Shown here one piece after another: positions 1-64,000 of a DNA stretch of 64,000 nucleotides; the stretch's first letter is position 1, and the number at the start of each line of letters is the position of its first letter. A program made the position numbers and the translations under genes. The notes under the pieces were generated by a model. That model did not search any database. It was not told the origin of the DNA and saw only the letters and a program-made list of their open reading frames with translations. This DNA comes from a virus (taxonomy: Duplodnaviria; Caudoviricetes), in IMG/VR virus record IMGVR_UViG_3300026549_000063, positions 1-64,000 of that record. The stretch is one strand, 5' to 3'.

Positions 1-82
1 TTATCAATATCAAGATGCAGCCCTCTAGAGGGTTGCATCTTCTCGCAATGAAATAGGCTAAATAACTATTAAGGTATCGATC

Positions 83-1771
83 ATGCCATTCGACTTTAAT
101 GCATTATTTCCAGGTATGGAAGCTATCGACTTCCAGAACAACTCTAAGATAGGTAAAGACTTAGAAGCTTTCTTTCAATCTATTTTGGATTTCAAGCAAA
201 CTATCGACTATTCCAAATGTGGTCCTAGCGATGGTGAAAGACGCTATTATAAAATCAAAAAGACTTGCGAATATGTTGCCAGCAGAATGACTGATTTTGT
301 TAAAATAGCTCGTGATGATCTTAATATCTGTATACGTAAGATGTGTGTATATGGCGGCCCTGAAAGAGATATTTCCGATAATATCTATTCATGCTGTAAC
401 ATCTCCGGTATGAATTTCGGTATGGCTATAAACAGCAGGCATGCCACTGGAGCTGTAGCCCCAGCCCCACAGCAGTTAGGAGGTAAAGGTATAGCGTTAG
501 TTAATCTATTCGCTGAACTAGCTAAGTATATAGACCTTAAAAACGGTAAGATGAAATCTACCCAAATGTCAGAGAGTACGATACTAAAATTATTTAATCT
601 TAAATCTCTTGACATATACGTAACTGAGATGGGCATAGATGCTAATACGCTATTCCTTCTAGAGGAATTTGTACCTAACAATATAGCTAAACCCTTTACT
701 GCTAAAGAAATAACTGCTTGCATATTACACGAATTCGGGCACATCATGGCTACTGTAGAGCATGCTGCTGATTTCTATGTGGTCACTGAACGTATCAAGA
801 ACTGTGCAGTTAATACTAAAGCTGAATCATTAGAAGAAGCAGACAATATCGTCAATACTATTGATAAGAAAGTACTTCCTGCTGTCCAGACTAAAATAAC
901 TGAACTTAAGAAAGAGAATAAACTTGATGTAGTGACTATAGGAACAGCTATAGCTGTAACTGGATTTCTAGCAAATCTTATATCCAAGATGCGAAAGATA
1001 ACTTGCAGTTCTCCTACCAGCAGCGTATTCTCAAATATCAAGGATATTATTCTCTCAGCTGTTAACGTTGTTATTCACGGACTGGTTACAGTAACAGCTG
1101 GGTTAATGCTCTTTGTGACTAATGCAGTAACACTGGATCTAGTTGAAAAAGATTATAACGAAGTTAATGCTTTCAAGGATTCAGATAGAAAAAATACCTG
1201 GAATAATGCATTCCTCGAAGAGCGTTGGGCTGATGAGTTCTCTACCAGACAGGGCTACGGTTCTTATCTTATCTCTGGACTAAATAAGATTAAGAAATCG
1301 TTTGCTTATGCTAAGATAACTCCCAGTTTAGGACCATTCATTGCGTACAGCAGTACTGCCGGTAATATCGTATCGCTATTCATCTGGGCAAATACTAAGA
1401 TAGATCTGCTAAACAAATTCAGAAAAGTTCATACCTATGAAGATCAGTTCTATCGTGCCAGACGTATAGTTCAGAATATGAAACAAAGATTCAAAGAAGA
1501 GAAGATTCCTTCCGCTCTTTGTGATACACTGCTCAATGAACTTAATAATGCCGAGAAACAACTGGATAGTATTAAGCCTATTGAGCATACCGGACTTCTT
1601 GAAGCTATGGGTAACGTAGTGGACAACATCGTTAACCCTGCTACCTGGTATGAGATACTCAAAGATGGTAAAATGAATAGAGATTTTGCTATACTTCAGG
1701 ATAAACTTGACGATATTTCTAGTAATAAACTCTATGCGCTATCACATCAACTTAGTAATATTCAACTTTAA
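83..1771 (+). CDS. Virion (head) protein with zincin-like metallopeptidase motif
   Basis: HEFGH motif with downstream EERWADEFSTRQGYG. The N-terminus ALFPGMEA matches the leaders of the head paralogs at 12642 and 35977 (putative G-M-E prohead protease site). Confidence 0.6.
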   Translation: MPFDFNALFPGMEAIDFQNNSKIGKDLEAFFQSILDFKQTIDYSKCGPSDGERRYYKIKKTCEYVASRMTDFVKIARDDLNICIRKMCVYGGPERDISDNIYSCCNISGMNFGMAINSRHATGAVAPAPQQLGGKGIALVNLFAELAKYIDLKNGKMKSTQMSESTILKLFNLKSLDIYVTEMGIDANTLFLLEEFVPNNIAKPFTAKEITACILHEFGHIMATVEHAADFYVVTERIKNCAVNTKAESLEEADNIVNTIDKKVLPAVQTKITELKKENKLDVVTIGTAIAVTGFLANLISKMRKITCSSPTSSVFSNIKDIILSAVNVVIHGLVTVTAGLMLFVTNAVTLDLVEKDYNEVNAFKDSDRKNTWNNAFLEERWADEFSTRQGYGSYLISGLNKIKKSFAYAKITPSLGPFIAYSSTAGNIVSLFIWANTKIDLLNKFRKVHTYEDQFYRARRIVQNMKQRFKEEKIPSALCDTLLNELNNAEKQLDSIKPIEHTGLLEAMGNVVDNIVNPATWYEILKDGKMNRDFAILQDKLDDISSNKLYALSHQLSNIQL

Positions 1772-1781
1772 CTGAACGCAG

Positions 1782-1813
1782 GCCTGTTCTCCTTAATGGA
1801 GAACAGGCTTTTT
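1782..1813 (+). terminator. Intrinsic terminator
   Basis: GCCTGTTCTCC-ttaat-GGAGAACAGGC followed by a T-run, just after the stop codon. Confidence 0.85.
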
Positions 1814-1832
1814 CGTTCATTAGTCCTTCAGA

Positions 1833-1842
1833 TATATATTAC
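1833..1842 (+). promoter_or_regulatory. Early (virion RNAP) promoter motif
   Basis: TATATATTAC, matching the recurrent TATATATYAY motif and the phiKZ early consensus TATATTAC. Confidence 0.7.
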
Positions 1843-1887
1843 TATCTTGGAGCAATAATAGGTTCTTGCATAGGAGGAAACAGTAAT

Positions 1888-3465
1888 GTGAGTAAAAATC
1901 AGGATTCGTCTGTAATTCGCAAGGAGACTAAGCAGTCGATACCTATCGTTCAAAACTACTTGGTCTACCATGCTGAATTCGGTATCAACAACTTCACTGG
2001 AAAAACTCTGTATATGCTTCATGGCACCGGTGAGGTTAGCAAGATCCCATATTTGGGACAGTACACAGATGAATTCGGGCAGCGTCTGAATAACGCCGGA
2101 GTACAGATCCAGTTTATTCGGAAAGGGCGAAACGATCCTGATGAAAGTGGTAACACTCGAGGGGTCGCTGACAAGAAAGACCGGACGTTGGTTGATATCT
2201 TTATCAGTAATGATAAACTAGGCAAAGTAAACAGTAACGGAGAATACATCGATACCCCGTACTACGTTGCTGAATTTGGTTTTGTGATATCTTTCAACAG
2301 TAGCCTAGATGTACTGAGACGGGCACATCCAGGTTTACACAACTCAATATCCAACTACGTAGCGAGTGCACTGAGAAGAACACCGGAAGGTACTTCTGGA
2401 GCAGCACCGTTGTACGTAATAGCTAATAGCCACAATACGTCTATCAACCAGATATATCTAATCATCAATGATTCTATTTGTACGGCCAAAGTCGGTCATG
2501 ACTTCACTGCAAATGAATCACTTGATATTTATGTATCTAATGGATCAGGGGATATCTTAAAATACAGTATGCTTACGTCTACAGGATTTACCGATTTGGC
2601 AGAGCCTGTAGAAAATTCATTCTGTATTTGGGGGGTGAATAAAGATGCCGTATATAAACGGCTAATGAAAATACAAAACGATAGATCTAAACTTCTAACC
2701 GAATCTGAGGTTAATGACCGAATCGCTAAAGCACTAGAAGAAGCCAACGCTAAGATCACTCAATACGAAACAGAACTTAAGACCGAGCGGACACGCTACA
2801 GCTTACTTCAAAAAGAACACGATACCTACAAGACTCAGTTAGATGAAGTTAACGAAAATGCTAAGAAGACGTTCGAGCAGAATATGCTCGAACGTAAAGA
2901 AGCTATAGCCGCTAAAGAAGCAGAAACTAAACAAATACAGCTAGAAGCCGATGCCCGTATCCGCCAGGCAGAGGAGTCAGCCACTAGGAGCAAGCAAGAG
3001 CATGAGGAGCGTATGCGGAGGTACGATGAAGACGCTGCTAGGCTCAAAGCTGAAACTGAACGACTAAAAGCTGAGAACGACGAACGTTCAAGGCGATATG
3101 ACGAAGATCTCAGGCAGGCCAAACTGCGTGAGGAACGTGAACGACAGGAACACGAAGATCGAGTTCGTAGATACGAAGAAGATCTGCGTAAAGCTAAACT
3201 GAGGGAAGAAGAGGAAGAACGAAGGTACAAGGAACGCATGCGACAGGCGGAAGCCGAAGCAGCACGACAGAAGGCTGAAAGCGAAGAACGCTGTAGGCGA
3301 TACGAGGAAGAACTTCGACGGAAGAAGGTCGAAGAGGAACAGGAGAAACAGAAAAACTCTAACAGGAACAAATGGTGGGAATATATAGCAACAGCCGCTA
3401 AGGCATTAGGGGCAATCATTACTACTGCAGCATCAATCTTTACGCTTTTAGCTAAAACTGGATAA
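1888..3465 (+). CDS. Conserved jumbo-phage protein with long charged coiled-coil/SAH tail and hydrophobic C-terminus (positionally phiKZ gp122-like)
   Basis: 525 aa, GTG start after AGGAGG. E/R-rich RRY(D/E)EDLR repeats and C-terminal WWEYIATAAKALGAIITTAASIFTLL. Lies upstream of the nvRNAP subunit. Confidence 0.65.
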   Translation: MSKNQDSSVIRKETKQSIPIVQNYLVYHAEFGINNFTGKTLYMLHGTGEVSKIPYLGQYTDEFGQRLNNAGVQIQFIRKGRNDPDESGNTRGVADKKDRTLVDIFISNDKLGKVNSNGEYIDTPYYVAEFGFVISFNSSLDVLRRAHPGLHNSISNYVASALRRTPEGTSGAAPLYVIANSHNTSINQIYLIINDSICTAKVGHDFTANESLDIYVSNGSGDILKYSMLTSTGFTDLAEPVENSFCIWGVNKDAVYKRLMKIQNDRSKLLTESEVNDRIAKALEEANAKITQYETELKTERTRYSLLQKEHDTYKTQLDEVNENAKKTFEQNMLERKEAIAAKEAETKQIQLEADARIRQAEESATRSKQEHEERMRRYDEDAARLKAETERLKAENDERSRRYDEDLRQAKLREERERQEHEDRVRRYEEDLRKAKLREEEEERRYKERMRQAEAEAARQKAESEERCRRYEEELRRKKVEEEQEKQKNSNRNKWWEYIATAAKALGAIITTAASIFTLLAKTG

Positions 3466-3494
3466 TTGAGTAACGTTTATTTGGTAGGTAACTA

Positions 3495-3619
3495 GGAGAG
3501 TCTTTTCTTGGTCGGGGTAGCCACTTGACGAGGAAAGTACTCTCTGATGTAAGAAGAAGCAGCATGGGTAGCCACTGTGCTGAATATTCCGATATCAGGG
3601 TAGCCACTTGATAATGGGA
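3495..3619 (+). ncRNA. Three-hairpin structured RNA element (identical 11-nt loops) upstream of nvRNAP gene
   Basis: GGGTAGCCACT at 3515-3525, 3566-3576 and 3598-3608, each closed exactly by a stem of different sequence. Confidence 0.7.
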
Positions 3620-3695
3620 GTAGACTTACTCGTTATTTATTAAATAAACGATGTATAGAATATGAAGCTTAACTTAACTAATCCTAGGAGTTAGA

Positions 3696-5339
3696 ATGAG
3701 CTTAAAGGAAGTTATCGACGACATCGATCGCAAGCTGCCGCAGTTTAATGACAAACTGCTACTTGACTACAACAAGAACCTGATCAACGGGTGCCGTGAC
3801 TACGTGGATAAAGTCTTTGCCCACGCAGTTGAGTACATTAACGACACCCTTGAGGATGCACGACAGAACAACAGTATCAACTCATACGGCATGTCTATCG
3901 ACACGTTCGTTGAGCAGCCGACTACAGTTGTAACTTACAAGGGCTCTAGAGTTCTGGGGCCCGTCGAGCAGGTCAAGTATGAGACTAACAAAGGTCTTGG
4001 TAAGGAGAAGATAAGCATAGAGCGTGACGAACGAATGCTCGTAGAGTGTGCGTTCGAAATCAATGGCGAGCCGTATACCACTGAACTCTATCTTCCCTAC
4101 TGGATCAACAACGGACTCATCATGAATGGCAAAATCTATGCAGTCAAGCACGTTCTGTGCGACAAGATTGTAAGACTAGCTACTGGTGATGGGATCATCA
4201 TGAGGGTTATGAGATCTCCTCTCCATTTCTGGAGAAATGAGGAGATAGTACTTAAGGACATCCACGGTAAAGAAACTTCTGTAAAGTACATCACTTGTAA
4301 GGCACACTACAAGACAAATACGAAGAAGAAGTATCAGCGTACTCCTCTCGTTTTGTACATCCTGGCAACATACGGTCTTACTGAAGGTATCAACAAGTTT
4401 GTTCCAAGCGGTTGTGTAACCGTTTGTCAGACTGCTGATATGGACGACGAGGATCATCTCTACTTCCAAGCTATACCTGGCATTTATGTTAAGTGTGAAA
4501 CTGACGCATTTGCTAGTACTGTTTGTAAGAGAGTAGTGGCATCACTGGTATATATCTTTAGAATCGCTGCTAAGGATATTACCGGATATGGAGATAAAAA
4601 GTTCGATAGTCTCTCTAACAAAGACTTGTACATTGCATTGATAGGCAGGATCATCTACGGAGAGAAATACTCATTACCCCAAGCTTATGGGCACGGTGAG
4701 TCTCATCTTCGTTCACTGAACACCTATATCGATGCAGCGTCAAGTGCCGAGTTCAAACGAGATTACAACATCACTATCAGGAACATCTTTGAGTTATTCA
4801 TCTTTGTCTTCTTCAATATAGATACATATCTGGCTGGTTACAGTCCGAATGATCTGTTTGAGAAGAAACTTGGTAATGTGGATAAGTTGTTACGGGATTG
4901 TATTACTTCTAATCTGTTCAACAAAATCTACAGAGTGTCTAGAGGTAAGGAGCTTAAACCTAAGAACATAGCAGATGCGTTACGCATCAAGCCAACTAGT
5001 ATCAATGATATCTACAAGGACGAAAGTATAGCTACCGGTACTGAGGCCTACAACGATGACATGCTATTCAATCAGCTATGTCACAAATTACTCCAATCCA
5101 GATCAGCTAAAGGATCTAAGAAAGGAAACGATAGCAACACAATTAACCACAAGGAGCATCAGTTCTCACCTTCATTCGTAGCCATTGAAAGTATACTCTC
5201 GATAAGTACCTCCAATCCGGGAGTAGCTGGAGACATCAATCCATTCGCTCAGATAGATGAGGATGGATGTTTTGATGAATCCAAGATGCCTTGGTACGAT
5301 CAGATCAAGGGACTAAGCAATCTCCTTGTTCCGCTTTAG
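3696..5339 (+). CDS. Non-virion RNA polymerase beta-subunit N-terminal part (phiKZ gp123-like)
   Basis: 547 aa. Recalled resemblance to gp123 homologs (LYLPY, SPLHFWR, C-terminal PS-x-VAIES...INPFAQIDEDG). AGGAG RBS and compatible gene context. Confidence 0.7.
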   Translation: MSLKEVIDDIDRKLPQFNDKLLLDYNKNLINGCRDYVDKVFAHAVEYINDTLEDARQNNSINSYGMSIDTFVEQPTTVVTYKGSRVLGPVEQVKYETNKGLGKEKISIERDERMLVECAFEINGEPYTTELYLPYWINNGLIMNGKIYAVKHVLCDKIVRLATGDGIIMRVMRSPLHFWRNEEIVLKDIHGKETSVKYITCKAHYKTNTKKKYQRTPLVLYILATYGLTEGINKFVPSGCVTVCQTADMDDEDHLYFQAIPGIYVKCETDAFASTVCKRVVASLVYIFRIAAKDITGYGDKKFDSLSNKDLYIALIGRIIYGEKYSLPQAYGHGESHLRSLNTYIDAASSAEFKRDYNITIRNIFELFIFVFFNIDTYLAGYSPNDLFEKKLGNVDKLLRDCITSNLFNKIYRVSRGKELKPKNIADALRIKPTSINDIYKDESIATGTEAYNDDMLFNQLCHKLLQSRSAKGSKKGNDSNTINHKEHQFSPSFVAIESILSISTSNPGVAGDINPFAQIDEDGCFDESKMPWYDQIKGLSNLLVPL

Positions 5340-5360
5340 CGAACCATTTTCGACGGACAT

Positions 5361-7472
5361 ATGCATATGGGATTTGTAACAGATACTAACCAGCAGTTTA
5401 ACTATGCCGGTAAGGCTCCGATACCGGAGCAGCCTCAGTCGGCACCTCAGCCGACGTACAATGGATTTCAACCTACCTATCAGCAGGCAGATCCGGTTAA
5501 CAGCAACATGACCAGAGTGGCTGGTATGGTCAGACCGCTCCTTCAGGCTTACATCGCTCAGGGACGTCTTAACCCGCAGGCAGCTAGCAAAATAGCTGAT
5601 TTACTTACCAGAGATGCTAACACCGTTTGGCCAGAGAATCTTGTCAGAACTTTTGGCAGACGGGTTTGCAGTGATCAGGAACTGAACAACTGGCTTAACA
5701 ACACGATCCAGTATTACAGCAACACGCTGGCTAATGCCGGAATGAATATTAGAGGCATTCCTCAGAACCAGGGATTTATGCCGCAGCCTCCTATGTATGG
5801 TAATAACATCCAGGGTGGCAGCATAGGCGTATTCGATCGGATGGGGTTCGGAGGTCAGCAGGGCTTCGCACCGCAGGCAGAGTATGCAGTTCAGGGTTTT
5901 GCACCTCAGCAGGGGTACGTTACTCAGGGATTCATTCCGCAGCAGGGTTACAACCAGATGAATACTGGCTATATAACTCAGGGATTTGCGCCTCAGCCTG
6001 GCTATGCTACTCAGGGATTTACTCCGCAGCAGTCAGCTCCAGCCAGGAACGCAAGCGCCGAGTTAGAAGCTGACATCAGACGTATGTATGGCGGTCAGGG
6101 ACAGCAGACTGCTTCTGAAACTCTTAGTCCGTTTCAGAGGCCTAGTGTAACTAACCCGACTTACAACAGCGAACCGCCAACAACTACCGCTACACCAATC
6201 AAGCCGGAGAACATCGCTCGGCCTCAGCCAGCACCGCAGCCTGCTCCTAGACCGGTTGCCCGGCCTGGCGACAGTTGGGTTCCTGCGCCTCCAGCTATCG
6301 ATTACAGCGAGAGTGACCAGTTAGCTAAGGATCTGTTTGGGGATAGCGGTACTGAACCAGCAGATGATTGGATAACTGTAGCTAGAGAACGTATCAACGA
6401 TAAGGTACGTCGTCTTATCGGCAGTATGACTATCCAGCATAAACCCGAAGACACTATGACTCCTCCTGCGGAATCCAAGGTCGTTACTGCAGATCTTGAG
6501 ATCGATGTTCCAGTTGAGTCTATCGCTCAGGCAGTTGCAGACATAACAGCTAACCACAAGGAGGCAACGAAGACCGATTCAGTCTACAACATCAAGGCTA
6601 AGATGGAGCACATCATCCGTCTTCCGTTCGAGACAGCCAAGAATGAGTACACTGCCATTCAGAGGCTTATCGATAGTGAGGTAGATGATGCCAGCAAGAC
6701 CGGTATCCAGGGTTTCAAGGATGTCATGAAGATAGGTATGGATGTGCTGCGTAAGATAACTTACTCTACCAACACGTTCTATGAAGGTATCTCAAGTCTG
6801 GTTCTCGATCTGTTCAATCATCAGTTCGTAATCAGTCTTGGCGGCATGACTGTAGAAGGGTATACATCACCTGCTCCTGTCAAGAACATCTCTGAGATGG
6901 AATGGGCACTTAACATGGAAAGCGATTTCCTTAAAGAACTCAAGGCCAAGGATGAGTATAAGTATTGCAAAGCTATGTATACCAGCCTTATGTCATCTAT
7001 CTTCTCCATCTGGTCACTGAAGGTTAAAGGATATAAGGGTTATCTTGATCCTGCTAACCAGGCTGATGCTCAGCTGATAGTAGTTAACAGCACTAACGGC
7101 CTGTCAGTAGATGGAGCACCCATCAGACTGCTTGGTACTGTCAACGTAGCTAATGAAGAACTTAAGAAGAAAGTAGATGCAGCTGTCAGAAGCATCTTCG
7201 TTCTGACTTATAATACCACTATCGTCATTTCCAACCTGAAACTTGAGACTAAGCCTAAGGTTAATGGAACTAATGATTTCGGTATCAAACTGATGGATAG
7301 GCATTCGTCTTATGCTGCACCGCTGGCTATGACTGTAAGTCGTCACGGTTATGCTAACGTAGTTATCAGGGAGGATAATAGTACGATAGATACGCCTTAC
7401 ATAGGCGGTCTGGATACAGACGGTGTATTCGTCATGAGAAAGATGCAGAGATGCACTCGTCAGAATAAGTAG
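5361..7472 (+). CDS. Hypothetical protein with Q/P/G-rich low-complexity N-terminal half
   Basis: 703-aa ORF with six QGF-x-PQ repeats; follows the nvRNAP gene on the same strand. Confidence 0.7.
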   Translation: MHMGFVTDTNQQFNYAGKAPIPEQPQSAPQPTYNGFQPTYQQADPVNSNMTRVAGMVRPLLQAYIAQGRLNPQAASKIADLLTRDANTVWPENLVRTFGRRVCSDQELNNWLNNTIQYYSNTLANAGMNIRGIPQNQGFMPQPPMYGNNIQGGSIGVFDRMGFGGQQGFAPQAEYAVQGFAPQQGYVTQGFIPQQGYNQMNTGYITQGFAPQPGYATQGFTPQQSAPARNASAELEADIRRMYGGQGQQTASETLSPFQRPSVTNPTYNSEPPTTTATPIKPENIARPQPAPQPAPRPVARPGDSWVPAPPAIDYSESDQLAKDLFGDSGTEPADDWITVARERINDKVRRLIGSMTIQHKPEDTMTPPAESKVVTADLEIDVPVESIAQAVADITANHKEATKTDSVYNIKAKMEHIIRLPFETAKNEYTAIQRLIDSEVDDASKTGIQGFKDVMKIGMDVLRKITYSTNTFYEGISSLVLDLFNHQFVISLGGMTVEGYTSPAPVKNISEMEWALNMESDFLKELKAKDEYKYCKAMYTSLMSSIFSIWSLKVKGYKGYLDPANQADAQLIVVNSTNGLSVDGAPIRLLGTVNVANEELKKKVDAAVRSIFVLTYNTTIVISNLKLETKPKVNGTNDFGIKLMDRHSSYAAPLAMTVSRHGYANVVIREDNSTIDTPYIGGLDTDGVFVMRKMQRCTRQNK
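5768..6032 (+). repeat. Coding tandem repeats QGF(M/A/I/T)PQ-x-GY
   Basis: Six imperfect copies seen in the translation and in the DNA (caggg(a/c/t)tt). Confidence 0.8.
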
Positions 7473-7495
7473 AAGTTATTAAGTTCTAACTAATA

Positions 7496-7540
7496 GGGAG
7501 TCCAGGTAGGCGCTTAGGCGTCTACCATGGACTCTTTTTA
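7496..7540 (+). terminator. Intrinsic terminator
   Basis: GGGAGTCCA-GGTAGGCGC-ttag-GCGTCTACC-a-TGGACTCTTTTT. Confidence 0.8.
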
Positions 7541-7561
7541 CGAAGCTCATTTCTTTTTACT

Positions 7562-7609
7562 TATATATTATTAAGATGAACAGGTGGAGCTGAAGCAATA
7601 TTCAGCTCC
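7562..7609 (+). promoter_or_regulatory. Early promoter plus 5' leader hairpin
   Basis: TATATATTAT-taagatgaa, then GGAGCTGAA-gcaata-TTCAGCTCC. Confidence 0.75.
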
Positions 7610-7642
7610 GTAATTTTAACATCGTAGCCAAAGGAGGCTATT

Positions 7643-8023
7643 ATGGACATTAACACTAACATTTTTGTAACTTTCTTCCTTGCAGCTCTTGAATTAATTG
7701 GTAAGTGCTACGTAGCTGTAGCACGGACCTTTACCAGCTGCAAGGAAGAACAGCTGACTGCATTTAAGTCAGCTGTGCTTGAGAAGTTTGCAGAAAGGGA
7801 AGAATGGTATTATACCATTGCCGAAGAACATCTCGGCGATGAGTTTGTAGCCGCCTTAACCGTACAGAGGGCTCTCTTAGAGGACCTGTTAAAGGTCTTT
7901 AATGAGAGCAAGCTCTCGTACGGAACTAAGATTTCTGCAGAGTTCCAGAAGTACTGGATGGAACTATGCGGAAAAACCATAAGGCAGTCCAGAGAAATCT
8001 GTGAGGTAGCTGCAGCTAAGTAA
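7643..8023 (+). CDS. Small early hypothetical protein
   Basis: 126 aa, AAAGGAGG RBS, own promoter and terminator. Confidence 0.8.
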   Translation: MDINTNIFVTFFLAALELIGKCYVAVARTFTSCKEEQLTAFKSAVLEKFAEREEWYYTIAEEHLGDEFVAALTVQRALLEDLLKVFNESKLSYGTKISAEFQKYWMELCGKTIRQSREICEVAAAK

Positions 8024-8048
8024 GCTTAGCCCCACAGATAAAGAAAGG

Positions 8049-8090
8049 GCAGGCGCACTCGTGAGAGTCCGCCTGCTTATTTTTTTTAAT
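8049..8090 (+). terminator. Terminator between convergent genes
   Basis: GCAGGCG-cactc-gtga-gagt-c-CGCCTGC followed by a T-run. Confidence 0.75.
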
Positions 8091-8097
8091 TTTTTGT

Positions 8098-10011
8098 TCA
8101 GTCAAGAAGTATAACTATATCCCTCAGATCAAGTTCATTAGAAGTTGTACCTGCAGTGATGTCATAGTTCAATCTGATAACGATCTTATCTTCTTTGTTC
8201 CTGTATATCTCAGCATTAACATATGCGGGTCTATCCTGATGAGTGAAAGAGGCATGACCCTTCAGTACCTCAGAACCCTGATTGAACCTGATGATAACCG
8301 GGAACTGGAATCCATTAACTTCTTCTACGTCTAACTTAATACCAGTAAACTTCCTGATGTTGCAGCTCTGGTCTATCAGTAAGTTATCGCTTATCTCAAA
8401 ATACTGCCAACCCTCAACCGGACGGTTAAGAGCTTTAGTACCTGCCCAAGCGATATGTCCTTTACGGAACGGTACTAACATAGATTCCTGCTTAGAAGCA
8501 TCGAGGAGATCACTCCAGGTAGAGGTTCCATTAGGAAGTAAGAATTCACTATCCTTAGGAGTGGTTACCTGAGTAGTCTCATCTACTAGCTTCCAGCAGC
8601 CTTCATTACCCGAAAGGTCTTCGATAGCTAATGTTTCCTGAACCATATTCTTTAGCTCAAATCCAAGCTGTAAGTATGCTCCAGTAGCATCGCCATCTTC
8701 ATCCCAAACTACACGTAACTGAGGCTGTATAGCTAAGTCTACTTTACCGTAATCTACAAAAGGAACATATCCACGGGGATAGTTCTCAGAGATGACATTG
8801 ATATTTACTCTATCATTTTCATTATTATTCAGATCTACTGATACTGCTGCAGTAAACTGAATATGACTTTGATCAGTTTGTAACCTAAAAGTAAAAGTAT
8901 CTGCTGTGCAAGGTGAGGTATCAGTACCTGCTACCTTATACAGACTAGCGATAGTGTACCAATGAAGACCACTCTTAGGTGAGTATATCTTCATATATGT
9001 GCATTTACCGTTACTGACGTCTCCGTATGACGGAACTCCCTGTAATCTTCTCATGTTGCTCTCCAATGTTTCGATACGTCTGAATAGCGAACTCATGATT
9101 TCAGTAGTACCGAGCGTATCCTCAGTAACTGTCTTCGCTTCATTAAGGTAGTTGATAACGTTATAAGTCTGCTTAAGCATCTCACGATAGTTATCAACAG
9201 TAACATCACCACCATAGGCGTGATAAGAAACTGTTACAGTACCGGTGATAGGAGCAGCTATCAGGATGAAGTTATATACCGGAGATGTATACGAAGTTGA
9301 TTTGGTTCTGGACTCATTCATACCAGCGATGAAGTAGTCAGTACCTAATGTTAATGTAGTATTTGAATCAGGATGCTTGACTACTACACTGTCGTAGTAG
9401 AACGGTCCACCTTTAGGCTGAATAACGAACTTCTTATTCGGAACATCGATAGTGTGTTCCTCATCAGTCACTTCATTATTAGGGTTAGTACAAGACTCAT
9501 CCAATTCGAAAAGGATGCCATCGTTAGCACCAACTGTCATAACGTCAGTAACGTCATTATTCAATACCTTAAGCTGCTCAATGGATTTAATCACATCAAG
9601 CATAAGCTCAGGTGTTATATTTAACGGTTCGTTGTGAAAGTAAGCTGTCTTTATCTGGTTAGGGTATAACCTCTGGTACGATACAGCTATAGTGTACGTA
9701 GTACCGGCAGTTACACCTTTAAGCATCTTGATACCAGAGCAGAGCGTCTTATTGAAACTGGGATCGATAAGCTTAGCTCCAGACATATCGTTATCACAAG
9801 TAGCGGTTAGCTCCTCAGTAACTTCATAGTCTGTATCGAATACCAGTTCCTGATTGGATACGCCACCTGAGATAATGTATACATGTATACTATCTACAAA
9901 GACGGTAGCTCCAAAATCAACTATCTGCCCGTATTTGAATATACGATAAATTTTATTACTTTCAGCGTAGTTAGATAATGAACCGGTAAGGTCCATAGTC
10001 AGATTACTCAT
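8098..10011 (-). CDS. phiKZ-like virion structural protein (gp128-like, tail/baseplate region)
   Basis: 637 aa, N-terminal DLTG motif and beta-rich sequence; last of three tightly spaced minus-strand genes. Confidence 0.55.
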   Translation of the reverse strand: MSNLTMDLTGSLSNYAESNKIYRIFKYGQIVDFGATVFVDSIHVYIISGGVSNQELVFDTDYEVTEELTATCDNDMSGAKLIDPSFNKTLCSGIKMLKGVTAGTTYTIAVSYQRLYPNQIKTAYFHNEPLNITPELMLDVIKSIEQLKVLNNDVTDVMTVGANDGILFELDESCTNPNNEVTDEEHTIDVPNKKFVIQPKGGPFYYDSVVVKHPDSNTTLTLGTDYFIAGMNESRTKSTSYTSPVYNFILIAAPITGTVTVSYHAYGGDVTVDNYREMLKQTYNVINYLNEAKTVTEDTLGTTEIMSSLFRRIETLESNMRRLQGVPSYGDVSNGKCTYMKIYSPKSGLHWYTIASLYKVAGTDTSPCTADTFTFRLQTDQSHIQFTAAVSVDLNNNENDRVNINVISENYPRGYVPFVDYGKVDLAIQPQLRVVWDEDGDATGAYLQLGFELKNMVQETLAIEDLSGNEGCWKLVDETTQVTTPKDSEFLLPNGTSTWSDLLDASKQESMLVPFRKGHIAWAGTKALNRPVEGWQYFEISDNLLIDQSCNIRKFTGIKLDVEEVNGFQFPVIIRFNQGSEVLKGHASFTHQDRPAYVNAEIYRNKEDKIVIRLNYDITAGTTSNELDLRDIVILLD

Positions 10012-10014
10012 TTA

Positions 10015-10668
10015 CTAACCCCCACTGGATGATGATAACTGGGACTGCAGATTAGCTATCAGTTTCTCATACTCTTTAATAGCTGTATTAGCCTGAGATA
10101 ACTGTTTCTGCAGTCTGAGATTTTCTGAATAATAGTTAATAATCTTTAGCTTATCTTTATCTCTGTCTGCCAGTAATTGGCTGTACTGGCTATCAGTAAG
10201 CCACTCTTCCTTAATAGTAACGAAGTTAACATCTGGAGTTATACCGTATGTAGCTTCTACTATTTCAGTAAATGTCTTCTTCATGAAATTAAGTAAGGTA
10301 GGATCTTTAGTAACACCTATAGTAGAAATCATACCGAACTTATAATACTTAGATACATTGAAGTCAGGTGTCTCTGCTACAAAGTACATCGATGCGTAAA
10401 TAGTGGTACTGACATCGTCATAGTCAGGCTGAGTCAACTTAAGCATCTTAGCAGCCCGAATATCAGGCAGCAGCTGCTGCATGTCATCCTCGGTCTTATC
10501 ATTGGGCTTAAACCAATCATCAACTAATTTACCACCGTCATCAAGGTACTCATCATAAGTCATGACCTTGACTACTTTGTATACGCCATTAAACTTATCG
10601 TATCCATCGATAAAGATAAAGTTATATATAGCTCCTGGAGTAGGTATAATCATGCTGGGCATATACAC
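10015..10668 (-). CDS. Putative virion structural protein
   Basis: 217 aa with a C-terminal coiled coil, AGAGG RBS, operon context. Confidence 0.55.
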   Translation of the reverse strand: MYMPSMIIPTPGAIYNFIFIDGYDKFNGVYKVVKVMTYDEYLDDGGKLVDDWFKPNDKTEDDMQQLLPDIRAAKMLKLTQPDYDDVSTTIYASMYFVAETPDFNVSKYYKFGMISTIGVTKDPTLLNFMKKTFTEIVEATYGITPDVNFVTIKEEWLTDSQYSQLLADRDKDKLKIINYYSENLRLQKQLSQANTAIKEYEKLIANLQSQLSSSSGG

Positions 10669-10675
10669 TTACCTC

Positions 10676-12052
10676 TTAAGTATTACTTACAATGCTCTCA
10701 TACGAGTCGCGAGTCATTACTAAGTACTCTGCAGTATCCTGAGCAAATACTAGATAAGTACTGCCACCAGATTCAGTCTGCTGATAGCGACCAGTTGCAG
10801 CTACTCCATTAACTATAGCCATAGCTTCATTAAGCTTAATAGAGAACTCCTGAGTAGTACCATCCATATACTTGAACCCAGGTTCCTGCGAGCTATAGTC
10901 CTGATAAGTAGGATGAGCTTTACGCACAGAAAAGAGTTCATTGTTGTTAGGATCAGGTAATACTAAGAGCAGCATTTTACTCTGAGCGTTAGTTAAGGCT
11001 TCCAGATAAGTTTTCCTGAATTCTTCGGTGTAGTTCCCATAAACCTTACGTGCGATATCTTCTAGTGCACTTAGATTCCATACACTAGGATAGTAGTCCT
11101 TCCCTGCTCTAGAAGTATACTTATCGTAGATAGGTACGATATAGAACCTACAGTTAACATAGACATCAGGAAACAGGATCTTGAGGTCATCCGGGGATAA
11201 CTCCGTATTACTCTCTAAGTAGTTTCTGATAGCTGCACGGCAGTCTAATGAACTAGGAGTCTTAGCTCCGCAATAAGACAGAGCGAATGGAATAGTGATA
11301 CTGGTTCTACTATCTACTACGTAAGTAGTATTGAAAGTGTAGATACCATTCTGATCACGGAGCATAGTCTCGACATTAGTCTTACTGAAAACATAAGCCG
11401 GACTATTCTGAAGAATACTGAGTACACCCTGCTGGATAAGAGTAGCTGGATCAGTAAGTACAGTAAGATCATACGGAGCTATAACGGAAGTTATAGTAAC
11501 GTAAGGATACTGAGTACTGAAAGCTTTATTGGAGATCCAGAGATGGAACACTAAATCTGCTTCGTTTGTAATAAACTCAAACTCTATCCAGTTAGCAAAC
11601 TTAAAGAGTCTGGCTGTACCATCTGACAGATTTAACCTAGCAGTAACATACTCAGTACTGGTAAAATAAGAACCAGGAACATAACCAGTATAAGACTCAT
11701 CAGTAGTAAGAATAGTTTCTATCTGTTCTTGGCTATCCATATCCTGAGTATAGATACGTTCCAGAATAGCAAAAACAGCAGATTGTTGAGCATTAGTTAA
11801 ATTAGGTATAGACTTACTGGGTACACGATCTTTATCGTAGATGATCTCTAATGATCCAACTATAGACTTATCATCAGCTGTAGTAAGTCTAGATACTCTG
11901 TTATCAGTAAGACGTGTTTTGTTGATGAGATAGTTGTAGGACTCACCAACCAGTACGCCTATGCCTTGATCAGCACCGGATGGCGTATCCAGGTTAGATT
12001 TAAGTCTGGCAGCACTGTCCAGCACAAACCCATATATGGTTTCTTTAGTCAT
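10676..12052 (-). CDS. Putative virion structural protein
   Basis: 458 aa, AAAGG RBS, upstream late-type TATG (rc of 12086-12089). Confidence 0.55.
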   Translation of the reverse strand: MTKETIYGFVLDSAARLKSNLDTPSGADQGIGVLVGESYNYLINKTRLTDNRVSRLTTADDKSIVGSLEIIYDKDRVPSKSIPNLTNAQQSAVFAILERIYTQDMDSQEQIETILTTDESYTGYVPGSYFTSTEYVTARLNLSDGTARLFKFANWIEFEFITNEADLVFHLWISNKAFSTQYPYVTITSVIAPYDLTVLTDPATLIQQGVLSILQNSPAYVFSKTNVETMLRDQNGIYTFNTTYVVDSRTSITIPFALSYCGAKTPSSLDCRAAIRNYLESNTELSPDDLKILFPDVYVNCRFYIVPIYDKYTSRAGKDYYPSVWNLSALEDIARKVYGNYTEEFRKTYLEALTNAQSKMLLLVLPDPNNNELFSVRKAHPTYQDYSSQEPGFKYMDGTTQEFSIKLNEAMAIVNGVAATGRYQQTESGGSTYLVFAQDTAEYLVMTRDSYESIVSNT

Positions 12053-12172
12053 AACGCGTTACCTTTAATGTTTAGTGCATTGCGGTCATAGAATTTCAAA
12101 CGATATCATCTGATATTTAGTCATTTGTCTAAAATTATATAGACAAATCTTGTACCTAGGAGATTTAATTAC

Positions 12173-12631
12173 ATGACTATGTATTTCAGAAACCCCCTTA
12201 TGCAGCGCATAAGCGCAGATAGCGAAGACCTTACCTGGAAAGCTGTACAAAGACTTAAGGATAAATCAGCTGTTGATAAACTGGAACGTGAATATCATTT
12301 TGCGCTTCCTGAAAGCCTTAAAGCTTGTATCCTGAAGTACAATGGCGGTATATGCAAGCCTAACAAGATAGATGCTCCTTCTGGTAACGTCTATCTATTT
12401 GGCGGGTTACTGTCTTTTAATGAAAATGACGCAGACAATGTATATACTGCTATCCAGTCTATACTGGACGTAAGCGGGAGCAGACTTAATTACTTTCCGT
12501 TCGGTCTAGATCCCTTCGGCAACTTCTTCTGTATTCAAGATGATGGAGTAATCTTCTTCAATCATGAAACTAACGGTATCGAAGTATTAACTAAATCCTT
12601 CGATGATTTCTTAGCTTCTTTACACGCGTAG
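12173..12631 (+). CDS. SMI1/KNR4 (SUKH) family protein
   Basis: LEREYHFALPESLKACILKYNGG ... FPFGLDPFGNFFC ... VIFFNHET ... LTKSFDDFLASL, the typical SUKH pattern. Confidence 0.85.
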   Translation: MTMYFRNPLMQRISADSEDLTWKAVQRLKDKSAVDKLEREYHFALPESLKACILKYNGGICKPNKIDAPSGNVYLFGGLLSFNENDADNVYTAIQSILDVSGSRLNYFPFGLDPFGNFFCIQDDGVIFFNHETNGIEVLTKSFDDFLASLHA

Positions 12632-12641
12632 GTGATAACTT

Positions 12642-13016
12642 ATGGCATTCAATTACCTGTTTCAGGGTATGGAAGCATACCTTGATGATGATGTTGAGAT
12701 CAACAACAATGTTACTACTCCTGAAGATGATGCGGTAGCAGCTGCGGATCAGTCTGCTGAGATAGCTTCTGATGTAGCAGATGCTAACTCTGAGGCTAAG
12801 GATTCTGAGATACAAGCTCAAATGCTTGTACAGATGAGTAAGTTATATACTCATGTTAAACAATTTGGCATAGATAGAACTTTCGTAGCTCTGTACAACG
12901 ATCACGGTGCTCTTGACCAAGTTTGCAATATAAGATTTCCTTCTTGCGAATCTATGCCGGCAGAAGGAAGCCCTAGCAGTAAATACTCTCAAGCTTTCAT
13001 AGCTGCTATGGAAGAT
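12642..13016 (+). repeat. Dispersed 375-nt repeat, copy 1 (propeptide-coding)
   Basis: Gap-free, highly similar DNA to 35977-36351; near-identity ends at AAMED. Confidence 0.9.
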
Positions 13017-13805
13017 GAGAAAATTGGATTTTGGACTAAGATTAAAAATCTTATTCTAAATATCTGGGATTGGATAGTTGAAAAAGCTGCGAATCTTCGC
13101 AGTCGTATTATGAAATTCGGTATAGCTAAAATAGCAGATCTGGAAAAAACTGTTCGAGAGATAAGAGAAAAATATTCAGATCTGCATCCAATAGATATAT
13201 CTAGAATGAGAGTTTGCCGTTTTTTCTTTGCTCAAGAAACTCGTGATAAGATAAATAAACTAATTAAGCTATTAAAAGAGGACGTAAAAGAATCCCAACG
13301 AACCGTGCACAATATCTGTGTGGTTGCGGGGCAGTATCTTAAAAAAGATACTCATGAAGCTTCCAATCTACAAACCTACAAAGACGAATTAGCATCATCT
13401 TACGCAAATATCTGCCAAAGTTTTCAGTCGTTTAATAAATTAACCAAAGACGGAAGTATAATATACCCTAAAAAAGACATTGGCGATAACACAGCAGATT
13501 TCAATGAACTTCTAAACAAAGTAAAGGAGTATGGTGCACAGGTAAAAACTGACTGGAACGATATAGATGGCACATATGACGCATTAGTAGGAACCGCTTC
13601 GGACGTTAGAAAAATTATAAAAGATATTAGAAATACGAACGATCTTCCAACCGTCTTTGCTGAAAGTTTAGCAAACGCAATGAAAAGTGCCCGTTATAAT
13701 GTTATCGTATTCCTCACTTTCTGTAGATTCTATGGAAACATGTCCAACGAAATAGACCGAGAACTACATATGCCGTTATTCCTTAAACAACTACAGAAGA
13801 AATAG
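12642..13805 (+). CDS. Inner-head/ejection protein paralog with acidic propeptide
   Basis: Acidic leader ending in A-M-E followed by GFWTKIKNLILNIWDWI; first 125 codons colinear with the 35977 gene. Confidence 0.7.
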   Translation: MAFNYLFQGMEAYLDDDVEINNNVTTPEDDAVAAADQSAEIASDVADANSEAKDSEIQAQMLVQMSKLYTHVKQFGIDRTFVALYNDHGALDQVCNIRFPSCESMPAEGSPSSKYSQAFIAAMEDEKIGFWTKIKNLILNIWDWIVEKAANLRSRIMKFGIAKIADLEKTVREIREKYSDLHPIDISRMRVCRFFFAQETRDKINKLIKLLKEDVKESQRTVHNICVVAGQYLKKDTHEASNLQTYKDELASSYANICQSFQSFNKLTKDGSIIYPKKDIGDNTADFNELLNKVKEYGAQVKTDWNDIDGTYDALVGTASDVRKIIKDIRNTNDLPTVFAESLANAMKSARYNVIVFLTFCRFYGNMSNEIDRELHMPLFLKQLQKK

Positions 13806-13813
13806 ATATTCAT

Positions 13814-13853
13814 AAGTTAGAGATCCTCCTTGATTGGAGGATCTCTAACTTTC
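13814..13853 (+). terminator. Intrinsic terminator
   Basis: AAGTTAGAGATCCTCC-ttgatt-GGAGGATCTCTAACTT. Confidence 0.85.
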
Positions 13854-13875
13854 GTGAAGTTCATTTTTTTTCAGT

Positions 13876-13922
13876 TATATATCATTAAGGTGAATAGGTG
13901 GAGCTAGAGCTGACTCTGGCTC
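13876..13922 (+). promoter_or_regulatory. Early promoter plus 5' leader hairpin
   Basis: TATATATCAT-taaggtgaa-taggtg, then GAGCTAGAG-ctga-CTCTGGCTC. Confidence 0.75.
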
Positions 13923-13952
13923 TTATTATTAACATAACCTGAGGAGGTTATT

Positions 13953-14369
13953 ATGGGCAATGAACTTAACTATGGCGATAAGATCGCCCTTAAGAACTGG
14001 GAGAATTTCTCCCAGAAGAAGGATCGGGAATTCGGCGCAATCATCAATATCATTATCGACGAGCGTGCCGAGAAGCTGGTGCGCGACTCCACCTCCTTCA
14101 AGGAGAACGGAAGTCTCAGCACCGGTGACCTCGATGCGGTCACCGAGATTCTGGCATTTTACTGCCAGACCCACGAGGCGATGCGAAAAGACGTCGCTGA
14201 GTTGGTCTTCACGTTCTTCGACTCAGATACAACTCGTCCTCTTCTTACTGAATTCCTTACTTCTCTTCATGACGAGTTCGTGAAGAGGATCGGTGGGAAG
14301 GTCAAGAAGCTCGCAGAAATGTGGGGAAAGATTGATGCCATCAAGAAGGAGTATAATTACAAGGACTAA
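13953..14369 (+). CDS. Small early hypothetical protein
   Basis: 138 aa, GAGGAGG RBS, GC-richer codons, downstream terminator. Confidence 0.8.
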   Translation: MGNELNYGDKIALKNWENFSQKKDREFGAIINIIIDERAEKLVRDSTSFKENGSLSTGDLDAVTEILAFYCQTHEAMRKDVAELVFTFFDSDTTRPLLTEFLTSLHDEFVKRIGGKVKKLAEMWGKIDAIKKEYNYKD

Positions 14370-14445
14370 CCCTCCTCTCTAGCATCAATCTAAGCAAAGA
14401 AGCCGCAGAACATCGTGGCTTCTTTTTTTTCATTTTACCTACAGA

Positions 14446-14486
14446 TATATATTACTTAAACGATGAAGCTAAAGTGTTTTAGCTTC
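14446..14486 (+). promoter_or_regulatory. Early promoter plus 5' leader hairpin
   Basis: TATATATTAC, then GAAGCTAAA-gtgt-TTTAGCTTC. Confidence 0.7.
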
Positions 14487-14509
14487 ACATTAACCATTGC
14501 GAGGTAACT

Positions 14510-14923
14510 ATGCGTTTTAAGGAAATTAGTCTCGCTAGTAAATACGAGGATTTTGAAGGTCTTCGACCTAGAGAGATTGTTGAGGGTGGTAGACATAAGG
14601 AAGAAGAAGAACAGGAGTCTAAAGCGTCATACGATCCAGACGATCCATGCGAAATGATAATAGGCGATCTTCGTCGCTATCATGCTGATCATCCTAATCC
14701 TGCTGCAGAACGCGAATGGCGGCGTTATGAGCATCTCGTCTCCTATATAGTACCGCATGCTATAAAAAGACTAGATCCTTGTTATCGCAAGAAATCGCTT
14801 AACCGTTCTGATGTCAGGAAAATAGTGGGGGAATACGTTTTTAGCGCTGAGAAGCTCGAACTAATAACTGGATCTGTATGCAATGAGCTTAGAGATCGAG
14901 GTTACAAAATTATAGTCAATTAA
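14510..14923 (+). CDS. Small early hypothetical protein
   Basis: 137 aa, GAGG RBS, early promoter. Confidence 0.75.
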   Translation: MRFKEISLASKYEDFEGLRPREIVEGGRHKEEEEQESKASYDPDDPCEMIIGDLRRYHADHPNPAAEREWRRYEHLVSYIVPHAIKRLDPCYRKKSLNRSDVRKIVGEYVFSAEKLELITGSVCNELRDRGYKIIVN

Positions 14924-14938
14924 CCGTAGGAGAAAACT

Positions 14939-15166
14939 ATGAGTATGTTTGGTAGTAGCTTTAATGAATTTACCGGACACAATGACCAGGAGCATGTTGA
15001 GATGCATCCGGAAGATGAGCTCTATGGTTCACGTTCGAAGCCTCACCATAAGAAAGACGAGGATAGTTTGCTGCCAGATCTGGACCTGATTTTTAACACC
15101 ACTCCTGAGCAGCTTAGAGAGATGGCACGTGCTAATCTTCGTAAGCTTCGCGGCATGGACGACTAA
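14939..15166 (+). CDS. Small hypothetical protein
   Basis: 75 aa, AGGAG RBS; terminator AACCAGCCTGC-taac-GCAGGCTGGTT follows. Confidence 0.7.
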   Translation: MSMFGSSFNEFTGHNDQEHVEMHPEDELYGSRSKPHHKKDEDSLLPDLDLIFNTTPEQLREMARANLRKLRGMDD

Positions 15167-15281
15167 AATAAGTTTTAGTTAACTTAAGAACAACCAGCCT
15201 GCTAACGCAGGCTGGTTTATTTTTTGTCATTTTACTGCAAAGAAATGGTATAGATATTTTAAGACTATAAGGAGTATAATT

Positions 15282-17426
15282 GTGAGTACTATACTCTACA
15301 TGAAAGATATAGAAGCGAAACATCCATACATAGACTATAATACTAAGAATCAATCATTCTTACGTATAGCCTTAGTACTTAAACGTATGGGTATACATAA
15401 CTATTATTTTTTTCTAAGCTTATACGATCGTAGTTTGCTTGGAGTAGATCCTAGGTCTAAAGATCTAACTACTGAGCAAATGCTTCGTATCTCTCAGGAG
15501 TGCAAGATCAATATCTGGTATTTCCTAAGAGAAGTAGTACGTGTTCCGGTCATCGGTCAGGAAAATGGAACACCCTTCGAGCTTAACCGAGGTAATTTAG
15601 CTTTAACCTGGTCGTTCATGAACGATGTCGATATAGGACTAGTTCAGCCACGTCAGACTGGTAAAACTATCGGCATGCAGTGTATCATAGACCACGCTAT
15701 GTACGTAGCATTTTCTTATCTTGATATCGGCATGTTCACTAAGGATTCTGCCCTTGTCCAAGATAACGTTGCTCGTCTTAAAGCTCTTAGAGACGGACTG
15801 CCTAAGTGGATGGTGTCTAAATCCACTGCAGATGGAGAACGTAAGGAAGGCCTATTTTACGCAGCTTTGCATAACTCATACAAAACATTTACATCTGCTA
15901 ACGATGAGGTGGGTGCTTACAAGCTGGGCCGCGGATGCACAATGGCTGTGGTACACTTCGACGAAATAGCATTCATGAACTATAATTGGATAGTCGTACC
16001 CACAGCTGTCAACGCTATGTTGGCAGCTTCCCAAAACGCTCGTAAAGCTGGATTACCTTCTCCTATCATCTTTACTACAACTGCAGGTAACCCTGAAACT
16101 AAGCAAGGCGCTTATGCTCTTAACCTTTTAAGATCAGCTCTTCCATTCACAGAAGCACTCTATGATCTTAAAGATAGAGATGAACTTATCTCTACTATCC
16201 ATAAATCTTCTAGCCGTACAGCACCTATGCTGTACTTAGAATTCTCCTATAGACAGCTAGGTAAAACTGATGAATGGTTCAGGGAAAATGCTTCCCGCTC
16301 TGGAGCATCTCAGGATGATATCAACCGTGATTTCCTTAACATCTGGCAAACTTCCTCAGACAACGCTATACTGCCTGAGAAAATACGTAATGAGCTTATA
16401 GCTTCTAAACGTGAACCTCTGTATTGCGAAATCATAGATGACTTTATCATCCGTTGGTATATACCTAAAGAGAAAGTTAACTCTCAAGAAATACTTCAGG
16501 TAAAAGGAGCCCTAGGTTGTGATAGTTCTGAGAACATCGGTAAAGACTTCACTACCTTTACTTTGGTGTCTATCAAAGATATGTCAGTTGTAGCTACTTT
16601 CCGTTGCAATAACAGTAACACTATGGCTATAGCTCGGTTCATTGTTAAGTTCCTACTTAAGTATACTGGAGTGGTGTTCATTCCTGAACGTCAGAATACA
16701 GGTATCGCTATAACTGACTTCGTTATCGAAGAATTACAGAAAAGAAATATCAATCCTTACACTCGTATCTACAACGATGTAGTTCAGAATCGTAATGAAG
16801 ATAGGTACAAAGATATCAGTATCTACAACTATACTGAGATACCAGCTAATATCAGAGGTATGTTCGGCTACAGAACAGGCGGTGCTGCATCAGGTACTTC
16901 CAGAAATTTACTCTATAAACAAGTCATGTTCAAAGCTCTGGAACTCATAGCTACCAGGGTATACGATAGAACACTTATCACTGAATTAGTTAACCTTACT
17001 ACTCGCGGCGGTCGTATCGACCACAGTAACGGTAAGCATGATGATCAGGTCATCTCGTTATTACTAGCATGCTACTTGATATTTTTCGGTAAGAACTTAT
17101 ATCTCTACGGCATCGATAGTAGTGAAGTTCTCAGTACAGTATCAGCTACCGGAGAACACATCGATGCTAAAACCAGAGATAATCAAATAGCTATCCGTAG
17201 AAGAGTAGCCGAGCTTAAGGGATTACTTGCAGCAGATCCGGTATTACCACTTAAGCAATCTTATCAAAGAGAACTGGATGTCCTTACTCCTATGCTAGAT
17301 GATAAGATAGTTGCTGTACAGCCATTAGCTGTAACACAGGTTAACTACCAGGAAGATAAACTTAATACTTCATCTGCTTCTGAAGCCAGATTACAAACAT
17401 TTGTTAGAAGATTTTTAAGGAGTTAA
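15282..17426 (+). CDS. terL: Terminase large subunit (phiKZ gp25-like)
   Basis: Walker A QPRQTGKT, Walker B VHFDEIAF, motif III FTTTAG, nuclease acidic residues GCDSSE and HDDQV; GTG start after AAGGAG. Confidence 0.92.
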   Translation: MSTILYMKDIEAKHPYIDYNTKNQSFLRIALVLKRMGIHNYYFFLSLYDRSLLGVDPRSKDLTTEQMLRISQECKINIWYFLREVVRVPVIGQENGTPFELNRGNLALTWSFMNDVDIGLVQPRQTGKTIGMQCIIDHAMYVAFSYLDIGMFTKDSALVQDNVARLKALRDGLPKWMVSKSTADGERKEGLFYAALHNSYKTFTSANDEVGAYKLGRGCTMAVVHFDEIAFMNYNWIVVPTAVNAMLAASQNARKAGLPSPIIFTTTAGNPETKQGAYALNLLRSALPFTEALYDLKDRDELISTIHKSSSRTAPMLYLEFSYRQLGKTDEWFRENASRSGASQDDINRDFLNIWQTSSDNAILPEKIRNELIASKREPLYCEIIDDFIIRWYIPKEKVNSQEILQVKGALGCDSSENIGKDFTTFTLVSIKDMSVVATFRCNNSNTMAIARFIVKFLLKYTGVVFIPERQNTGIAITDFVIEELQKRNINPYTRIYNDVVQNRNEDRYKDISIYNYTEIPANIRGMFGYRTGGAASGTSRNLLYKQVMFKALELIATRVYDRTLITELVNLTTRGGRIDHSNGKHDDQVISLLLACYLIFFGKNLYLYGIDSSEVLSTVSATGEHIDAKTRDNQIAIRRRVAELKGLLAADPVLPLKQSYQRELDVLTPMLDDKIVAVQPLAVTQVNYQEDKLNTSSASEARLQTFVRRFLRS

Positions 17427-17427
17427 C

Positions 17428-18816
17428 ATGGCTAATACCATCAGAGATACCTTAACGGAGAGATTACATATAACTATCACTCCTACATTAGCCAAGAGTA
17501 TCATCCGTTACGTATTAGGTTACGAAACTTATAAAACTAACATCAACGCATTCGCCAGTCCGTATCTAGGTATAGATTCCTGTGTATTCAGGGAAGCTGA
17601 TCGTGCTGGATTCTTTGATCTGTTTAACGTAGAAGGTAATACTGTAACTAATGTAGTTAAAAGTAAGATCTCAGGACAAAATATCTTCGGTGTAGCAACC
17701 AGGCATCTGGTAGAAGGACTGGCTCCTGGGATATCTCAACTGTCTAGTGACTTATCCACTGCTGGGTTTACTCAGCTGGAGATGAAACGTATCATTAGTG
17801 ATATACCGGCTATCGATCCTAACTTCAAAATAGCATCTGATCCATTTAACATTTTCTGCATTTGGGTAACTCACTTAGTACTAGTAAGTACTCTGCCTGA
17901 TAAACTTAAATACGATACTGCTATGTCAGTACTAAGATTCTTGCAGTATCGCTTCTTTACGTCTATCGTTAACTATCGATTCAGATACAAGCCTAACGAA
18001 ACTGTGATGCAGACTACTTTCGAATCTCTGTCCGATAAATTCGATATCAAGCGTTATGGTACCTGGAAAGCAGTTATCGATGCTCGTGCTCAGGATTTCT
18101 TATCACCTAAATCTATACACTATAAAACTCTGATAAACGGTGGAGATGATAAAGCATTTCTATACGTCATTACCGATATACAGTCACGCATGAGATCTCA
18201 GATCAACCTCTACGTAGAAGAGTTTATGAGAATTAAAGAATCTGGAGATCTTATCGGTAGTTATGGTAGTACCGGTACTGATAAAGAAGACGGACAGAAG
18301 ATGATACTGTCAGTTGAGTCTGGGCTGGATATGGCTATTTCTTCTGTATATCAGGATACCATGTCTGTATCAAGACTGCTTGATGATAGAGCTATAAGGT
18401 TAACAGCTGGACTGTTTACTGCACTACGTCCTGATCAGATAAGACAAATGATGCTAGCATTTTCTGAATACTGTGTCAAGATGGCTAAGACTAAAAACGA
18501 TGATAAAATTAGTACTATCGGAGATGAAGAACTTTACATAGGTGGACATGTCCTGGTTCAGCAAATCATTCAGCAAACTTATCGTTATTGCCGTAATAAT
18601 GGGACTAATATCAATTCTCCGGTAGCTATACTTAAAACTACTAAGGATGTATACTCATCTTCTCGTATATCTGATGCAGGTATCATAGCAGTTAAGTCAT
18701 CTGTTGGAAACCTTGTATTAGAATTACAAGCATCTCGCCGTGAAACAACACTATCCGCATTACGCGTAGCATTCATCATGTACATCATGCTGCTGGCTAT
18801 CAAGTATATCAGATAA
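17428..18816 (+). CDS. Conserved phiKZ-like virion protein
   Basis: 462 aa, starts 1 nt after the terL stop; DPFNIFCIW and RYGTWKAVI recalled from jumbo-phage structural proteins. Confidence 0.55.
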   Translation: MANTIRDTLTERLHITITPTLAKSIIRYVLGYETYKTNINAFASPYLGIDSCVFREADRAGFFDLFNVEGNTVTNVVKSKISGQNIFGVATRHLVEGLAPGISQLSSDLSTAGFTQLEMKRIISDIPAIDPNFKIASDPFNIFCIWVTHLVLVSTLPDKLKYDTAMSVLRFLQYRFFTSIVNYRFRYKPNETVMQTTFESLSDKFDIKRYGTWKAVIDARAQDFLSPKSIHYKTLINGGDDKAFLYVITDIQSRMRSQINLYVEEFMRIKESGDLIGSYGSTGTDKEDGQKMILSVESGLDMAISSVYQDTMSVSRLLDDRAIRLTAGLFTALRPDQIRQMMLAFSEYCVKMAKTKNDDKISTIGDEELYIGGHVLVQQIIQQTYRYCRNNGTNINSPVAILKTTKDVYSSSRISDAGIIAVKSSVGNLVLELQASRRETTLSALRVAFIMYIMLLAIKYIR

Positions 18817-18826
18817 GGATATAACT

Positions 18827-19015
18827 ATGCGTGAACTTAAAACCCGTAACGAAATAGATCAGTTCTTAGGTAAACTCGATTTTGAATCAGCAGATGAACG
18901 TATCAGTTATTCCCGTTGGTATAGAGATCTAAGTAAAAAGAACCAGAAATATCTGGATACTAAACTTAAAGCAAATGAGTTCGTTAAACGCAATAAGGAA
19001 CATCATAAAGAGTAA
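18827..19015 (+). CDS. Small basic hypothetical protein
   Basis: 62 aa, AAGGA RBS, last gene before a bidirectional terminator. Confidence 0.6.
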   Translation: MRELKTRNEIDQFLGKLDFESADERISYSRWYRDLSKKNQKYLDTKLKANEFVKRNKEHHKE

Positions 19016-19018
19016 GAT

Positions 19019-19050
19019 GATGCTACTGGAGGTTAACCTCCAGTAGCATC
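19019..19050. terminator. Bidirectional terminator (32-bp perfect palindrome)
   Basis: GATGCTACTGGAGGTT|AACCTCCAGTAGCATC between convergent genes. Confidence 0.85.
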
Positions 19051-19053
19051 TAT

Positions 19054-19911
19054 TTATTCATAGTTAGTTATGATAACTTCATTACCATGACGATTGCCGC
19101 CATCACGATTGATAGACCTTAATACATTTATCGGAAGTATATGGAAGTCTTTATACATCTCTCGCACTAAAGGAACATCGTTGTTGCTTATCAGTACATA
19201 AGCGCCACGACGATCTAGCACTTTAACAAATTCAGCAAGACGTTTATGATCATCCATACTGAAACCTTTAGCACAGTACGTAGTAAAGTTAGCAGTCATA
19301 CTTACCGGTACATAAGGAGAATCTATATAAACAAAATCCTTCTCCGATACAGTAGCACAGGTCTCTTCAAAGTCACCATTTATAATCTGTATATTGCTGG
19401 TATTAAGATATTCGGAAATTCCTCTAAGATTCTTTACATCAACTACCTGTTTCTTAGACTTTCTATTCCACGGGACGTTAAACATACCGTTGGCATTAAC
19501 CCGATATATACCATTAAAGCAATGCTTATTAAGCCATATAAATAAAGCAGCGCATTCAACATCTGGAAGATTAAGTTCTTCTCTCTTATTGAAACGTTCT
19601 CTTCGTTGGTAATATGTTGCACATGCGTCTTCGCTAGATACATCTACATTAAGTTTGTCTAGCTGCTCTAATAAATCATCAAGCTTATCTTTAACACATC
19701 TATAAGCATTTATCAACTGATAATTTTTATCGCCTATAACTGCATTAGTCGGCATATGATCGAAGAATAATGCTCCGCCTCCTATGAACGGTTCATAATA
19801 CCTTTTATAGTCATCTGGTATTATATCTGTCAACTTGTATAGAAGTTGGGTCTTACCTCCGACCCATTTAACGAACGGCTTTAGTCGTATTTCCGGAGTT
19901 ATATTTAGCAT
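19054..19911 (-). CDS. dam: Dam-family (D12 class) N6-adenine DNA methyltransferase
   Basis: KPFVKWVGGKTQLL, YYEPFIGGGALFF, WLNKHCFNGIYRVN, catalytic FVYIDSPY (DPPY variant), VLISN. Confidence 0.9.
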   Translation of the reverse strand: MLNITPEIRLKPFVKWVGGKTQLLYKLTDIIPDDYKRYYEPFIGGGALFFDHMPTNAVIGDKNYQLINAYRCVKDKLDDLLEQLDKLNVDVSSEDACATYYQRRERFNKREELNLPDVECAALFIWLNKHCFNGIYRVNANGMFNVPWNRKSKKQVVDVKNLRGISEYLNTSNIQIINGDFEETCATVSEKDFVYIDSPYVPVSMTANFTTYCAKGFSMDDHKRLAEFVKVLDRRGAYVLISNNDVPLVREMYKDFHILPINVLRSINRDGGNRHGNEVIITNYE

Positions 19912-20134
19912 AGAGTTTAGGACTGAATTGTAATACTTGCTTAGAATATTTATCTACTTTATAATAAAACCATTCTTTATAAAAAGATACTGGCACTGTG
20001 CTAGCATCTACAATAACTTCATTAACTGGAAGAAGCCCTAGTTTATTTAGCTTATCAGCAGTTATCATTTCAAAAGACTCAATGATATTCTCTTTAGTAA
20101 TCTCATCCTTAGTTATTTTGATATGAATTTTCAT
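19868..20134 (-). CDS. Small hypothetical protein upstream of dam
   Basis: ATG at 20134 preceded by AGGAG; overlaps the dam start. Confidence 0.55.
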   Translation of the reverse strand: MKIHIKITKDEITKENIIESFEMITADKLNKLGLLPVNEVIVDASTVPVSFYKEWFYYKVDKYSKQVLQFSPKLYAKYNSGNTTKAVR

Positions 20135-20208
20135 AGTAGCTCCTATATAGTAAATCATTCCATACTGAAATAACATAAGTAATAGTGTAGCCCCAATGTA
20201 TTCTTAGA

Positions 20209-20256
20209 TATATATTATTAAAGTGAATAGGTGGAGCTGGAGGCAACTCTGGCTTC
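20209..20256 (+). promoter_or_regulatory. Early promoter plus 5' leader hairpin
   Basis: TATATATTAT-taaagtgaa-taggt, then GGAGCTGGAG-gcaa-CTCTGGCTTC. Confidence 0.75.
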
Positions 20257-20289
20257 GATCGTAAACACATAGCACTTGGAGGTGCATAT

Positions 20290-20529
20290 ATGAAAGTATT
20301 CGAAGCACTTTACCATATCGGCCATATGGTTGATGCCGGCATCAAGGGAACTTTTACTCTTGTTATCAGAGATAACAAAGAGAAGAAGACTCTCTTCGTG
20401 ATAGATACGGAGAAGCTTACCATCGCTACCGACAATAAGTACGATTGGGAGGCGGGCCAGGCTCTCGCCAGTGCCCTCGTGAGGGGTGACGCGGTCGTTG
20501 AGCTTGCTTGGAAGGGAACCGACCTGTAA
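20290..20529 (+). CDS. Small early hypothetical protein
   Basis: 79 aa, GGAGG RBS. Confidence 0.75.
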   Translation: MKVFEALYHIGHMVDAGIKGTFTLVIRDNKEKKTLFVIDTEKLTIATDNKYDWEAGQALASALVRGDAVVELAWKGTDL

Positions 20530-20617
20530 AGGTTAGAACCACTCAAGTAGCATAGTCTGATAAAACAGGGATTGAGCATTATTACTATAACGATGTAGTA
20601 AAGCAAAGGAGTAAACT

Positions 20618-20953
20618 ATGAGTACTAAATATGTTAAGCCCGATTGGAAGTTTCGTAATCTTGAAAGTATAGTAATGATTACGGCAGGCAACGTTGGTCG
20701 ACGTTGCTATGAACAGTTCCAGGAAGACTGGAGACTGGGTAAGAGAGAACTCGATGAGGACTATTCTGAGAAGGTCGCTCAGTTCTTGTACGATAGAGTC
20801 GTGGAAGACAGGGCCGTAGCCTACGCTGTTCGTGAAGTTAAGGACGTACCTGGCTTCAAGGAGTTTTGGGAAGAACTCACCGGAAGCCTGCTCACTTGGG
20901 CTGGTAAGACCCCCAGGGATTTCTGGAACAGAGTTGCAGAAGATAACCAGTAG
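20618..20953 (+). CDS. Small early hypothetical protein
   Basis: 111 aa, AAGGAG RBS; terminator AGAAGCAGTCGG-ataaa-CCGACTGCTTCT follows. Confidence 0.75.
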   Translation: MSTKYVKPDWKFRNLESIVMITAGNVGRRCYEQFQEDWRLGKRELDEDYSEKVAQFLYDRVVEDRAVAYAVREVKDVPGFKEFWEELTGSLLTWAGKTPRDFWNRVAEDNQ

Positions 20954-21011
20954 TTCAAATCTGTCTTAAGCGAAAGTGAGAAGCAGTCGGATAAACCGAC
21001 TGCTTCTTTTT

Positions 21012-23126
21012 TTACTCGAGAGGCCTATAGGTGCAGAAGAATAAAGTTATAGGTACAACTACACTGGCTCCGCCAGCTGATAGACCGAATATAAGCCCAC
21101 CACTTTCATCGACAATAGAAGCTGTAGACTGCATGAAAGTTGCTACTTCCTTATTAGCATCCTCAGAAAGTATAGGCAGTAAACTCATGGTATCGCCATC
21201 ATGATCTCCACCAAGGTGTCCTAACGTAGAAGGATGCACTGAAAGAGATTGTTTAGATACCGCTCCTATAACCGGATATGAGTTCATAACCATATATCTA
21301 TCTGGATTAGGTGCAAATGCATACTTAACTACACGACTCGGCTCAGTAGAAATTATGTGCCCCTTAACCGGATAAATATTGTACAGATTCAGTACAGGAT
21401 AACGAGTAACAGTAAAGTGTCTACCCATAGCTGCTTTGAAGCAAGCTATATACAGTAACTCGATATAGGTCATAGGTCTGACCTTAGACGGATCAAAGAT
21501 AATACTATTATAAAACTCAAGCTTACGCTTATCTTTAAGTCTACCGCCTTTAGCCTGTATAGCTCTGTACCGTGCAGCCATGACATCGGGGGTTATATAG
21601 TTATGCGAACCTATGAGCATCGACTGTTCTTTCTTAAACTTTTCCCAATCAGCATCGTTCTTAATACCGTAGCAATTATTCTTCATGTGGATTTCAACAT
21701 CATCCACCAAAATTTCATAATCACCGAATTCGTCAGGCTGAACATTTTGATTTTTAACTATCTCAAGAAAATGCTGATACATCTCAGGCTTCATGATAAC
21801 ATCAAGATCCTGAGGGTTGATATCCATACCGTGAGCTCTTAATGCGCCAGTACCTTCGATAACGTAATTCTCTGCCGGATAATCATCAAGTACATGAACG
21901 TACGGATTGTCATCACGATATCTATCAGAACGAGCCAGCATCTGTTTGAAGTCATCGATATCTTTGAACTGATAAATGGTATCTCCTGTATCATAAACCA
22001 TAAACAGATAATAGTTATCTGTAGTAGGAGAACCATCTGGGCCTCTGACTGGTTTAATAGATACAGGCTCAAAATGCATGGTGTTATCACGGAAGTCATT
22101 GATGATATCGTTTATTCCATCAGCAGTAGTAAATCTAGCTATGGTTCTATCATCTACTTCTACGTATTCACGTTTAAGTGTTTTAGAGTTAATAAGAGCA
22201 ACAGTATTACTCTGCCCTGCACCAAATGTACCTACAAAGAGCTGAGTAGTCATGACATTTACTATCACAGGAACCAGCGCTTTTAATCCTTCAAATAAAG
22301 GTATCAAAGCTTCATCGATACTAAATACATTAGGAGAATCTGGTGACTTAGTTGCAGTTAATAGAGGAGAAGTAATAACGTTACGTGAACCGTAAACAAT
22401 ATCTCTTGCAGCATATTTACCCTGAGCAAATCCATGCTTGTCATCTATCATGTTTCTGATGTATTCATAGATTTCCTGCAGTTTATTCTGCATCTGGTAA
22501 CGTATAGGATCAAAGATAGGATCATCTGTTCCATTGTCAGGAAGAGATTTTGTTAACGACAATAAGTTAAGGTACAGTTTATTTATTTTTTCAGATTCAG
22601 GCCTACCGTTATGAATTCTAACATCTCTTAATGCAGCTGGAAGAATAATAAACTTGGTAATGAACAAACGATCTTTATACTTGTTTATTAGTTCTATTTT
22701 GTCATTACGCTGAGCTGATTCAGTTCTAGCAAAATTTATCTCTAACAGATGAGATATAAAGAATTGATATCCTGTATCTGAATTAGGATCATCTCTAGTG
22801 GTTCTAACGAAATCTTTAGTAGCAGGATCAAAATAAGCATACTGCTTACCGGCAGCTATATCTTGATAAAACCCTTTAAGAGTCAATATCTGTCGATAGA
22901 GATGTGGGGATACCAACGTAGTACGTAAATACACAAAACCACGCCGTATCAGTCGTTCTCTAGATCCTAACTGTCCAAATATAACTTCGGAGTATAAGCC
23001 ATCCGGATGAAATCTCTCAGTGGAGGACTCGTACATTGCATGAGATGTCACAGGTAAGCACTGCTTACGTTCAACGTATTCATCCGGATTGATCATTGTT
23101 ATGTTAAATGGTGCTAGCTTAGCCAT
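21012..23126 (-). CDS. Virion RNA polymerase beta-prime catalytic subunit (phiKZ gp180-like) with inserted nucleotidyltransferase-like domain
   Basis: FHPDGLYSEVIFG, ILPAALRD, GSRNVIT, VTRYPVL and catalytic GGDHDGD; divergent from the gp181-like gene. Likely start MAKLAPF at 23126 (GGGAG RBS). Confidence 0.88.
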   Translation of the reverse strand: MAKLAPFNITMINPDEYVERKQCLPVTSHAMYESSTERFHPDGLYSEVIFGQLGSRERLIRRGFVYLRTTLVSPHLYRQILTLKGFYQDIAAGKQYAYFDPATKDFVRTTRDDPNSDTGYQFFISHLLEINFARTESAQRNDKIELINKYKDRLFITKFIILPAALRDVRIHNGRPESEKINKLYLNLLSLTKSLPDNGTDDPIFDPIRYQMQNKLQEIYEYIRNMIDDKHGFAQGKYAARDIVYGSRNVITSPLLTATKSPDSPNVFSIDEALIPLFEGLKALVPVIVNVMTTQLFVGTFGAGQSNTVALINSKTLKREYVEVDDRTIARFTTADGINDIINDFRDNTMHFEPVSIKPVRGPDGSPTTDNYYLFMVYDTGDTIYQFKDIDDFKQMLARSDRYRDDNPYVHVLDDYPAENYVIEGTGALRAHGMDINPQDLDVIMKPEMYQHFLEIVKNQNVQPDEFGDYEILVDDVEIHMKNNCYGIKNDADWEKFKKEQSMLIGSHNYITPDVMAARYRAIQAKGGRLKDKRKLEFYNSIIFDPSKVRPMTYIELLYIACFKAAMGRHFTVTRYPVLNLYNIYPVKGHIISTEPSRVVKYAFAPNPDRYMVMNSYPVIGAVSKQSLSVHPSTLGHLGGDHDGDTMSLLPILSEDANKEVATFMQSTASIVDESGGLIFGLSAGGASVVVPITLFFCTYRPLE

Positions 23127-23247
23127 GTGCAGCTCCCAAATAAGAAAAATATTTCGATGATTTATATCATATACAAATGATACAATGTGCGCCATTCGAT
23201 GACGCACCGTTGTAGGTCTTTAGACAAGTTTTGTTTAGGTAGAAATT

Positions 23248-24066
23248 ATGAGCGCATATTCTGATTTTCTGGATAAACACGATGATCTTATCACTAAGGT
23301 TAATGACGCTATCATGTATAGCAAATTTCACGCTATTAAAGAAGTGTACATAGATTTAGCCCTACTGAAAGATACCAGATTGGGGCTTATACTAGCTACC
23401 GATAAAGAAGCATTACCGTATATAAAAGCCAATCTGGATAGATACCAGATGAGACCCAATCGTAGTTTTACCTTTGCTTTCCCTAAACTAAAATATAAAG
23501 AAAGCGAATACCAGAAAATGTATAAAGATGCCAAATACAGCAGAGACATCTTTAATTGCAGTCCCGATACTTCACTATCCGGGATGATTAAACGTATCTT
23601 CATTATGCTGTATGACAACAATACCCGTGTCAGATATTTTGATAAAATACATGTTACTGTCAACACATATCCCTTACAACAGAACGACTTAACTAAGACT
23701 TACTGCAATATCTTAAACAATATTTCGGATGGCAGAGCTGTAGTAGAATTTATCACCACTGATCCGCGTACCATAAATGAAGATAAATGGAGATCTATGG
23801 ATCTAATGTTTATCGATAACATCAACTATACCTGCGATGTTAAAGGCACTTTGTATAAACCGTTAATAGAAGAAGCTTCTATGCCTTTAACTCAAATCTA
23901 TGCACCGTATAGCTGCGAAGACAGTATGCTTCATCAGTGGCAAAGATACAACGTAGATTTTACCGACAAAGAGACTATGAAGTTACTATTTCAGACTACT
24001 GAACTAGTAATGAACACTCTCTGTCATTTCCTATTTGCATCGTTTGACGTTGCTACCGATAAGTAG
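23248..24066 (+). CDS. Conserved jumbo-phage hypothetical protein between vRNAP and tail protein
   Basis: 272 aa; TTTATATCAT promoter-like motif at 23161 and a hairpin upstream. Confidence 0.65.
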   Translation: MSAYSDFLDKHDDLITKVNDAIMYSKFHAIKEVYIDLALLKDTRLGLILATDKEALPYIKANLDRYQMRPNRSFTFAFPKLKYKESEYQKMYKDAKYSRDIFNCSPDTSLSGMIKRIFIMLYDNNTRVRYFDKIHVTVNTYPLQQNDLTKTYCNILNNISDGRAVVEFITTDPRTINEDKWRSMDLMFIDNINYTCDVKGTLYKPLIEEASMPLTQIYAPYSCEDSMLHQWQRYNVDFTDKETMKLLFQTTELVMNTLCHFLFASFDVATDK

Positions 24067-24080
24067 GAGGATTATTCATT

Positions 24081-27000
24081 ATGAGTTTCTTTGATAAAAA
24101 GAGTAAAGACCCGACTTCGAAGGATGCGAAACACGAATTTGACAGAGACAATCTGGATTCGGAACTCGACGACCTTCTAAACGACAACTTTGATTATCAG
24201 TCCGATGAAGATATAGTCGATCCAGATAAACGACATCCGATAATCAAAAAGCTAAGAGATGTGGGTATAGATGTCGATGCTATCAAGAGTAATGCTCTTG
24301 AAGGTGCCGGCGAAGGTATCAAAAACGCTATCGATAAATCTATGCCTAATGTATCGAGAACCTGGGAAGGAGGACAGAATTTACTATCAGAACTCGATAC
24401 TCTCAAAACTGAATCACTAGATAAAATTATTCCTGCCTATAACGCAACTATGCGTAGTGCCAAGAGAATGGCAACTAGTTTAGCAGGAAGATTACCGTTC
24501 AAACTCGATAAGAAAATAGCTGCACTTATCGATAAAATACACGAACCTGATGAAGGCGGTTACGAGCCTAAAAGTAAAGATCAGATAAGAGAAGAAAGCC
24601 AGAAGAACGCCATGGCCGCAATCTTCCAGGCTGAACAGCAGGAACGTGTAGAAGATAAGCGTGAAGCCACTATAGAAAAAACCTTTGATAGACGTGTCGG
24701 TCAGATACACCATCAGGAAACCGCTAGTATTCTTAACGTCATTCGTAATCAAAGTGTTTTTCAGACAGCATTTACTCGTGGTACATTTACTGCTTACCTT
24801 AAGAAAGATCTAGAACTTAAATACAAACAGTTATATGCAACTCAAGATTTACTTGAATCGCATAAACTGATGGTTAAATCTTTCCAGGAGCGTCTTGATG
24901 CTATTCGCAAGAATACTGCGCTTCCTGACGTCGATAAGATAACCTCAACCGAACTAATCAAAAAGAAAGTCAAAGAAGGTCTACTTAACACAGTAGGCAA
25001 TAAACTCGGTTCATATTTCGGCGATATGCGTAAGAACATCATGGAGCAGTATGTAAAGCCATTCATCAGTCAGATGGAAATGGGTACAACCGCGATGGAT
25101 ATGCTCGGCGGAAATATGGACATGATGCTCGGCAAAGCCCCAGAGGAATTTCAATGGAGCGATGTGGGCAGAATGGGCTTGAACTTTGGTGTTAAGAAAG
25201 TATTTAGCGGGTTTACTAAGCAGCTCACTAACAAAATGCTGGATAGCCTAGATCCTGCTACCAGAGCAAAAGTAGAAGGTTATCTCTCGCTTGGCGAAAA
25301 CGGCATCAAACTACTAATTAACGATTACGCAGCTGGCAGAATAGGTGATCCGGACAAACTGTCAGGACTCAAAGATTTCTTAGCTAATATTACTCCTGAT
25401 CTTCGTCAGTCTGATGAAATATCTACTTCTAATTATGCAGATTTAGATAAAGGTGGTAAACTATCTAATCGTACAATTTTAACCATCGAGAAAATTATCC
25501 CTGCATACCTAAGGTCACAGACTAAATATCTCGAAATATTAGCTACTGGCAACACTAATGCAGAAGAACAAGTTTGGGATTTTAAGAAGAATCAATTAAC
25601 TACCACCTCCGCATATGTCGAAAGCGTACAAAAAGAATTAGCTGGTTCCAGAAATACACTTCTGTACGAACGCCAAGGAAACCTAAACTCCGCCAGAGAT
25701 CTTCTTGAAACAAATTTCAAGAAACAAAACGCAGCTTTGTACAAAGAAATGGATAAACAGTTAGCCAACTATGCCGACGGTATAACTGCTGTCATGGGTG
25801 GCATGGCTGCCAGCAACTACGCAATCGATCATGGCGGAGACGAAATACTTCTTGACTTCCAAAGAATTAAATCCAGCCTAGAAGCTGAAAATACTGATTA
25901 CGAAGATAACGCTTTATTCAAAGCAGCCTACGGAAATGTAAAACCAGACAAGGTACTGAATGTAACTGAATGGTTCATCAAATTGCTGACAGATCCTAAA
26001 ACCAATGAACTTAATAAAGGTATGGCTCTTCAGCTCAGAAATAAGATAAATGAGATTTCAATAAACAGTACCAATCGTGAAGCTAATGTCATGTTGGCTA
26101 CCATGGCTGATCAAGACGCTAGCATCTCTAAGAAAGTCAATGTAACTCACACAGATAAATATGGCCGCACTTATATCGATCGTAATAAAGTAAACAATTT
26201 ACGTGAACAATATAACGGTAGTTTAACCGCTAAAGAAATTGCTGGATCGACACTTAATACAAAAGCACAAATGCGGCGGGAAGCTTACAACAGAATGAGT
26301 GCAGCCGATCAGGCTAAAGAAGATCGTGCAATAAGAAGAGTTGAAAACTTCCTATATACAGACGAGGGTAAAGAAGCTCTTAAGAAATTCCTGACTGAGG
26401 ATAGAGCAGGCAAAAAGATATTCAAGGAATACCAGCGTAATAATCCTGGCAAAACAGTAGATGAAGCCATAAAAGATAACGATCCTGATCTTCTTAACGA
26501 AGTTAAATATGCGCCTGGCATGCGAGCTAAAGCTGCTGGTAAAGCTGGATCGTTCTTTGAAATGATCGGTAAATTCTTTGGTGCTGAAGGTCTTGAAAAT
26601 ATTGGTGCTGCGGCTGCTGACAAAGCGTATGACGTAGCTATGAGCAATGCGCTTAAAGTTATCAACAAATTCGGTAAATCTCTTGGCGATATTCGTTCGG
26701 TATTTGTAGATGAGAATGGACATGTCCGAAAACTTGATAACATCGACGAAACCGTAATCACTAACTGGCTTATGTCCGTACCGGATAAGGTTAAGTTTTT
26801 ACAGTTAGTTGAATCTAATAGAGAGCTACAGATAGTAATAGATCAAATGCCCGATTTTGCCTGGGAAGCTATTAACTACCTCAAAGCTAACCCGGATGAA
26901 TTCGATAATCTTTCGTCTGATGAAGCAGGCATAGACAAATTATCTAACAACATAGAAAATTTCGAAAATAATGAACAAAATAAGATCGCTCAAGATTTTA

Positions 27001-30000
27001 CTCAAACTACTAAATCAAAGTCTTTAAGAAATCTTAATAGATCTTACAGAAAAGCCAATGTTCGTGCTCCTAAAGGTCCTAAACCTTCAGGCAGAAATGG
27101 TAATACTCAGCCTAATGGCGGTCTTAATACTGCTGCGTTTAATAATCTGGTTACACTTACTCAGACTCAGAACGCAACTGTAGACTTCATCAAGAGTGAT
27201 GTATCTAAGATAGCAGCTCTACTAGATCAGCACTTCGGAGGAAATGGTGGAGCTGGTAATACTCAGCCTAATGGTAATGGTCCTAACGGCCCTAGTGGTT
27301 CTCCTACTCCTACGTCTATCGATCTTAGTACCTTAAGTGGTTCGCTTAATATCGATAACGTAGATATGCGTACTGGTATCGGAAATCTCGATAAGAGTGT
27401 TTCTAAGATGCTAGACTTCATGAAGCACAATACCGATACTTTAGATAACCTTTATAAAACTGCCGAAAAGATTACTACTGAGCACAAGAAATCTTCCAGA
27501 GAACGTGGTAGATCTAACAACAAAGCTATGCTGTCTGTAGTAAAAGCTATAGCGGCTGATGTTGTTGAGATCAAAGAAAATACTGGCAAGTCAGCAAATG
27601 ATATAGCAAGTATCCGTACTAACACAGATCCAACTGAAGCTGCTGCGCAGGATAAAAAGAAAAAGAAAGGACTGTTTAATACTATCTTCGTTCAGCCTCT
27701 TGCGGCTGCTATCAAAGGCAGTGTAGCTGGATTGTCTTTTGCTCTTAACAACGCTACTTCGATGATCTATACTCTATTCACCGGTAAGAAACTTAAAAAA
27801 GGTTTCGGTGATTTTGGTAGTAAGCTAGGTAGTGCTGGACACGGTATTGTTGATCTTGGCGGAAGTGCGATTTCATCTGTTATTAAATTCATCAAGGACA
27901 TCCATCCATTTGAGAAAGTAACTAAAGTTGCATCCACTGCGTTTAATGCTGCAGCTGGGCAAGTAGCTCAAACATATTCTGGTTTAACTAGAGCCTACGA
28001 CGATGTCTATAGTTCTCGTCAGCAAGATAAGTCTAAACCGCTTGTTTCTGGCGAAGCATTTCGCGATGGACTAGTTGTAGATGCTAAAGGACACAAAGTA
28101 AGAACTGTTTACGATATCAAAGGCCCCTGCTATCAATGGGATAAAGAAAACAACCGTATCGGCAATATGCTCATTTCTTCTGAAGATATCACTGAAGGAG
28201 AAGGACTAATATTTGCTGATGGTAAACCAATTAAATCATCCTTCTTATCTAGGTTTGCTTCTAAGGTTCGTAGAGTTGGAACTATAGCAACTGATGCTAT
28301 TTTTAGTTTACCTGGGCTAGTAGGTGGAGCTCTCAAAAAGGCTATGAAGCTCACTAGCTGGTTATTCACAAAAAGAGACCCGTTCATTGATGTTTACATC
28401 ATTGATAAAGATACTGCTGAATTTAAGAAAGTAATTAACGGAAAAGATCTTGTAAATAACAAGACTACTAGAAAGTATGTAGTTAAAGGATTTGGTCCAG
28501 GTGATTGGGTCCCTGTTAAATCTGCATATGGCATCGAGAAAGAAGTTTATGAATTTAAGGATGGTAGCTATCAGGTTATCATTGACGATGACGATTTGAA
28601 AAACGGTTTGTACGATGCAAACGGTAATAGGCTAACTAAGTGGCGAGGAGCATCAATAGCCGGCAAAGCTGCACAGGTTGCTGGTAAAGCCATGCGAATA
28701 GCCGGATCTCTGGCACTTAAAGGCGTCAAGCTTGCAGGTAAAGCTATCAAAGGCGCAGCTGGAAAAGTTATGAAACTGTTCCGTGGTGGATTACATGTAT
28801 TAGGTGAAAGCGGAACTGCTGTAGGCAAGTTCATCACCTCGGCCTTCTCCTCGGTCGTTTCCACATTGACAGGATTCGGTATAACCAGGAATGACCTTAT
28901 CGACATCATTGGCGATAGGTTAATAGACATCTACGAATTACTAGACGCACGTATGCCAGGTGGTTCCGTTGCAGGCGATAACGACGGTAGCGGCTATCGT
29001 GACGGATCATATCGCGATTACCAAAAACGTAAAGAAGAAGAAAGGAAGAAGCGTAAACAGAAACAAGAAGAACAGGAAAAGAAAAAGAATAAAGATAAGG
29101 CTGAAATGGCAGCTGACGGCGAACCCAATGATGGTCCTGAAGAAGCCGATGAGAATAACTCATCTGGGGAAGGCGGGAGCAGCATTTGGGATTGGATGAT
29201 GGCAGCTTCCGGTATCAGCGCACTTAAAGACACCGCCGGTGGATGGTGGGAAAAGAAAAAACAGAATGGATTAAGACGTGCCCGAATAGCCAGACGCAGA
29301 GCGGGTAGAAGACTCAGAAGCATGGGTCGAGCTGCAGGTCGTGGCATTCGCGGCGGAGCCCGCATGATGGGCCGTGCAGCTGGCACTATGCTCGGTGGTG
29401 TAGGCAGAGCTGCCGGAGCAGTACTAGGCGGAGCCGGAAGAGCAGCTGGAACTGTATTAGGAGCTGGAGCAAGAGGAGTTCTTGGTTTAGCCGGTGGAGC
29501 ACTTAGACTAGGCGGCGGACTACTTGGACTTACTGGGCGCGTTGCAGCTGGATTACTTAGCGGTCCTATAGGCTGGGCACTTACTTTAGGTACAGTTGGA
29601 TACTACACTTATAAATTAGCATCTGACAGCGGTACTACTAAGCTATTCCGTATACCGAGAGCTAAAGCTTATGGTTTAACGACCAAACAGTGGGAAGCTT
29701 TCGAAGACCTTGAAACCGATACTTATAACGCCTGGAAGAATGGCCAAGAAGGCGTTGATAACGATCGTCTTGAACAATTTGGTGAAAAGATAGATTTCAT
29801 TGGCGGAATGGGTTACTTCGATGCCGGGGATGACGATAGCGAAGCAAATAAAATTGAGTTCTTAACTCAATGGTACCGTGCGAGATTTTTACCTGCTTAT
29901 AAAGACTATGTAAAGATTATTTGCCAGGTAACAAACAATGATGGAAAGAAACAGCCTAAAGCTGACGATGTCGATGCATCCAAAGCTTATGCTGTTAAAC

Positions 30001-33000
30001 AGGCTCTTGACAAAGCTTTAGAGAAATATGCAAGCGGTCCTGCCAGCAAGCTTGTTCCTAATAAGCAATGCTTTATTAAGTGGTTGGCAGACAGACGTAA
30101 AGATGCAAAATTTAGAGAGAAAGAAGAACAACGCAACCGTAACAAAGAATTCAGTAAATCTAACTTTAGCCGTGCAGGAAAAGATTTTAGTTACAGCTGG
30201 AACGAACTGAAGCACGGCAACTTACTGAACGCAACTTATGCATTTGGTAAAGGTATAAGAGATTCTATATTTGGGCTATTCGGATCTATTGCCGATATGG
30301 CTAAAGACTTCTACTCTGAAGATGTTAGTTCCTACGATCAAGCTTGGCGTGAAGCTAAGTTAGTAGCATACAACTTCAAGAAGAAAGAAGCAGCTATAAA
30401 TAGAAATAAAGAAGTTGGTATCCCCTTTGGCCCCATTGGTATCGCCTTTGACCTCACCCGGAGTCTTGTGACAGGAATAACCACTACTGATAAGATAGAA
30501 TTCCTGGATAACCTTGAAGATAAAGCCAGACCTATCGTCGACCAGGAACGTCCTGATCTTGATAGAACTGAGTTAACTGAACTTGCAGATGAACTCATTC
30601 CAGATGAAGAGATAAAAGCTAGTGCTAAGAAATTCGGAGGAAATACTAAAGAAGTTGAAGATGCTAAGGTAGACTACATCTCAACTTGGTGGAATAGAAT
30701 CTTTATGCCTATCTTCACCATGTACCTTAGGGCTCTTCGTGCTGTTACTAAAACTGATATTGGTGATAAGCCTCACCTTAACAGTGTTCCTAAGGAAATC
30801 AGAGCACAGACTATCGATGCATTTAAGAAGGGGGCATCTGACTACAAGAGTAAGAATAAGCTATTCGATCTCATTCCTACTGCTAAAGGTTATGCTGAAT
30901 GGTACATGGCTATCGATAAGACTGCTATAGATTCAGCTACTACAGTAAGAAGATCTAAGAGCGTTGGAGAAAAAGTAACTGAAGCATTCCAGGGAACTGG
31001 GCATCAGTTCGGTGAAGCTTGGGATAAACTTTGGGAGGGAGATTTCAAAGGATCCTGGCGTTCACTCACTAAGGGAACTAAGAAACTACTTACAGGTATC
31101 GGGAAATCTATCACGGGTATTGGCGAATCTATCGGAGATTACTTCTACGGTAGAGGAAGTAATACTGTCGAGAAGAACTCATGGCGCGAATTAAGGTATA
31201 AGTACTACAACTATCCTAATGCTACTATTGGCGTAGAAGATCCCACAACTAAAGCTAGACTAGCTGCTATCGAGGAACTCGAAAAGAAAGCTTTAGCTAC
31301 CGTTGAGGAAGGCGAAGATGCTGCCAACAACCTAATCAATACTGGGCTAGACGACAAAGTACTTGAGAAATTCGGTATTACTATCGGATTCATCAGACCT
31401 AAAAAAGGAATTGCTAACTCGAGAGGAAGACGGGGTAATGTACGTGCACAGGTAGATTACAGCGATAAGGACAACAAATGGGCTAAAGACTTTATCAGAT
31501 ACTGGGTAGAGCATGTATTCTTACCAGTATATAAGGACTACGTAACCATAGTCAGTATATACACCGAAAGAGAACCTGGTGATAATGTCAACCCTGATGA
31601 TATCAAGAAAGAAGAACGCGAAGAGGCAATGGAGTACTTTAAGAAAGCTGCATCGCCTAAAGCCGCTAAGTACAAAGATTACCCGATGAGTAGCAAAGGC
31701 TACGTTAAGTTCATCAAAGAACTCTTAGCCTATGAGAAAGCTACAGCCGAAGGTAAGGGCAATGCTCCTGTAACTTCAGCAGTTTCAGCTACTCTTGCTG
31801 CAAATAGCGAAAAAAATAAGAATGAGGTAACTAACAGGATAAATAGCGTTACAACTGGTATGGGTAAAGATGGTGATAAAGGCGTAGCAGAAGCTACTAC
31901 TAAAGCAGCGTCCACACTCGATCAGGATATCGCTATAGTAACCAGATCTTCCGGATCTAACCCGAAATCCATGGCTGCTTATCTTGGTGTTCCTGATGCT
32001 GAAGATAAGAAGATTCCTGCTAAATGGAAAAATATCTTAACCGCTGGTTCTATCAAGACTCAATTCTTCCAGGCAAGATTAAGATCTTACTCTAACGTTC
32101 TCGGTACTCCTCCCGGAGTATATCTAGGCGATACCTTTAAGGATAACCTTGAAGGAAAATGGTTCAGAGCTTTCCGTGATTTATTCGACAAAGTTACTTC
32201 TGGCCGTAATGCTCAGGATTCTCTTGAAAAGAGTCTATTTGACTATCAGAACAACGGTGCTAGCTCAACCTTCGCTGAGAACGTAAGCAAACTGGCAGCA
32301 TTCACCTTCTTCCAGCTTGGTAACCCTGATGCAGTAAGAATAGCTGCTTCTAAATGGGAACATCCTAGTTGGATGGATCCTGATGGAAATAGAACTAATC
32401 CGGATATCAGTAAAAATATCGATGATTGCATTCAGTATATTAACAATGACCTCAAGAAAATGGGAAGAAAAACTGAGGATGACGTTGCTGTTGCTGACTG
32501 GCTTGAAAGTGTTGTTGACAAACTTAACAAATGGGCTAACATTGTTAGAGAGTGGGTATCCTGGGTTATCAATCCAGTATTTGCGTACTACACTTCTTTC
32601 GTCAATAAGCTAACTGGCCATGATGATACAGTAATGCCCGATCCTACTGCTATCCCTGCAGCGCAGCGTAGAAATGCTTTAATCATGTTCCTTACCAGAG
32701 CCGAGAAAATTTGCTCCAGCGCATCTCGCCCTTATTTACGCGATTTCAACTTAGGAACCGGGTTGTTCAATATTCCTGTAGCGCAAATCATGGAAGCGTA
32801 CGATAAGTTCACTGCCAAAGATAACACTGCGAATAATATCGGAACTAAGGGTTCTATTAAACGCAACGGTGCTCCTGGATCTGATAAGAACACCAATAAA
32901 GATAACGATAAGAGTAAAGATAACGCAGCTGAACCTGCTAACAACGAAGGAGCTGCTGGTAAGAGTGGTAGTACTCAATCCGGTACACAATCTCCTAACG

Positions 33001-35891
33001 CTAATGGAACCGGTGCAAATCCTGAACAGACTATGAGCGATCTTGCTAAGCAGTCGTATAAGTACGATCCTAAGGATATACCTACTTCTGCTGAAGCATT
33101 CAAATACTTCGCTAGAATTTACAACTCTGATAGGAATCAACTTACTGCTGACATTATTTCGCTAGTAGACAAAGAAGCTAAAGCTATCGATGACTACTGG
33201 AGTTCCAAGGGAATAGAATATTCCGAAGCAGCTCTTACTAAGTGGTTTGATGATAAGAAAGCTGCTGCTGAGAAGACAGCTGATCACAAAGCCATGGCTA
33301 ATGGTGGTGTTATTGACTGGCTCAGAGGCGGTGTAGTCAAAGGCAGAACTGATATCGGAAACGTTACGGTTGGCGAAGCTGGTGCTGAAACTGTATTACC
33401 TCACAAGGGCGGTGGAAGATTTAACCAACTTCTAACTAACGCTATACGTTCCACTTACGGTGCTAGGACAGCAAGCGCAGTTGACGATATACTTAATGGC
33501 AAGAGAACTATCAAAGCTTTACTTAGAGATGGCTTAGATGATAGAGGCCTTAGAGGTATAACGTTATCTCCTACTGACTTAATCCTGTACAATCTGTACA
33601 AGAAGTTCTTCCCTAAGCCTAGTGAAGTACTAGCCGGATCGGCTAATGGCGATAAAACTGAAACTGAAGATTCTACCGTAAACGACACTTGGTTAGATAA
33701 ACTCAAACGAGGAGATGTAGCCGGTGCGATAAAAGATAAAGCAACTGAGATCTATGAAGGTACGACTAGTAAAATAGCACATGCAGCCGGACGTATCTTT
33801 GGTAAAGATACTGAAGCTGTAATAGCTAAGGAAAATAAAGCCAGAGTAGCAGCACAGGCAGCTGTCAGTGACGATAGTACCCTTAAACTAGGTGCCAGAA
33901 TCTGGAAATACTTCACTAGCCACGGCTGGAGCGAATCTGCTGTAGCTGGACTGCTCGGTAACTTACAGAAAGAATCTGGTGTTGAATGTATACGTGTTCA
34001 GAATGATGTTTCCAGAGACCGTAAGAAGAGTATCGATTACACTAACAGTGTAGGTTCTGTCAGAGATCAATTTATCAAAGATAGTAAAGGATACGGCTTA
34101 GCACAATGGACAACCTCGAATAGAAAAGCAGGTCTTTGGGATCTTGCTGTAAGCAGAGGTAAATCTGTCGGTGATGCTGATGTTCAGATAGAGTTCCTCT
34201 TTACTGAATTTGAGCGAGGAACACCAGCTGATAAAGAACCTGGCAGCAAACTATGCAACGTAATTGGAAAGAACTCACTAGCACAACTTAAGAAGAGCCA
34301 AGATGTACAAGAAGCTACTTGGATAGTTCTTAGTCAGTTTGAGAAACCTTATGTAATATTACACGGAAAGGAAGAAGCGAAAGCAGCTGAATTACAGGAA
34401 CGTTACACTAACGCAGTAGCCTGGTTCACCAGACTCTCGAAAGGTAAAGTTAATGCTATTAAGACAGAAGATATGCCTGAAATTCAGACTGACGATAATA
34501 CCCGTGACGCAGCCGGTGGTGTATCTTACAAAACCTCAGCTGATATCAGTGCTTCGGATAATGCTCCATCAAGCGTAGCTGGAGCTGTAAGTGGTATCAC
34601 AGGATCTGGTCAGCCTTCAGTTAGTTATACTAACGGGCAAGGTGGAGCAGGAGTAGGCATTCTCAAAGAAGAGAATCTACAACTGTCTTCTGCTGATCTA
34701 CCTGCAGATGCAGCTGATGCTCTAAACAAGCTGCGTGGTCTGCGTACGATGAAAGGCTCTACTACTATCTACGGCGGCGGTGGCTGGAAATCGGTAGCAC
34801 AACTCACACCTGAACTGATCAAACGTCTGTATATAGCTGGTAAACTCTACGAAGATGATAAAGGTGATAAAGCCAGAGGCTGGACTATAACTTCAGCTTA
34901 CCGGTCTTATCAGGATCAGGCAAGAATACATGCAAGGCAGCCTGGTAACTCGGCTTTACCTGGTCGTTCAGCACACGAATCGCACTACGCTGTAGATCTC
35001 GGTGATGCTAACGGCGGTGGCGTCATGGGTAAAGGCTACAACGTAAGAAATACTGTTGCAGATGAACTGGAACCGTATCTCAACGCTGTTGGTATAACCC
35101 GTGTCTATAAGCCTAAGCATAACGAAGAACAACATTTTGAATTAAAGAGAAGCGGATTACCCGATATCTCGAAGTTTATCAATACGGCTAATGCTAAATC
35201 AGCTATAACCGAAAGTAAACAAGAGATAAATAAAGAACCTAAGACAGATAGCTCACCGACAGATAGTAAGGAAGATGCTGCTGTTAAAGCTGCTAATAGT
35301 ACAGGTAAAGATACCTCTATAGCTGAGCCGGAAGTTGCATCTGCAGCAACAGGAGTAACTTATCCAGATAGTTATAGCGGTGAAACTAAACAGTTAGTTG
35401 CAGACAGAGCCGCAGCTAATGCAGCTGCTGATGCTGCAGCGACTACTTCAACTACAACTGATACTGCAACCCAGCAGATACAATCCAATGCTCCTAAGAT
35501 AACAACAACTAGCGTTGCCAACAACGTAGCTGAGGTTAACAACGGAAGTGCTGGTATGCTTACAGCTCTTAATTACCAAAGTACTATACTTGAAGCAATT
35601 AAGAATTCTGTAACTAATATCTGCAAAACTATGCAGCCCGGTGATACTAAGAATAACAACAGTAGTTCTACTACTGTCACTAAGCCTGCAACTAATAGTA
35701 ATGATTTAGCTAATGTAATAGTTAACGCTATGAGAGAAGGTTTCGCAGCGATGAGTGAACAGCTGGCGCAGGTACTTAAGGCTAATACCCTTACCACATC
35801 AACTGGAAATACATCTATGCAGCCTACTACTAGAAAAGTGCAAATAAAAGAATTTCCTGTAAATACAGCTAAAACAAAACAACATAGATAG
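24081..35891 (+). CDS. Giant tail/tape-measure protein (phiKZ gp181-like) with phage tail lysozyme and M15 peptidase domains
   Basis: 3936 aa. Conserved N-terminus (LELKYKQLY, LPD-DK), G/A-rich TMP repeats, GEAGAETVLP motif. Tail lysozyme motifs AGLLGNLQKESG and GYGLAQWT (~33890-34440); VanY/M15 motifs SAYRS, SAHESHYAVD, EEQH (~34880-35145). Confidence 0.85.
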   Translation: MSFFDKKSKDPTSKDAKHEFDRDNLDSELDDLLNDNFDYQSDEDIVDPDKRHPIIKKLRDVGIDVDAIKSNALEGAGEGIKNAIDKSMPNVSRTWEGGQNLLSELDTLKTESLDKIIPAYNATMRSAKRMATSLAGRLPFKLDKKIAALIDKIHEPDEGGYEPKSKDQIREESQKNAMAAIFQAEQQERVEDKREATIEKTFDRRVGQIHHQETASILNVIRNQSVFQTAFTRGTFTAYLKKDLELKYKQLYATQDLLESHKLMVKSFQERLDAIRKNTALPDVDKITSTELIKKKVKEGLLNTVGNKLGSYFGDMRKNIMEQYVKPFISQMEMGTTAMDMLGGNMDMMLGKAPEEFQWSDVGRMGLNFGVKKVFSGFTKQLTNKMLDSLDPATRAKVEGYLSLGENGIKLLINDYAAGRIGDPDKLSGLKDFLANITPDLRQSDEISTSNYADLDKGGKLSNRTILTIEKIIPAYLRSQTKYLEILATGNTNAEEQVWDFKKNQLTTTSAYVESVQKELAGSRNTLLYERQGNLNSARDLLETNFKKQNAALYKEMDKQLANYADGITAVMGGMAASNYAIDHGGDEILLDFQRIKSSLEAENTDYEDNALFKAAYGNVKPDKVLNVTEWFIKLLTDPKTNELNKGMALQLRNKINEISINSTNREANVMLATMADQDASISKKVNVTHTDKYGRTYIDRNKVNNLREQYNGSLTAKEIAGSTLNTKAQMRREAYNRMSAADQAKEDRAIRRVENFLYTDEGKEALKKFLTEDRAGKKIFKEYQRNNPGKTVDEAIKDNDPDLLNEVKYAPGMRAKAAGKAGSFFEMIGKFFGAEGLENIGAAAADKAYDVAMSNALKVINKFGKSLGDIRSVFVDENGHVRKLDNIDETVITNWLMSVPDKVKFLQLVESNRELQIVIDQMPDFAWEAINYLKANPDEFDNLSSDEAGIDKLSNNIENFENNEQNKIAQDFTQTTKSKSLRNLNRSYRKANVRAPKGPKPSGRNGNTQPNGGLNTAAFNNLVTLTQTQNATVDFIKSDVSKIAALLDQHFGGNGGAGNTQPNGNGPNGPSGSPTPTSIDLSTLSGSLNIDNVDMRTGIGNLDKSVSKMLDFMKHNTDTLDNLYKTAEKITTEHKKSSRERGRSNNKAMLSVVKAIAADVVEIKENTGKSANDIASIRTNTDPTEAAAQDKKKKKGLFNTIFVQPLAAAIKGSVAGLSFALNNATSMIYTLFTGKKLKKGFGDFGSKLGSAGHGIVDLGGSAISSVIKFIKDIHPFEKVTKVASTAFNAAAGQVAQTYSGLTRAYDDVYSSRQQDKSKPLVSGEAFRDGLVVDAKGHKVRTVYDIKGPCYQWDKENNRIGNMLISSEDITEGEGLIFADGKPIKSSFLSRFASKVRRVGTIATDAIFSLPGLVGGALKKAMKLTSWLFTKRDPFIDVYIIDKDTAEFKKVINGKDLVNNKTTRKYVVKGFGPGDWVPVKSAYGIEKEVYEFKDGSYQVIIDDDDLKNGLYDANGNRLTKWRGASIAGKAAQVAGKAMRIAGSLALKGVKLAGKAIKGAAGKVMKLFRGGLHVLGESGTAVGKFITSAFSSVVSTLTGFGITRNDLIDIIGDRLIDIYELLDARMPGGSVAGDNDGSGYRDGSYRDYQKRKEEERKKRKQKQEEQEKKKNKDKAEMAADGEPNDGPEEADENNSSGEGGSSIWDWMMAASGISALKDTAGGWWEKKKQNGLRRARIARRRAGRRLRSMGRAAGRGIRGGARMMGRAAGTMLGGVGRAAGAVLGGAGRAAGTVLGAGARGVLGLAGGALRLGGGLLGLTGRVAAGLLSGPIGWALTLGTVGYYTYKLASDSGTTKLFRIPRAKAYGLTTKQWEAFEDLETDTYNAWKNGQEGVDNDRLEQFGEKIDFIGGMGYFDAGDDDSEANKIEFLTQWYRARFLPAYKDYVKIICQVTNNDGKKQPKADDVDASKAYAVKQALDKALEKYASGPASKLVPNKQCFIKWLADRRKDAKFREKEEQRNRNKEFSKSNFSRAGKDFSYSWNELKHGNLLNATYAFGKGIRDSIFGLFGSIADMAKDFYSEDVSSYDQAWREAKLVAYNFKKKEAAINRNKEVGIPFGPIGIAFDLTRSLVTGITTTDKIEFLDNLEDKARPIVDQERPDLDRTELTELADELIPDEEIKASAKKFGGNTKEVEDAKVDYISTWWNRIFMPIFTMYLRALRAVTKTDIGDKPHLNSVPKEIRAQTIDAFKKGASDYKSKNKLFDLIPTAKGYAEWYMAIDKTAIDSATTVRRSKSVGEKVTEAFQGTGHQFGEAWDKLWEGDFKGSWRSLTKGTKKLLTGIGKSITGIGESIGDYFYGRGSNTVEKNSWRELRYKYYNYPNATIGVEDPTTKARLAAIEELEKKALATVEEGEDAANNLINTGLDDKVLEKFGITIGFIRPKKGIANSRGRRGNVRAQVDYSDKDNKWAKDFIRYWVEHVFLPVYKDYVTIVSIYTEREPGDNVNPDDIKKEEREEAMEYFKKAASPKAAKYKDYPMSSKGYVKFIKELLAYEKATAEGKGNAPVTSAVSATLAANSEKNKNEVTNRINSVTTGMGKDGDKGVAEATTKAASTLDQDIAIVTRSSGSNPKSMAAYLGVPDAEDKKIPAKWKNILTAGSIKTQFFQARLRSYSNVLGTPPGVYLGDTFKDNLEGKWFRAFRDLFDKVTSGRNAQDSLEKSLFDYQNNGASSTFAENVSKLAAFTFFQLGNPDAVRIAASKWEHPSWMDPDGNRTNPDISKNIDDCIQYINNDLKKMGRKTEDDVAVADWLESVVDKLNKWANIVREWVSWVINPVFAYYTSFVNKLTGHDDTVMPDPTAIPAAQRRNALIMFLTRAEKICSSASRPYLRDFNLGTGLFNIPVAQIMEAYDKFTAKDNTANNIGTKGSIKRNGAPGSDKNTNKDNDKSKDNAAEPANNEGAAGKSGSTQSGTQSPNANGTGANPEQTMSDLAKQSYKYDPKDIPTSAEAFKYFARIYNSDRNQLTADIISLVDKEAKAIDDYWSSKGIEYSEAALTKWFDDKKAAAEKTADHKAMANGGVIDWLRGGVVKGRTDIGNVTVGEAGAETVLPHKGGGRFNQLLTNAIRSTYGARTASAVDDILNGKRTIKALLRDGLDDRGLRGITLSPTDLILYNLYKKFFPKPSEVLAGSANGDKTETEDSTVNDTWLDKLKRGDVAGAIKDKATEIYEGTTSKIAHAAGRIFGKDTEAVIAKENKARVAAQAAVSDDSTLKLGARIWKYFTSHGWSESAVAGLLGNLQKESGVECIRVQNDVSRDRKKSIDYTNSVGSVRDQFIKDSKGYGLAQWTTSNRKAGLWDLAVSRGKSVGDADVQIEFLFTEFERGTPADKEPGSKLCNVIGKNSLAQLKKSQDVQEATWIVLSQFEKPYVILHGKEEAKAAELQERYTNAVAWFTRLSKGKVNAIKTEDMPEIQTDDNTRDAAGGVSYKTSADISASDNAPSSVAGAVSGITGSGQPSVSYTNGQGGAGVGILKEENLQLSSADLPADAADALNKLRGLRTMKGSTTIYGGGGWKSVAQLTPELIKRLYIAGKLYEDDKGDKARGWTITSAYRSYQDQARIHARQPGNSALPGRSAHESHYAVDLGDANGGGVMGKGYNVRNTVADELEPYLNAVGITRVYKPKHNEEQHFELKRSGLPDISKFINTANAKSAITESKQEINKEPKTDSSPTDSKEDAAVKAANSTGKDTSIAEPEVASAATGVTYPDSYSGETKQLVADRAAANAAADAAATTSTTTDTATQQIQSNAPKITTTSVANNVAEVNNGSAGMLTALNYQSTILEAIKNSVTNICKTMQPGDTKNNNSSSTTVTKPATNSNDLANVIVNAMREGFAAMSEQLAQVLKANTLTTSTGNTSMQPTTRKVQIKEFPVNTAKTKQHR

Positions 35892-35897
35892 TAACTA

Positions 35898-35938
35898 CAA
35901 GGACTAGGGTTAAATTCCCTAGTCCTTGTTTTTTTTAC
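35898..35938 (+). terminator. Intrinsic terminator
   Basis: ACAAGGACTAGGG-ttaaatt-CCCTAGTCCTTGT followed by a T-run. Confidence 0.85.
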
Positions 35939-35976
35939 TATTAAATAGGTAATTACCCTATAAGAGGTATAAGTAA

Positions 35977-36351
35977 ATGGCATTAAGTGCTTTATTCCCT
36001 GGTATGGAAGCATACCTTGATGGTGATGTTGAGATCAACAACAATGTTACTACCCCTGAAGATGATGCAGTAGCAGCTGCGGATCAGTCTGCTGAGATAG
36101 CTAATGATGTAGCTGATGCTAATGTAGAAGCTAAAGACTCTGAAGTACAAGCTCAGATGCTTATACAGATGAGTAAGCTATATACTCATGTTAAGACTTA
36201 TGGTATCGACAGAACATTTGTATCACTGTATAATCAAAACGGTGAGTTAGATCGTATGTGTGGTATAAGATTCCCTAGTTGTGAATCTATGCCAGCTACT
36301 GGTAACCCTTATAGTCAGTATTCTTCTAGATTTATAGCTGCTATGGAAGAT
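35977..36351 (+). repeat. Dispersed 375-nt repeat, copy 2 (propeptide-coding)
   Basis: Colinear with 12642-13016. Confidence 0.9.
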
Positions 36352-37176
36352 GGTAATAAAGGAATTTGGGCAAGTATCAAAAAATTCTTTGCAACTATCT
36401 GGCATTGGCTTAAAACAACAGCTCAAACTGTTTGGCAAAAAATAAAATCTCTCTTTGGCGTTAAAATTAAAGAATGTGATAAAGTTATTCTCGAGTTCGA
36501 TAAGAAATGCGGCATGCTTGATGAAATTCAAGTTAAAGGGCTGTTTACCGTTGATAGGCTATCTGGCGCAGTCAAATCACTAGATAGCCTAATAAATTCA
36601 TTGAATAATGATGACTTTATCGGGTCCCTAACACTATTATATCAGTACACTGATAGCGTTAAAAAGCAAATGGCGGATGGCAACCATTCCGGTACCGATA
36701 ATACAATTAACAAAATAACTTCTTTGGTCAAAGGAGAATTAACTGAGCAGATAAACAATAGTATAAAACTACTGCAAGATCTAATTTCATCAAGTTCATT
36801 TGGTATTGGTAGTGATGAATCCAAAACAATGTCTGGCAAAGAAATTATTACACGTGCCAAAGAAATTATTGCGCACACTAAGAAGTCACAAACAAACGGA
36901 TTTGAAGCTTTATTTAAGTTCTGGAATGAAGAAGCCGAGAAATTACTAAAAGAAGCCAATTCTTTTATCGCGGCAATAGATCCTATGAAAGGCGGTGCCG
37001 GAGACAGTAGTGAAACAGTAGCTGCACAAGAAGCTGCCAATGCAATGATTACACTAGCAAAAAATATGCAAGAAAGATTAGAGAAACTTCAGAAAACCAG
37101 TATGAAAGGCTTGGATATGGTTAGTACCGTTATCGATGAGCTCAAAAGAATAATGAATACTTATAAGAATAAATAA
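35977..37176 (+). CDS. Inner-head/ejection protein paralog with acidic propeptide
   Basis: Leader nearly identical to that of 12642, ending in A-M-E then GIWASIKKFFATIWHWL; C-terminal region has no visible similarity. Confidence 0.7.
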   Translation: MALSALFPGMEAYLDGDVEINNNVTTPEDDAVAAADQSAEIANDVADANVEAKDSEVQAQMLIQMSKLYTHVKTYGIDRTFVSLYNQNGELDRMCGIRFPSCESMPATGNPYSQYSSRFIAAMEDGNKGIWASIKKFFATIWHWLKTTAQTVWQKIKSLFGVKIKECDKVILEFDKKCGMLDEIQVKGLFTVDRLSGAVKSLDSLINSLNNDDFIGSLTLLYQYTDSVKKQMADGNHSGTDNTINKITSLVKGELTEQINNSIKLLQDLISSSSFGIGSDESKTMSGKEIITRAKEIIAHTKKSQTNGFEALFKFWNEEAEKLLKEANSFIAAIDPMKGGAGDSSETVAAQEAANAMITLAKNMQERLEKLQKTSMKGLDMVSTVIDELKRIMNTYKNK

Positions 37177-37356
37177 TTCAATTTAGCTAAATCAGCAGAT
37201 ATATCTAGAGAGATCCCTATCCGGGATCTCTCTACTATAAATGTTAATAGCGGTAAAACCAAAGATGCCAAAAAGCTGAATATCTCAGGTTTAATTTTCG
37301 CCCATCACTAACAAAACTATACTTTAGACATAATACTTACATTGGAGAATTTGGCT

Positions 37357-39555
37357 ATGACAGAAAAATCATCAGAGATTAAATTCAATGAAAGGCTGTC
37401 AGATGGCGGTGACTGGCTATCTGAACCTTACATCATAAGTTTAGGTAAAAATTTTGAAAACCTAGAAGATAATTTCAAGAATATAACTAATGATTACGAA
37501 GGCGGCAACGGTAAAGAAAATTCTGTAGATTTCTTTAGTATGGCTGGCGATAGCACGAAAGATGATAGAACGCTTGCTCAGAATATGGTAAAACGTCCTT
37601 ATCACCAGGATACTAGAGTTGGTGCTAATGACGCTATTAACTGTCTTTGGCAATTTAACAGAGATGATGACATTGTTCATCCTGTGTTAGTAACTGAAGG
37701 CCCTATAGGATCTAAACAACAGATAGGTATGGGCCGTGTATATGCGTCCACTACTCAATACAATCAGCAAATATGCTGGTTCACTTTCGGCATACCCTAT
37801 TTCACTAACCTTGGAAGATTTTATCAAACAGCATTCGATCAGGATCTCATAGGGTTAAACAATAACGCTATGGTCAGTACTGCTGAAAAAATAGGTCGTA
37901 TCTTTGGAGGAGCTGTATCACTTGTTGTTACATTGCCTTGTCTACTCTTCAAAGGACCTTACTTAATGGGTAAGTTTACAAAAAAATACCCTGTTAATAG
38001 GTTCTACGAACTTCGTACTACTATGCATATGTATTATGGCTATGTTGATAGTATACTGGCACGATGGTTAGTCGATACTGGTTTATGGTTTAACGGAGAT
38101 TTTCAAGGTGGTACAGATGGTACCGGTTACGTACCTGCTGCATTGCGTTGCACTGGCGCAAGTATTTGGGATATACTACGACGTAGAGCAAGAGTAGCTT
38201 CAACAAGTGTAAGCAGAACTAATTCTGGTGTACGGCCAGATATGATGAATGTAGGACTAGATGCCTTCTATGAAGAACGTGATAAAGATTTAACAACTAT
38301 TCCTGGAATGTATCAGCATGGTGCCGGAGGAGCTTCTGGTACATTAACTGAAGAAAAAATGAACAAGTTATTTGAGGTTAACGATCCTACTAATAATGAT
38401 AATGATCTTAATAAAGTTCAGGAAAAAAGTAAGTCTTCGCCTCAGCAATCGGCAAATGGTAAAGCGGCAGGAGCATATGTAGCTAATGAAAATGCTAAAA
38501 CATCATCAAGCAGCGGAGGTGTACTAGCAGGCGTAGGATCAGCAAGTGATAACTTAGATTACAACAATTATGTAAATAAGAGTACAGAAAAAACGCTGTT
38601 CTCTCCTGAGCCTAAAGATTGGGCATCTGAATTCTGGCACTCCATGTTAGGTGCTAGTGAATTCTTAGGATTCCGTATAACTAACAGTACCGATGCATCC
38701 GAATCATTTAGTAACTCTACTCAGGAATCAGCATTTGCCAGAGCTTACAACGAAAAAGTATCATCTGCTATGCATGTTCAGAATGATATCGCCGGAGGCG
38801 CTCAAGGAGCTGTGTCTGCAGATCAAAACTTCCTACAGAAAGGTGTAGGCATGGTAAAAAATCTGATTGGTGGCGTTCTTGGTGCACTTAAGTCATTCGA
38901 CTGTTTAGGTATAACTGATTTAGGGCAAGCCCTCATGCAAGGCTCGTGGATAGACATACCTGAACAATATAGCGGATCTGATTTTAATAAAAGTCACTCA
39001 CTATCTATACAGCTAAGATCTCCCTACGGGGATATGGTTAGTATTTATCAGTCTATCATTGTACCTCTTGCCTGCTTGTTAGCCGGAACACTTCCGCGTG
39101 GTTCTGGAGAAAATTCCTATACGCAACCGTTCCTTTGTCGTGTATATTGCAAAGGTATGTTCGCCGTACCCATGGGCATCATCGATAGTCTATCTATTAA
39201 ACGTGGTGACAGCGAATTCGGCTGGAACTACAATCAGATACCTCTATGTATAGATGTTTCACTATCTATTAAAGATATGTCTCCTATCATGTATCTAGCA
39301 TTGAATGATAGCGTATACGGCGGAATCTTTGCAACTGATTCAACTTTCAACCAATATCTAAATACTTTGTCTGGTATGGGACTGTTTGATCAGATTTCGG
39401 CATTCTCTAGAATAAAAAGAAATTTAGCTTACACCGCTCATAGACTTCGCAACAAAATATTTAACCCAGCATATTGGAGTTACTCTATTTCACAGTGGAA
39501 CGTAGTCCAAGGCGTTGCTGCCGTACTACCGGTAACCTCCATACCAAAGAACTAA
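37357..39555 (+). CDS. Conserved phiKZ-like virion (baseplate/tail) protein
   Basis: Long ORF; C-terminal LRSPYGD..SI.Q.IIVPLACLLAG.LPR..G.NSY..PFLC..Y.KG pattern recalled from jumbo-phage structural proteins. ATG at 37357 preferred over TTG at 37342. Confidence 0.6.
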   Translation: MTEKSSEIKFNERLSDGGDWLSEPYIISLGKNFENLEDNFKNITNDYEGGNGKENSVDFFSMAGDSTKDDRTLAQNMVKRPYHQDTRVGANDAINCLWQFNRDDDIVHPVLVTEGPIGSKQQIGMGRVYASTTQYNQQICWFTFGIPYFTNLGRFYQTAFDQDLIGLNNNAMVSTAEKIGRIFGGAVSLVVTLPCLLFKGPYLMGKFTKKYPVNRFYELRTTMHMYYGYVDSILARWLVDTGLWFNGDFQGGTDGTGYVPAALRCTGASIWDILRRRARVASTSVSRTNSGVRPDMMNVGLDAFYEERDKDLTTIPGMYQHGAGGASGTLTEEKMNKLFEVNDPTNNDNDLNKVQEKSKSSPQQSANGKAAGAYVANENAKTSSSSGGVLAGVGSASDNLDYNNYVNKSTEKTLFSPEPKDWASEFWHSMLGASEFLGFRITNSTDASESFSNSTQESAFARAYNEKVSSAMHVQNDIAGGAQGAVSADQNFLQKGVGMVKNLIGGVLGALKSFDCLGITDLGQALMQGSWIDIPEQYSGSDFNKSHSLSIQLRSPYGDMVSIYQSIIVPLACLLAGTLPRGSGENSYTQPFLCRVYCKGMFAVPMGIIDSLSIKRGDSEFGWNYNQIPLCIDVSLSIKDMSPIMYLALNDSVYGGIFATDSTFNQYLNTLSGMGLFDQISAFSRIKRNLAYTAHRLRNKIFNPAYWSYSISQWNVVQGVAAVLPVTSIPKN

Positions 39556-39560
39556 ACAGA

Positions 39561-39590
39561 AGCAGTGGGGTTCGTACGAACCCCACTGCT
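39561..39590. terminator. Bidirectional terminator (30-bp perfect palindrome)
   Basis: AGCAGTGGGGTTCGT|ACGAACCCCACTGCT between convergent genes. Confidence 0.85.
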
Positions 39591-39595
39591 GATCT

Positions 39596-41134
39596 TTATT
39601 TCTCTACCCCATCGGCTTTATCAGTTTCCTGATCACCACGATCCGTATCCATACAAACTTCATAAGCTGAAGCTATATGTTTAAGTTCGTCTATAAGTTC
39701 ATCGCATACAGTAAGCAGAGTCTCTCTGCATTTAGTTATATATGAAAACCTAGCAGAGTATACTTCCACAGCTTTCTTATTCTTCGAAACTACTTTCTTA
39801 ATAGTATTACCTAATTCACCGAACATAGCTGCAAATTGTTTAGTGCGTGCAGGTGACACTATCTCGCCAAGATATTCAAGCTCTTGAAAATAATTAGATA
39901 TAACATCAGGAGTATAACCTAGTTCGTAGACAGTTCCGCCTTTACGGGCTTTATTAAATCCTTCGAATTTAGCTCTATCGTCAGTAGCTGTCATATTAAC
40001 GCCTATTAGTTTGAATTTAGCTGTTAAAACAGTCATAATCTTTTTGAAATCATCACCGCTAACTTTGTCAACATTCACCGAACTAATAGCTTTGGAAATT
40101 TCTATGCAGCCCTTACTCATACCTACCCAGTTCTTAGCAGGAAGAGCATCTACCTTCATGCTTTTAAGTTTCTCTTCGTCAACGTAGCTAAGATACTTCT
40201 TAAACTTCCATCTGTAAAACTTAGCAAGAGCTTTAGTGGTCATCATACCTTTAACAGCACGTTTACCGGCTACCGAAAGATAATTAGCACATTTCTTAAC
40301 AATAGGAACGGCTCCCTCAATCGTATCTCCTACAACTGATACAATATCTTTAAGAAGTCCGCCTATACCGTAATTTGCAGTTTCTGGATCATTGAAAGTA
40401 GGAACATACTCCTCTAGACCAAATTCATACCACTTAGGCTTAGTATCATAAGGACTCATCATCTTAGCGTAGAATGAAGAACCTAAATCCCCTCCCAGAT
40501 CTCCGCCAAGGTCATCACCACCACCAAGATCTCCTCCACCTAGATCTCCACCAGTACCACCTGATCCATTATTAGTATTGTCTACAGTAGGTTCAGCCGG
40601 TTCTACCTCGCTGTCTATGATAGCAGCGTCAGCTGCATCAGCAGTTCCTGGAGAACAGCCGGCGCAACCAGGATCTGGAGTCCCAGCCTGCGTGCCATAT
40701 TCAAATTTTATCATACGAGTATGAAGTATATCGTACACCGACATCCGATAAAATGCAGTAGCTATCTTACTTTTATCTTTATCGTCGTCTTCGTCAGTAG
40801 CATGAAGATCAGCTGCTACGCTGGCAGTATCCTCATCTTCAGCCGAAGTGTCTTCAGTATTTTTATCTGTATCTTCTGTAGCTATAGATTCATCTGTACC
40901 GGTATCAGTGCCTAAATCGGAAGTATCGTCGGTTGTATTATCATCGTCATTATGCTGTTCACGATACTCCTTATCGTCATCTTCATCATCTTTTTCTTCA
41001 TCTTTTATCTGGTCTTCAGCTTCAGTAACTTCTTTGGGTTTTACAGTGGGAGCTGGTGTTTCTGAGAATGACTGAATCTGTTCATTCTCTTTATCTTCTA
41101 GCTCAAATAGAGCCATCATAGTTGATTGATCCAT
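39596..41134 (-). CDS. Head protein with long acidic propeptide
   Basis: D/E-rich N-terminal half with A-T-E and G-L-E candidate protease sites, then a basic helical region; GAGG RBS. Confidence 0.6.
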   Translation of the reverse strand: MDQSTMMALFELEDKENEQIQSFSETPAPTVKPKEVTEAEDQIKDEEKDDEDDDKEYREQHNDDDNTTDDTSDLGTDTGTDESIATEDTDKNTEDTSAEDEDTASVAADLHATDEDDDKDKSKIATAFYRMSVYDILHTRMIKFEYGTQAGTPDPGCAGCSPGTADAADAAIIDSEVEPAEPTVDNTNNGSGGTGGDLGGGDLGGGDDLGGDLGGDLGSSFYAKMMSPYDTKPKWYEFGLEEYVPTFNDPETANYGIGGLLKDIVSVVGDTIEGAVPIVKKCANYLSVAGKRAVKGMMTTKALAKFYRWKFKKYLSYVDEEKLKSMKVDALPAKNWVGMSKGCIEISKAISSVNVDKVSGDDFKKIMTVLTAKFKLIGVNMTATDDRAKFEGFNKARKGGTVYELGYTPDVISNYFQELEYLGEIVSPARTKQFAAMFGELGNTIKKVVSKNKKAVEVYSARFSYITKCRETLLTVCDELIDELKHIASAYEVCMDTDRGDQETDKADGVEK

Positions 41135-41246
41135 AGACTTAATACACCTCGTATTGTCTATAACGAAAGTCTATTTTATAGCATGTAGTCCACAATTTGA
41201 CTATCGTATACATGTGCGCACTGTTTATACTAAATAGGACAAAAAT

Positions 41247-41426
41247 ATGGAATCAAATACCGAGAAGCTAGTCAAGAGAACACTGGCTTACTTAATGAAA
41301 TGCGATATGACTAGATCTGCTATTTCTAGCATAGGCGCATCTAACAGCGTCGATAAGACTTCATTATCGGCTATGATTTACGACTGCGTAACTGCTGACA
41401 AAAACTCCAAGGGAGGTAAACGCTAA
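41247..41426 (+). CDS. Small ORF not in the track (59 aa), translationally coupled to the next gene
   Basis: MESNTEKLVKRTLAYLMKC...GGKR; AGGA RBS; its TAA overlaps the ATG at 41426. Confidence 0.55.
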   Translation: MESNTEKLVKRTLAYLMKCDMTRSAISSIGASNSVDKTSLSAMIYDCVTADKNSKGGKR

Positions 41427-43039
41427 TGAAATTTGAAGAAGTAGACAGCGGCGTATACAGTGAAATGCTGAGCAGCGATATCGAGCAACTTGAAGATACT
41501 GAAGTCAAGACCAGCGATCCACAGCTTAAAACCGCATTAGAGGTTATCATCAATACTACCTTCCGTAACCTTAAACTTAGTGATAATGATCTCAGGCGAA
41601 TCGATGATCCGCATAAGCGTGCTGCATTCATTGTACAACGTGTAGCTGATGCATATACTAGAACTAAGAAGAATACTAATCTTCAGCCTTGCTTCGCTAT
41701 CGTCAACGCTACTACCGATGCTATCGGTGGTCATATCAGTTCTACTTTCTCTACCCTTAGTGGAGAAGTAGCCAGAGAAGCTGATGCAGTGGAGAAGAAG
41801 ATAGATGACAAGACAGAGAAAACTGTACAGGATGCGAATAGTACCGAAGATACTCTTGGGAAAGGCAAAGACCAGAAGAAACTGGCTCTGAAGAGAGTTA
41901 AATGGGATGCCTTACTAAATAGATTTGGTGGTACTGAGGTCATCGCCAGCAACCTGAAAGATTACACTAAGATGACTCCTACCTTTAATGTTGATGAAGC
42001 TATCGCTATCGGAGATAGTGTTAACAACACTGAAGAGGATATTCAGTTAGATAAAGATACTGCTAATGACGTACAGAATCGTGTAGCTGAGAATATCAGT
42101 GTTCCTAAGGAACAGGAAGATGAGCTTAAAGAAGCTACTGCCGATATGTATAAAGTTATCACCAGTAACTACCACATGCACAACTTCATGTACAGCATGT
42201 ATCTTAAAGATCTTAATAACAGGAAATATGGTAAAGCTATTCTCAACTTTACCCAGGGCGTAAGAAAATATCTTCCTATCCTTCAAGCTTATAAGAAAAC
42301 TGAACTTAATGTAAGTGATACCTACTTTAATAAGTTACATAAGAACATGGATACTGTTCTTATGAATTTCGAGATAGGCGCATACGCTATGGCTTCACTT
42401 CGTAAGAAGCTTATGGAGAACAACACCATTCTTCTTGATGAAGGAGTCGTTAACCCTGATGTCGAATCTCAGGAAGCTGACGAAGGTAAGCCTATCACCG
42501 AAGCTGCTATGAGCGTCTATTACGATGGGTTCTGCAACAGCGATGATAGTCGTATTCCTACTCTGGGTATTAAGGCATCTGATATACGTCTGTACAAGGA
42601 TAGAGCTTCCGATATCGTAAAACAGAAAGAGCTTGAGTTCAAAGCTAATTTAAGTAAGTACCAGAATAAGGCTAAGCAGATTGCTACCGAACAGGAACTT
42701 CACGCTTACCTTGAGTCTCTCGATGATAGCTTTGTCCCTAGAGGATTAACCAGATCTGATTTCGTTAGAGGACACGATAGTAGTACTGTTCAGAAAGTAC
42801 TGCACAACATGCAGGCCAACTCTGACCAAAATCTACAGAGCCTTCTCTACGACTTCATCATCGATGTCAAGTATCCCAATAGCAAGCTTAAAACTGTCAA
42901 CCAGATGTTCAGTGAAGCTGCTGCAGATGTCATGCGTGAACATGAAGAAGACGGAGTAGACGAGAAAGACCTTAAGATGGTAGATAGTACTGTCGCTACT
43001 AAGCTAGCTGTACAGACTATCAACGATATCATCTTCTAG
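41426..43039 (+). CDS. Putative virion/inner-head protein
   Basis: 537-aa helical ORF, GGAGG RBS, structural gene context. Confidence 0.55.
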   Translation: MKFEEVDSGVYSEMLSSDIEQLEDTEVKTSDPQLKTALEVIINTTFRNLKLSDNDLRRIDDPHKRAAFIVQRVADAYTRTKKNTNLQPCFAIVNATTDAIGGHISSTFSTLSGEVAREADAVEKKIDDKTEKTVQDANSTEDTLGKGKDQKKLALKRVKWDALLNRFGGTEVIASNLKDYTKMTPTFNVDEAIAIGDSVNNTEEDIQLDKDTANDVQNRVAENISVPKEQEDELKEATADMYKVITSNYHMHNFMYSMYLKDLNNRKYGKAILNFTQGVRKYLPILQAYKKTELNVSDTYFNKLHKNMDTVLMNFEIGAYAMASLRKKLMENNTILLDEGVVNPDVESQEADEGKPITEAAMSVYYDGFCNSDDSRIPTLGIKASDIRLYKDRASDIVKQKELEFKANLSKYQNKAKQIATEQELHAYLESLDDSFVPRGLTRSDFVRGHDSSTVQKVLHNMQANSDQNLQSLLYDFIIDVKYPNSKLKTVNQMFSEAAADVMREHEEDGVDEKDLKMVDSTVATKLAVQTINDIIF

Positions 43040-43139
43040 GAACAGAGGTAGGCGCCAGCCTTTGTTTTTTTTTTGAAAAAACCATAAAAAGCAGGAACTC
43101 CCTAAAGGAGTTCCTGCTCTATCTAGCTTTTTATTTTTT

Positions 43140-46079
43140 TTACGAAGAATAAGTATTCGATGCTAACGTATTAGGAGTAAGAGTAACATAAGTTACATCT
43201 ATCTGCTTACGTAACGAAAGAATATTATCTTCAGTAAGTACTAACTGCCTACGAATAGAAGGCTGGCTATCCTCATCAGTTACTACAAAGGTCTGTAGAG
43301 CAACATTATCATTGATACCGAGTAAGTCAAAGTGATCAATGTAGTCGCTTACCTTCTCCTTGACTTTCTCAAAAATATCGAGCATAGAAATAGTCTTACT
43401 CTCGATAGCCTCTTCAATGAAGGTGCAGAGCATCTCAGTAATCTGATTCTGGATAGATTCATCCTGCTTAACGTAAGATGCAACATAGCACACAATACGG
43501 AAGCTGAGTTCAATATTCTGCTTACTAACAGCGCCATCGCCAATATTAACATTAGCAGTACCGATAGACTTGACGCATCTAAAGTAAAGCTTGGTACGTT
43601 CAAGCAGTTGATCCTGCATGGAAGCAATAGTATTAAAATAAGCATTAAGCGAAGCATAGATATTACTCTGGAAATCGAGTTCAGCTTGTCTATCAGAGAA
43701 GAACATCTTAGCGTCGATAAACATCATCGTGATGAAGTATGTATCTACACCAGCCGATACAACTATCGGGTTACCATACGAGTCACGGATAACATCACCG
43801 GCCATATGTTCGAATCTAACTTTACCAGTTTCATCGGTAATAGCTTCACCTACTTCATGTATCTTCTTGGTATACATCTTTCCGTTTACATCAGTATACG
43901 TTTTGATGTAACCATTTTCATCTTTCTCGTAAACGTCTTCAGTATACTTAGCCGGAATATTAGTTTCATATCTGGCATAGGTATTAGCACCTAAAGTAAC
44001 TTCAACGTTATTGTAAATAACATTATTGATATTAGTTCCAAGAGTAATAGTGAAGTACTGACGGGATAGACCTATGTATAGCTGTTTATATTGATCGGGT
44101 ACACCCGTAATGATACTATCGACTGGTTCGGATACATCAGTTACTGCCGACCTTGATACCATGTATACTACATGGAAATCGGATACTAAGTTTATCAGAT
44201 ATTCGTAGTTAGTATAAGTATCTTCATCGTTAGTATAAGTAATACCAATCTTATTATCTAAAGTAAGATGATAGGTTGTAGGTATCTTAAACTTATAGAT
44301 AAAGATATTAGTAGCGGGGTTAAATGAAACATATTCACAGGTAGTTCCAACCCACTTATCGTCAGATTTAACCATCACATATAGCAGAATATCATTTACC
44401 GATAAGTTAGTAACATCATCGGACGCAGATACGGATAAAGTTACCTCATAGTAGCCGATGTTATCGTGATTGATGGTAGCTGCGTAGGATACAAGTTTAT
44501 ATGTAGTTTCGTAGTTATCCTCAACAAAGATGATCTTATCAACTGTAGGAGTCATCAGGTTATAAGTATCAGCTCTAGGATAATTACCATTCATCGATAC
44601 TCTTACATGATACGGAGATTTAAGATAACCTGCAGTATTAAGAGTGGTTGCAAGAACATCCTTATCCAGCGAAACTAGTTTATTTAATTCATCATCAACT
44701 AACGGAATAGCACAGTTAGCATCTTGATTATATTTGTAAATAGTAGTAGGCAGAATAGTAACTGACGAATCAGCTGAGCAATTAACTAAAGTAGAATGTT
44801 TACCGTCAGTAACATCAGTACCTAATAGCTTCAGAGGTATAGTAGTAGACGGAACTATAGAGCCAGTACTATCTCTGATTACTTTATAAGCGTAGTAAAT
44901 ACGATCAGTTACATTATCCAGAGACTTATGTACATAGAAACCATTATCTTCAAGCATAACGCTGATATCGGCTTCTGAGATAGGAACTCTATCGTACAGA
45001 GTATCCTGAATAACTCTCTGTCTCAGAGTAGATACACTAATAGCATTGGAGCCGCCTGTGATACGATCACCGCTAAGCTGAAGGATGATATCATACGGCA
45101 TATTCTTAAATATATTAGTAAACGTACTATCAGTTCTAGCATTGTTATTATACGTTACACCGATATCTGTATCAAGAAGATTAGAAGTATCGATATCCAG
45201 TACACCAACAGTAGTATACACCTCTATCAATAATTTACTTCCCATCATACCGTTATCGAAGTAAACCTGAGGTATATTCAGAACTAATTTGTTTTTATCC
45301 GGATGTATCTGAAGATACAGAGTAGGAACAGTTGCATCATAAACTATCTTACTTTGAGTTTGGGCTAACTCTGTATAAGTTCCATTCTTATAATTGAAAA
45401 CTCTAAGAGCATAGAATTTATCATTATAGTTGATACTCTTAACGAATCCAGTAGAAGAAACTATAGTTTCTACAATAGAAGATTTACTAAATTGATATAT
45501 CGGGAAATCCAATATCAGGTAATCAACACCCATATACTGAATCTCGTATTTATCTACGATATTCTTAGATAATACATGAAGAGGATTGGACTCACTAGTA
45601 TCGTAAGCTACAGTGAATGAACCAGTATAATTATTGATAAGAATTTCAATCGGATAATAGATACCGAAATTATACTTAGCCACCAAGAAAGTAGTATCGC
45701 TAGGAATAACTAGTTTCTTATAGTTAGCATTGTATTCAACTGCATTATCCAGTAGAAACTTCTTCGGTAAAAACATACGAAGAGCGCTTCTGGCTGGCGT
45801 ACTATACATGCGCAGATAATCAAAATCTGACATATGGCCATAAAGATCTTCCATGCTCTCAGCACGCTTAGGATAAAGAGCTGGAAGCTTAGCATCCATG
45901 GCGTTAATCACTTGAGCTGCTATACTTGAACCAAACTCAAGTAAATGACAGAATGGTGCGTTAGGATCTGCAATGGTAATAGTGCCATTGAGTCTGCTCT
46001 CAATTTCATTAAGTGCCTTAGCTGCTATATTAGTTGGGTTTCGTAAAGTACTGATAAGCAGCGATTTATCGTCAAACAT
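43140..46079 (-). CDS. Conserved phiKZ-like virion (baseplate wedge-like) protein
   Basis: N-terminal NP..I...AL.EIE.RL.G...I.DP..PF..LLE...LYP.RA...EDLY.HMSD.DY pattern recalled from phiKZ gp27-like proteins; start ATG at 46079. Confidence 0.6.
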   Translation of the reverse strand: MFDDKSLLISTLRNPTNIAAKALNEIESRLNGTITIADPNAPFCHLLEFGSSIAAQVINAMDAKLPALYPKRAESMEDLYGHMSDFDYLRMYSTPARSALRMFLPKKFLLDNAVEYNANYKKLVIPSDTTFLVAKYNFGIYYPIEILINNYTGSFTVAYDTSESNPLHVLSKNIVDKYEIQYMGVDYLILDFPIYQFSKSSIVETIVSSTGFVKSINYNDKFYALRVFNYKNGTYTELAQTQSKIVYDATVPTLYLQIHPDKNKLVLNIPQVYFDNGMMGSKLLIEVYTTVGVLDIDTSNLLDTDIGVTYNNNARTDSTFTNIFKNMPYDIILQLSGDRITGGSNAISVSTLRQRVIQDTLYDRVPISEADISVMLEDNGFYVHKSLDNVTDRIYYAYKVIRDSTGSIVPSTTIPLKLLGTDVTDGKHSTLVNCSADSSVTILPTTIYKYNQDANCAIPLVDDELNKLVSLDKDVLATTLNTAGYLKSPYHVRVSMNGNYPRADTYNLMTPTVDKIIFVEDNYETTYKLVSYAATINHDNIGYYEVTLSVSASDDVTNLSVNDILLYVMVKSDDKWVGTTCEYVSFNPATNIFIYKFKIPTTYHLTLDNKIGITYTNDEDTYTNYEYLINLVSDFHVVYMVSRSAVTDVSEPVDSIITGVPDQYKQLYIGLSRQYFTITLGTNINNVIYNNVEVTLGANTYARYETNIPAKYTEDVYEKDENGYIKTYTDVNGKMYTKKIHEVGEAITDETGKVRFEHMAGDVIRDSYGNPIVVSAGVDTYFITMMFIDAKMFFSDRQAELDFQSNIYASLNAYFNTIASMQDQLLERTKLYFRCVKSIGTANVNIGDGAVSKQNIELSFRIVCYVASYVKQDESIQNQITEMLCTFIEEAIESKTISMLDIFEKVKEKVSDYIDHFDLLGINDNVALQTFVVTDEDSQPSIRRQLVLTEDNILSLRKQIDVTYVTLTPNTLASNTYSS

Positions 46080-46097
46080 AAAAATCAATCTCCCCTA

Positions 46098-47495
46098 TTA
46101 AACTCTTCTATATAACTGATTAGCTGCTTCAGAGATATTCTTCTGTTGTAGAGCTTGAAGTTTAGCAGCAGTTTCAGCAATATCGTTCTTTATCTGATCC
46201 ATTTCATTAGTCTTAGGAATAAGACGAGGATCTTCTTTCCATACCAGACGAATACCACCTATCGCTCCATCCTCCTCAGCTCCTATAATGTACGGAAGGC
46301 CTACAAAGTTCTTGTATACATCGGGACGGGCACGATAAGAATCTATATATCCAGATTGATCAGACGATTTAGCGGAATGTCGCTCTTCATCTATATGAGT
46401 AGCTCCAGTCATATCTTCTGAAAGCGTAGTCCAGCTTTCAATATTCGGATTGTAACGTTTCATCAGTTCACGAAAATCATAAATGATACCAGGATCATTA
46501 TACTCTATACAGTTAGCCGTAAACGGTATAGAGAAGTTCTTAGCTGCTGATATAGTAACCTCGCCCTGATTGATATTAAATATCGATCCTACCGGAGCTG
46601 ATTTAGGAAAACACCCAGTAGCTTTGCTCCACCAGAGAATATTTCTACGGGTATTATCTGTAATGAATCTATAGATAGATACGGTATAGTTTAAGCGTTG
46701 TTCGTAAATATCATCAGGATAAGCCATTACCACATTCTTAGCCTGAAGTGCCATATATAAGCACCAGTAGAAGAGACAGGATAAAATGACTGAGCCCTGT
46801 ATATCTACAAATTCAAGGGAAAGCTCCTGAGTACGGTTAAACAGTTCAGCACCTTTAACAAAGGTCATATCTCCGCTATGGAAATCTTCACCCATAGTGA
46901 CAGTTTCCATATTGAAATCAGGGTAACCTGAGATACCACGTAAGCCATTACAGAGCGGAGTAAAGAATGGATTACGAATATCAACTAGCACATTTTTAGA
47001 AGCTGCTTCAAATATTGCTTTTTGATCTGGAGTAAGCGTCGCATTAGAATCAGCATATGAAAATGGTATATCGCCTCTGGAAATACAAGTGTCAAGCAAC
47101 ATGCGAATAGCAAAAGCTACTGACTTAGGATACTTTGTAGCTAATAATGACAATACTGGATGCTGCTTAAGGTTACCAGTAGTCATATTCAATCTAGGTC
47201 TGGTTATAAAAGTATAGCCATAATTCAGAGTATTGATTGGAACATATGCAGTTCCATGGCGATCTAGTTTAGATATGAAATTTTGTATAGAATTGTTATA
47301 CGCACCATTACCCATAGACTTGGCGGAAGCATCAAGTATCTTCTCACCAAATTCCTTCACCAGACCTGCATTATGTAGAAAAGTACCAGGTGTACCATAC
47401 AGCACACCATTTTGTTTATAAGACCAAATATCATCTATATCTGTAATATTAACACCAGATAATATGTAGTCAGTATCACTGGAACTAGTTGGCAT
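46098..47495 (-). CDS. Conserved phiKZ-like virion protein (gp26-like)
   Basis: GYTFITRPRLN and RLNYTVSIYRF patterns; AGGAG RBS; upstream TATG late motif. Confidence 0.55.
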   Translation of the reverse strand: MPTSSSDTDYILSGVNITDIDDIWSYKQNGVLYGTPGTFLHNAGLVKEFGEKILDASAKSMGNGAYNNSIQNFISKLDRHGTAYVPINTLNYGYTFITRPRLNMTTGNLKQHPVLSLLATKYPKSVAFAIRMLLDTCISRGDIPFSYADSNATLTPDQKAIFEAASKNVLVDIRNPFFTPLCNGLRGISGYPDFNMETVTMGEDFHSGDMTFVKGAELFNRTQELSLEFVDIQGSVILSCLFYWCLYMALQAKNVVMAYPDDIYEQRLNYTVSIYRFITDNTRRNILWWSKATGCFPKSAPVGSIFNINQGEVTISAAKNFSIPFTANCIEYNDPGIIYDFRELMKRYNPNIESWTTLSEDMTGATHIDEERHSAKSSDQSGYIDSYRARPDVYKNFVGLPYIIGAEEDGAIGGIRLVWKEDPRLIPKTNEMDQIKNDIAETAAKLQALQQKNISEAANQLYRRV

Positions 47496-47610
47496 ACTGA
47501 TGTCTCCTTATCTAAAAGTCATAACATATGATTTTCGGGTAATCAAAATATCATTCCGTATTTTTTTACATAGCAACATATATATTTTGAGACAGTTGAC
47601 TGCATCTCTT

Positions 47611-47803
47611 TAGGTACGTACAGCAATCTTAATATTTCAAGCTTCCTACGCTAAAAGAAACGTATCTAGTCTTACCTCAATGTAGTCAGCTAATAGGCAC
47701 GAACAGCATCTTTCAAGTTAACTAGCAGAATAGGGAGGCTCCGCTTGCTTACGCGCGTGGGCAGGACCTCCTCGGAGCTGTCCCTTGATAAAACTGTGTC
47801 TAG
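47611..47803 (+). ncRNA. Two-unit structured RNA (ACAGCA internal-loop motif) upstream of DUF2828 gene
   Basis: Unit 1 stem 47611-47619/47660-47668; unit 2 stem 47694-47701/47795-47802. Both followed by ACAGCA; compensatory U-A to C-G change. Confidence 0.65.
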
Positions 47804-47810
47804 CATCTCA

Positions 47811-47855
47811 ACATACGCTCTAGCAATAGAGCGTATGTCTCTCATTTATTTTTTG
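47811..47855 (+). terminator. Terminator/attenuator-like hairpin between the RNA units and the DUF2828 CDS
   Basis: ACATACGCTCTA-gcaa-TAGAGCGTATGT; the T-rich run starts a few nt after the stem. Confidence 0.6.
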
Positions 47856-47870
47856 TTAGGAGACAAAATT

Positions 47871-49472
47871 ATGTTTGCAATAAAAACACTCAACGATAAG
47901 GGTGGCATCGGTTACGAGTCAACTGGTTCTAATCTACTGGATCTGTTTACTGATATTGGTAACTCCAGAGAGCATCTCATCCCTAGAGTAATCACTAACA
48001 TCGACAACATCTGCAACTCAGCCGGAGATAATGATCATCTTTACGCCATGGTTGCTGTTCTGCTGGCGTACATGAGAGATCGTATTAACGGCTGTGGGCA
48101 CAGAGCTTCTTTCTATCAGGCATTCACCTATTTTCTTACCAGACTGGCTGAAAATAAAGGTTTCTATTACGCCAACGGTTTGATTACTCAGCTGCTTAAG
48201 GTAATGGTAGACGAGTATGGCAGATACGATGATCTTTTCGAATTAGTAGAAGCCGCTAATGAGATCCGTAAAAGCAGTACCTCTATGAGTGCTTCTTACA
48301 AAGCTACTCTGCTAACCGGAATCATTTACGAATACGCTTACAGTGTCATGAACAAAGACATTGAAAGCGATAAAGTATCATTACTTGGCAAATGGTTGCC
48401 AAGTATCAATACTTCTTCTAAGCGTACTCGCAAGATGGCACAGGATTTTCTTAAGTGGATAAGTGCTAAGCATAAGAAGATATCTCCATCGGCTTACCGT
48501 AAGATTTGCAGTAAGCTTAGAAAAAAGATCAACATCGTTGAGCACGATCTCATGCAGAGAACCTATGAGGATATAGACTACTCCAAAGTTCCTTCTCTAG
48601 CTCTTCTTAAATACAAGAAAGCCTGGATAAGGAACGATGAAGAACGTTATCGAAAATATCTAGAGGATGTAGCTTCTGGTAAGAAGACTATACATACTGA
48701 CACGGTTACTGTGGTCAACCTAATCAAAGCTTTAGAAACATGCAAGCCTTATCAGCAGTTAGATGAAGATACCAGTGCCACTGTTGATCTAATGTGGGCT
48801 AATCTTAAGAAGCATCCTACTAAGTATCTGGTATGCCGTGATGGTTCCGGCAGTATGTACTGTAAAAATGAATACAGTAGTGTACGTCCTATAGATGTAG
48901 CAGATGCCCTTACGCTGTATTGTGCTGAAAATAACTCTGCGTATAAAGACCTCTTTATCACCTTCGGTGAGGATGTTCAGGTAGTTAGACTACATGGTGA
49001 AAAATTTAGCGATCGGGTAAATGAACTTCGTCGATACGACGATTGCCGTACTACTAATTTCGCTAAAGTATTCGCTGCTATTCTCAGTTACGCTGAGGAA
49101 AATCATCTTACTCAGGATCAGTTACCTGAAGGTATCATTGTTATCAGCGATATGCAATTTGATTCCGCATTTAACAATACCAATGCTTCTGTTTTTCAGA
49201 GCATCAAGAGACATTTCGAACGTAGTGGGTACACTATTCCGAAGCTTATCTTCTGGTGCGTAACTGGCAAAAAAGCTTTACCTATTTGCAACGACGATAC
49301 CGGAGTTACTATGCTTTCTGGCTGGAATCAGAATCTAATTCAGTATTTCGTATACGGAGAGGATATCACTCCTACTGCTATCGTTAAGTCGGTACTTAAC
49401 AGCGAGAGGTACATACCTATCCTGCAGGTATTCGAACAAGCCAGGCTTGCGCAAAATATGCTAAGGTCCTGA
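47871..49472 (+). CDS. DUF2828 family protein (TROVE/Ro60-like plus vWA domain)
   Basis: RD...G.G.R, YGRYDDL, GKWLPS.NTSS, IDYSKVPS.A, MIDAS DGSGSM, FITF, TNF..VF..IL, ISDMQFD. Start ATG at 47871 after AGGAG (the track TTG at 47745 lies in the RNA). Confidence 0.88.
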   Translation: MFAIKTLNDKGGIGYESTGSNLLDLFTDIGNSREHLIPRVITNIDNICNSAGDNDHLYAMVAVLLAYMRDRINGCGHRASFYQAFTYFLTRLAENKGFYYANGLITQLLKVMVDEYGRYDDLFELVEAANEIRKSSTSMSASYKATLLTGIIYEYAYSVMNKDIESDKVSLLGKWLPSINTSSKRTRKMAQDFLKWISAKHKKISPSAYRKICSKLRKKINIVEHDLMQRTYEDIDYSKVPSLALLKYKKAWIRNDEERYRKYLEDVASGKKTIHTDTVTVVNLIKALETCKPYQQLDEDTSATVDLMWANLKKHPTKYLVCRDGSGSMYCKNEYSSVRPIDVADALTLYCAENNSAYKDLFITFGEDVQVVRLHGEKFSDRVNELRRYDDCRTTNFAKVFAAILSYAEENHLTQDQLPEGIIVISDMQFDSAFNNTNASVFQSIKRHFERSGYTIPKLIFWCVTGKKALPICNDDTGVTMLSGWNQNLIQYFVYGEDITPTAIVKSVLNSERYIPILQVFEQARLAQNMLRS

Positions 49473-49604
49473 TAAATAATGGCCTCACTTACAGAGTTCA
49501 CTAACTTTTCACGTATATATTACTAAGGTGAGAAGGAGTTACATCTATGTAACTTCGTGAACAAAGTGAGGCTCGTTATAAACATCTGTTTGGAGACGCT
49601 CGTT

Positions 49605-49796
49605 ATGGAAAATAATAAAAATAATAGTAAACTTAATACAAAAGAAGAACAGTCGAAAGATACCCCGGTAAGTATCGGCGATCTAAGTAAAATGCATCCT
49701 TACGATGACTGGAATAAAAGTATTTATCAGCACACCATTTTGGCTGTCAAAAAGTTTATCAAAAACATCTTTACCAATTCTAATAATAATAAATAA
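49605..49796 (+). CDS. Small early hypothetical protein
   Basis: GGAG RBS; promoter TATATATTAC at 49514. Confidence 0.55.
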   Translation: MENNKNNSKLNTKEEQSKDTPVSIGDLSKMHPYDDWNKSIYQHTILAVKKFIKNIFTNSNNNK

Positions 49797-49879
49797 ATCC
49801 CATAATTCTCCCTTGAAATTTTGAGCCCGACTACTTAGGTAGTTCGGACTCTTTTTACAAAACTCATTATTTTTTTGTT

Positions 49880-49924
49880 TATATATCATTTAAGTGCAAA
49901 GGTTGAGCTAGGATGATCTAGCTC
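49880..49924 (+). promoter_or_regulatory. Early promoter plus 5' leader hairpin
   Basis: TATATATCATTTAAGTGCAAAGG (identical to the copy at 60680), then GAGCTAG...CTAGCTC. Confidence 0.75.
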
Positions 49925-49965
49925 AGATGTTTAACAATTTAGGCTAAATGCCTAAGGAGAACAAT

Positions 49966-50760
49966 ATGAAAAGAGTATGGAACCAATTCCCCTGTATCGT
50001 TGCAGTACCCAGTGTAAGAACTTTCTTCTCAAAGCATCCTGAGCTCAAAGAAAAGTATCCTCAGATTAAGGATCGCTGTCCTTGCCTGCCCAACGATAGG
50101 GCTACAGATTTCTACATCTCTGTAGACGGACAGAATTACTACTTTGTCGAAGTATGGACTAATGAGACCCATCAGAGAGCGGAGGTTTCTCCGGAGCTGG
50201 CTAGAGAACTTGCCAAGCACGCTCTTCCTATCCTGGAAAAGCAGGGAGAACTTCAGTTATGCCGCTGGCATGATAGCGAAACTGTTCACTTCAGAATCGA
50301 GCCAGTAAACTACATGCACACTCGACGGAGTCTTCGTATTAAGCAGAACCTTTATTGGCGATGCTTTGGAGAAGCGTGCAAGGTTCAGATTCTCGACTAC
50401 GGCGAAAAAAGGAAGCCTGCACCGCTGAGCCAGTACGACAAGTACTGCATCCGTCTCGAGAAGAAGCGCGAAAGATTAAGCGCTCAGTCTCTCAAGAGAG
50501 ATATCAGGCGTGTTACTAATAACAGCCCGGAATGGATTGTAAAGACCTTTACAATCGGAGGAGATGTAAAGGCAATCATTCACCGGGAGAATGGGAAATG
50601 GATAGAAAGGAGATGTACCGGTATTGCTGGTAAGAAGGAAGAAGTTTTGAAAGACTATCCTCTCTCCCTTACTAGGAAGGAGGTACTCAAGTGTCTCCGC
50701 CAGTACAAAGCTGAAGGCTATCGTATTTTCAGAAATGAAAAGTATGTAGACCGCATCTAA
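49966..50760 (+). CDS. Basic early hypothetical protein
   Basis: AAGGAG RBS before the ATG at 49966; K/R-rich. Confidence 0.7.
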   Translation: MKRVWNQFPCIVAVPSVRTFFSKHPELKEKYPQIKDRCPCLPNDRATDFYISVDGQNYYFVEVWTNETHQRAEVSPELARELAKHALPILEKQGELQLCRWHDSETVHFRIEPVNYMHTRRSLRIKQNLYWRCFGEACKVQILDYGEKRKPAPLSQYDKYCIRLEKKRERLSAQSLKRDIRRVTNNSPEWIVKTFTIGGDVKAIIHRENGKWIERRCTGIAGKKEEVLKDYPLSLTRKEVLKCLRQYKAEGYRIFRNEKYVDRI

Positions 50761-50810
50761 CCAGATCTCAGATGTCAGGCTAGCGGAATTTAATTCCGCT
50801 AGTTTATTTT

Positions 50811-50850
50811 ACAGTCTCAGCTGTTAACAGCTGAGACTGTTTTTTTTTTC
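50811..50850 (+). terminator. Terminator (30-bp perfect palindrome plus T-run)
   Basis: ACAGTCTCAGCTGTT|AACAGCTGAGACTGT followed by TTTTTTTT. Confidence 0.8.
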
Positions 50851-50906
50851 GATACATGTTTATTTTAGTTATATCTTATATGAATTCACAAAGGAGATAT
50901 GAGCAA

Positions 50907-51437
50907 ATGATTAACGTAGCTGGTATAGTTCACAACGATTTAGCTAATGGCCCTGGAATAAGATGTACTGTTTTTGTTCAGGGCTGCAGACATCATTGCA
51001 AAGGCTGTCATAACCCAGAAACGTGGAAACGTGGTGTTGGAAAAGATATGACTGCTGACGATATCTTTCAGGAAATAACCAACAATAAACTTGATACTGG
51101 AGTAACTATCTCTGGTGGCGAACCAGTAGATCAGTATAAAGAACTTCTTCCATTGATAGAGAAACTAAAGCGTGTTAACTACGGCTTAATGCTCTATACC
51201 GGTTATACTGCAGAAGAGTTGGAGCAATTTGCTAATCGTTCTATTGACTTTGTAAATTTTTTACGCCCATTCGAATATATCGTCTGTGACCCGTTTATTC
51301 TGAAAGAACGTGATCTAACCTTGAAGTTCAGAGGCAGTCGTAATCAAAGAATCGTAACGACTGAGTATCTGGGCAACACTGCACCTTATCTTAGATTCAT
51401 CAACATAACTCAGAAATTTGACGAAGAACAAGGCTAA
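50907..51437 (+). CDS. nrdG: Anaerobic ribonucleotide reductase activase (radical SAM)
   Basis: NGPGIRCTVFVQGCRHHCKGCHNPETW (CxxxCxxC), ISGGEP, FRGSRNQRI. Confidence 0.93.
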   Translation: MINVAGIVHNDLANGPGIRCTVFVQGCRHHCKGCHNPETWKRGVGKDMTADDIFQEITNNKLDTGVTISGGEPVDQYKELLPLIEKLKRVNYGLMLYTGYTAEELEQFANRSIDFVNFLRPFEYIVCDPFILKERDLTLKFRGSRNQRIVTTEYLGNTAPYLRFINITQKFDEEQG

Positions 51438-51491
51438 AAATTAGGCAATGCTATAGTTCAATTCATAACAAGTAAGTATTGGAGGTGCTGT

Positions 51492-51932
51492 ATGTTTAAC
51501 ACCGAAAAGATTATACGACTACTATTATGGATGTCTATACACGATGATAAAAAAGTTCCTAAAGACTACTGGATAAATCCTGATAGATATATAAGACGCC
51601 CTGAATTAGCTTACTTCATTCGTTCTCAGTTATCTTTAGAAGATTACTTAGAAAATCTGGTACGTAATAACGCAATAATTAAACGTACCTCGGAAACTCT
51701 AAATTTAACTTTAGCTACTATAACCGATAGGCTGCTGCAAGCAGCAGCTTATACTGAGCGTGATAAATTTGATGATACCATTGATGATATCTGTTGTGCT
51801 TTTATACGGCTTGAAGAGATACTTAATATCGACTATGTTAAAAATGCTTTAAGCAATGACTTTGCTGGCTGTATAAATAAACTACTTAATTTACCTTCTC
51901 AGCGACTTTTAGACGGCAACTATTTACTTTAG
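51492..51932 (+). CDS. Hypothetical protein between nrdG and nrdD
   Basis: 146 aa, GGAGG RBS. Confidence 0.7.
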   Translation: MFNTEKIIRLLLWMSIHDDKKVPKDYWINPDRYIRRPELAYFIRSQLSLEDYLENLVRNNAIIKRTSETLNLTLATITDRLLQAAAYTERDKFDDTIDDICCAFIRLEEILNIDYVKNALSNDFAGCINKLLNLPSQRLLDGNYLL

Positions 51933-52105
51933 CACTTAGTATACTACTCTGACTGATATCAGTCAGAGTAGTTCTCTATATTCTTTACAATTTTTTGTTA
52001 ATCGGTTCGTCATCTTCTAGTAAGCTTAATGGATAGATTAACTGATTATTATTTATCCTTAATGTAATGTGACCAAACGGTGAAAATATCGAGGTATTTT
52101 AACAA

Positions 52106-55045
52106 ATGGAAAACTTTTTTCAAAACCTCAAAGTAAAGAAGCGCGATGGGCGAATCGTTAATTTTGATGCTGATAAAATCAAGAATGCAGTCAATGCTGC
52201 TGCTAACTCTCTGAAGGTAAGTTTACCAGCAGCTGCTCTGGAGACTATCGTTGAAGACGTATTAGCCAGTATCGCTAAAGATTTTAAGCCTGATACTCCT
52301 TACGATATCGAAAATATTCAGGATAAAGTTGAAGACTCTCTTATTCGTGGTAACTATAGCGAACTTGCTAAGATCTATATCCTGTACCGGGATAACCGAA
52401 CCAGGGCACGCAACACCAACAGCGTTGTCAACAAAACTATCACCGATTTGGTAATGGTTGACAGTAAAGATCTGGATGCTAAGCGTGAAAATGCCAACAT
52501 CAATGGCGACAGCACTATGGGTGCTATGCTCAAGATAGGCGGTACTATCACTAAAGAATATAATCTTAATAATCTGATTAAACCAGAGTACGCTAAGATG
52601 CATCGAGACGGTATCATTCACATTCACGATCTCGATTTCTACGCTCTTACGATGAATTGTTTACAAATACCTCTGGGACAATTACTTGATCATGGATTCG
52701 CTACCGGGCACGGATACCTTCGTACTCCAGCTAGCATTCGCTCAGCTGCTACTTTAGCATGTATCGCTATCCAGAGTAATCAGAACGACATGTTCGGCGG
52801 ACAGGCTATACCTACTCTTGACTATGACCTTGCTCCGTATGTAGCTAAGTCATATGTACGTAATGCATCTAAGTATCTCGAAGCTCACTGTGATTACGAT
52901 TTAGATGTTTTCAAGAATAAGCTAATTAAACCTGCTGATAAATACATCACTAAGCATGGTACTATTCTTGACAGTAACGGCATGGAATTCCTTAACGATT
53001 TAATTGACGGTATTCGCTTTACAGTACACGGTGTCGACTGCGCAGTTAGTCTCTCAAGCCTACACAAATATGCACGCAGAGAAACTGAAAATGATACTTT
53101 CCAAGCTATGGAAGCGATGGTGCACAACCTCTGCACGCTCAACTCCAGATCAGGAGGGCAAGTCCCCTTCTCCAGCGTCAACTTCGGAACCTGCACAACA
53201 GAAGAAGGACGCATGGTTTCTAAGAATTTACTTCTGGCTGTTGATCGCGGCCTTGGCAATGGTGAAACTGCTATTTTTCCAATTTCTATTTTCAAAATGA
53301 AAAAGGGAATCAACGATAGAGGAAGTATCAACTATGATCTCTTCCAGCTAGCGTGCAAGGTCTCAGCCAAGAGATTATTCCCTAATTTTGAGAATGTAGA
53401 CGCTCCGTATAATCTTAAGTATTATAAGCCAGGACATCCTGAAACTGAAATTGCTACCATGGGTGCTATAGCTGAAGGTAAAGTAACTCTCTATACTACT
53501 CATGGTAAAGTCTATACTGGCGATATTTCCGGAGCTGGTAAGTGGCTTATTGATCATAAGTTCACAACTACCGAAGATTACAAGGTATTTGATAAAGATA
53601 CTAAATATCTTGATCTTAAGCCTTTCGTATTTATCAGCGATAGTATTAAAGGCTGCAATACCAAAGTTAAACGTTTCATGATTTTTGATACTAATGAAAC
53701 TACTAAGTGGGTTAGAATATGCTACGCAGTTAACAAGTATGATGTAACTGGTACATTAGTTGGTCATGTTGCTTACAAAGAACTTCTGGTAACTGACGAT
53801 CATCCTCTTCCAGTATTCACTGGAAATATGAAAGAGATGCATAAGAAGAAGTTCACCAGAACTCTGGCTAAGGATCTTAAGAAAGGTAATCTTATTCCAA
53901 CCAACGCTGTAGCAGCTTATGAATTCCCTGGATCTCCTGCTAAGTATGTCATGCTCGAAGTTACTCATATACTTCCTGTAGAAAAAGATATACCTGTACA
54001 TGGATACGATTTCGAAACTGAAAGCGATAGATTCGATGTAGGAAATATTGTAAGCCATAACTGCAGAACCAGAACTATCGGTAACGTTTATGATCCTGAG
54101 CATCAGCAAGTATCCGGCAGAGGTAATCTATTCTTCACTACCCTGAATTTACCTTATCTCGCTCTAGAAGCTAAAGAAGCTAATCCTATCAACACTTATG
54201 ACAAGTTCATGACGCTGGTTGATCAAAATATCGATAAGATCATCGATCTCTCTATTGATCGCATGAAGTTCATCAGCAACCGTAAAGCTAAGAATTATCC
54301 ATTCCTCATGGGTCAGCATCTATATATCGGAAGCGAGGATCTTCTTAGTGAAGACAAAATCGCCGAGGTTCTAAAACAAGGCAGTATGACTCTAGGATTT
54401 ATAGGCTTAGCCGAAACACTTAAAGTATTAACTGGGCACCACCACGGTGAGTCTATTGCCTCCCAGAAAATGGGTATCGCTATAGTTAAGCATATGAGCG
54501 ACCGAATGAAAGAAGCTGCTCAGAAATATAAGCTTAATTTCGCTCTAATGGGTTCACCTGCTGAAGGCTGCACCGGAAGATTACTCAGATTAACCAGAGC
54601 CAGATTCGGAACTATTGAAGGCGTAACCGATCATGAATATCTAACTAATTCCTTCCATGTACCGGTATATTACACTATTTCAGCTTGGGATAAGATTCAG
54701 ACTGAAGCTCCTTATCATCAGTACTGCGATGGTGGTTGTATCAGTTATATTGAGCTTACTGAAGATGCTACTAAGAACCTTAGAGGTTTTGAAGCATTAG
54801 TAACTGCTATGGCCGATGCTGGTATGAATTATTTTGCCATCAATCATCCAGTCGATCGTGATCCGGTTTGCGGCTATGTTGGATATTTCCCTGAGAATAC
54901 TTGCCCTCGGTGCGGAAGACATGAAGGTGAAGGAGTTCCAGTAAGAAAATTACTTTCCTTAAAATCTTACGCTCCAGATCCTGAATATGCTGTTCGTTTT
55001 TCCGATGTCGAACAAGATGAAATGATGTCCAACGAAGTTCTTTAA
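52106..55045 (+). CDS. nrdD: Class III anaerobic ribonucleoside-triphosphate reductase (ATP cone, intein-containing, lacking C-terminal glycyl loop)
   Basis: ATP cone KKRDGR..FD..KI; IHIHDLDFY, NCLQI, QNDMFGGQ, GRGNLFFTTLNLP, EAPYH, GCISY, zinc site DRDPVC...CPRC. Confidence 0.93.
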   Translation: MENFFQNLKVKKRDGRIVNFDADKIKNAVNAAANSLKVSLPAAALETIVEDVLASIAKDFKPDTPYDIENIQDKVEDSLIRGNYSELAKIYILYRDNRTRARNTNSVVNKTITDLVMVDSKDLDAKRENANINGDSTMGAMLKIGGTITKEYNLNNLIKPEYAKMHRDGIIHIHDLDFYALTMNCLQIPLGQLLDHGFATGHGYLRTPASIRSAATLACIAIQSNQNDMFGGQAIPTLDYDLAPYVAKSYVRNASKYLEAHCDYDLDVFKNKLIKPADKYITKHGTILDSNGMEFLNDLIDGIRFTVHGVDCAVSLSSLHKYARRETENDTFQAMEAMVHNLCTLNSRSGGQVPFSSVNFGTCTTEEGRMVSKNLLLAVDRGLGNGETAIFPISIFKMKKGINDRGSINYDLFQLACKVSAKRLFPNFENVDAPYNLKYYKPGHPETEIATMGAIAEGKVTLYTTHGKVYTGDISGAGKWLIDHKFTTTEDYKVFDKDTKYLDLKPFVFISDSIKGCNTKVKRFMIFDTNETTKWVRICYAVNKYDVTGTLVGHVAYKELLVTDDHPLPVFTGNMKEMHKKKFTRTLAKDLKKGNLIPTNAVAAYEFPGSPAKYVMLEVTHILPVEKDIPVHGYDFETESDRFDVGNIVSHNCRTRTIGNVYDPEHQQVSGRGNLFFTTLNLPYLALEAKEANPINTYDKFMTLVDQNIDKIIDLSIDRMKFISNRKAKNYPFLMGQHLYIGSEDLLSEDKIAEVLKQGSMTLGFIGLAETLKVLTGHHHGESIASQKMGIAIVKHMSDRMKEAAQKYKLNFALMGSPAEGCTGRLLRLTRARFGTIEGVTDHEYLTNSFHVPVYYTISAWDKIQTEAPYHQYCDGGCISYIELTEDATKNLRGFEALVTAMADAGMNYFAINHPVDRDPVCGYVGYFPENTCPRCGRHEGEGVPVRKLLSLKSYAPDPEYAVRFSDVEQDEMMSNEVL
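53465..54061 (+). mobile_element. Mini-intein (199 aa) starting with Ala, inserted at MG|C of NrdD
   Basis: Interrupts ATMG|CRTR. N-terminal AIAEG, block B VTDDHPL, block F GYDFET, terminal SHN then Cys+1; no LAGLIDADG motif seen. Confidence 0.85.
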
Positions 55046-55125
55046 TATCTATGCGGTTATAGATTCTATTTCTATAACCGCATATTCCCACTAACCTATT
55101 AACCTCCTGGAGGATTTTGCTACCT

Positions 55126-55290
55126 ATGACCAAAGATACACTTATTGGAACCGGAGTTAATTTCACTCACATCGCTCGTATCACTGGATATCTTGCACGT
55201 ATCGATCGTTTCAACAGCGCCAAGCTGTGTGAAGTCAAAGAGCGTGTTAAGCATAGTCTCAGTGCTCCGCAGGTTGCTAAAGCTGCTTAA
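55126..55290 (+). CDS. Stand-alone NrdD glycyl-radical loop peptide (54 aa), not in the ORF track
   Basis: MTKDTLIGTGVNFTHIARITGYLARIDRFNSAKLCEVKERVKHS...; RITGYL glycyl motif; GGAGG RBS at 55109-55113. Confidence 0.85.
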   Translation: MTKDTLIGTGVNFTHIARITGYLARIDRFNSAKLCEVKERVKHSLSAPQVAKAA

Positions 55291-55448
55291 TTAACTAAGG
55301 TTTTTTATCAAGGTCAATAGTCAGGAGGTTTTCATACCTCCTGACTTACTAACTATATATAGTGTGAAATGCCAATATTTTATGACTGCATCTAAGCCAG
55401 TACTGATATATTGGCTAGATATCAAAACTAATCTTCGAGGATTTTCAA

Positions 55449-56528
55449 ATGGCCGATACACTTATGTCAGATGCAAAAACTACGTTATCCGACATAGTTA
55501 ACACTATGCACGATATTTCTGACTCTACTAACTCATCGCTATTCAGATTTGTTAAAAGATCAACAGTTATCAGTAGGGTTTACATAGATAACACTCTAGC
55601 CAATGAAGAAATTATAACGCCTATCATGCTTAACGTCATGGATCTGTACGTTGGTCTTATCATGACTGCGCTCAATCTCAATAGTTATATACAGGGATGC
55701 ACCCGTGTACGTGACGTATTATCCACTGTAGCTACTGAAGACTTTAAGCCTGTAACTAATATTCACAAAGAACTTGATAAATATTTCGCTCTTAAAGGTG
55801 CTGCAGCCATGCCTGCCATGGAAGACGATGCTGTAAGAACTGCCGAGCTCAGTAAAACTTCCAGTGTTCAGCCTCTTCCAGTTGGTCGTGTAGTAGACGT
55901 TAAAATGTCCGGGACGGATAAAGACGGCAATCCTAGCAAAGGCAGCAATGTTCAGGTACTTGTACAGCTTCACCCGATGTTCGTTCCGCCTGAGGTATCT
56001 GCTCAGTTCATTGCCATGAACTTTAAGCCTTCATTCTCACAGCGTTGGCTGCAGATGACTTCTGGAGAGATTTCATTCTGGAGTGACTTCCTTCTGGGTA
56101 ATGATCTTAGACGCCAGAAGTATAACGCTATGCGTAAAGATAAGAACGGCGTTCTTAAGGATATGGAAGACCGTAGGTCTAACGCGGTTTCTAACCTGTG
56201 GCTTAAGTTACTCGGAGTTGAGCCTGATAGGCAGAATATTGCTAACACTATTCTTATTTACGAAAGTAAGAACTTTAAGAAAGCCTGCAGCAACTCAGGT
56301 ATTAACTTCCAGAATTACAGCAGTAGACAGAAGTTCTTCGAAGCTACTATGTCCATGATAGTTATCTCTGTTGATATCATGTACAGCAAGATCAGTATGT
56401 ACTATAACGGCATCAACACTTCCAGTGAGCTTACCTTCGATCAGTGCAAGCGTAACTCCAAGACTGAAGGCGTTGACATCATGACCATGATGAAACAGTA
56501 TGCTCAGGGTATGGCACCGAAGTTCTAA
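55449..56528 (+). CDS. Conserved phiKZ-like virion protein
   Basis: 359 aa; A-T-E and A-M-E candidate protease sites; upstream TATGAC late-type motif. Confidence 0.6.
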   Translation: MADTLMSDAKTTLSDIVNTMHDISDSTNSSLFRFVKRSTVISRVYIDNTLANEEIITPIMLNVMDLYVGLIMTALNLNSYIQGCTRVRDVLSTVATEDFKPVTNIHKELDKYFALKGAAAMPAMEDDAVRTAELSKTSSVQPLPVGRVVDVKMSGTDKDGNPSKGSNVQVLVQLHPMFVPPEVSAQFIAMNFKPSFSQRWLQMTSGEISFWSDFLLGNDLRRQKYNAMRKDKNGVLKDMEDRRSNAVSNLWLKLLGVEPDRQNIANTILIYESKNFKKACSNSGINFQNYSSRQKFFEATMSMIVISVDIMYSKISMYYNGINTSSELTFDQCKRNSKTEGVDIMTMMKQYAQGMAPKF

Positions 56529-56546
56529 TCAGGGAGATTTTAATAA

Positions 56547-57530
56547 ATGCTATTATTAACTAAGATAGCTAAGTCTATCAGCGATTGGCGCAATAAAAAT
56601 CGTATTGCGCATCTAAAACGTTCCGACGTTGAAGATATCATCGATCAGAATATCAAACTACATTCTGATATTGGAACTACTCTTAAGGACTTCACCACTC
56701 AGGAGATGAATGACTGGATGACTAACAAAGTCAGACCTGCTCTTGATGCATCTCACGATGAATTCCATACCTGTCTTGATGAGTACTACAAATATCTGGG
56801 CAATACTGCTATGTCAGCTGAAAGGAAATGCCCGTTATCCAGTATCCGCTCAGCTAATTCTATCTACGCTAAGATACTAGCTGAGATTAAGCCTAAGCTT
56901 GATGACTTCATCCAGAAGGAAACTGTAGACATCTACGAAACCAAGATGAGTGGTCTAGCTGTTCTTGGTATGCTAAGAGACAGTAACCTTATAGCTAACT
57001 ACAGCATGTATCTGTTCACTTATCTTACCCGTATCAGTAACGGTACTGCTGATGGTATTCCTAGGTATCGTAATGTATTCCTTATGGAGAATGCCGAGAA
57101 AGCTGGTAAGATAGTTTCTATGGTACTTGAACATAGAGGAGACTATAACTTCCTTGACGACGTATCCCGTATGCGTCAACAAGGTGCTGATTTAGTACTC
57201 GGTGTAGATAACAAGATAGACTTCGATCAGCGTGCGGCTATGCACTTCTATCCCAGCGATATGCTTGACTCTCTCCTTGGAGCTCTATCACACCTTAACC
57301 TGTTCGATGCTATCGGTAATGCCTGGATATCCTACAAGGTTAGCAAGAATAATAAGATCAAAGAGTCTCGTGAATGGATGATTAACCACGTAGCTATCAT
57401 TCGTATGGAATTAGCCAATAAGGATCAGTCTAGTCCTGAGTACACTAAACTGCTTAACGTTGTTAAAGCGTACGATGCTAAGATAGCTGAATACGATAAA
57501 GAAATTCATGACTTTGAAGATGGAGACTAA
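56547..57530 (+). CDS. Putative virion protein
   Basis: 327 aa helical, GGAG RBS, operonic with 55449. Confidence 0.55.
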   Translation: MLLLTKIAKSISDWRNKNRIAHLKRSDVEDIIDQNIKLHSDIGTTLKDFTTQEMNDWMTNKVRPALDASHDEFHTCLDEYYKYLGNTAMSAERKCPLSSIRSANSIYAKILAEIKPKLDDFIQKETVDIYETKMSGLAVLGMLRDSNLIANYSMYLFTYLTRISNGTADGIPRYRNVFLMENAEKAGKIVSMVLEHRGDYNFLDDVSRMRQQGADLVLGVDNKIDFDQRAAMHFYPSDMLDSLLGALSHLNLFDAIGNAWISYKVSKNNKIKESREWMINHVAIIRMELANKDQSSPEYTKLLNVVKAYDAKIAEYDKEIHDFEDGD

Positions 57531-57533
57531 TCT

Positions 57534-58526
57534 ATGCAACTCTTTGACGTGATGAGGCCTGCTGGTCCTATGGCTGGTTGCCAGGACGATATCGCTCATT
57601 TATCCATGCATAGAGATATCGTCCTCATCGAGTTACTTAAACAGGCTGATATACGTAATACTACACTGTTCATCGCAGCGCAGTATGCTAATATGTTCAA
57701 TACGGTCTGGAAAGATAACCCTGCACTTATCCATCAGTACTTCAGTACTCATCAGCGTGAACTTTCTATGTTCATCAAGATGAAGATGGATCGTGTAGTT
57801 AACCGGTTACTTGATCAGGCTAGCAGATTTAGCACTAACAGTAGATTCCTAAGTACTGTTGAACTGGATGCAGCTACTGCAGCATCTATCGACAACATGC
57901 TCAGCGAACTCAAGAATAGAGCTAACGATAAGGATATCAGTACTGCACTGATCACTACTACCGATGATTTACTCGCCGGTAAACCAGTAATAAGAACTGG
58001 TATCCTTACTGATTTAGAAGTATTCGAAATAGCTATCCGTGGTAATAAAGAAGCGTATAAAGCTAATGAGCAAAACTATAACTGGAGAAATCATCCGACT
58101 ACCCAGTTACCTTTGCTCATAACCGAGCTGTACAATACATTAACCGGAATAGTACGCAATGTAAGATATAAATCAGCTAACGTCTGCTACAATTACAAAG
58201 AGTGGGCTACACTACTAAGTATCATTTACATGCTCTATACTGATCCGCATTACTACAGAGACTTTACTGACGAAGCTATATGGCTATCAGACAAAATACC
58301 TCCTGGAGAAGGGATACCTCCTGAAGAAAGGAATCCATATGTTAATATGTTTACTGGATTTACTCCTGAGGAAGCTATCTGTGACTGTGGCCATCTTGGT
58401 GTAACTGTAGAGTCATATGAGAAAACCCACAGAGGTATACGTGAACGTAATGATAACCCGTTGGTTAAAGCTTATCTGCAGCTTCAGTACGCAGTGAACA
58501 GATGTAGCACTCCTTCTCTTGAATAA
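57534..58526 (+). CDS. Hypothetical (putative virion) protein
   Basis: 330 aa, operonic; followed by a 34-bp palindromic terminator (58531-58564). Confidence 0.6.
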   Translation: MQLFDVMRPAGPMAGCQDDIAHLSMHRDIVLIELLKQADIRNTTLFIAAQYANMFNTVWKDNPALIHQYFSTHQRELSMFIKMKMDRVVNRLLDQASRFSTNSRFLSTVELDAATAASIDNMLSELKNRANDKDISTALITTTDDLLAGKPVIRTGILTDLEVFEIAIRGNKEAYKANEQNYNWRNHPTTQLPLLITELYNTLTGIVRNVRYKSANVCYNYKEWATLLSIIYMLYTDPHYYRDFTDEAIWLSDKIPPGEGIPPEERNPYVNMFTGFTPEEAICDCGHLGVTVESYEKTHRGIRERNDNPLVKAYLQLQYAVNRCSTPSLE

Positions 58527-58647
58527 ACTCTAGGTAGGCTCTGGGATATCCCAGAGCCTACCTATTTATTTTTCATTTTACTAATATTTATATATTACTA
58601 ATGTGTGATAGTTGTAACTTCTACAACTGTATAACAGGGAGAGAATT

Positions 58648-59433
58648 ATGCTAGACAAAAATGAATTGCAGAAACTGATTGAGGCACCCCTTGAGGAAAA
58701 ATGCTTCATCACCGATCCGTTTCCGGCAGATAACGGAGTGTCTCAGCGGTTCCAGGTTGTTAAGAAATATGATCCGAAATTAGTCAACCCGGATCTCTGT
58801 GGTCTCTGCGAGTACCTCAAAGATTCGCATGGAATGAGACGAGTTCTTGTTGTTGTTCTTTTGCCGAAAGATAAGCCAATCGATTTCAGTAATGAAGTCA
58901 GACGAAACGAACTCGGTGCTATTATCTGTCATGAATTTGGTCACGCTGCGCAGTATTTAGCAGGAAAGTCAAAATACAAATCAATAAGGCCTCATGCATA
59001 TGCACTTGTAGATGATAGTGAAAAGGATGCTGATACTCATGCATTCCTTTGCGGTTATGGAAAGGCTATGGTTAGCCACTTCAAGCGTATATTAGCTGAG
59101 AAAAAAGACGATGAGATGTGGCATATTCATAATGCAGACGTACCTATGCGCATTCGTGGGCTCGAGTACTTATTAAAAGAATCAACAGTAACCAAAGAAG
59201 AGGGTACCAGACGTTATGGCAGATATGTTATCGACTGCCATAGAAGAATACTAAGTTATACCTTAGCTTGCAGTAATGGCAACTTCACGCGAGTAAGGTG
59301 GAAAATCAGATCAATCACTTTCGGAGAAGAAAACATAATAAGCGTTGATTTATTCGGAAGAATAAGCGGTAATCGTATTTGGGACGAATTCAAACATATC
59401 GTTGCTTTTCGGAACGAATATGAATTTGTTTAG
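58648..59433 (+). CDS. Early zincin-like metallopeptidase domain protein
   Basis: IICHEFGH ... SEKDADTHAFLCGYG; promoter TATATATTAC at 58589. Confidence 0.65.
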   Translation: MLDKNELQKLIEAPLEEKCFITDPFPADNGVSQRFQVVKKYDPKLVNPDLCGLCEYLKDSHGMRRVLVVVLLPKDKPIDFSNEVRRNELGAIICHEFGHAAQYLAGKSKYKSIRPHAYALVDDSEKDADTHAFLCGYGKAMVSHFKRILAEKKDDEMWHIHNADVPMRIRGLEYLLKESTVTKEEGTRRYGRYVIDCHRRILSYTLACSNGNFTRVRWKIRSITFGEENIISVDLFGRISGNRIWDEFKHIVAFRNEYEFV

Positions 59434-59436
59434 GAG

Positions 59437-60048
59437 TTGACTATGAGTGACATGAGGAAAATGATTAAAGCCAAGAAAAAAGAAGCTTGGCTTAGGAAGA
59501 TGGCTATCGTAGCTCTTGATCAGCACGCAAGAATGGCTAGAGCCCAGCATATTTCAGAGAAAGATTTTGTGTCTGCGCCATTCGACACCACGTTCAATGG
59601 CAAGAATCTTATCGACGACGATAAGCTGGTCTACTATAAAGTCAAAGCTTGGCAAAAAGCGTTCAAGGAACCGGTTCTTAATCTTGCTAATTTCAACACC
59701 GATGCTGACAAAGCTGAAGGCAAGATTATAGGTTCCTGGAATCGTCTCACTAGTGTAGCTGCTAACACCCTGTCTAACTGGGCTAAGGCTGGTGCTGACT
59801 ATCAGAAATGGATGCGTGAATTCCATTTTGAATCTCAGCGCGATTACGGTTTCCAACTCGCTATGGAAGAATGTCATACTTTCTGGTACACTGATGATTT
59901 ATGGCATGCCATTAAGACAGCGTGCAAGATTCATTGTCAGTACGGCAGAGGAGCTCTCTTCTTTGTCAGGCTTGATGAACTGTCACTGGATCTTAATCAC
60001 AAGAACGACATGAGAATTTGGGAGCAGTTTTACGGAGGTACAAAGTAA
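59437..60048 (+). CDS. Hypothetical protein
   Basis: 203 aa, AGGAG RBS, operonic. Confidence 0.7.
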   Translation: MTMSDMRKMIKAKKKEAWLRKMAIVALDQHARMARAQHISEKDFVSAPFDTTFNGKNLIDDDKLVYYKVKAWQKAFKEPVLNLANFNTDADKAEGKIIGSWNRLTSVAANTLSNWAKAGADYQKWMREFHFESQRDYGFQLAMEECHTFWYTDDLWHAIKTACKIHCQYGRGALFFVRLDELSLDLNHKNDMRIWEQFYGGTK

Positions 60049-60050
60049 TC

Positions 60051-60596
60051 ATGGCAAAGAAAACAACGGAACTTCCTGCATCCGAAGAGTCTAATGATCA
60101 ACTTTCGGGTGCAGTAGATCGTGTTGCGAAAGCCCTAGACGAAGGGCTAGCTAGGGTAGAAGAAGAAATGGACACTACCTTTCGTATAATGGACGTACAC
60201 AAAGATGGTTTAAGAGACGTCATAGCAGAAACTATCGATAGTATCCCCGAAGAATATGAAAAGCGTGGTGCTTGTCGGTGGTACCTCAGAGAGTATTACG
60301 AGATGACTGTATGGATCCTCTCTAATTATCTCGCGAAAGGTATATCGCGTATCCGCGGAAGAACTTATGACCATTACGGTGATCCTGACAAAATCATCGA
60401 GGTTCTTCAGTACGCTATGTACGATGAGCTAATCAATGATGACTTTCCTGAAGGAGCCTATCAGAGTGCTGAGTACGCATTCAAACGAAACAACGACGAG
60501 ATGGGATTCAGAATCAGGGTAGAGAAATTCAAAGCGGAATTACTAAAGTTCATGTATTGCTGTGCCAAAGATCTCTATGAGCATTACCACAAGTAA
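60051..60596 (+). CDS. Hypothetical acidic protein
   Basis: ATG at 60051 after GGAGG; terminator follows at 60622-60652. Confidence 0.7.
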   Translation: MAKKTTELPASEESNDQLSGAVDRVAKALDEGLARVEEEMDTTFRIMDVHKDGLRDVIAETIDSIPEEYEKRGACRWYLREYYEMTVWILSNYLAKGISRIRGRTYDHYGDPDKIIEVLQYAMYDELINDDFPEGAYQSAEYAFKRNNDEMGFRIRVEKFKAELLKFMYCCAKDLYEHYHK

Positions 60597-60753
60597 CTGT
60601 TAGTATAATCTTTAACTGTGTAGAGTACTGGTCTGCAGGCCAGTACTCTTTTATCTCAAAAGTTCATCATTTTTTCGATTATATATCATTTAAGTGCAAA
60701 GGATGGATTGTGTTGTTTGCAGTCCTATTTATCAACTAACATAGGAGTAAACT

Positions 60754-61404
60754 ATGAATTTTGAAATCGTTAACTACCACGATCTTATGTCATGGTATTC
60801 TGATGCTGCTGACGATGCAGCTCAGGATCTCGCCTTTGAGTTCATCGGCCAGATGGTCCGTGACGGCGACGATACTACCGTCCCTACCATCATGTACATT
60901 GACCAGGCCAAGAAGTTCTACGGGCTTGGACTGGGATTCTTCACCATCAGCGACGAGCAGAAACTCGGCCGTTGCATCAAGGCATGGAAGCGTGCCTATG
61001 AGGCTTACTACGCTCCCGACGACGGCACTGATGAAGAAGCTCCTGAGAGCCCTGAAGAGGCTACTGCCAACCGGGCAGATGCCTGGGACGAGTTCATCTC
61101 GGCTTACATGGAAGCTGAGAAGTACTACGCTGAGTGTGCCAAGAACCTGTTCAAAGACTTCATCACTAAGCCTGAGCTTGGTGGTGACGAAGTCATGGCG
61201 GCAATAGCAGCACGCCGCTATTTCGACCAGGCACTCCTGGCAACAGATGTATACTCTGCTCTCATGCACGCCGACCAGATACACACTGGTAAATCTCACC
61301 TGTTCATGAACAGGATGATTGCATTCATGGCGGGTAAGGCAAGACGGTGTGATGCCAAGGTGCTCGAGTGGTATAAAGAGTTTAAGAAAGCTGATGCTAA
61401 GTAG
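60754..61404 (+). CDS. Early acidic hypothetical protein
   Basis: 216 aa, AGGAG RBS, promoter TATATATCAT at 60680, GC-richer codons. Confidence 0.8.
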   Translation: MNFEIVNYHDLMSWYSDAADDAAQDLAFEFIGQMVRDGDDTTVPTIMYIDQAKKFYGLGLGFFTISDEQKLGRCIKAWKRAYEAYYAPDDGTDEEAPESPEEATANRADAWDEFISAYMEAEKYYAECAKNLFKDFITKPELGGDEVMAAIAARRYFDQALLATDVYSALMHADQIHTGKSHLFMNRMIAFMAGKARRCDAKVLEWYKEFKKADAK

Positions 61405-61491
61405 TATCTAGCCAGCTTTAACCTATTGGGTAGTGGTAGCGAGTGGGGGCGCTGCTGCTACCTTTCTTTTTGGATTATGGGAGAATGAATT

Positions 61492-62091
61492 ATGAAAAAT
61501 GGTAATATTCCTGAGAATAAAGAAGAGCTTAGAAAGGTCTTCATCGACTATCACATTAACTACAAAGAACTCGAACCTCTCGATGGAGTAGAAGTGTGGC
61601 AGGCCGATGTTACTGCCGATACTAACTTCATTGGCACTGTATACGGCGTTCCAGTAATTCTGGTAGGTTCCTCTACTCTAGCTGACCCTAATGCCATTGG
61701 TTGTAAGTATCACGAAGTTGCTCACATCAAATATGAGCCTGCAGTACCTAGACATGTTAAAGAGATCAATGACGGGCTTTGGGCACACTGGGGTCCGGTA
61801 GCTGTCAGATATGAAGAACAAGCTGATTATTTTGCCTGTCTTAAGGGCTATGGTAAGCAATTAAGAAATTATCTTGCTGCCAGTGATGCCAGATATCGCA
61901 GCTATGGTTTCAAATATACCGGCGATACACTTGATAGAATAGCGCGCATCGATCATTGGCTTGAATCAGGTGAGTGGACTGATAACGGTCTAGAGCGTCT
62001 TCCCACTAAAGAAGAAGTTGAGATTGCTGCTAAAGCAGCCGGAGAAGATCTCACAATGTTCTACCTAATGATAGGTTTTCATCACGACTAA
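61492..62091 (+). CDS. Zincin-like metallopeptidase domain protein, paralog 1
   Basis: YHEVAH ... AHWGPVAVRYEEQADYFACLKGYG ... GDTLDRIARI. Confidence 0.65.
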   Translation: MKNGNIPENKEELRKVFIDYHINYKELEPLDGVEVWQADVTADTNFIGTVYGVPVILVGSSTLADPNAIGCKYHEVAHIKYEPAVPRHVKEINDGLWAHWGPVAVRYEEQADYFACLKGYGKQLRNYLAASDARYRSYGFKYTGDTLDRIARIDHWLESGEWTDNGLERLPTKEEVEIAAKAAGEDLTMFYLMIGFHHD

Positions 62092-62258
62092 TCTTTAGGC
62101 TTTAACGAAAATAGGTAGCGACTGTTGCTTGGCCGCTACTTCTTTATTTTTTGTATGTTCATCGTATTTTTTCATTTATATATTATCAAATTGAATACAC
62201 TGGGTCAGAGTCTTCTCTGACTCATTTCATCAACCTGATAAACCTGAGGAGGTTTATT

Positions 62259-62975
62259 ATGAAGATTTATAACACTTACAGAGAGCAACTGGCTCACGCA
62301 GCGGAAGAAGGGGTGACCCTTCTCCCTGTCACTGACGAGGAGAAGGCCAAGTTTATGGCATATTTTAAGCACCCTGAGCCCAAGGACGCTCAGGGCATGC
62401 GTGAGCTTGCTAGATATATGTCCATTACTTTCCAGGAGAACGCTTGGGAAGTAGACGGGCACCCGGTGTGGGTTGGGGATGTTTGCCCTGACCCAAATTT
62501 CATGGGCGTTCTGCCCGGGTGCCCTATCATCGTCTGCGGTTCATCTATGGCGCTTGACCCTGATAGGGTAGCGCTATCCTACCACGAGGTTGGCCACCTC
62601 GAGTATGATCCGGCTAAGGCTCCTGATTGGGTTCTTCAGAATCCGGCAGATGCCATGTTTGCACACTGGGGTCCGGTAGCCGCAAGACATGAGGAGCAGG
62701 CTGACCACTATGCCTGCATCCACGGCTACGGAGAAGGTCTCCTCCGCGCCCTCAAGAGGGCGGTCGGAAGGCTTAAGGCTATGGGCCTTAAGTACTTCGG
62801 AGATACTCTTGACCGAATTGCCAGGATTGAGCACTACCTGGCAACTGGGGAATGGGTCGATGACGGTCTCACCCGTCTCCCTACTAACAGGGAAATCCGT
62901 GAGGCTGCCGCCAAGGCAGGAGTAGATGCGTTTACCGTATCGCTCTGCTGCGGTAGGGATGTCTCCCAGGACTAA
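62259..62975 (+). CDS. Zincin-like metallopeptidase domain protein, paralog 2
   Basis: YHEVGH ... AHWGPVAARHEEQADHYACIHGYG ... GDTLDRIARI; ATG at 62259 after GAGGAGG; own promoter at 62177. Confidence 0.7.
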   Translation: MKIYNTYREQLAHAAEEGVTLLPVTDEEKAKFMAYFKHPEPKDAQGMRELARYMSITFQENAWEVDGHPVWVGDVCPDPNFMGVLPGCPIIVCGSSMALDPDRVALSYHEVGHLEYDPAKAPDWVLQNPADAMFAHWGPVAARHEEQADHYACIHGYGEGLLRALKRAVGRLKAMGLKYFGDTLDRIARIEHYLATGEWVDDGLTRLPTNREIREAAAKAGVDAFTVSLCCGRDVSQD

Positions 62976-63095
62976 GGGAACAGTCGAGCAGCTTAAGCTT
63001 AAGAAGCGGTGGGGTAAAACCTGCTGCTTCTTTTTTTATTATATTCATTAGTTTTTTATCTATATATCACTTAACTGAATACAAAGGAGGTAGTC

Positions 63096-63188
63096 ATGAT
63101 AATACTCTGGTATCTTTTCCAATTTATTATTGGAGTGGCGTTTTGGATTTACGTCATTCACTATATCTTCCATGGTGATGATGACTGA
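63096..63188 (+). CDS. 30-aa single-pass membrane peptide, not in the ORF track
   Basis: MIILWYLFQFIIGVAFWIYVIHYIFHGDDD; promoter TATATATCAC at 63061 and AAAGGAGG RBS. Confidence 0.65.
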   Translation: MIILWYLFQFIIGVAFWIYVIHYIFHGDDD

Positions 63189-63286
63189 AGATCAACTAGA
63201 ATCTTCCAGACGATTGGAAGTAGAATCTAACTTATGTGAGTTAGAGGAGTAAGGCTATTGCCTTACTCCTCTATTTATTTTTTTTG

Positions 63287-64000
63287 TTAAAATAGTCTTC
63301 TAAGTCTATCAGCTACTACATTAACTAAGTCTTTAGCTGAATCTATGAAACTGCTATCATCTCCAGTTAACATATTCTTAGCTAATTGATTAACCTCAGC
63401 ATCTGCAGGAGCTCCATCGACTATCTGTCCGAACTGTTCTCTTGACCACTTAAGGATATCGCTCATACGTGTAGATAGATTGTTCTCAGGGTTAGTATCC
63501 AGTAACAGTCTGTATACATATACAGTAGTATCCTGACCTATACGGTAGCAGCGATCAGATGCCTGTTCGTAGTCAGTAGATCTATAAGGCACATTTAAGA
63601 AGATAACTGTATTAGCTTCATTGATAGTGTGACCGGTAGACATACACTTGATACTTGCTATCAACGGATTAAGAGAAGGATCGTTCTTAAACGTAGATAC
63701 TAATTCTTTAGCCTGATTAGAATTCTCACCAGTTATCAGCATCGGCTTAAATCCAGCCTTAACGCATTTAGCATAAGCATCGTGTAACGAGTCTGTATAA
63801 TCAGAGAACAATATAGTCTTCTTCTCAGCAGTACCGATGATATTTATCACATCTTTACCGATAAGAGAACTGGTCATTTCCTGTCTTAATTTATTGAGAA
63901 GATTACCTATTACCTCTCCCATAACTTTAAGGCTAAGGTACTTATACACTGTACGCGAATCTCTGAATATCTTCTTCATAGCGTTAGGTAATCTGGGTAT
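63287..64000 (-). CDS. SNF2/SF2 helicase, C-terminal part (gene starts beyond the window)
   Basis: LIASIKCMSTGHTINEANTVIFLNVPY...YEQASDRCYRIGQ (motifs V and VI); the frame stays open to the window end. Confidence 0.85.
   Translation of the reverse strand: MPRLPNAMKKIFRDSRTVYKYLSLKVMGEVIGNLLNKLRQEMTSSLIGKDVINIIGTAEKKTILFSDYTDSLHDAYAKCVKAGFKPMLITGENSNQAKELVSTFKNDPSLNPLIASIKCMSTGHTINEANTVIFLNVPYRSTDYEQASDRCYRIGQDTTVYVYRLLLDTNPENNLSTRMSDILKWSREQFGQIVDGAPADAEVNQLAKNMLTGDDSSFIDSAKDLVNVVADRLRRLF

Follow-up and report, generated by a model that had tools for sequence, protein, structure and literature searches.

What is one short sequence doing in three exact copies, each on a stem of its own, in the gap before the gene of an RNA polymerase subunit? 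The array that raises this question belongs to an uncultured giant phage, and the window, i.e. the whole stretch of DNA analyzed (64,000 nt), is the first 64 kb of the 85.6-kb IMG/VR virus record G000, which is estimated to hold about 30% of a genome. The first-pass annotation of this DNA had reported three identical copies of an 11-mer at 3515, 3566 and 3598, and GGGTAGCCACT was indeed found in three exact copies on the + strand at precisely these positions, each on its own stem. The annotation had seen no other copy in the window; this is true, and a whole-record scan extends it to the full 85.6 kb, where no copy beyond these three was found. With up to one mismatch allowed, 0.57 matches to GGGTAGCCACT would be expected per window, and the array is the sole case in the record of an intergenic 9-mer that is locally repeated three times.

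The 11-mer had been described as an 11-nt loop on three different stems. The stems are separate as claimed, but the loop is shorter: in each hairpin only the 7-mer GUAGCCA is unpaired, and the GG before it and the CU after it pair with each other, closing the loop by G-C and, one step further out, G-U. A relative of this phage (locus L005 of the 85-kb IMG/VR record G001, syntenic with our record at 65-80% nucleotide identity) confirms the 7-nt loop directly, with GA..UC and AG..CU at the closing-pair positions. Similarly, the extent first given to the array (3495-3619) correctly took in the three hairpins, but overlooked a 19-bp outer stem (3474-3492 paired with 3632-3650). The whole module, with this closing stem around the three hairpins, measures about 177 nt (3474-3650) and is predicted to consist of the following parts:

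3474 to 3492, + strand: 5' strand of the outer helix P1, beginning 9 nt past the stop codon of the upstream gene (2 nt in the relative); 19 bp, 4 of them G-U, pairing probability ~1.0
3495 to 3545, + strand: hairpin A, 20 bp arranged as 7+7+6, with the loop GUAGCCA at 3517-3523
3546 to 3553, + strand: 5' strand of an auxiliary helix, pairing with 3625-3631; predicted only, and arranged differently in the relative
3560 to 3582, + strand: hairpin B, 8 bp, 2 of them G-U, with the loop GUAGCCA at 3568-3574
3585 to 3622, + strand: hairpin C, 6+2+6 bp, with the loop GUAGCCA at 3600-3606
3625 to 3631, + strand: 3' strand of the auxiliary helix, pairing with 3546-3553; predicted only
3632 to 3650, + strand: 3' strand of the outer helix P1, including GTTATTTATTA, which is present in the relative too

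The structure had been proposed to act as RNA or as hairpins in single-stranded DNA, and the strand on which the region folds best fits the former. RNAfold gave -74.9 kcal/mol (z -4.6) for the intergenic region as + strand RNA vs. -42.4 kcal/mol (z -1.3) for the - strand, a strand difference of 32 kcal/mol that is the largest among the intergenic regions of this phage. DNA parameters again favored the + strand (-24.1 kcal/mol, z -3.8, vs. -16.6 kcal/mol). Of the 68 pairs predicted for the window's element, 13 are G-U, so that good folding is confined to the + strand, an indication of RNA. Taken by itself, the z-score does not stand out: values of z -4 to -7 are common among the intergenic regions of this phage, most of these regions being symmetric palindromes of the terminator type. 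Three long intergenic regions (311-403 nt), at 14924-15281, 55046-55448 and 62976-63286, have very strong predicted structure on both strands; that at 55046-55448 folds at -123 kcal/mol (z -6.6). In a folding context of 500 nt, the loops were predicted to be unpaired (p >= 0.84) in five of the six hairpins of the two phages; the sixth, hairpin B of the relative, is weak and the exposure of its loop ambiguous.

Several other readings of the region itself were rejected. Mini-ORFs running through the motif (TTG 3508...TGA; ATG 3563...TGA 3608-3610) are not conserved in the relative, where no start codon follows GGAG and, at hairpin B, ATG is directly followed by TAG. An ORF of 51 aa on the minus strand (3452-3607), which overlaps the hairpins, was judged to be spurious. 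A replication origin was discarded, there being no skew feature at 3.5 kb.

To what extent is the element conserved? The comparison rests on two independent lineages, each known from an 85-kb fragment of about 30% of a genome; another IMG/VR record (L004/L012), with a 100% identical beta gene and the same three copies, adds nothing independent. The RNAP beta-type protein encoded downstream of the element is 69% identical in the two phages, and further beta-protein relatives at 66-69% identity were seen in a protein search, in the protein clusters P0003 (41 members, >100 contigs) and P0004. The relative has its three copies of the motif in the same place (GAGTAGCCATC, AGGTAGCCACT and GGGTAGCCACT), and its region is predicted to fold into a 9+11-bp outer helix around three GUAGCCA hairpins (z -4.05). 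The BLAST alignment of the two phages fails over most of the element and picks up again only at hairpin C, and the stems are thus without recognizable sequence similarity, though still paired. In hairpin C, the top 8 bp are orthologous in the two phages and include one double change, from C-G to U-A. Elsewhere, the two records share a cluster of tRNA genes, 12 of them at 65712-68476 of G000 (beyond the window), whose identity to the syntenic genes of G001 is 89-100%, far above the genome average; the tRNA sets differ slightly, with Leu-CAG and Asn in one phage and Gln-CTG and Leu-CAA in the other.

We aligned the six hairpins, three from each phage, on their loops and scored the 8 flanking stem pairs. 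The seven loop columns are invariant in all six hairpins. The stem positions were paired in 83% of cases vs. 61% in shuffles, with 14 double-sided changes, and none of 500 shuffles reached the observed covariation score; a control with slid partner columns gave 31-48% pairing. At the closing pair, five hairpins have G-C and one has A-U; at the second pair, four have G-U, one has A-U and one has G-C. The outer helix, 19 and 20 bp long in the two phages (pairing probability 0.98-1.0), was compared with its inner C-G pair as the anchor: among the ten pairs of the inner half, the only differences are four changes from G-U to A-U, and seven of the outer nine pairs are changed on both sides with pairing retained. 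Selection covers three things, namely the outer helix, the three hairpins and the identity of the 7-nt loop. Simple duplication of a block can be rejected, as the flanks differ and covary, and the original suggestion of selection on a displayed loop withstood the covariance check in a relative that had been proposed along with it, with the loop kept and the stems covarying across six hairpins of two phages.

A covariance model of the hairpin, run on the two genomes (170 kb) and on three loci of more distant kin, recovered only the six known copies, and GTAGCCA is absent upstream of the beta gene in the more distant relatives L137, L138 and L139 (33-34% protein identity). The matches in a single metagenome scan came from only the two known lineages.

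The genes, promoters and terminators around the element are these:

1780 to 1810, + strand: canonical intrinsic terminator (13-bp stem and T-run) ending the preceding transcription unit
1833 to 1842, + strand: early-type promoter motif TATATATTAC before the upstream gene; the motif also follows T-runs at about ten other genes
1888 to 3465, + strand: upstream gene, 525 aa, no family match
3654 to 3667, + strand: TATAGAATATGAAG, candidate second-class (middle/late-type) promoter containing TATAGA, identical in the relative
3669 to 3694, + strand: conserved 5'-UTR hairpin enclosing the AGGAG ribosome-binding site of the beta gene
3696 to 5339, + strand: RNAP beta-type subunit gene, 547 aa (phrog_2943 "polymerase", E 1e-51)

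The upstream protein has an N-terminal domain without match, a long E/K/R-rich coiled coil and a C-terminal hydrophobic anchor; no match to it was found in PHROGs, Pfam or the ESM Atlas. The downstream gene, first annotated as a non-virion RNAP gene, does encode an RNAP subunit of the beta type found in jumbo phages; among solved structures its only relative is the beta chain of the AR9 non-virion RNAP (7S00_c, E 2e-6), and it is less than 25% identical to the protein of any cultured phage. Directly beyond it, an ORF of 703 aa (5361-7472) has no family or structure match. It contains three repeats of ACTCAGGGATTT-type 9-12-mers at 5769-6020; over this stretch BLASTN detected no nucleotide similarity in the relative, whose ORF at the corresponding position encodes 681 aa. 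Phage-encoded proteins elsewhere in the window include a SUKH-1/SMI1-KNR4 immunity-type protein (12173-12631, E 9e-16) and a radical-SAM Fer4_12 activase-like protein (50856-51437, E 3e-34); the gene for the latter would fit an anaerobic host.

Two classes of promoter motif are visible in the record, TATATAT(T/C)A(C/T) and TATAGA. The former usually lies directly after a T-run terminator and is followed by a 5' hairpin. This class of motif resembles the early promoters of phiKZ as described, in which a T-rich stretch precedes an AT-rich consensus (PMC8244752). About ten early-type cassettes, made up of a T-run terminator, TATATAT(T/C)A(C/T)T(A)AAG, a variable 5' hairpin 10-45 nt downstream and small genes without assignment, lie at 1833, 7562, 13876, ~14450, 49600, 49880, 58600 and 60690, and at ~77620 and 80430 of G000. 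The TATAGA class is found 30-52 nt upstream of at least six start codons of the record (at least five besides that of the beta gene), with sites at 3654, 12138, ~15250, ~41165 (- strand) and ~51450, and at ~77650 of G000. TATAGA is a candidate promoter class, possibly that of the non-virion RNAP of this lineage.

Both phages share the gene order early promoter, 525-aa gene, element, TATAGA and beta gene, and much of the 5' UTR of the beta gene is identical, including the hairpin around its ribosome-binding site. No intrinsic terminator was found on the + strand between 3465 and 3696, in agreement with the first-pass annotation, which had seen none between the array and the upstream gene. The element ends 3 nt before the TATAGA motif (3-4 nt over both phages), no terminator parts it from the upstream gene, and it would thus be part of an early read-through transcript. 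Because TATAGA lies between the array and the gene, the array would be missing from mRNA begun at this motif and be carried only by transcripts that read through from the early promoter, some 1.8 kb upstream. In phage 201phi2-1, the nvRNAP beta genes are preceded by middle or late promoters, and their first, basal expression has been proposed to come by read-through from an early promoter that lies kilobases further upstream (PMC11512511). By analogy, the element would lie on a read-through path like that proposed for 201phi2-1.

We also looked for the motif elsewhere, by scanning IMG/VR viral contigs and 185,579 bacterial and archaeal genomes for two or three copies. Beyond the phage itself, its near-identical copy and the relative, the matches listed comprised tandem repeats (many of them probably coding), a phage (L006) in which the 11-mer is one half of an inverted repeat, and small phages (L007-L015) in which it sits inside a dispersed 17-nt motif, GGGGTAGCCACTTTTKG. 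In the early/replication region, arrays of two to four copies of the latter, together with GGGTAGCCGTT variants, are flanked by a terminator on one side and a sigma-70-like promoter on the other; an example is L009 9640-9860 (- strand), and others are in L007, L008, L010, L011 and L013-L015. One of the small phages with GGGGTAGCCACTTTTKG is complete (36 kb, with terminal repeats). GGGGTAGCCACTTTTKG could also fold into a weak hairpin, rich in G-U pairs, that has the 7-nt loop seen here. No protein common to the small phages and this phage was found in the DNA compared, and a search of the small phages for a T7-type RNAP, run without a positive control, found none.

Varied, compensated stems under the motif were seen, among the matches listed, only in the window's phage and its relative. 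The occurrence of the 11-mer both here and in the small phages is probably a coincidence; given that a control scan with the reversed motif gave 0 matches, the small phages may owe it to a common cause, in the form of a shared recognition code. Several unrelated viral contigs (L163-L165, L169) surfaced solely through containing GGTAGCCACT; their tandem units of 15 nt, GGT(A/C)GCCACTGTTT(N), form long arrays.

Our preferred reading, which we advance with moderate confidence, is that the element would act as a plus-strand, trivalent loop-display RNA, presenting on an early transcript three equal docking sites for a partner acting in trans, most likely a protein. An invariant loop on freely changing stems suggests a site that is read by such a partner, and three equivalent copies suggest multivalent binding; a protein is favored because no conserved complementary RNA was found. 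The course of events that we infer, from transcription of the element through recognition by a protein and processing at the stalk to a regulatory outcome, would run as follows. A transcript started at the early promoter near 1833 would cross the 525-aa gene toward the RNAP beta gene, with the element as its tail, and the three GUAGCCA loops would offer equivalent docking sites to a phage or host protein that reads the loop. The closing stem could insulate the module, or act as a double-strand-specific processing stalk of the RNase III type. In the latter case, cleavage would free a stable, trivalent small RNA of about 140-180 nt and part the early message from the beta message, whose 5' end after the cut would be close to that later made from TATAGA. 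Binding of the partner would set the fate (stability, processing or translation) of the first beta-subunit mRNA; as an alternative outcome, the freed RNA may titrate its partner. Neither an RNA-binding domain nor an RNase III turned up among the scanned proteins or across the two 85-kb fragments, each of which holds about 30% of a genome.

A version of this last outcome, in which the module cut out at the closing stem would be a stable trivalent decoy that titrates a host RNA-binding factor or the phage's own polymerase in the early-to-middle switch, strikes us as unlikely; it would make the element a phage counterpart of the CsrB- or 6S-type sponge RNAs with a new loop code. The first-pass annotation had also offered a signal for mRNA sorting or export. 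As a general signal this is unlikely, since the element occupies a single locus in 170 kb of two genomes. The broader idea of a loop-display RNA is supported as to its kind but not as to its function.

The loops might instead pair with an RNA, each 7-nt loop making a U-turn and kissing a complementary loop (UGGCUAC or part of it) in a tRNA, sRNA or mRNA. Contacts of this kind have precedents in ColE1 RNA I/RNA II and in T-box/tRNA recognition, and 7-nt loops with U at position 2 do resemble loops of the anticodon type: the U-A-G step could form a U-turn, the loops are predicted to be single-stranded, and the triplets AGC, GCC and UAG within them could, as read from the sequence, pair with anticodons. 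The complement is where this reading falters. TGGCTAC is present 3 times in one 85-kb fragment and 8 times in the other, without synteny between the sites, so that no complementary target encoded by the phages is conserved between the two; GTGGCTAC is absent from the window's record, and none of the 12 phage tRNAs carries the complement, in a search that covered about 30% of each genome. Kissing between the loops themselves was rejected, as GUAGCCA is not self-complementary. We therefore regard a pairing role as quite unlikely, and reach a similarly skeptical view of a mark for processing or stability alone, in which the long stem would be a site for a double-strand RNase or a block to 3' exonucleases and the loop would have no partner. 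The early mRNA of T7 and the rplL-rpoB spacer of E. coli are processed by such cleavage, host RNase III enzymes are near-universal, and the 19-20-bp terminal helix lies exactly between two cistrons; moreover, the distant relative L138 has a different, strongly structured region (z -3.9) at the same junction. The available fragments yielded no phage RNase III, however, and a cutting site needs no set of three hairpins whose 7-nt loop stays invariant through complete turnover of the stems.

These compensated stems also weigh against a signal at the DNA level, i.e. GGGTAGCCACT repeats serving as transcription-factor sites for the TATAGA promoter, or + strand hairpins in single-stranded DNA serving replication or priming. 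The spacing of the copies is compatible with such a signal, as they lie 56, 88 and 139 nt upstream of TATAGA in the window and 58, 113 and 154 nt upstream in the relative, the nearest distance being conserved, and so is the + strand fold with DNA parameters (z -3.8). In the small unrelated phages, too, a 17-nt motif that includes the 11-mer stands in arrays, with a terminator on one side and a sigma-70-like promoter on the other, and the reversed motif gave no match in the control scan; these phages and the one studied here, however, have no common protein in the DNA compared. Sites in double-stranded DNA need no flanking inverted repeats, yet all six copies have them, with compensatory changes, and double-stranded DNA could not form the long-range 19-bp helix. 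On the other strand, A-C mismatches would take the place of the 13 G-U pairs, disfavoring a cruciform, and a DNA-level role accordingly appears rather improbable to us. Very unlikely, finally, is a role in termination or attenuation of an unconventional type, by which the element would restrict how much early transcription reads through into the beta gene. Its place is the one that a terminator occupies in other early units of this phage, and in 201phi2-1, ARNold did not class 80 of 132 mapped termination sites as factor-independent, and many terminators carry sequence motifs. A terminator in the usual sense is a GC-rich hairpin followed by a U-tract, however, and no U-tract follows any of the hairpins, which run into GAUGUAAG, AAUAUUCC and GACUUACU, or the outer stem. 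Elsewhere this phage uses canonical terminators of hairpin and T-run, and a general termination motif would recur in the genome, which the GUAGCCA array does not.

What would follow if the element is a trivalent loop-display RNA? The timing of the first synthesis of the second RNAP in phiKZ-like giant phages is poorly understood, and the element sits on the proposed read-through path to the beta gene in two phage lineages. It carries the plainest signature that sequence by itself can show of an RNA motif: an invariant displayed loop, stems that have turned over fully with compensation, and a strand-specific fold. Were its partner found, post-transcriptional control in these phages would become accessible to study, and the element would also provide a compact natural hairpin tag. 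Since the element is so far known from two uncultured lineages and its function is only inferred, we consider its present weight to be moderate.

How does the element compare with systems already known? The annotation had not recognized it as a described family, and the Rfam search that it suggested as a check agrees with this: Rfam 15, run on both strands of 3000-4200 of the window and 2650-3100 of L005 with E up to 10, returned only snoRNA and lncRNA noise in both phages (12-20 bits vs. cut-offs of 44-50), and ARAGORN found no tRNA or tmRNA in the window. A known RNA family or tRNA was rejected on these grounds. The GUAGCCA array is an undescribed RNA motif of a general kind that is already known. 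It differs from a CRISPR repeat or an RNA anti-CRISPR, in which the whole unit is identical, as what its hairpins share is the 7-nt loop and, in part, the two closing pairs, on stems that differ. A terminal helix is present as in the ncRNA of retrons, but the flanking proteins have no reverse-transcriptase match in Pfam or PHROGs.

Phages with RNA polymerases of their own offer a second point of comparison. The hairpin promoters of N4-like phages are also three hairpins with conserved loop features at one locus; these have stems of 5-7 bp and 3-nt loops and lie on the template DNA strand, whereas the element has 7-nt loops on stems of 8-20 bp, folds better on the coding-sense strand, i.e. the non-template strand for the flanking genes, and is enclosed by a long-range helix. 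Like boxB in the nut sites of lambda or the put sites of HK022, which act in the nascent transcript on the polymerase complex, it would be a phage hairpin structure concerned with downstream genes. A boxB is a single hairpin with a GNRA-like pentaloop beside boxA, and put consists of two specific stem-loops; both act before terminators, whereas no terminator is predicted between the element and the beta gene. The small RNAs of phiKZ-like phages (201phi2-1 sRNA005 and the phiKZ sRNA upstream of gp182) are conserved, structured and next to conserved genes (PMC11512511). They are derived from 5' UTRs, upstream of a tail gene, are not described as arrays of repeated loops and have no sequence relation to the element.

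In its position, the element recalls the rplL-rpoB spacer of E. coli, which is likewise structured, directly upstream of an RNAP beta gene and within read-through from upstream genes. Its outer helix is similar to the processing stalks of rRNA, long helices formed from distant flanks of the kind that RNase III cuts: it spans about two turns of double-stranded RNA drawn from the flanks, with 19 bp in the window and 9+11 bp in the relative, cleavage itself being putative. Neither the spacer nor the stalks have repeated identical loops, and the E. coli spacer has a true attenuator with a U-tract.

The display of one loop on several hairpins finds its parallels among RNAs that are read by proteins. 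The sponge RNAs CsrB, RsmZ and RsmY likewise consist of several hairpins repeating one loop motif, as the element does with three per phage, and titrate a protein. Their defining motif is GGA (A(N)GGA), which is absent here, where all six loops are GUAGCCA and have no Rfam match even at E up to 10; nor is the element, unlike these RNAs, an independent gene with a visible promoter and terminator of its own. The other parallel is eukaryotic, the iron-responsive elements in the 3' UTR of the transferrin-receptor mRNA, which occur in five copies with a bulged C and a 6-nt CAGUGN loop. That array has no enclosing stem and no sequence relation to ours, and the likeness describes only a possible mode of working: the same loop on different stems in a UTR, read by a loop-specific protein whose multivalent binding decides the fate of the mRNA.
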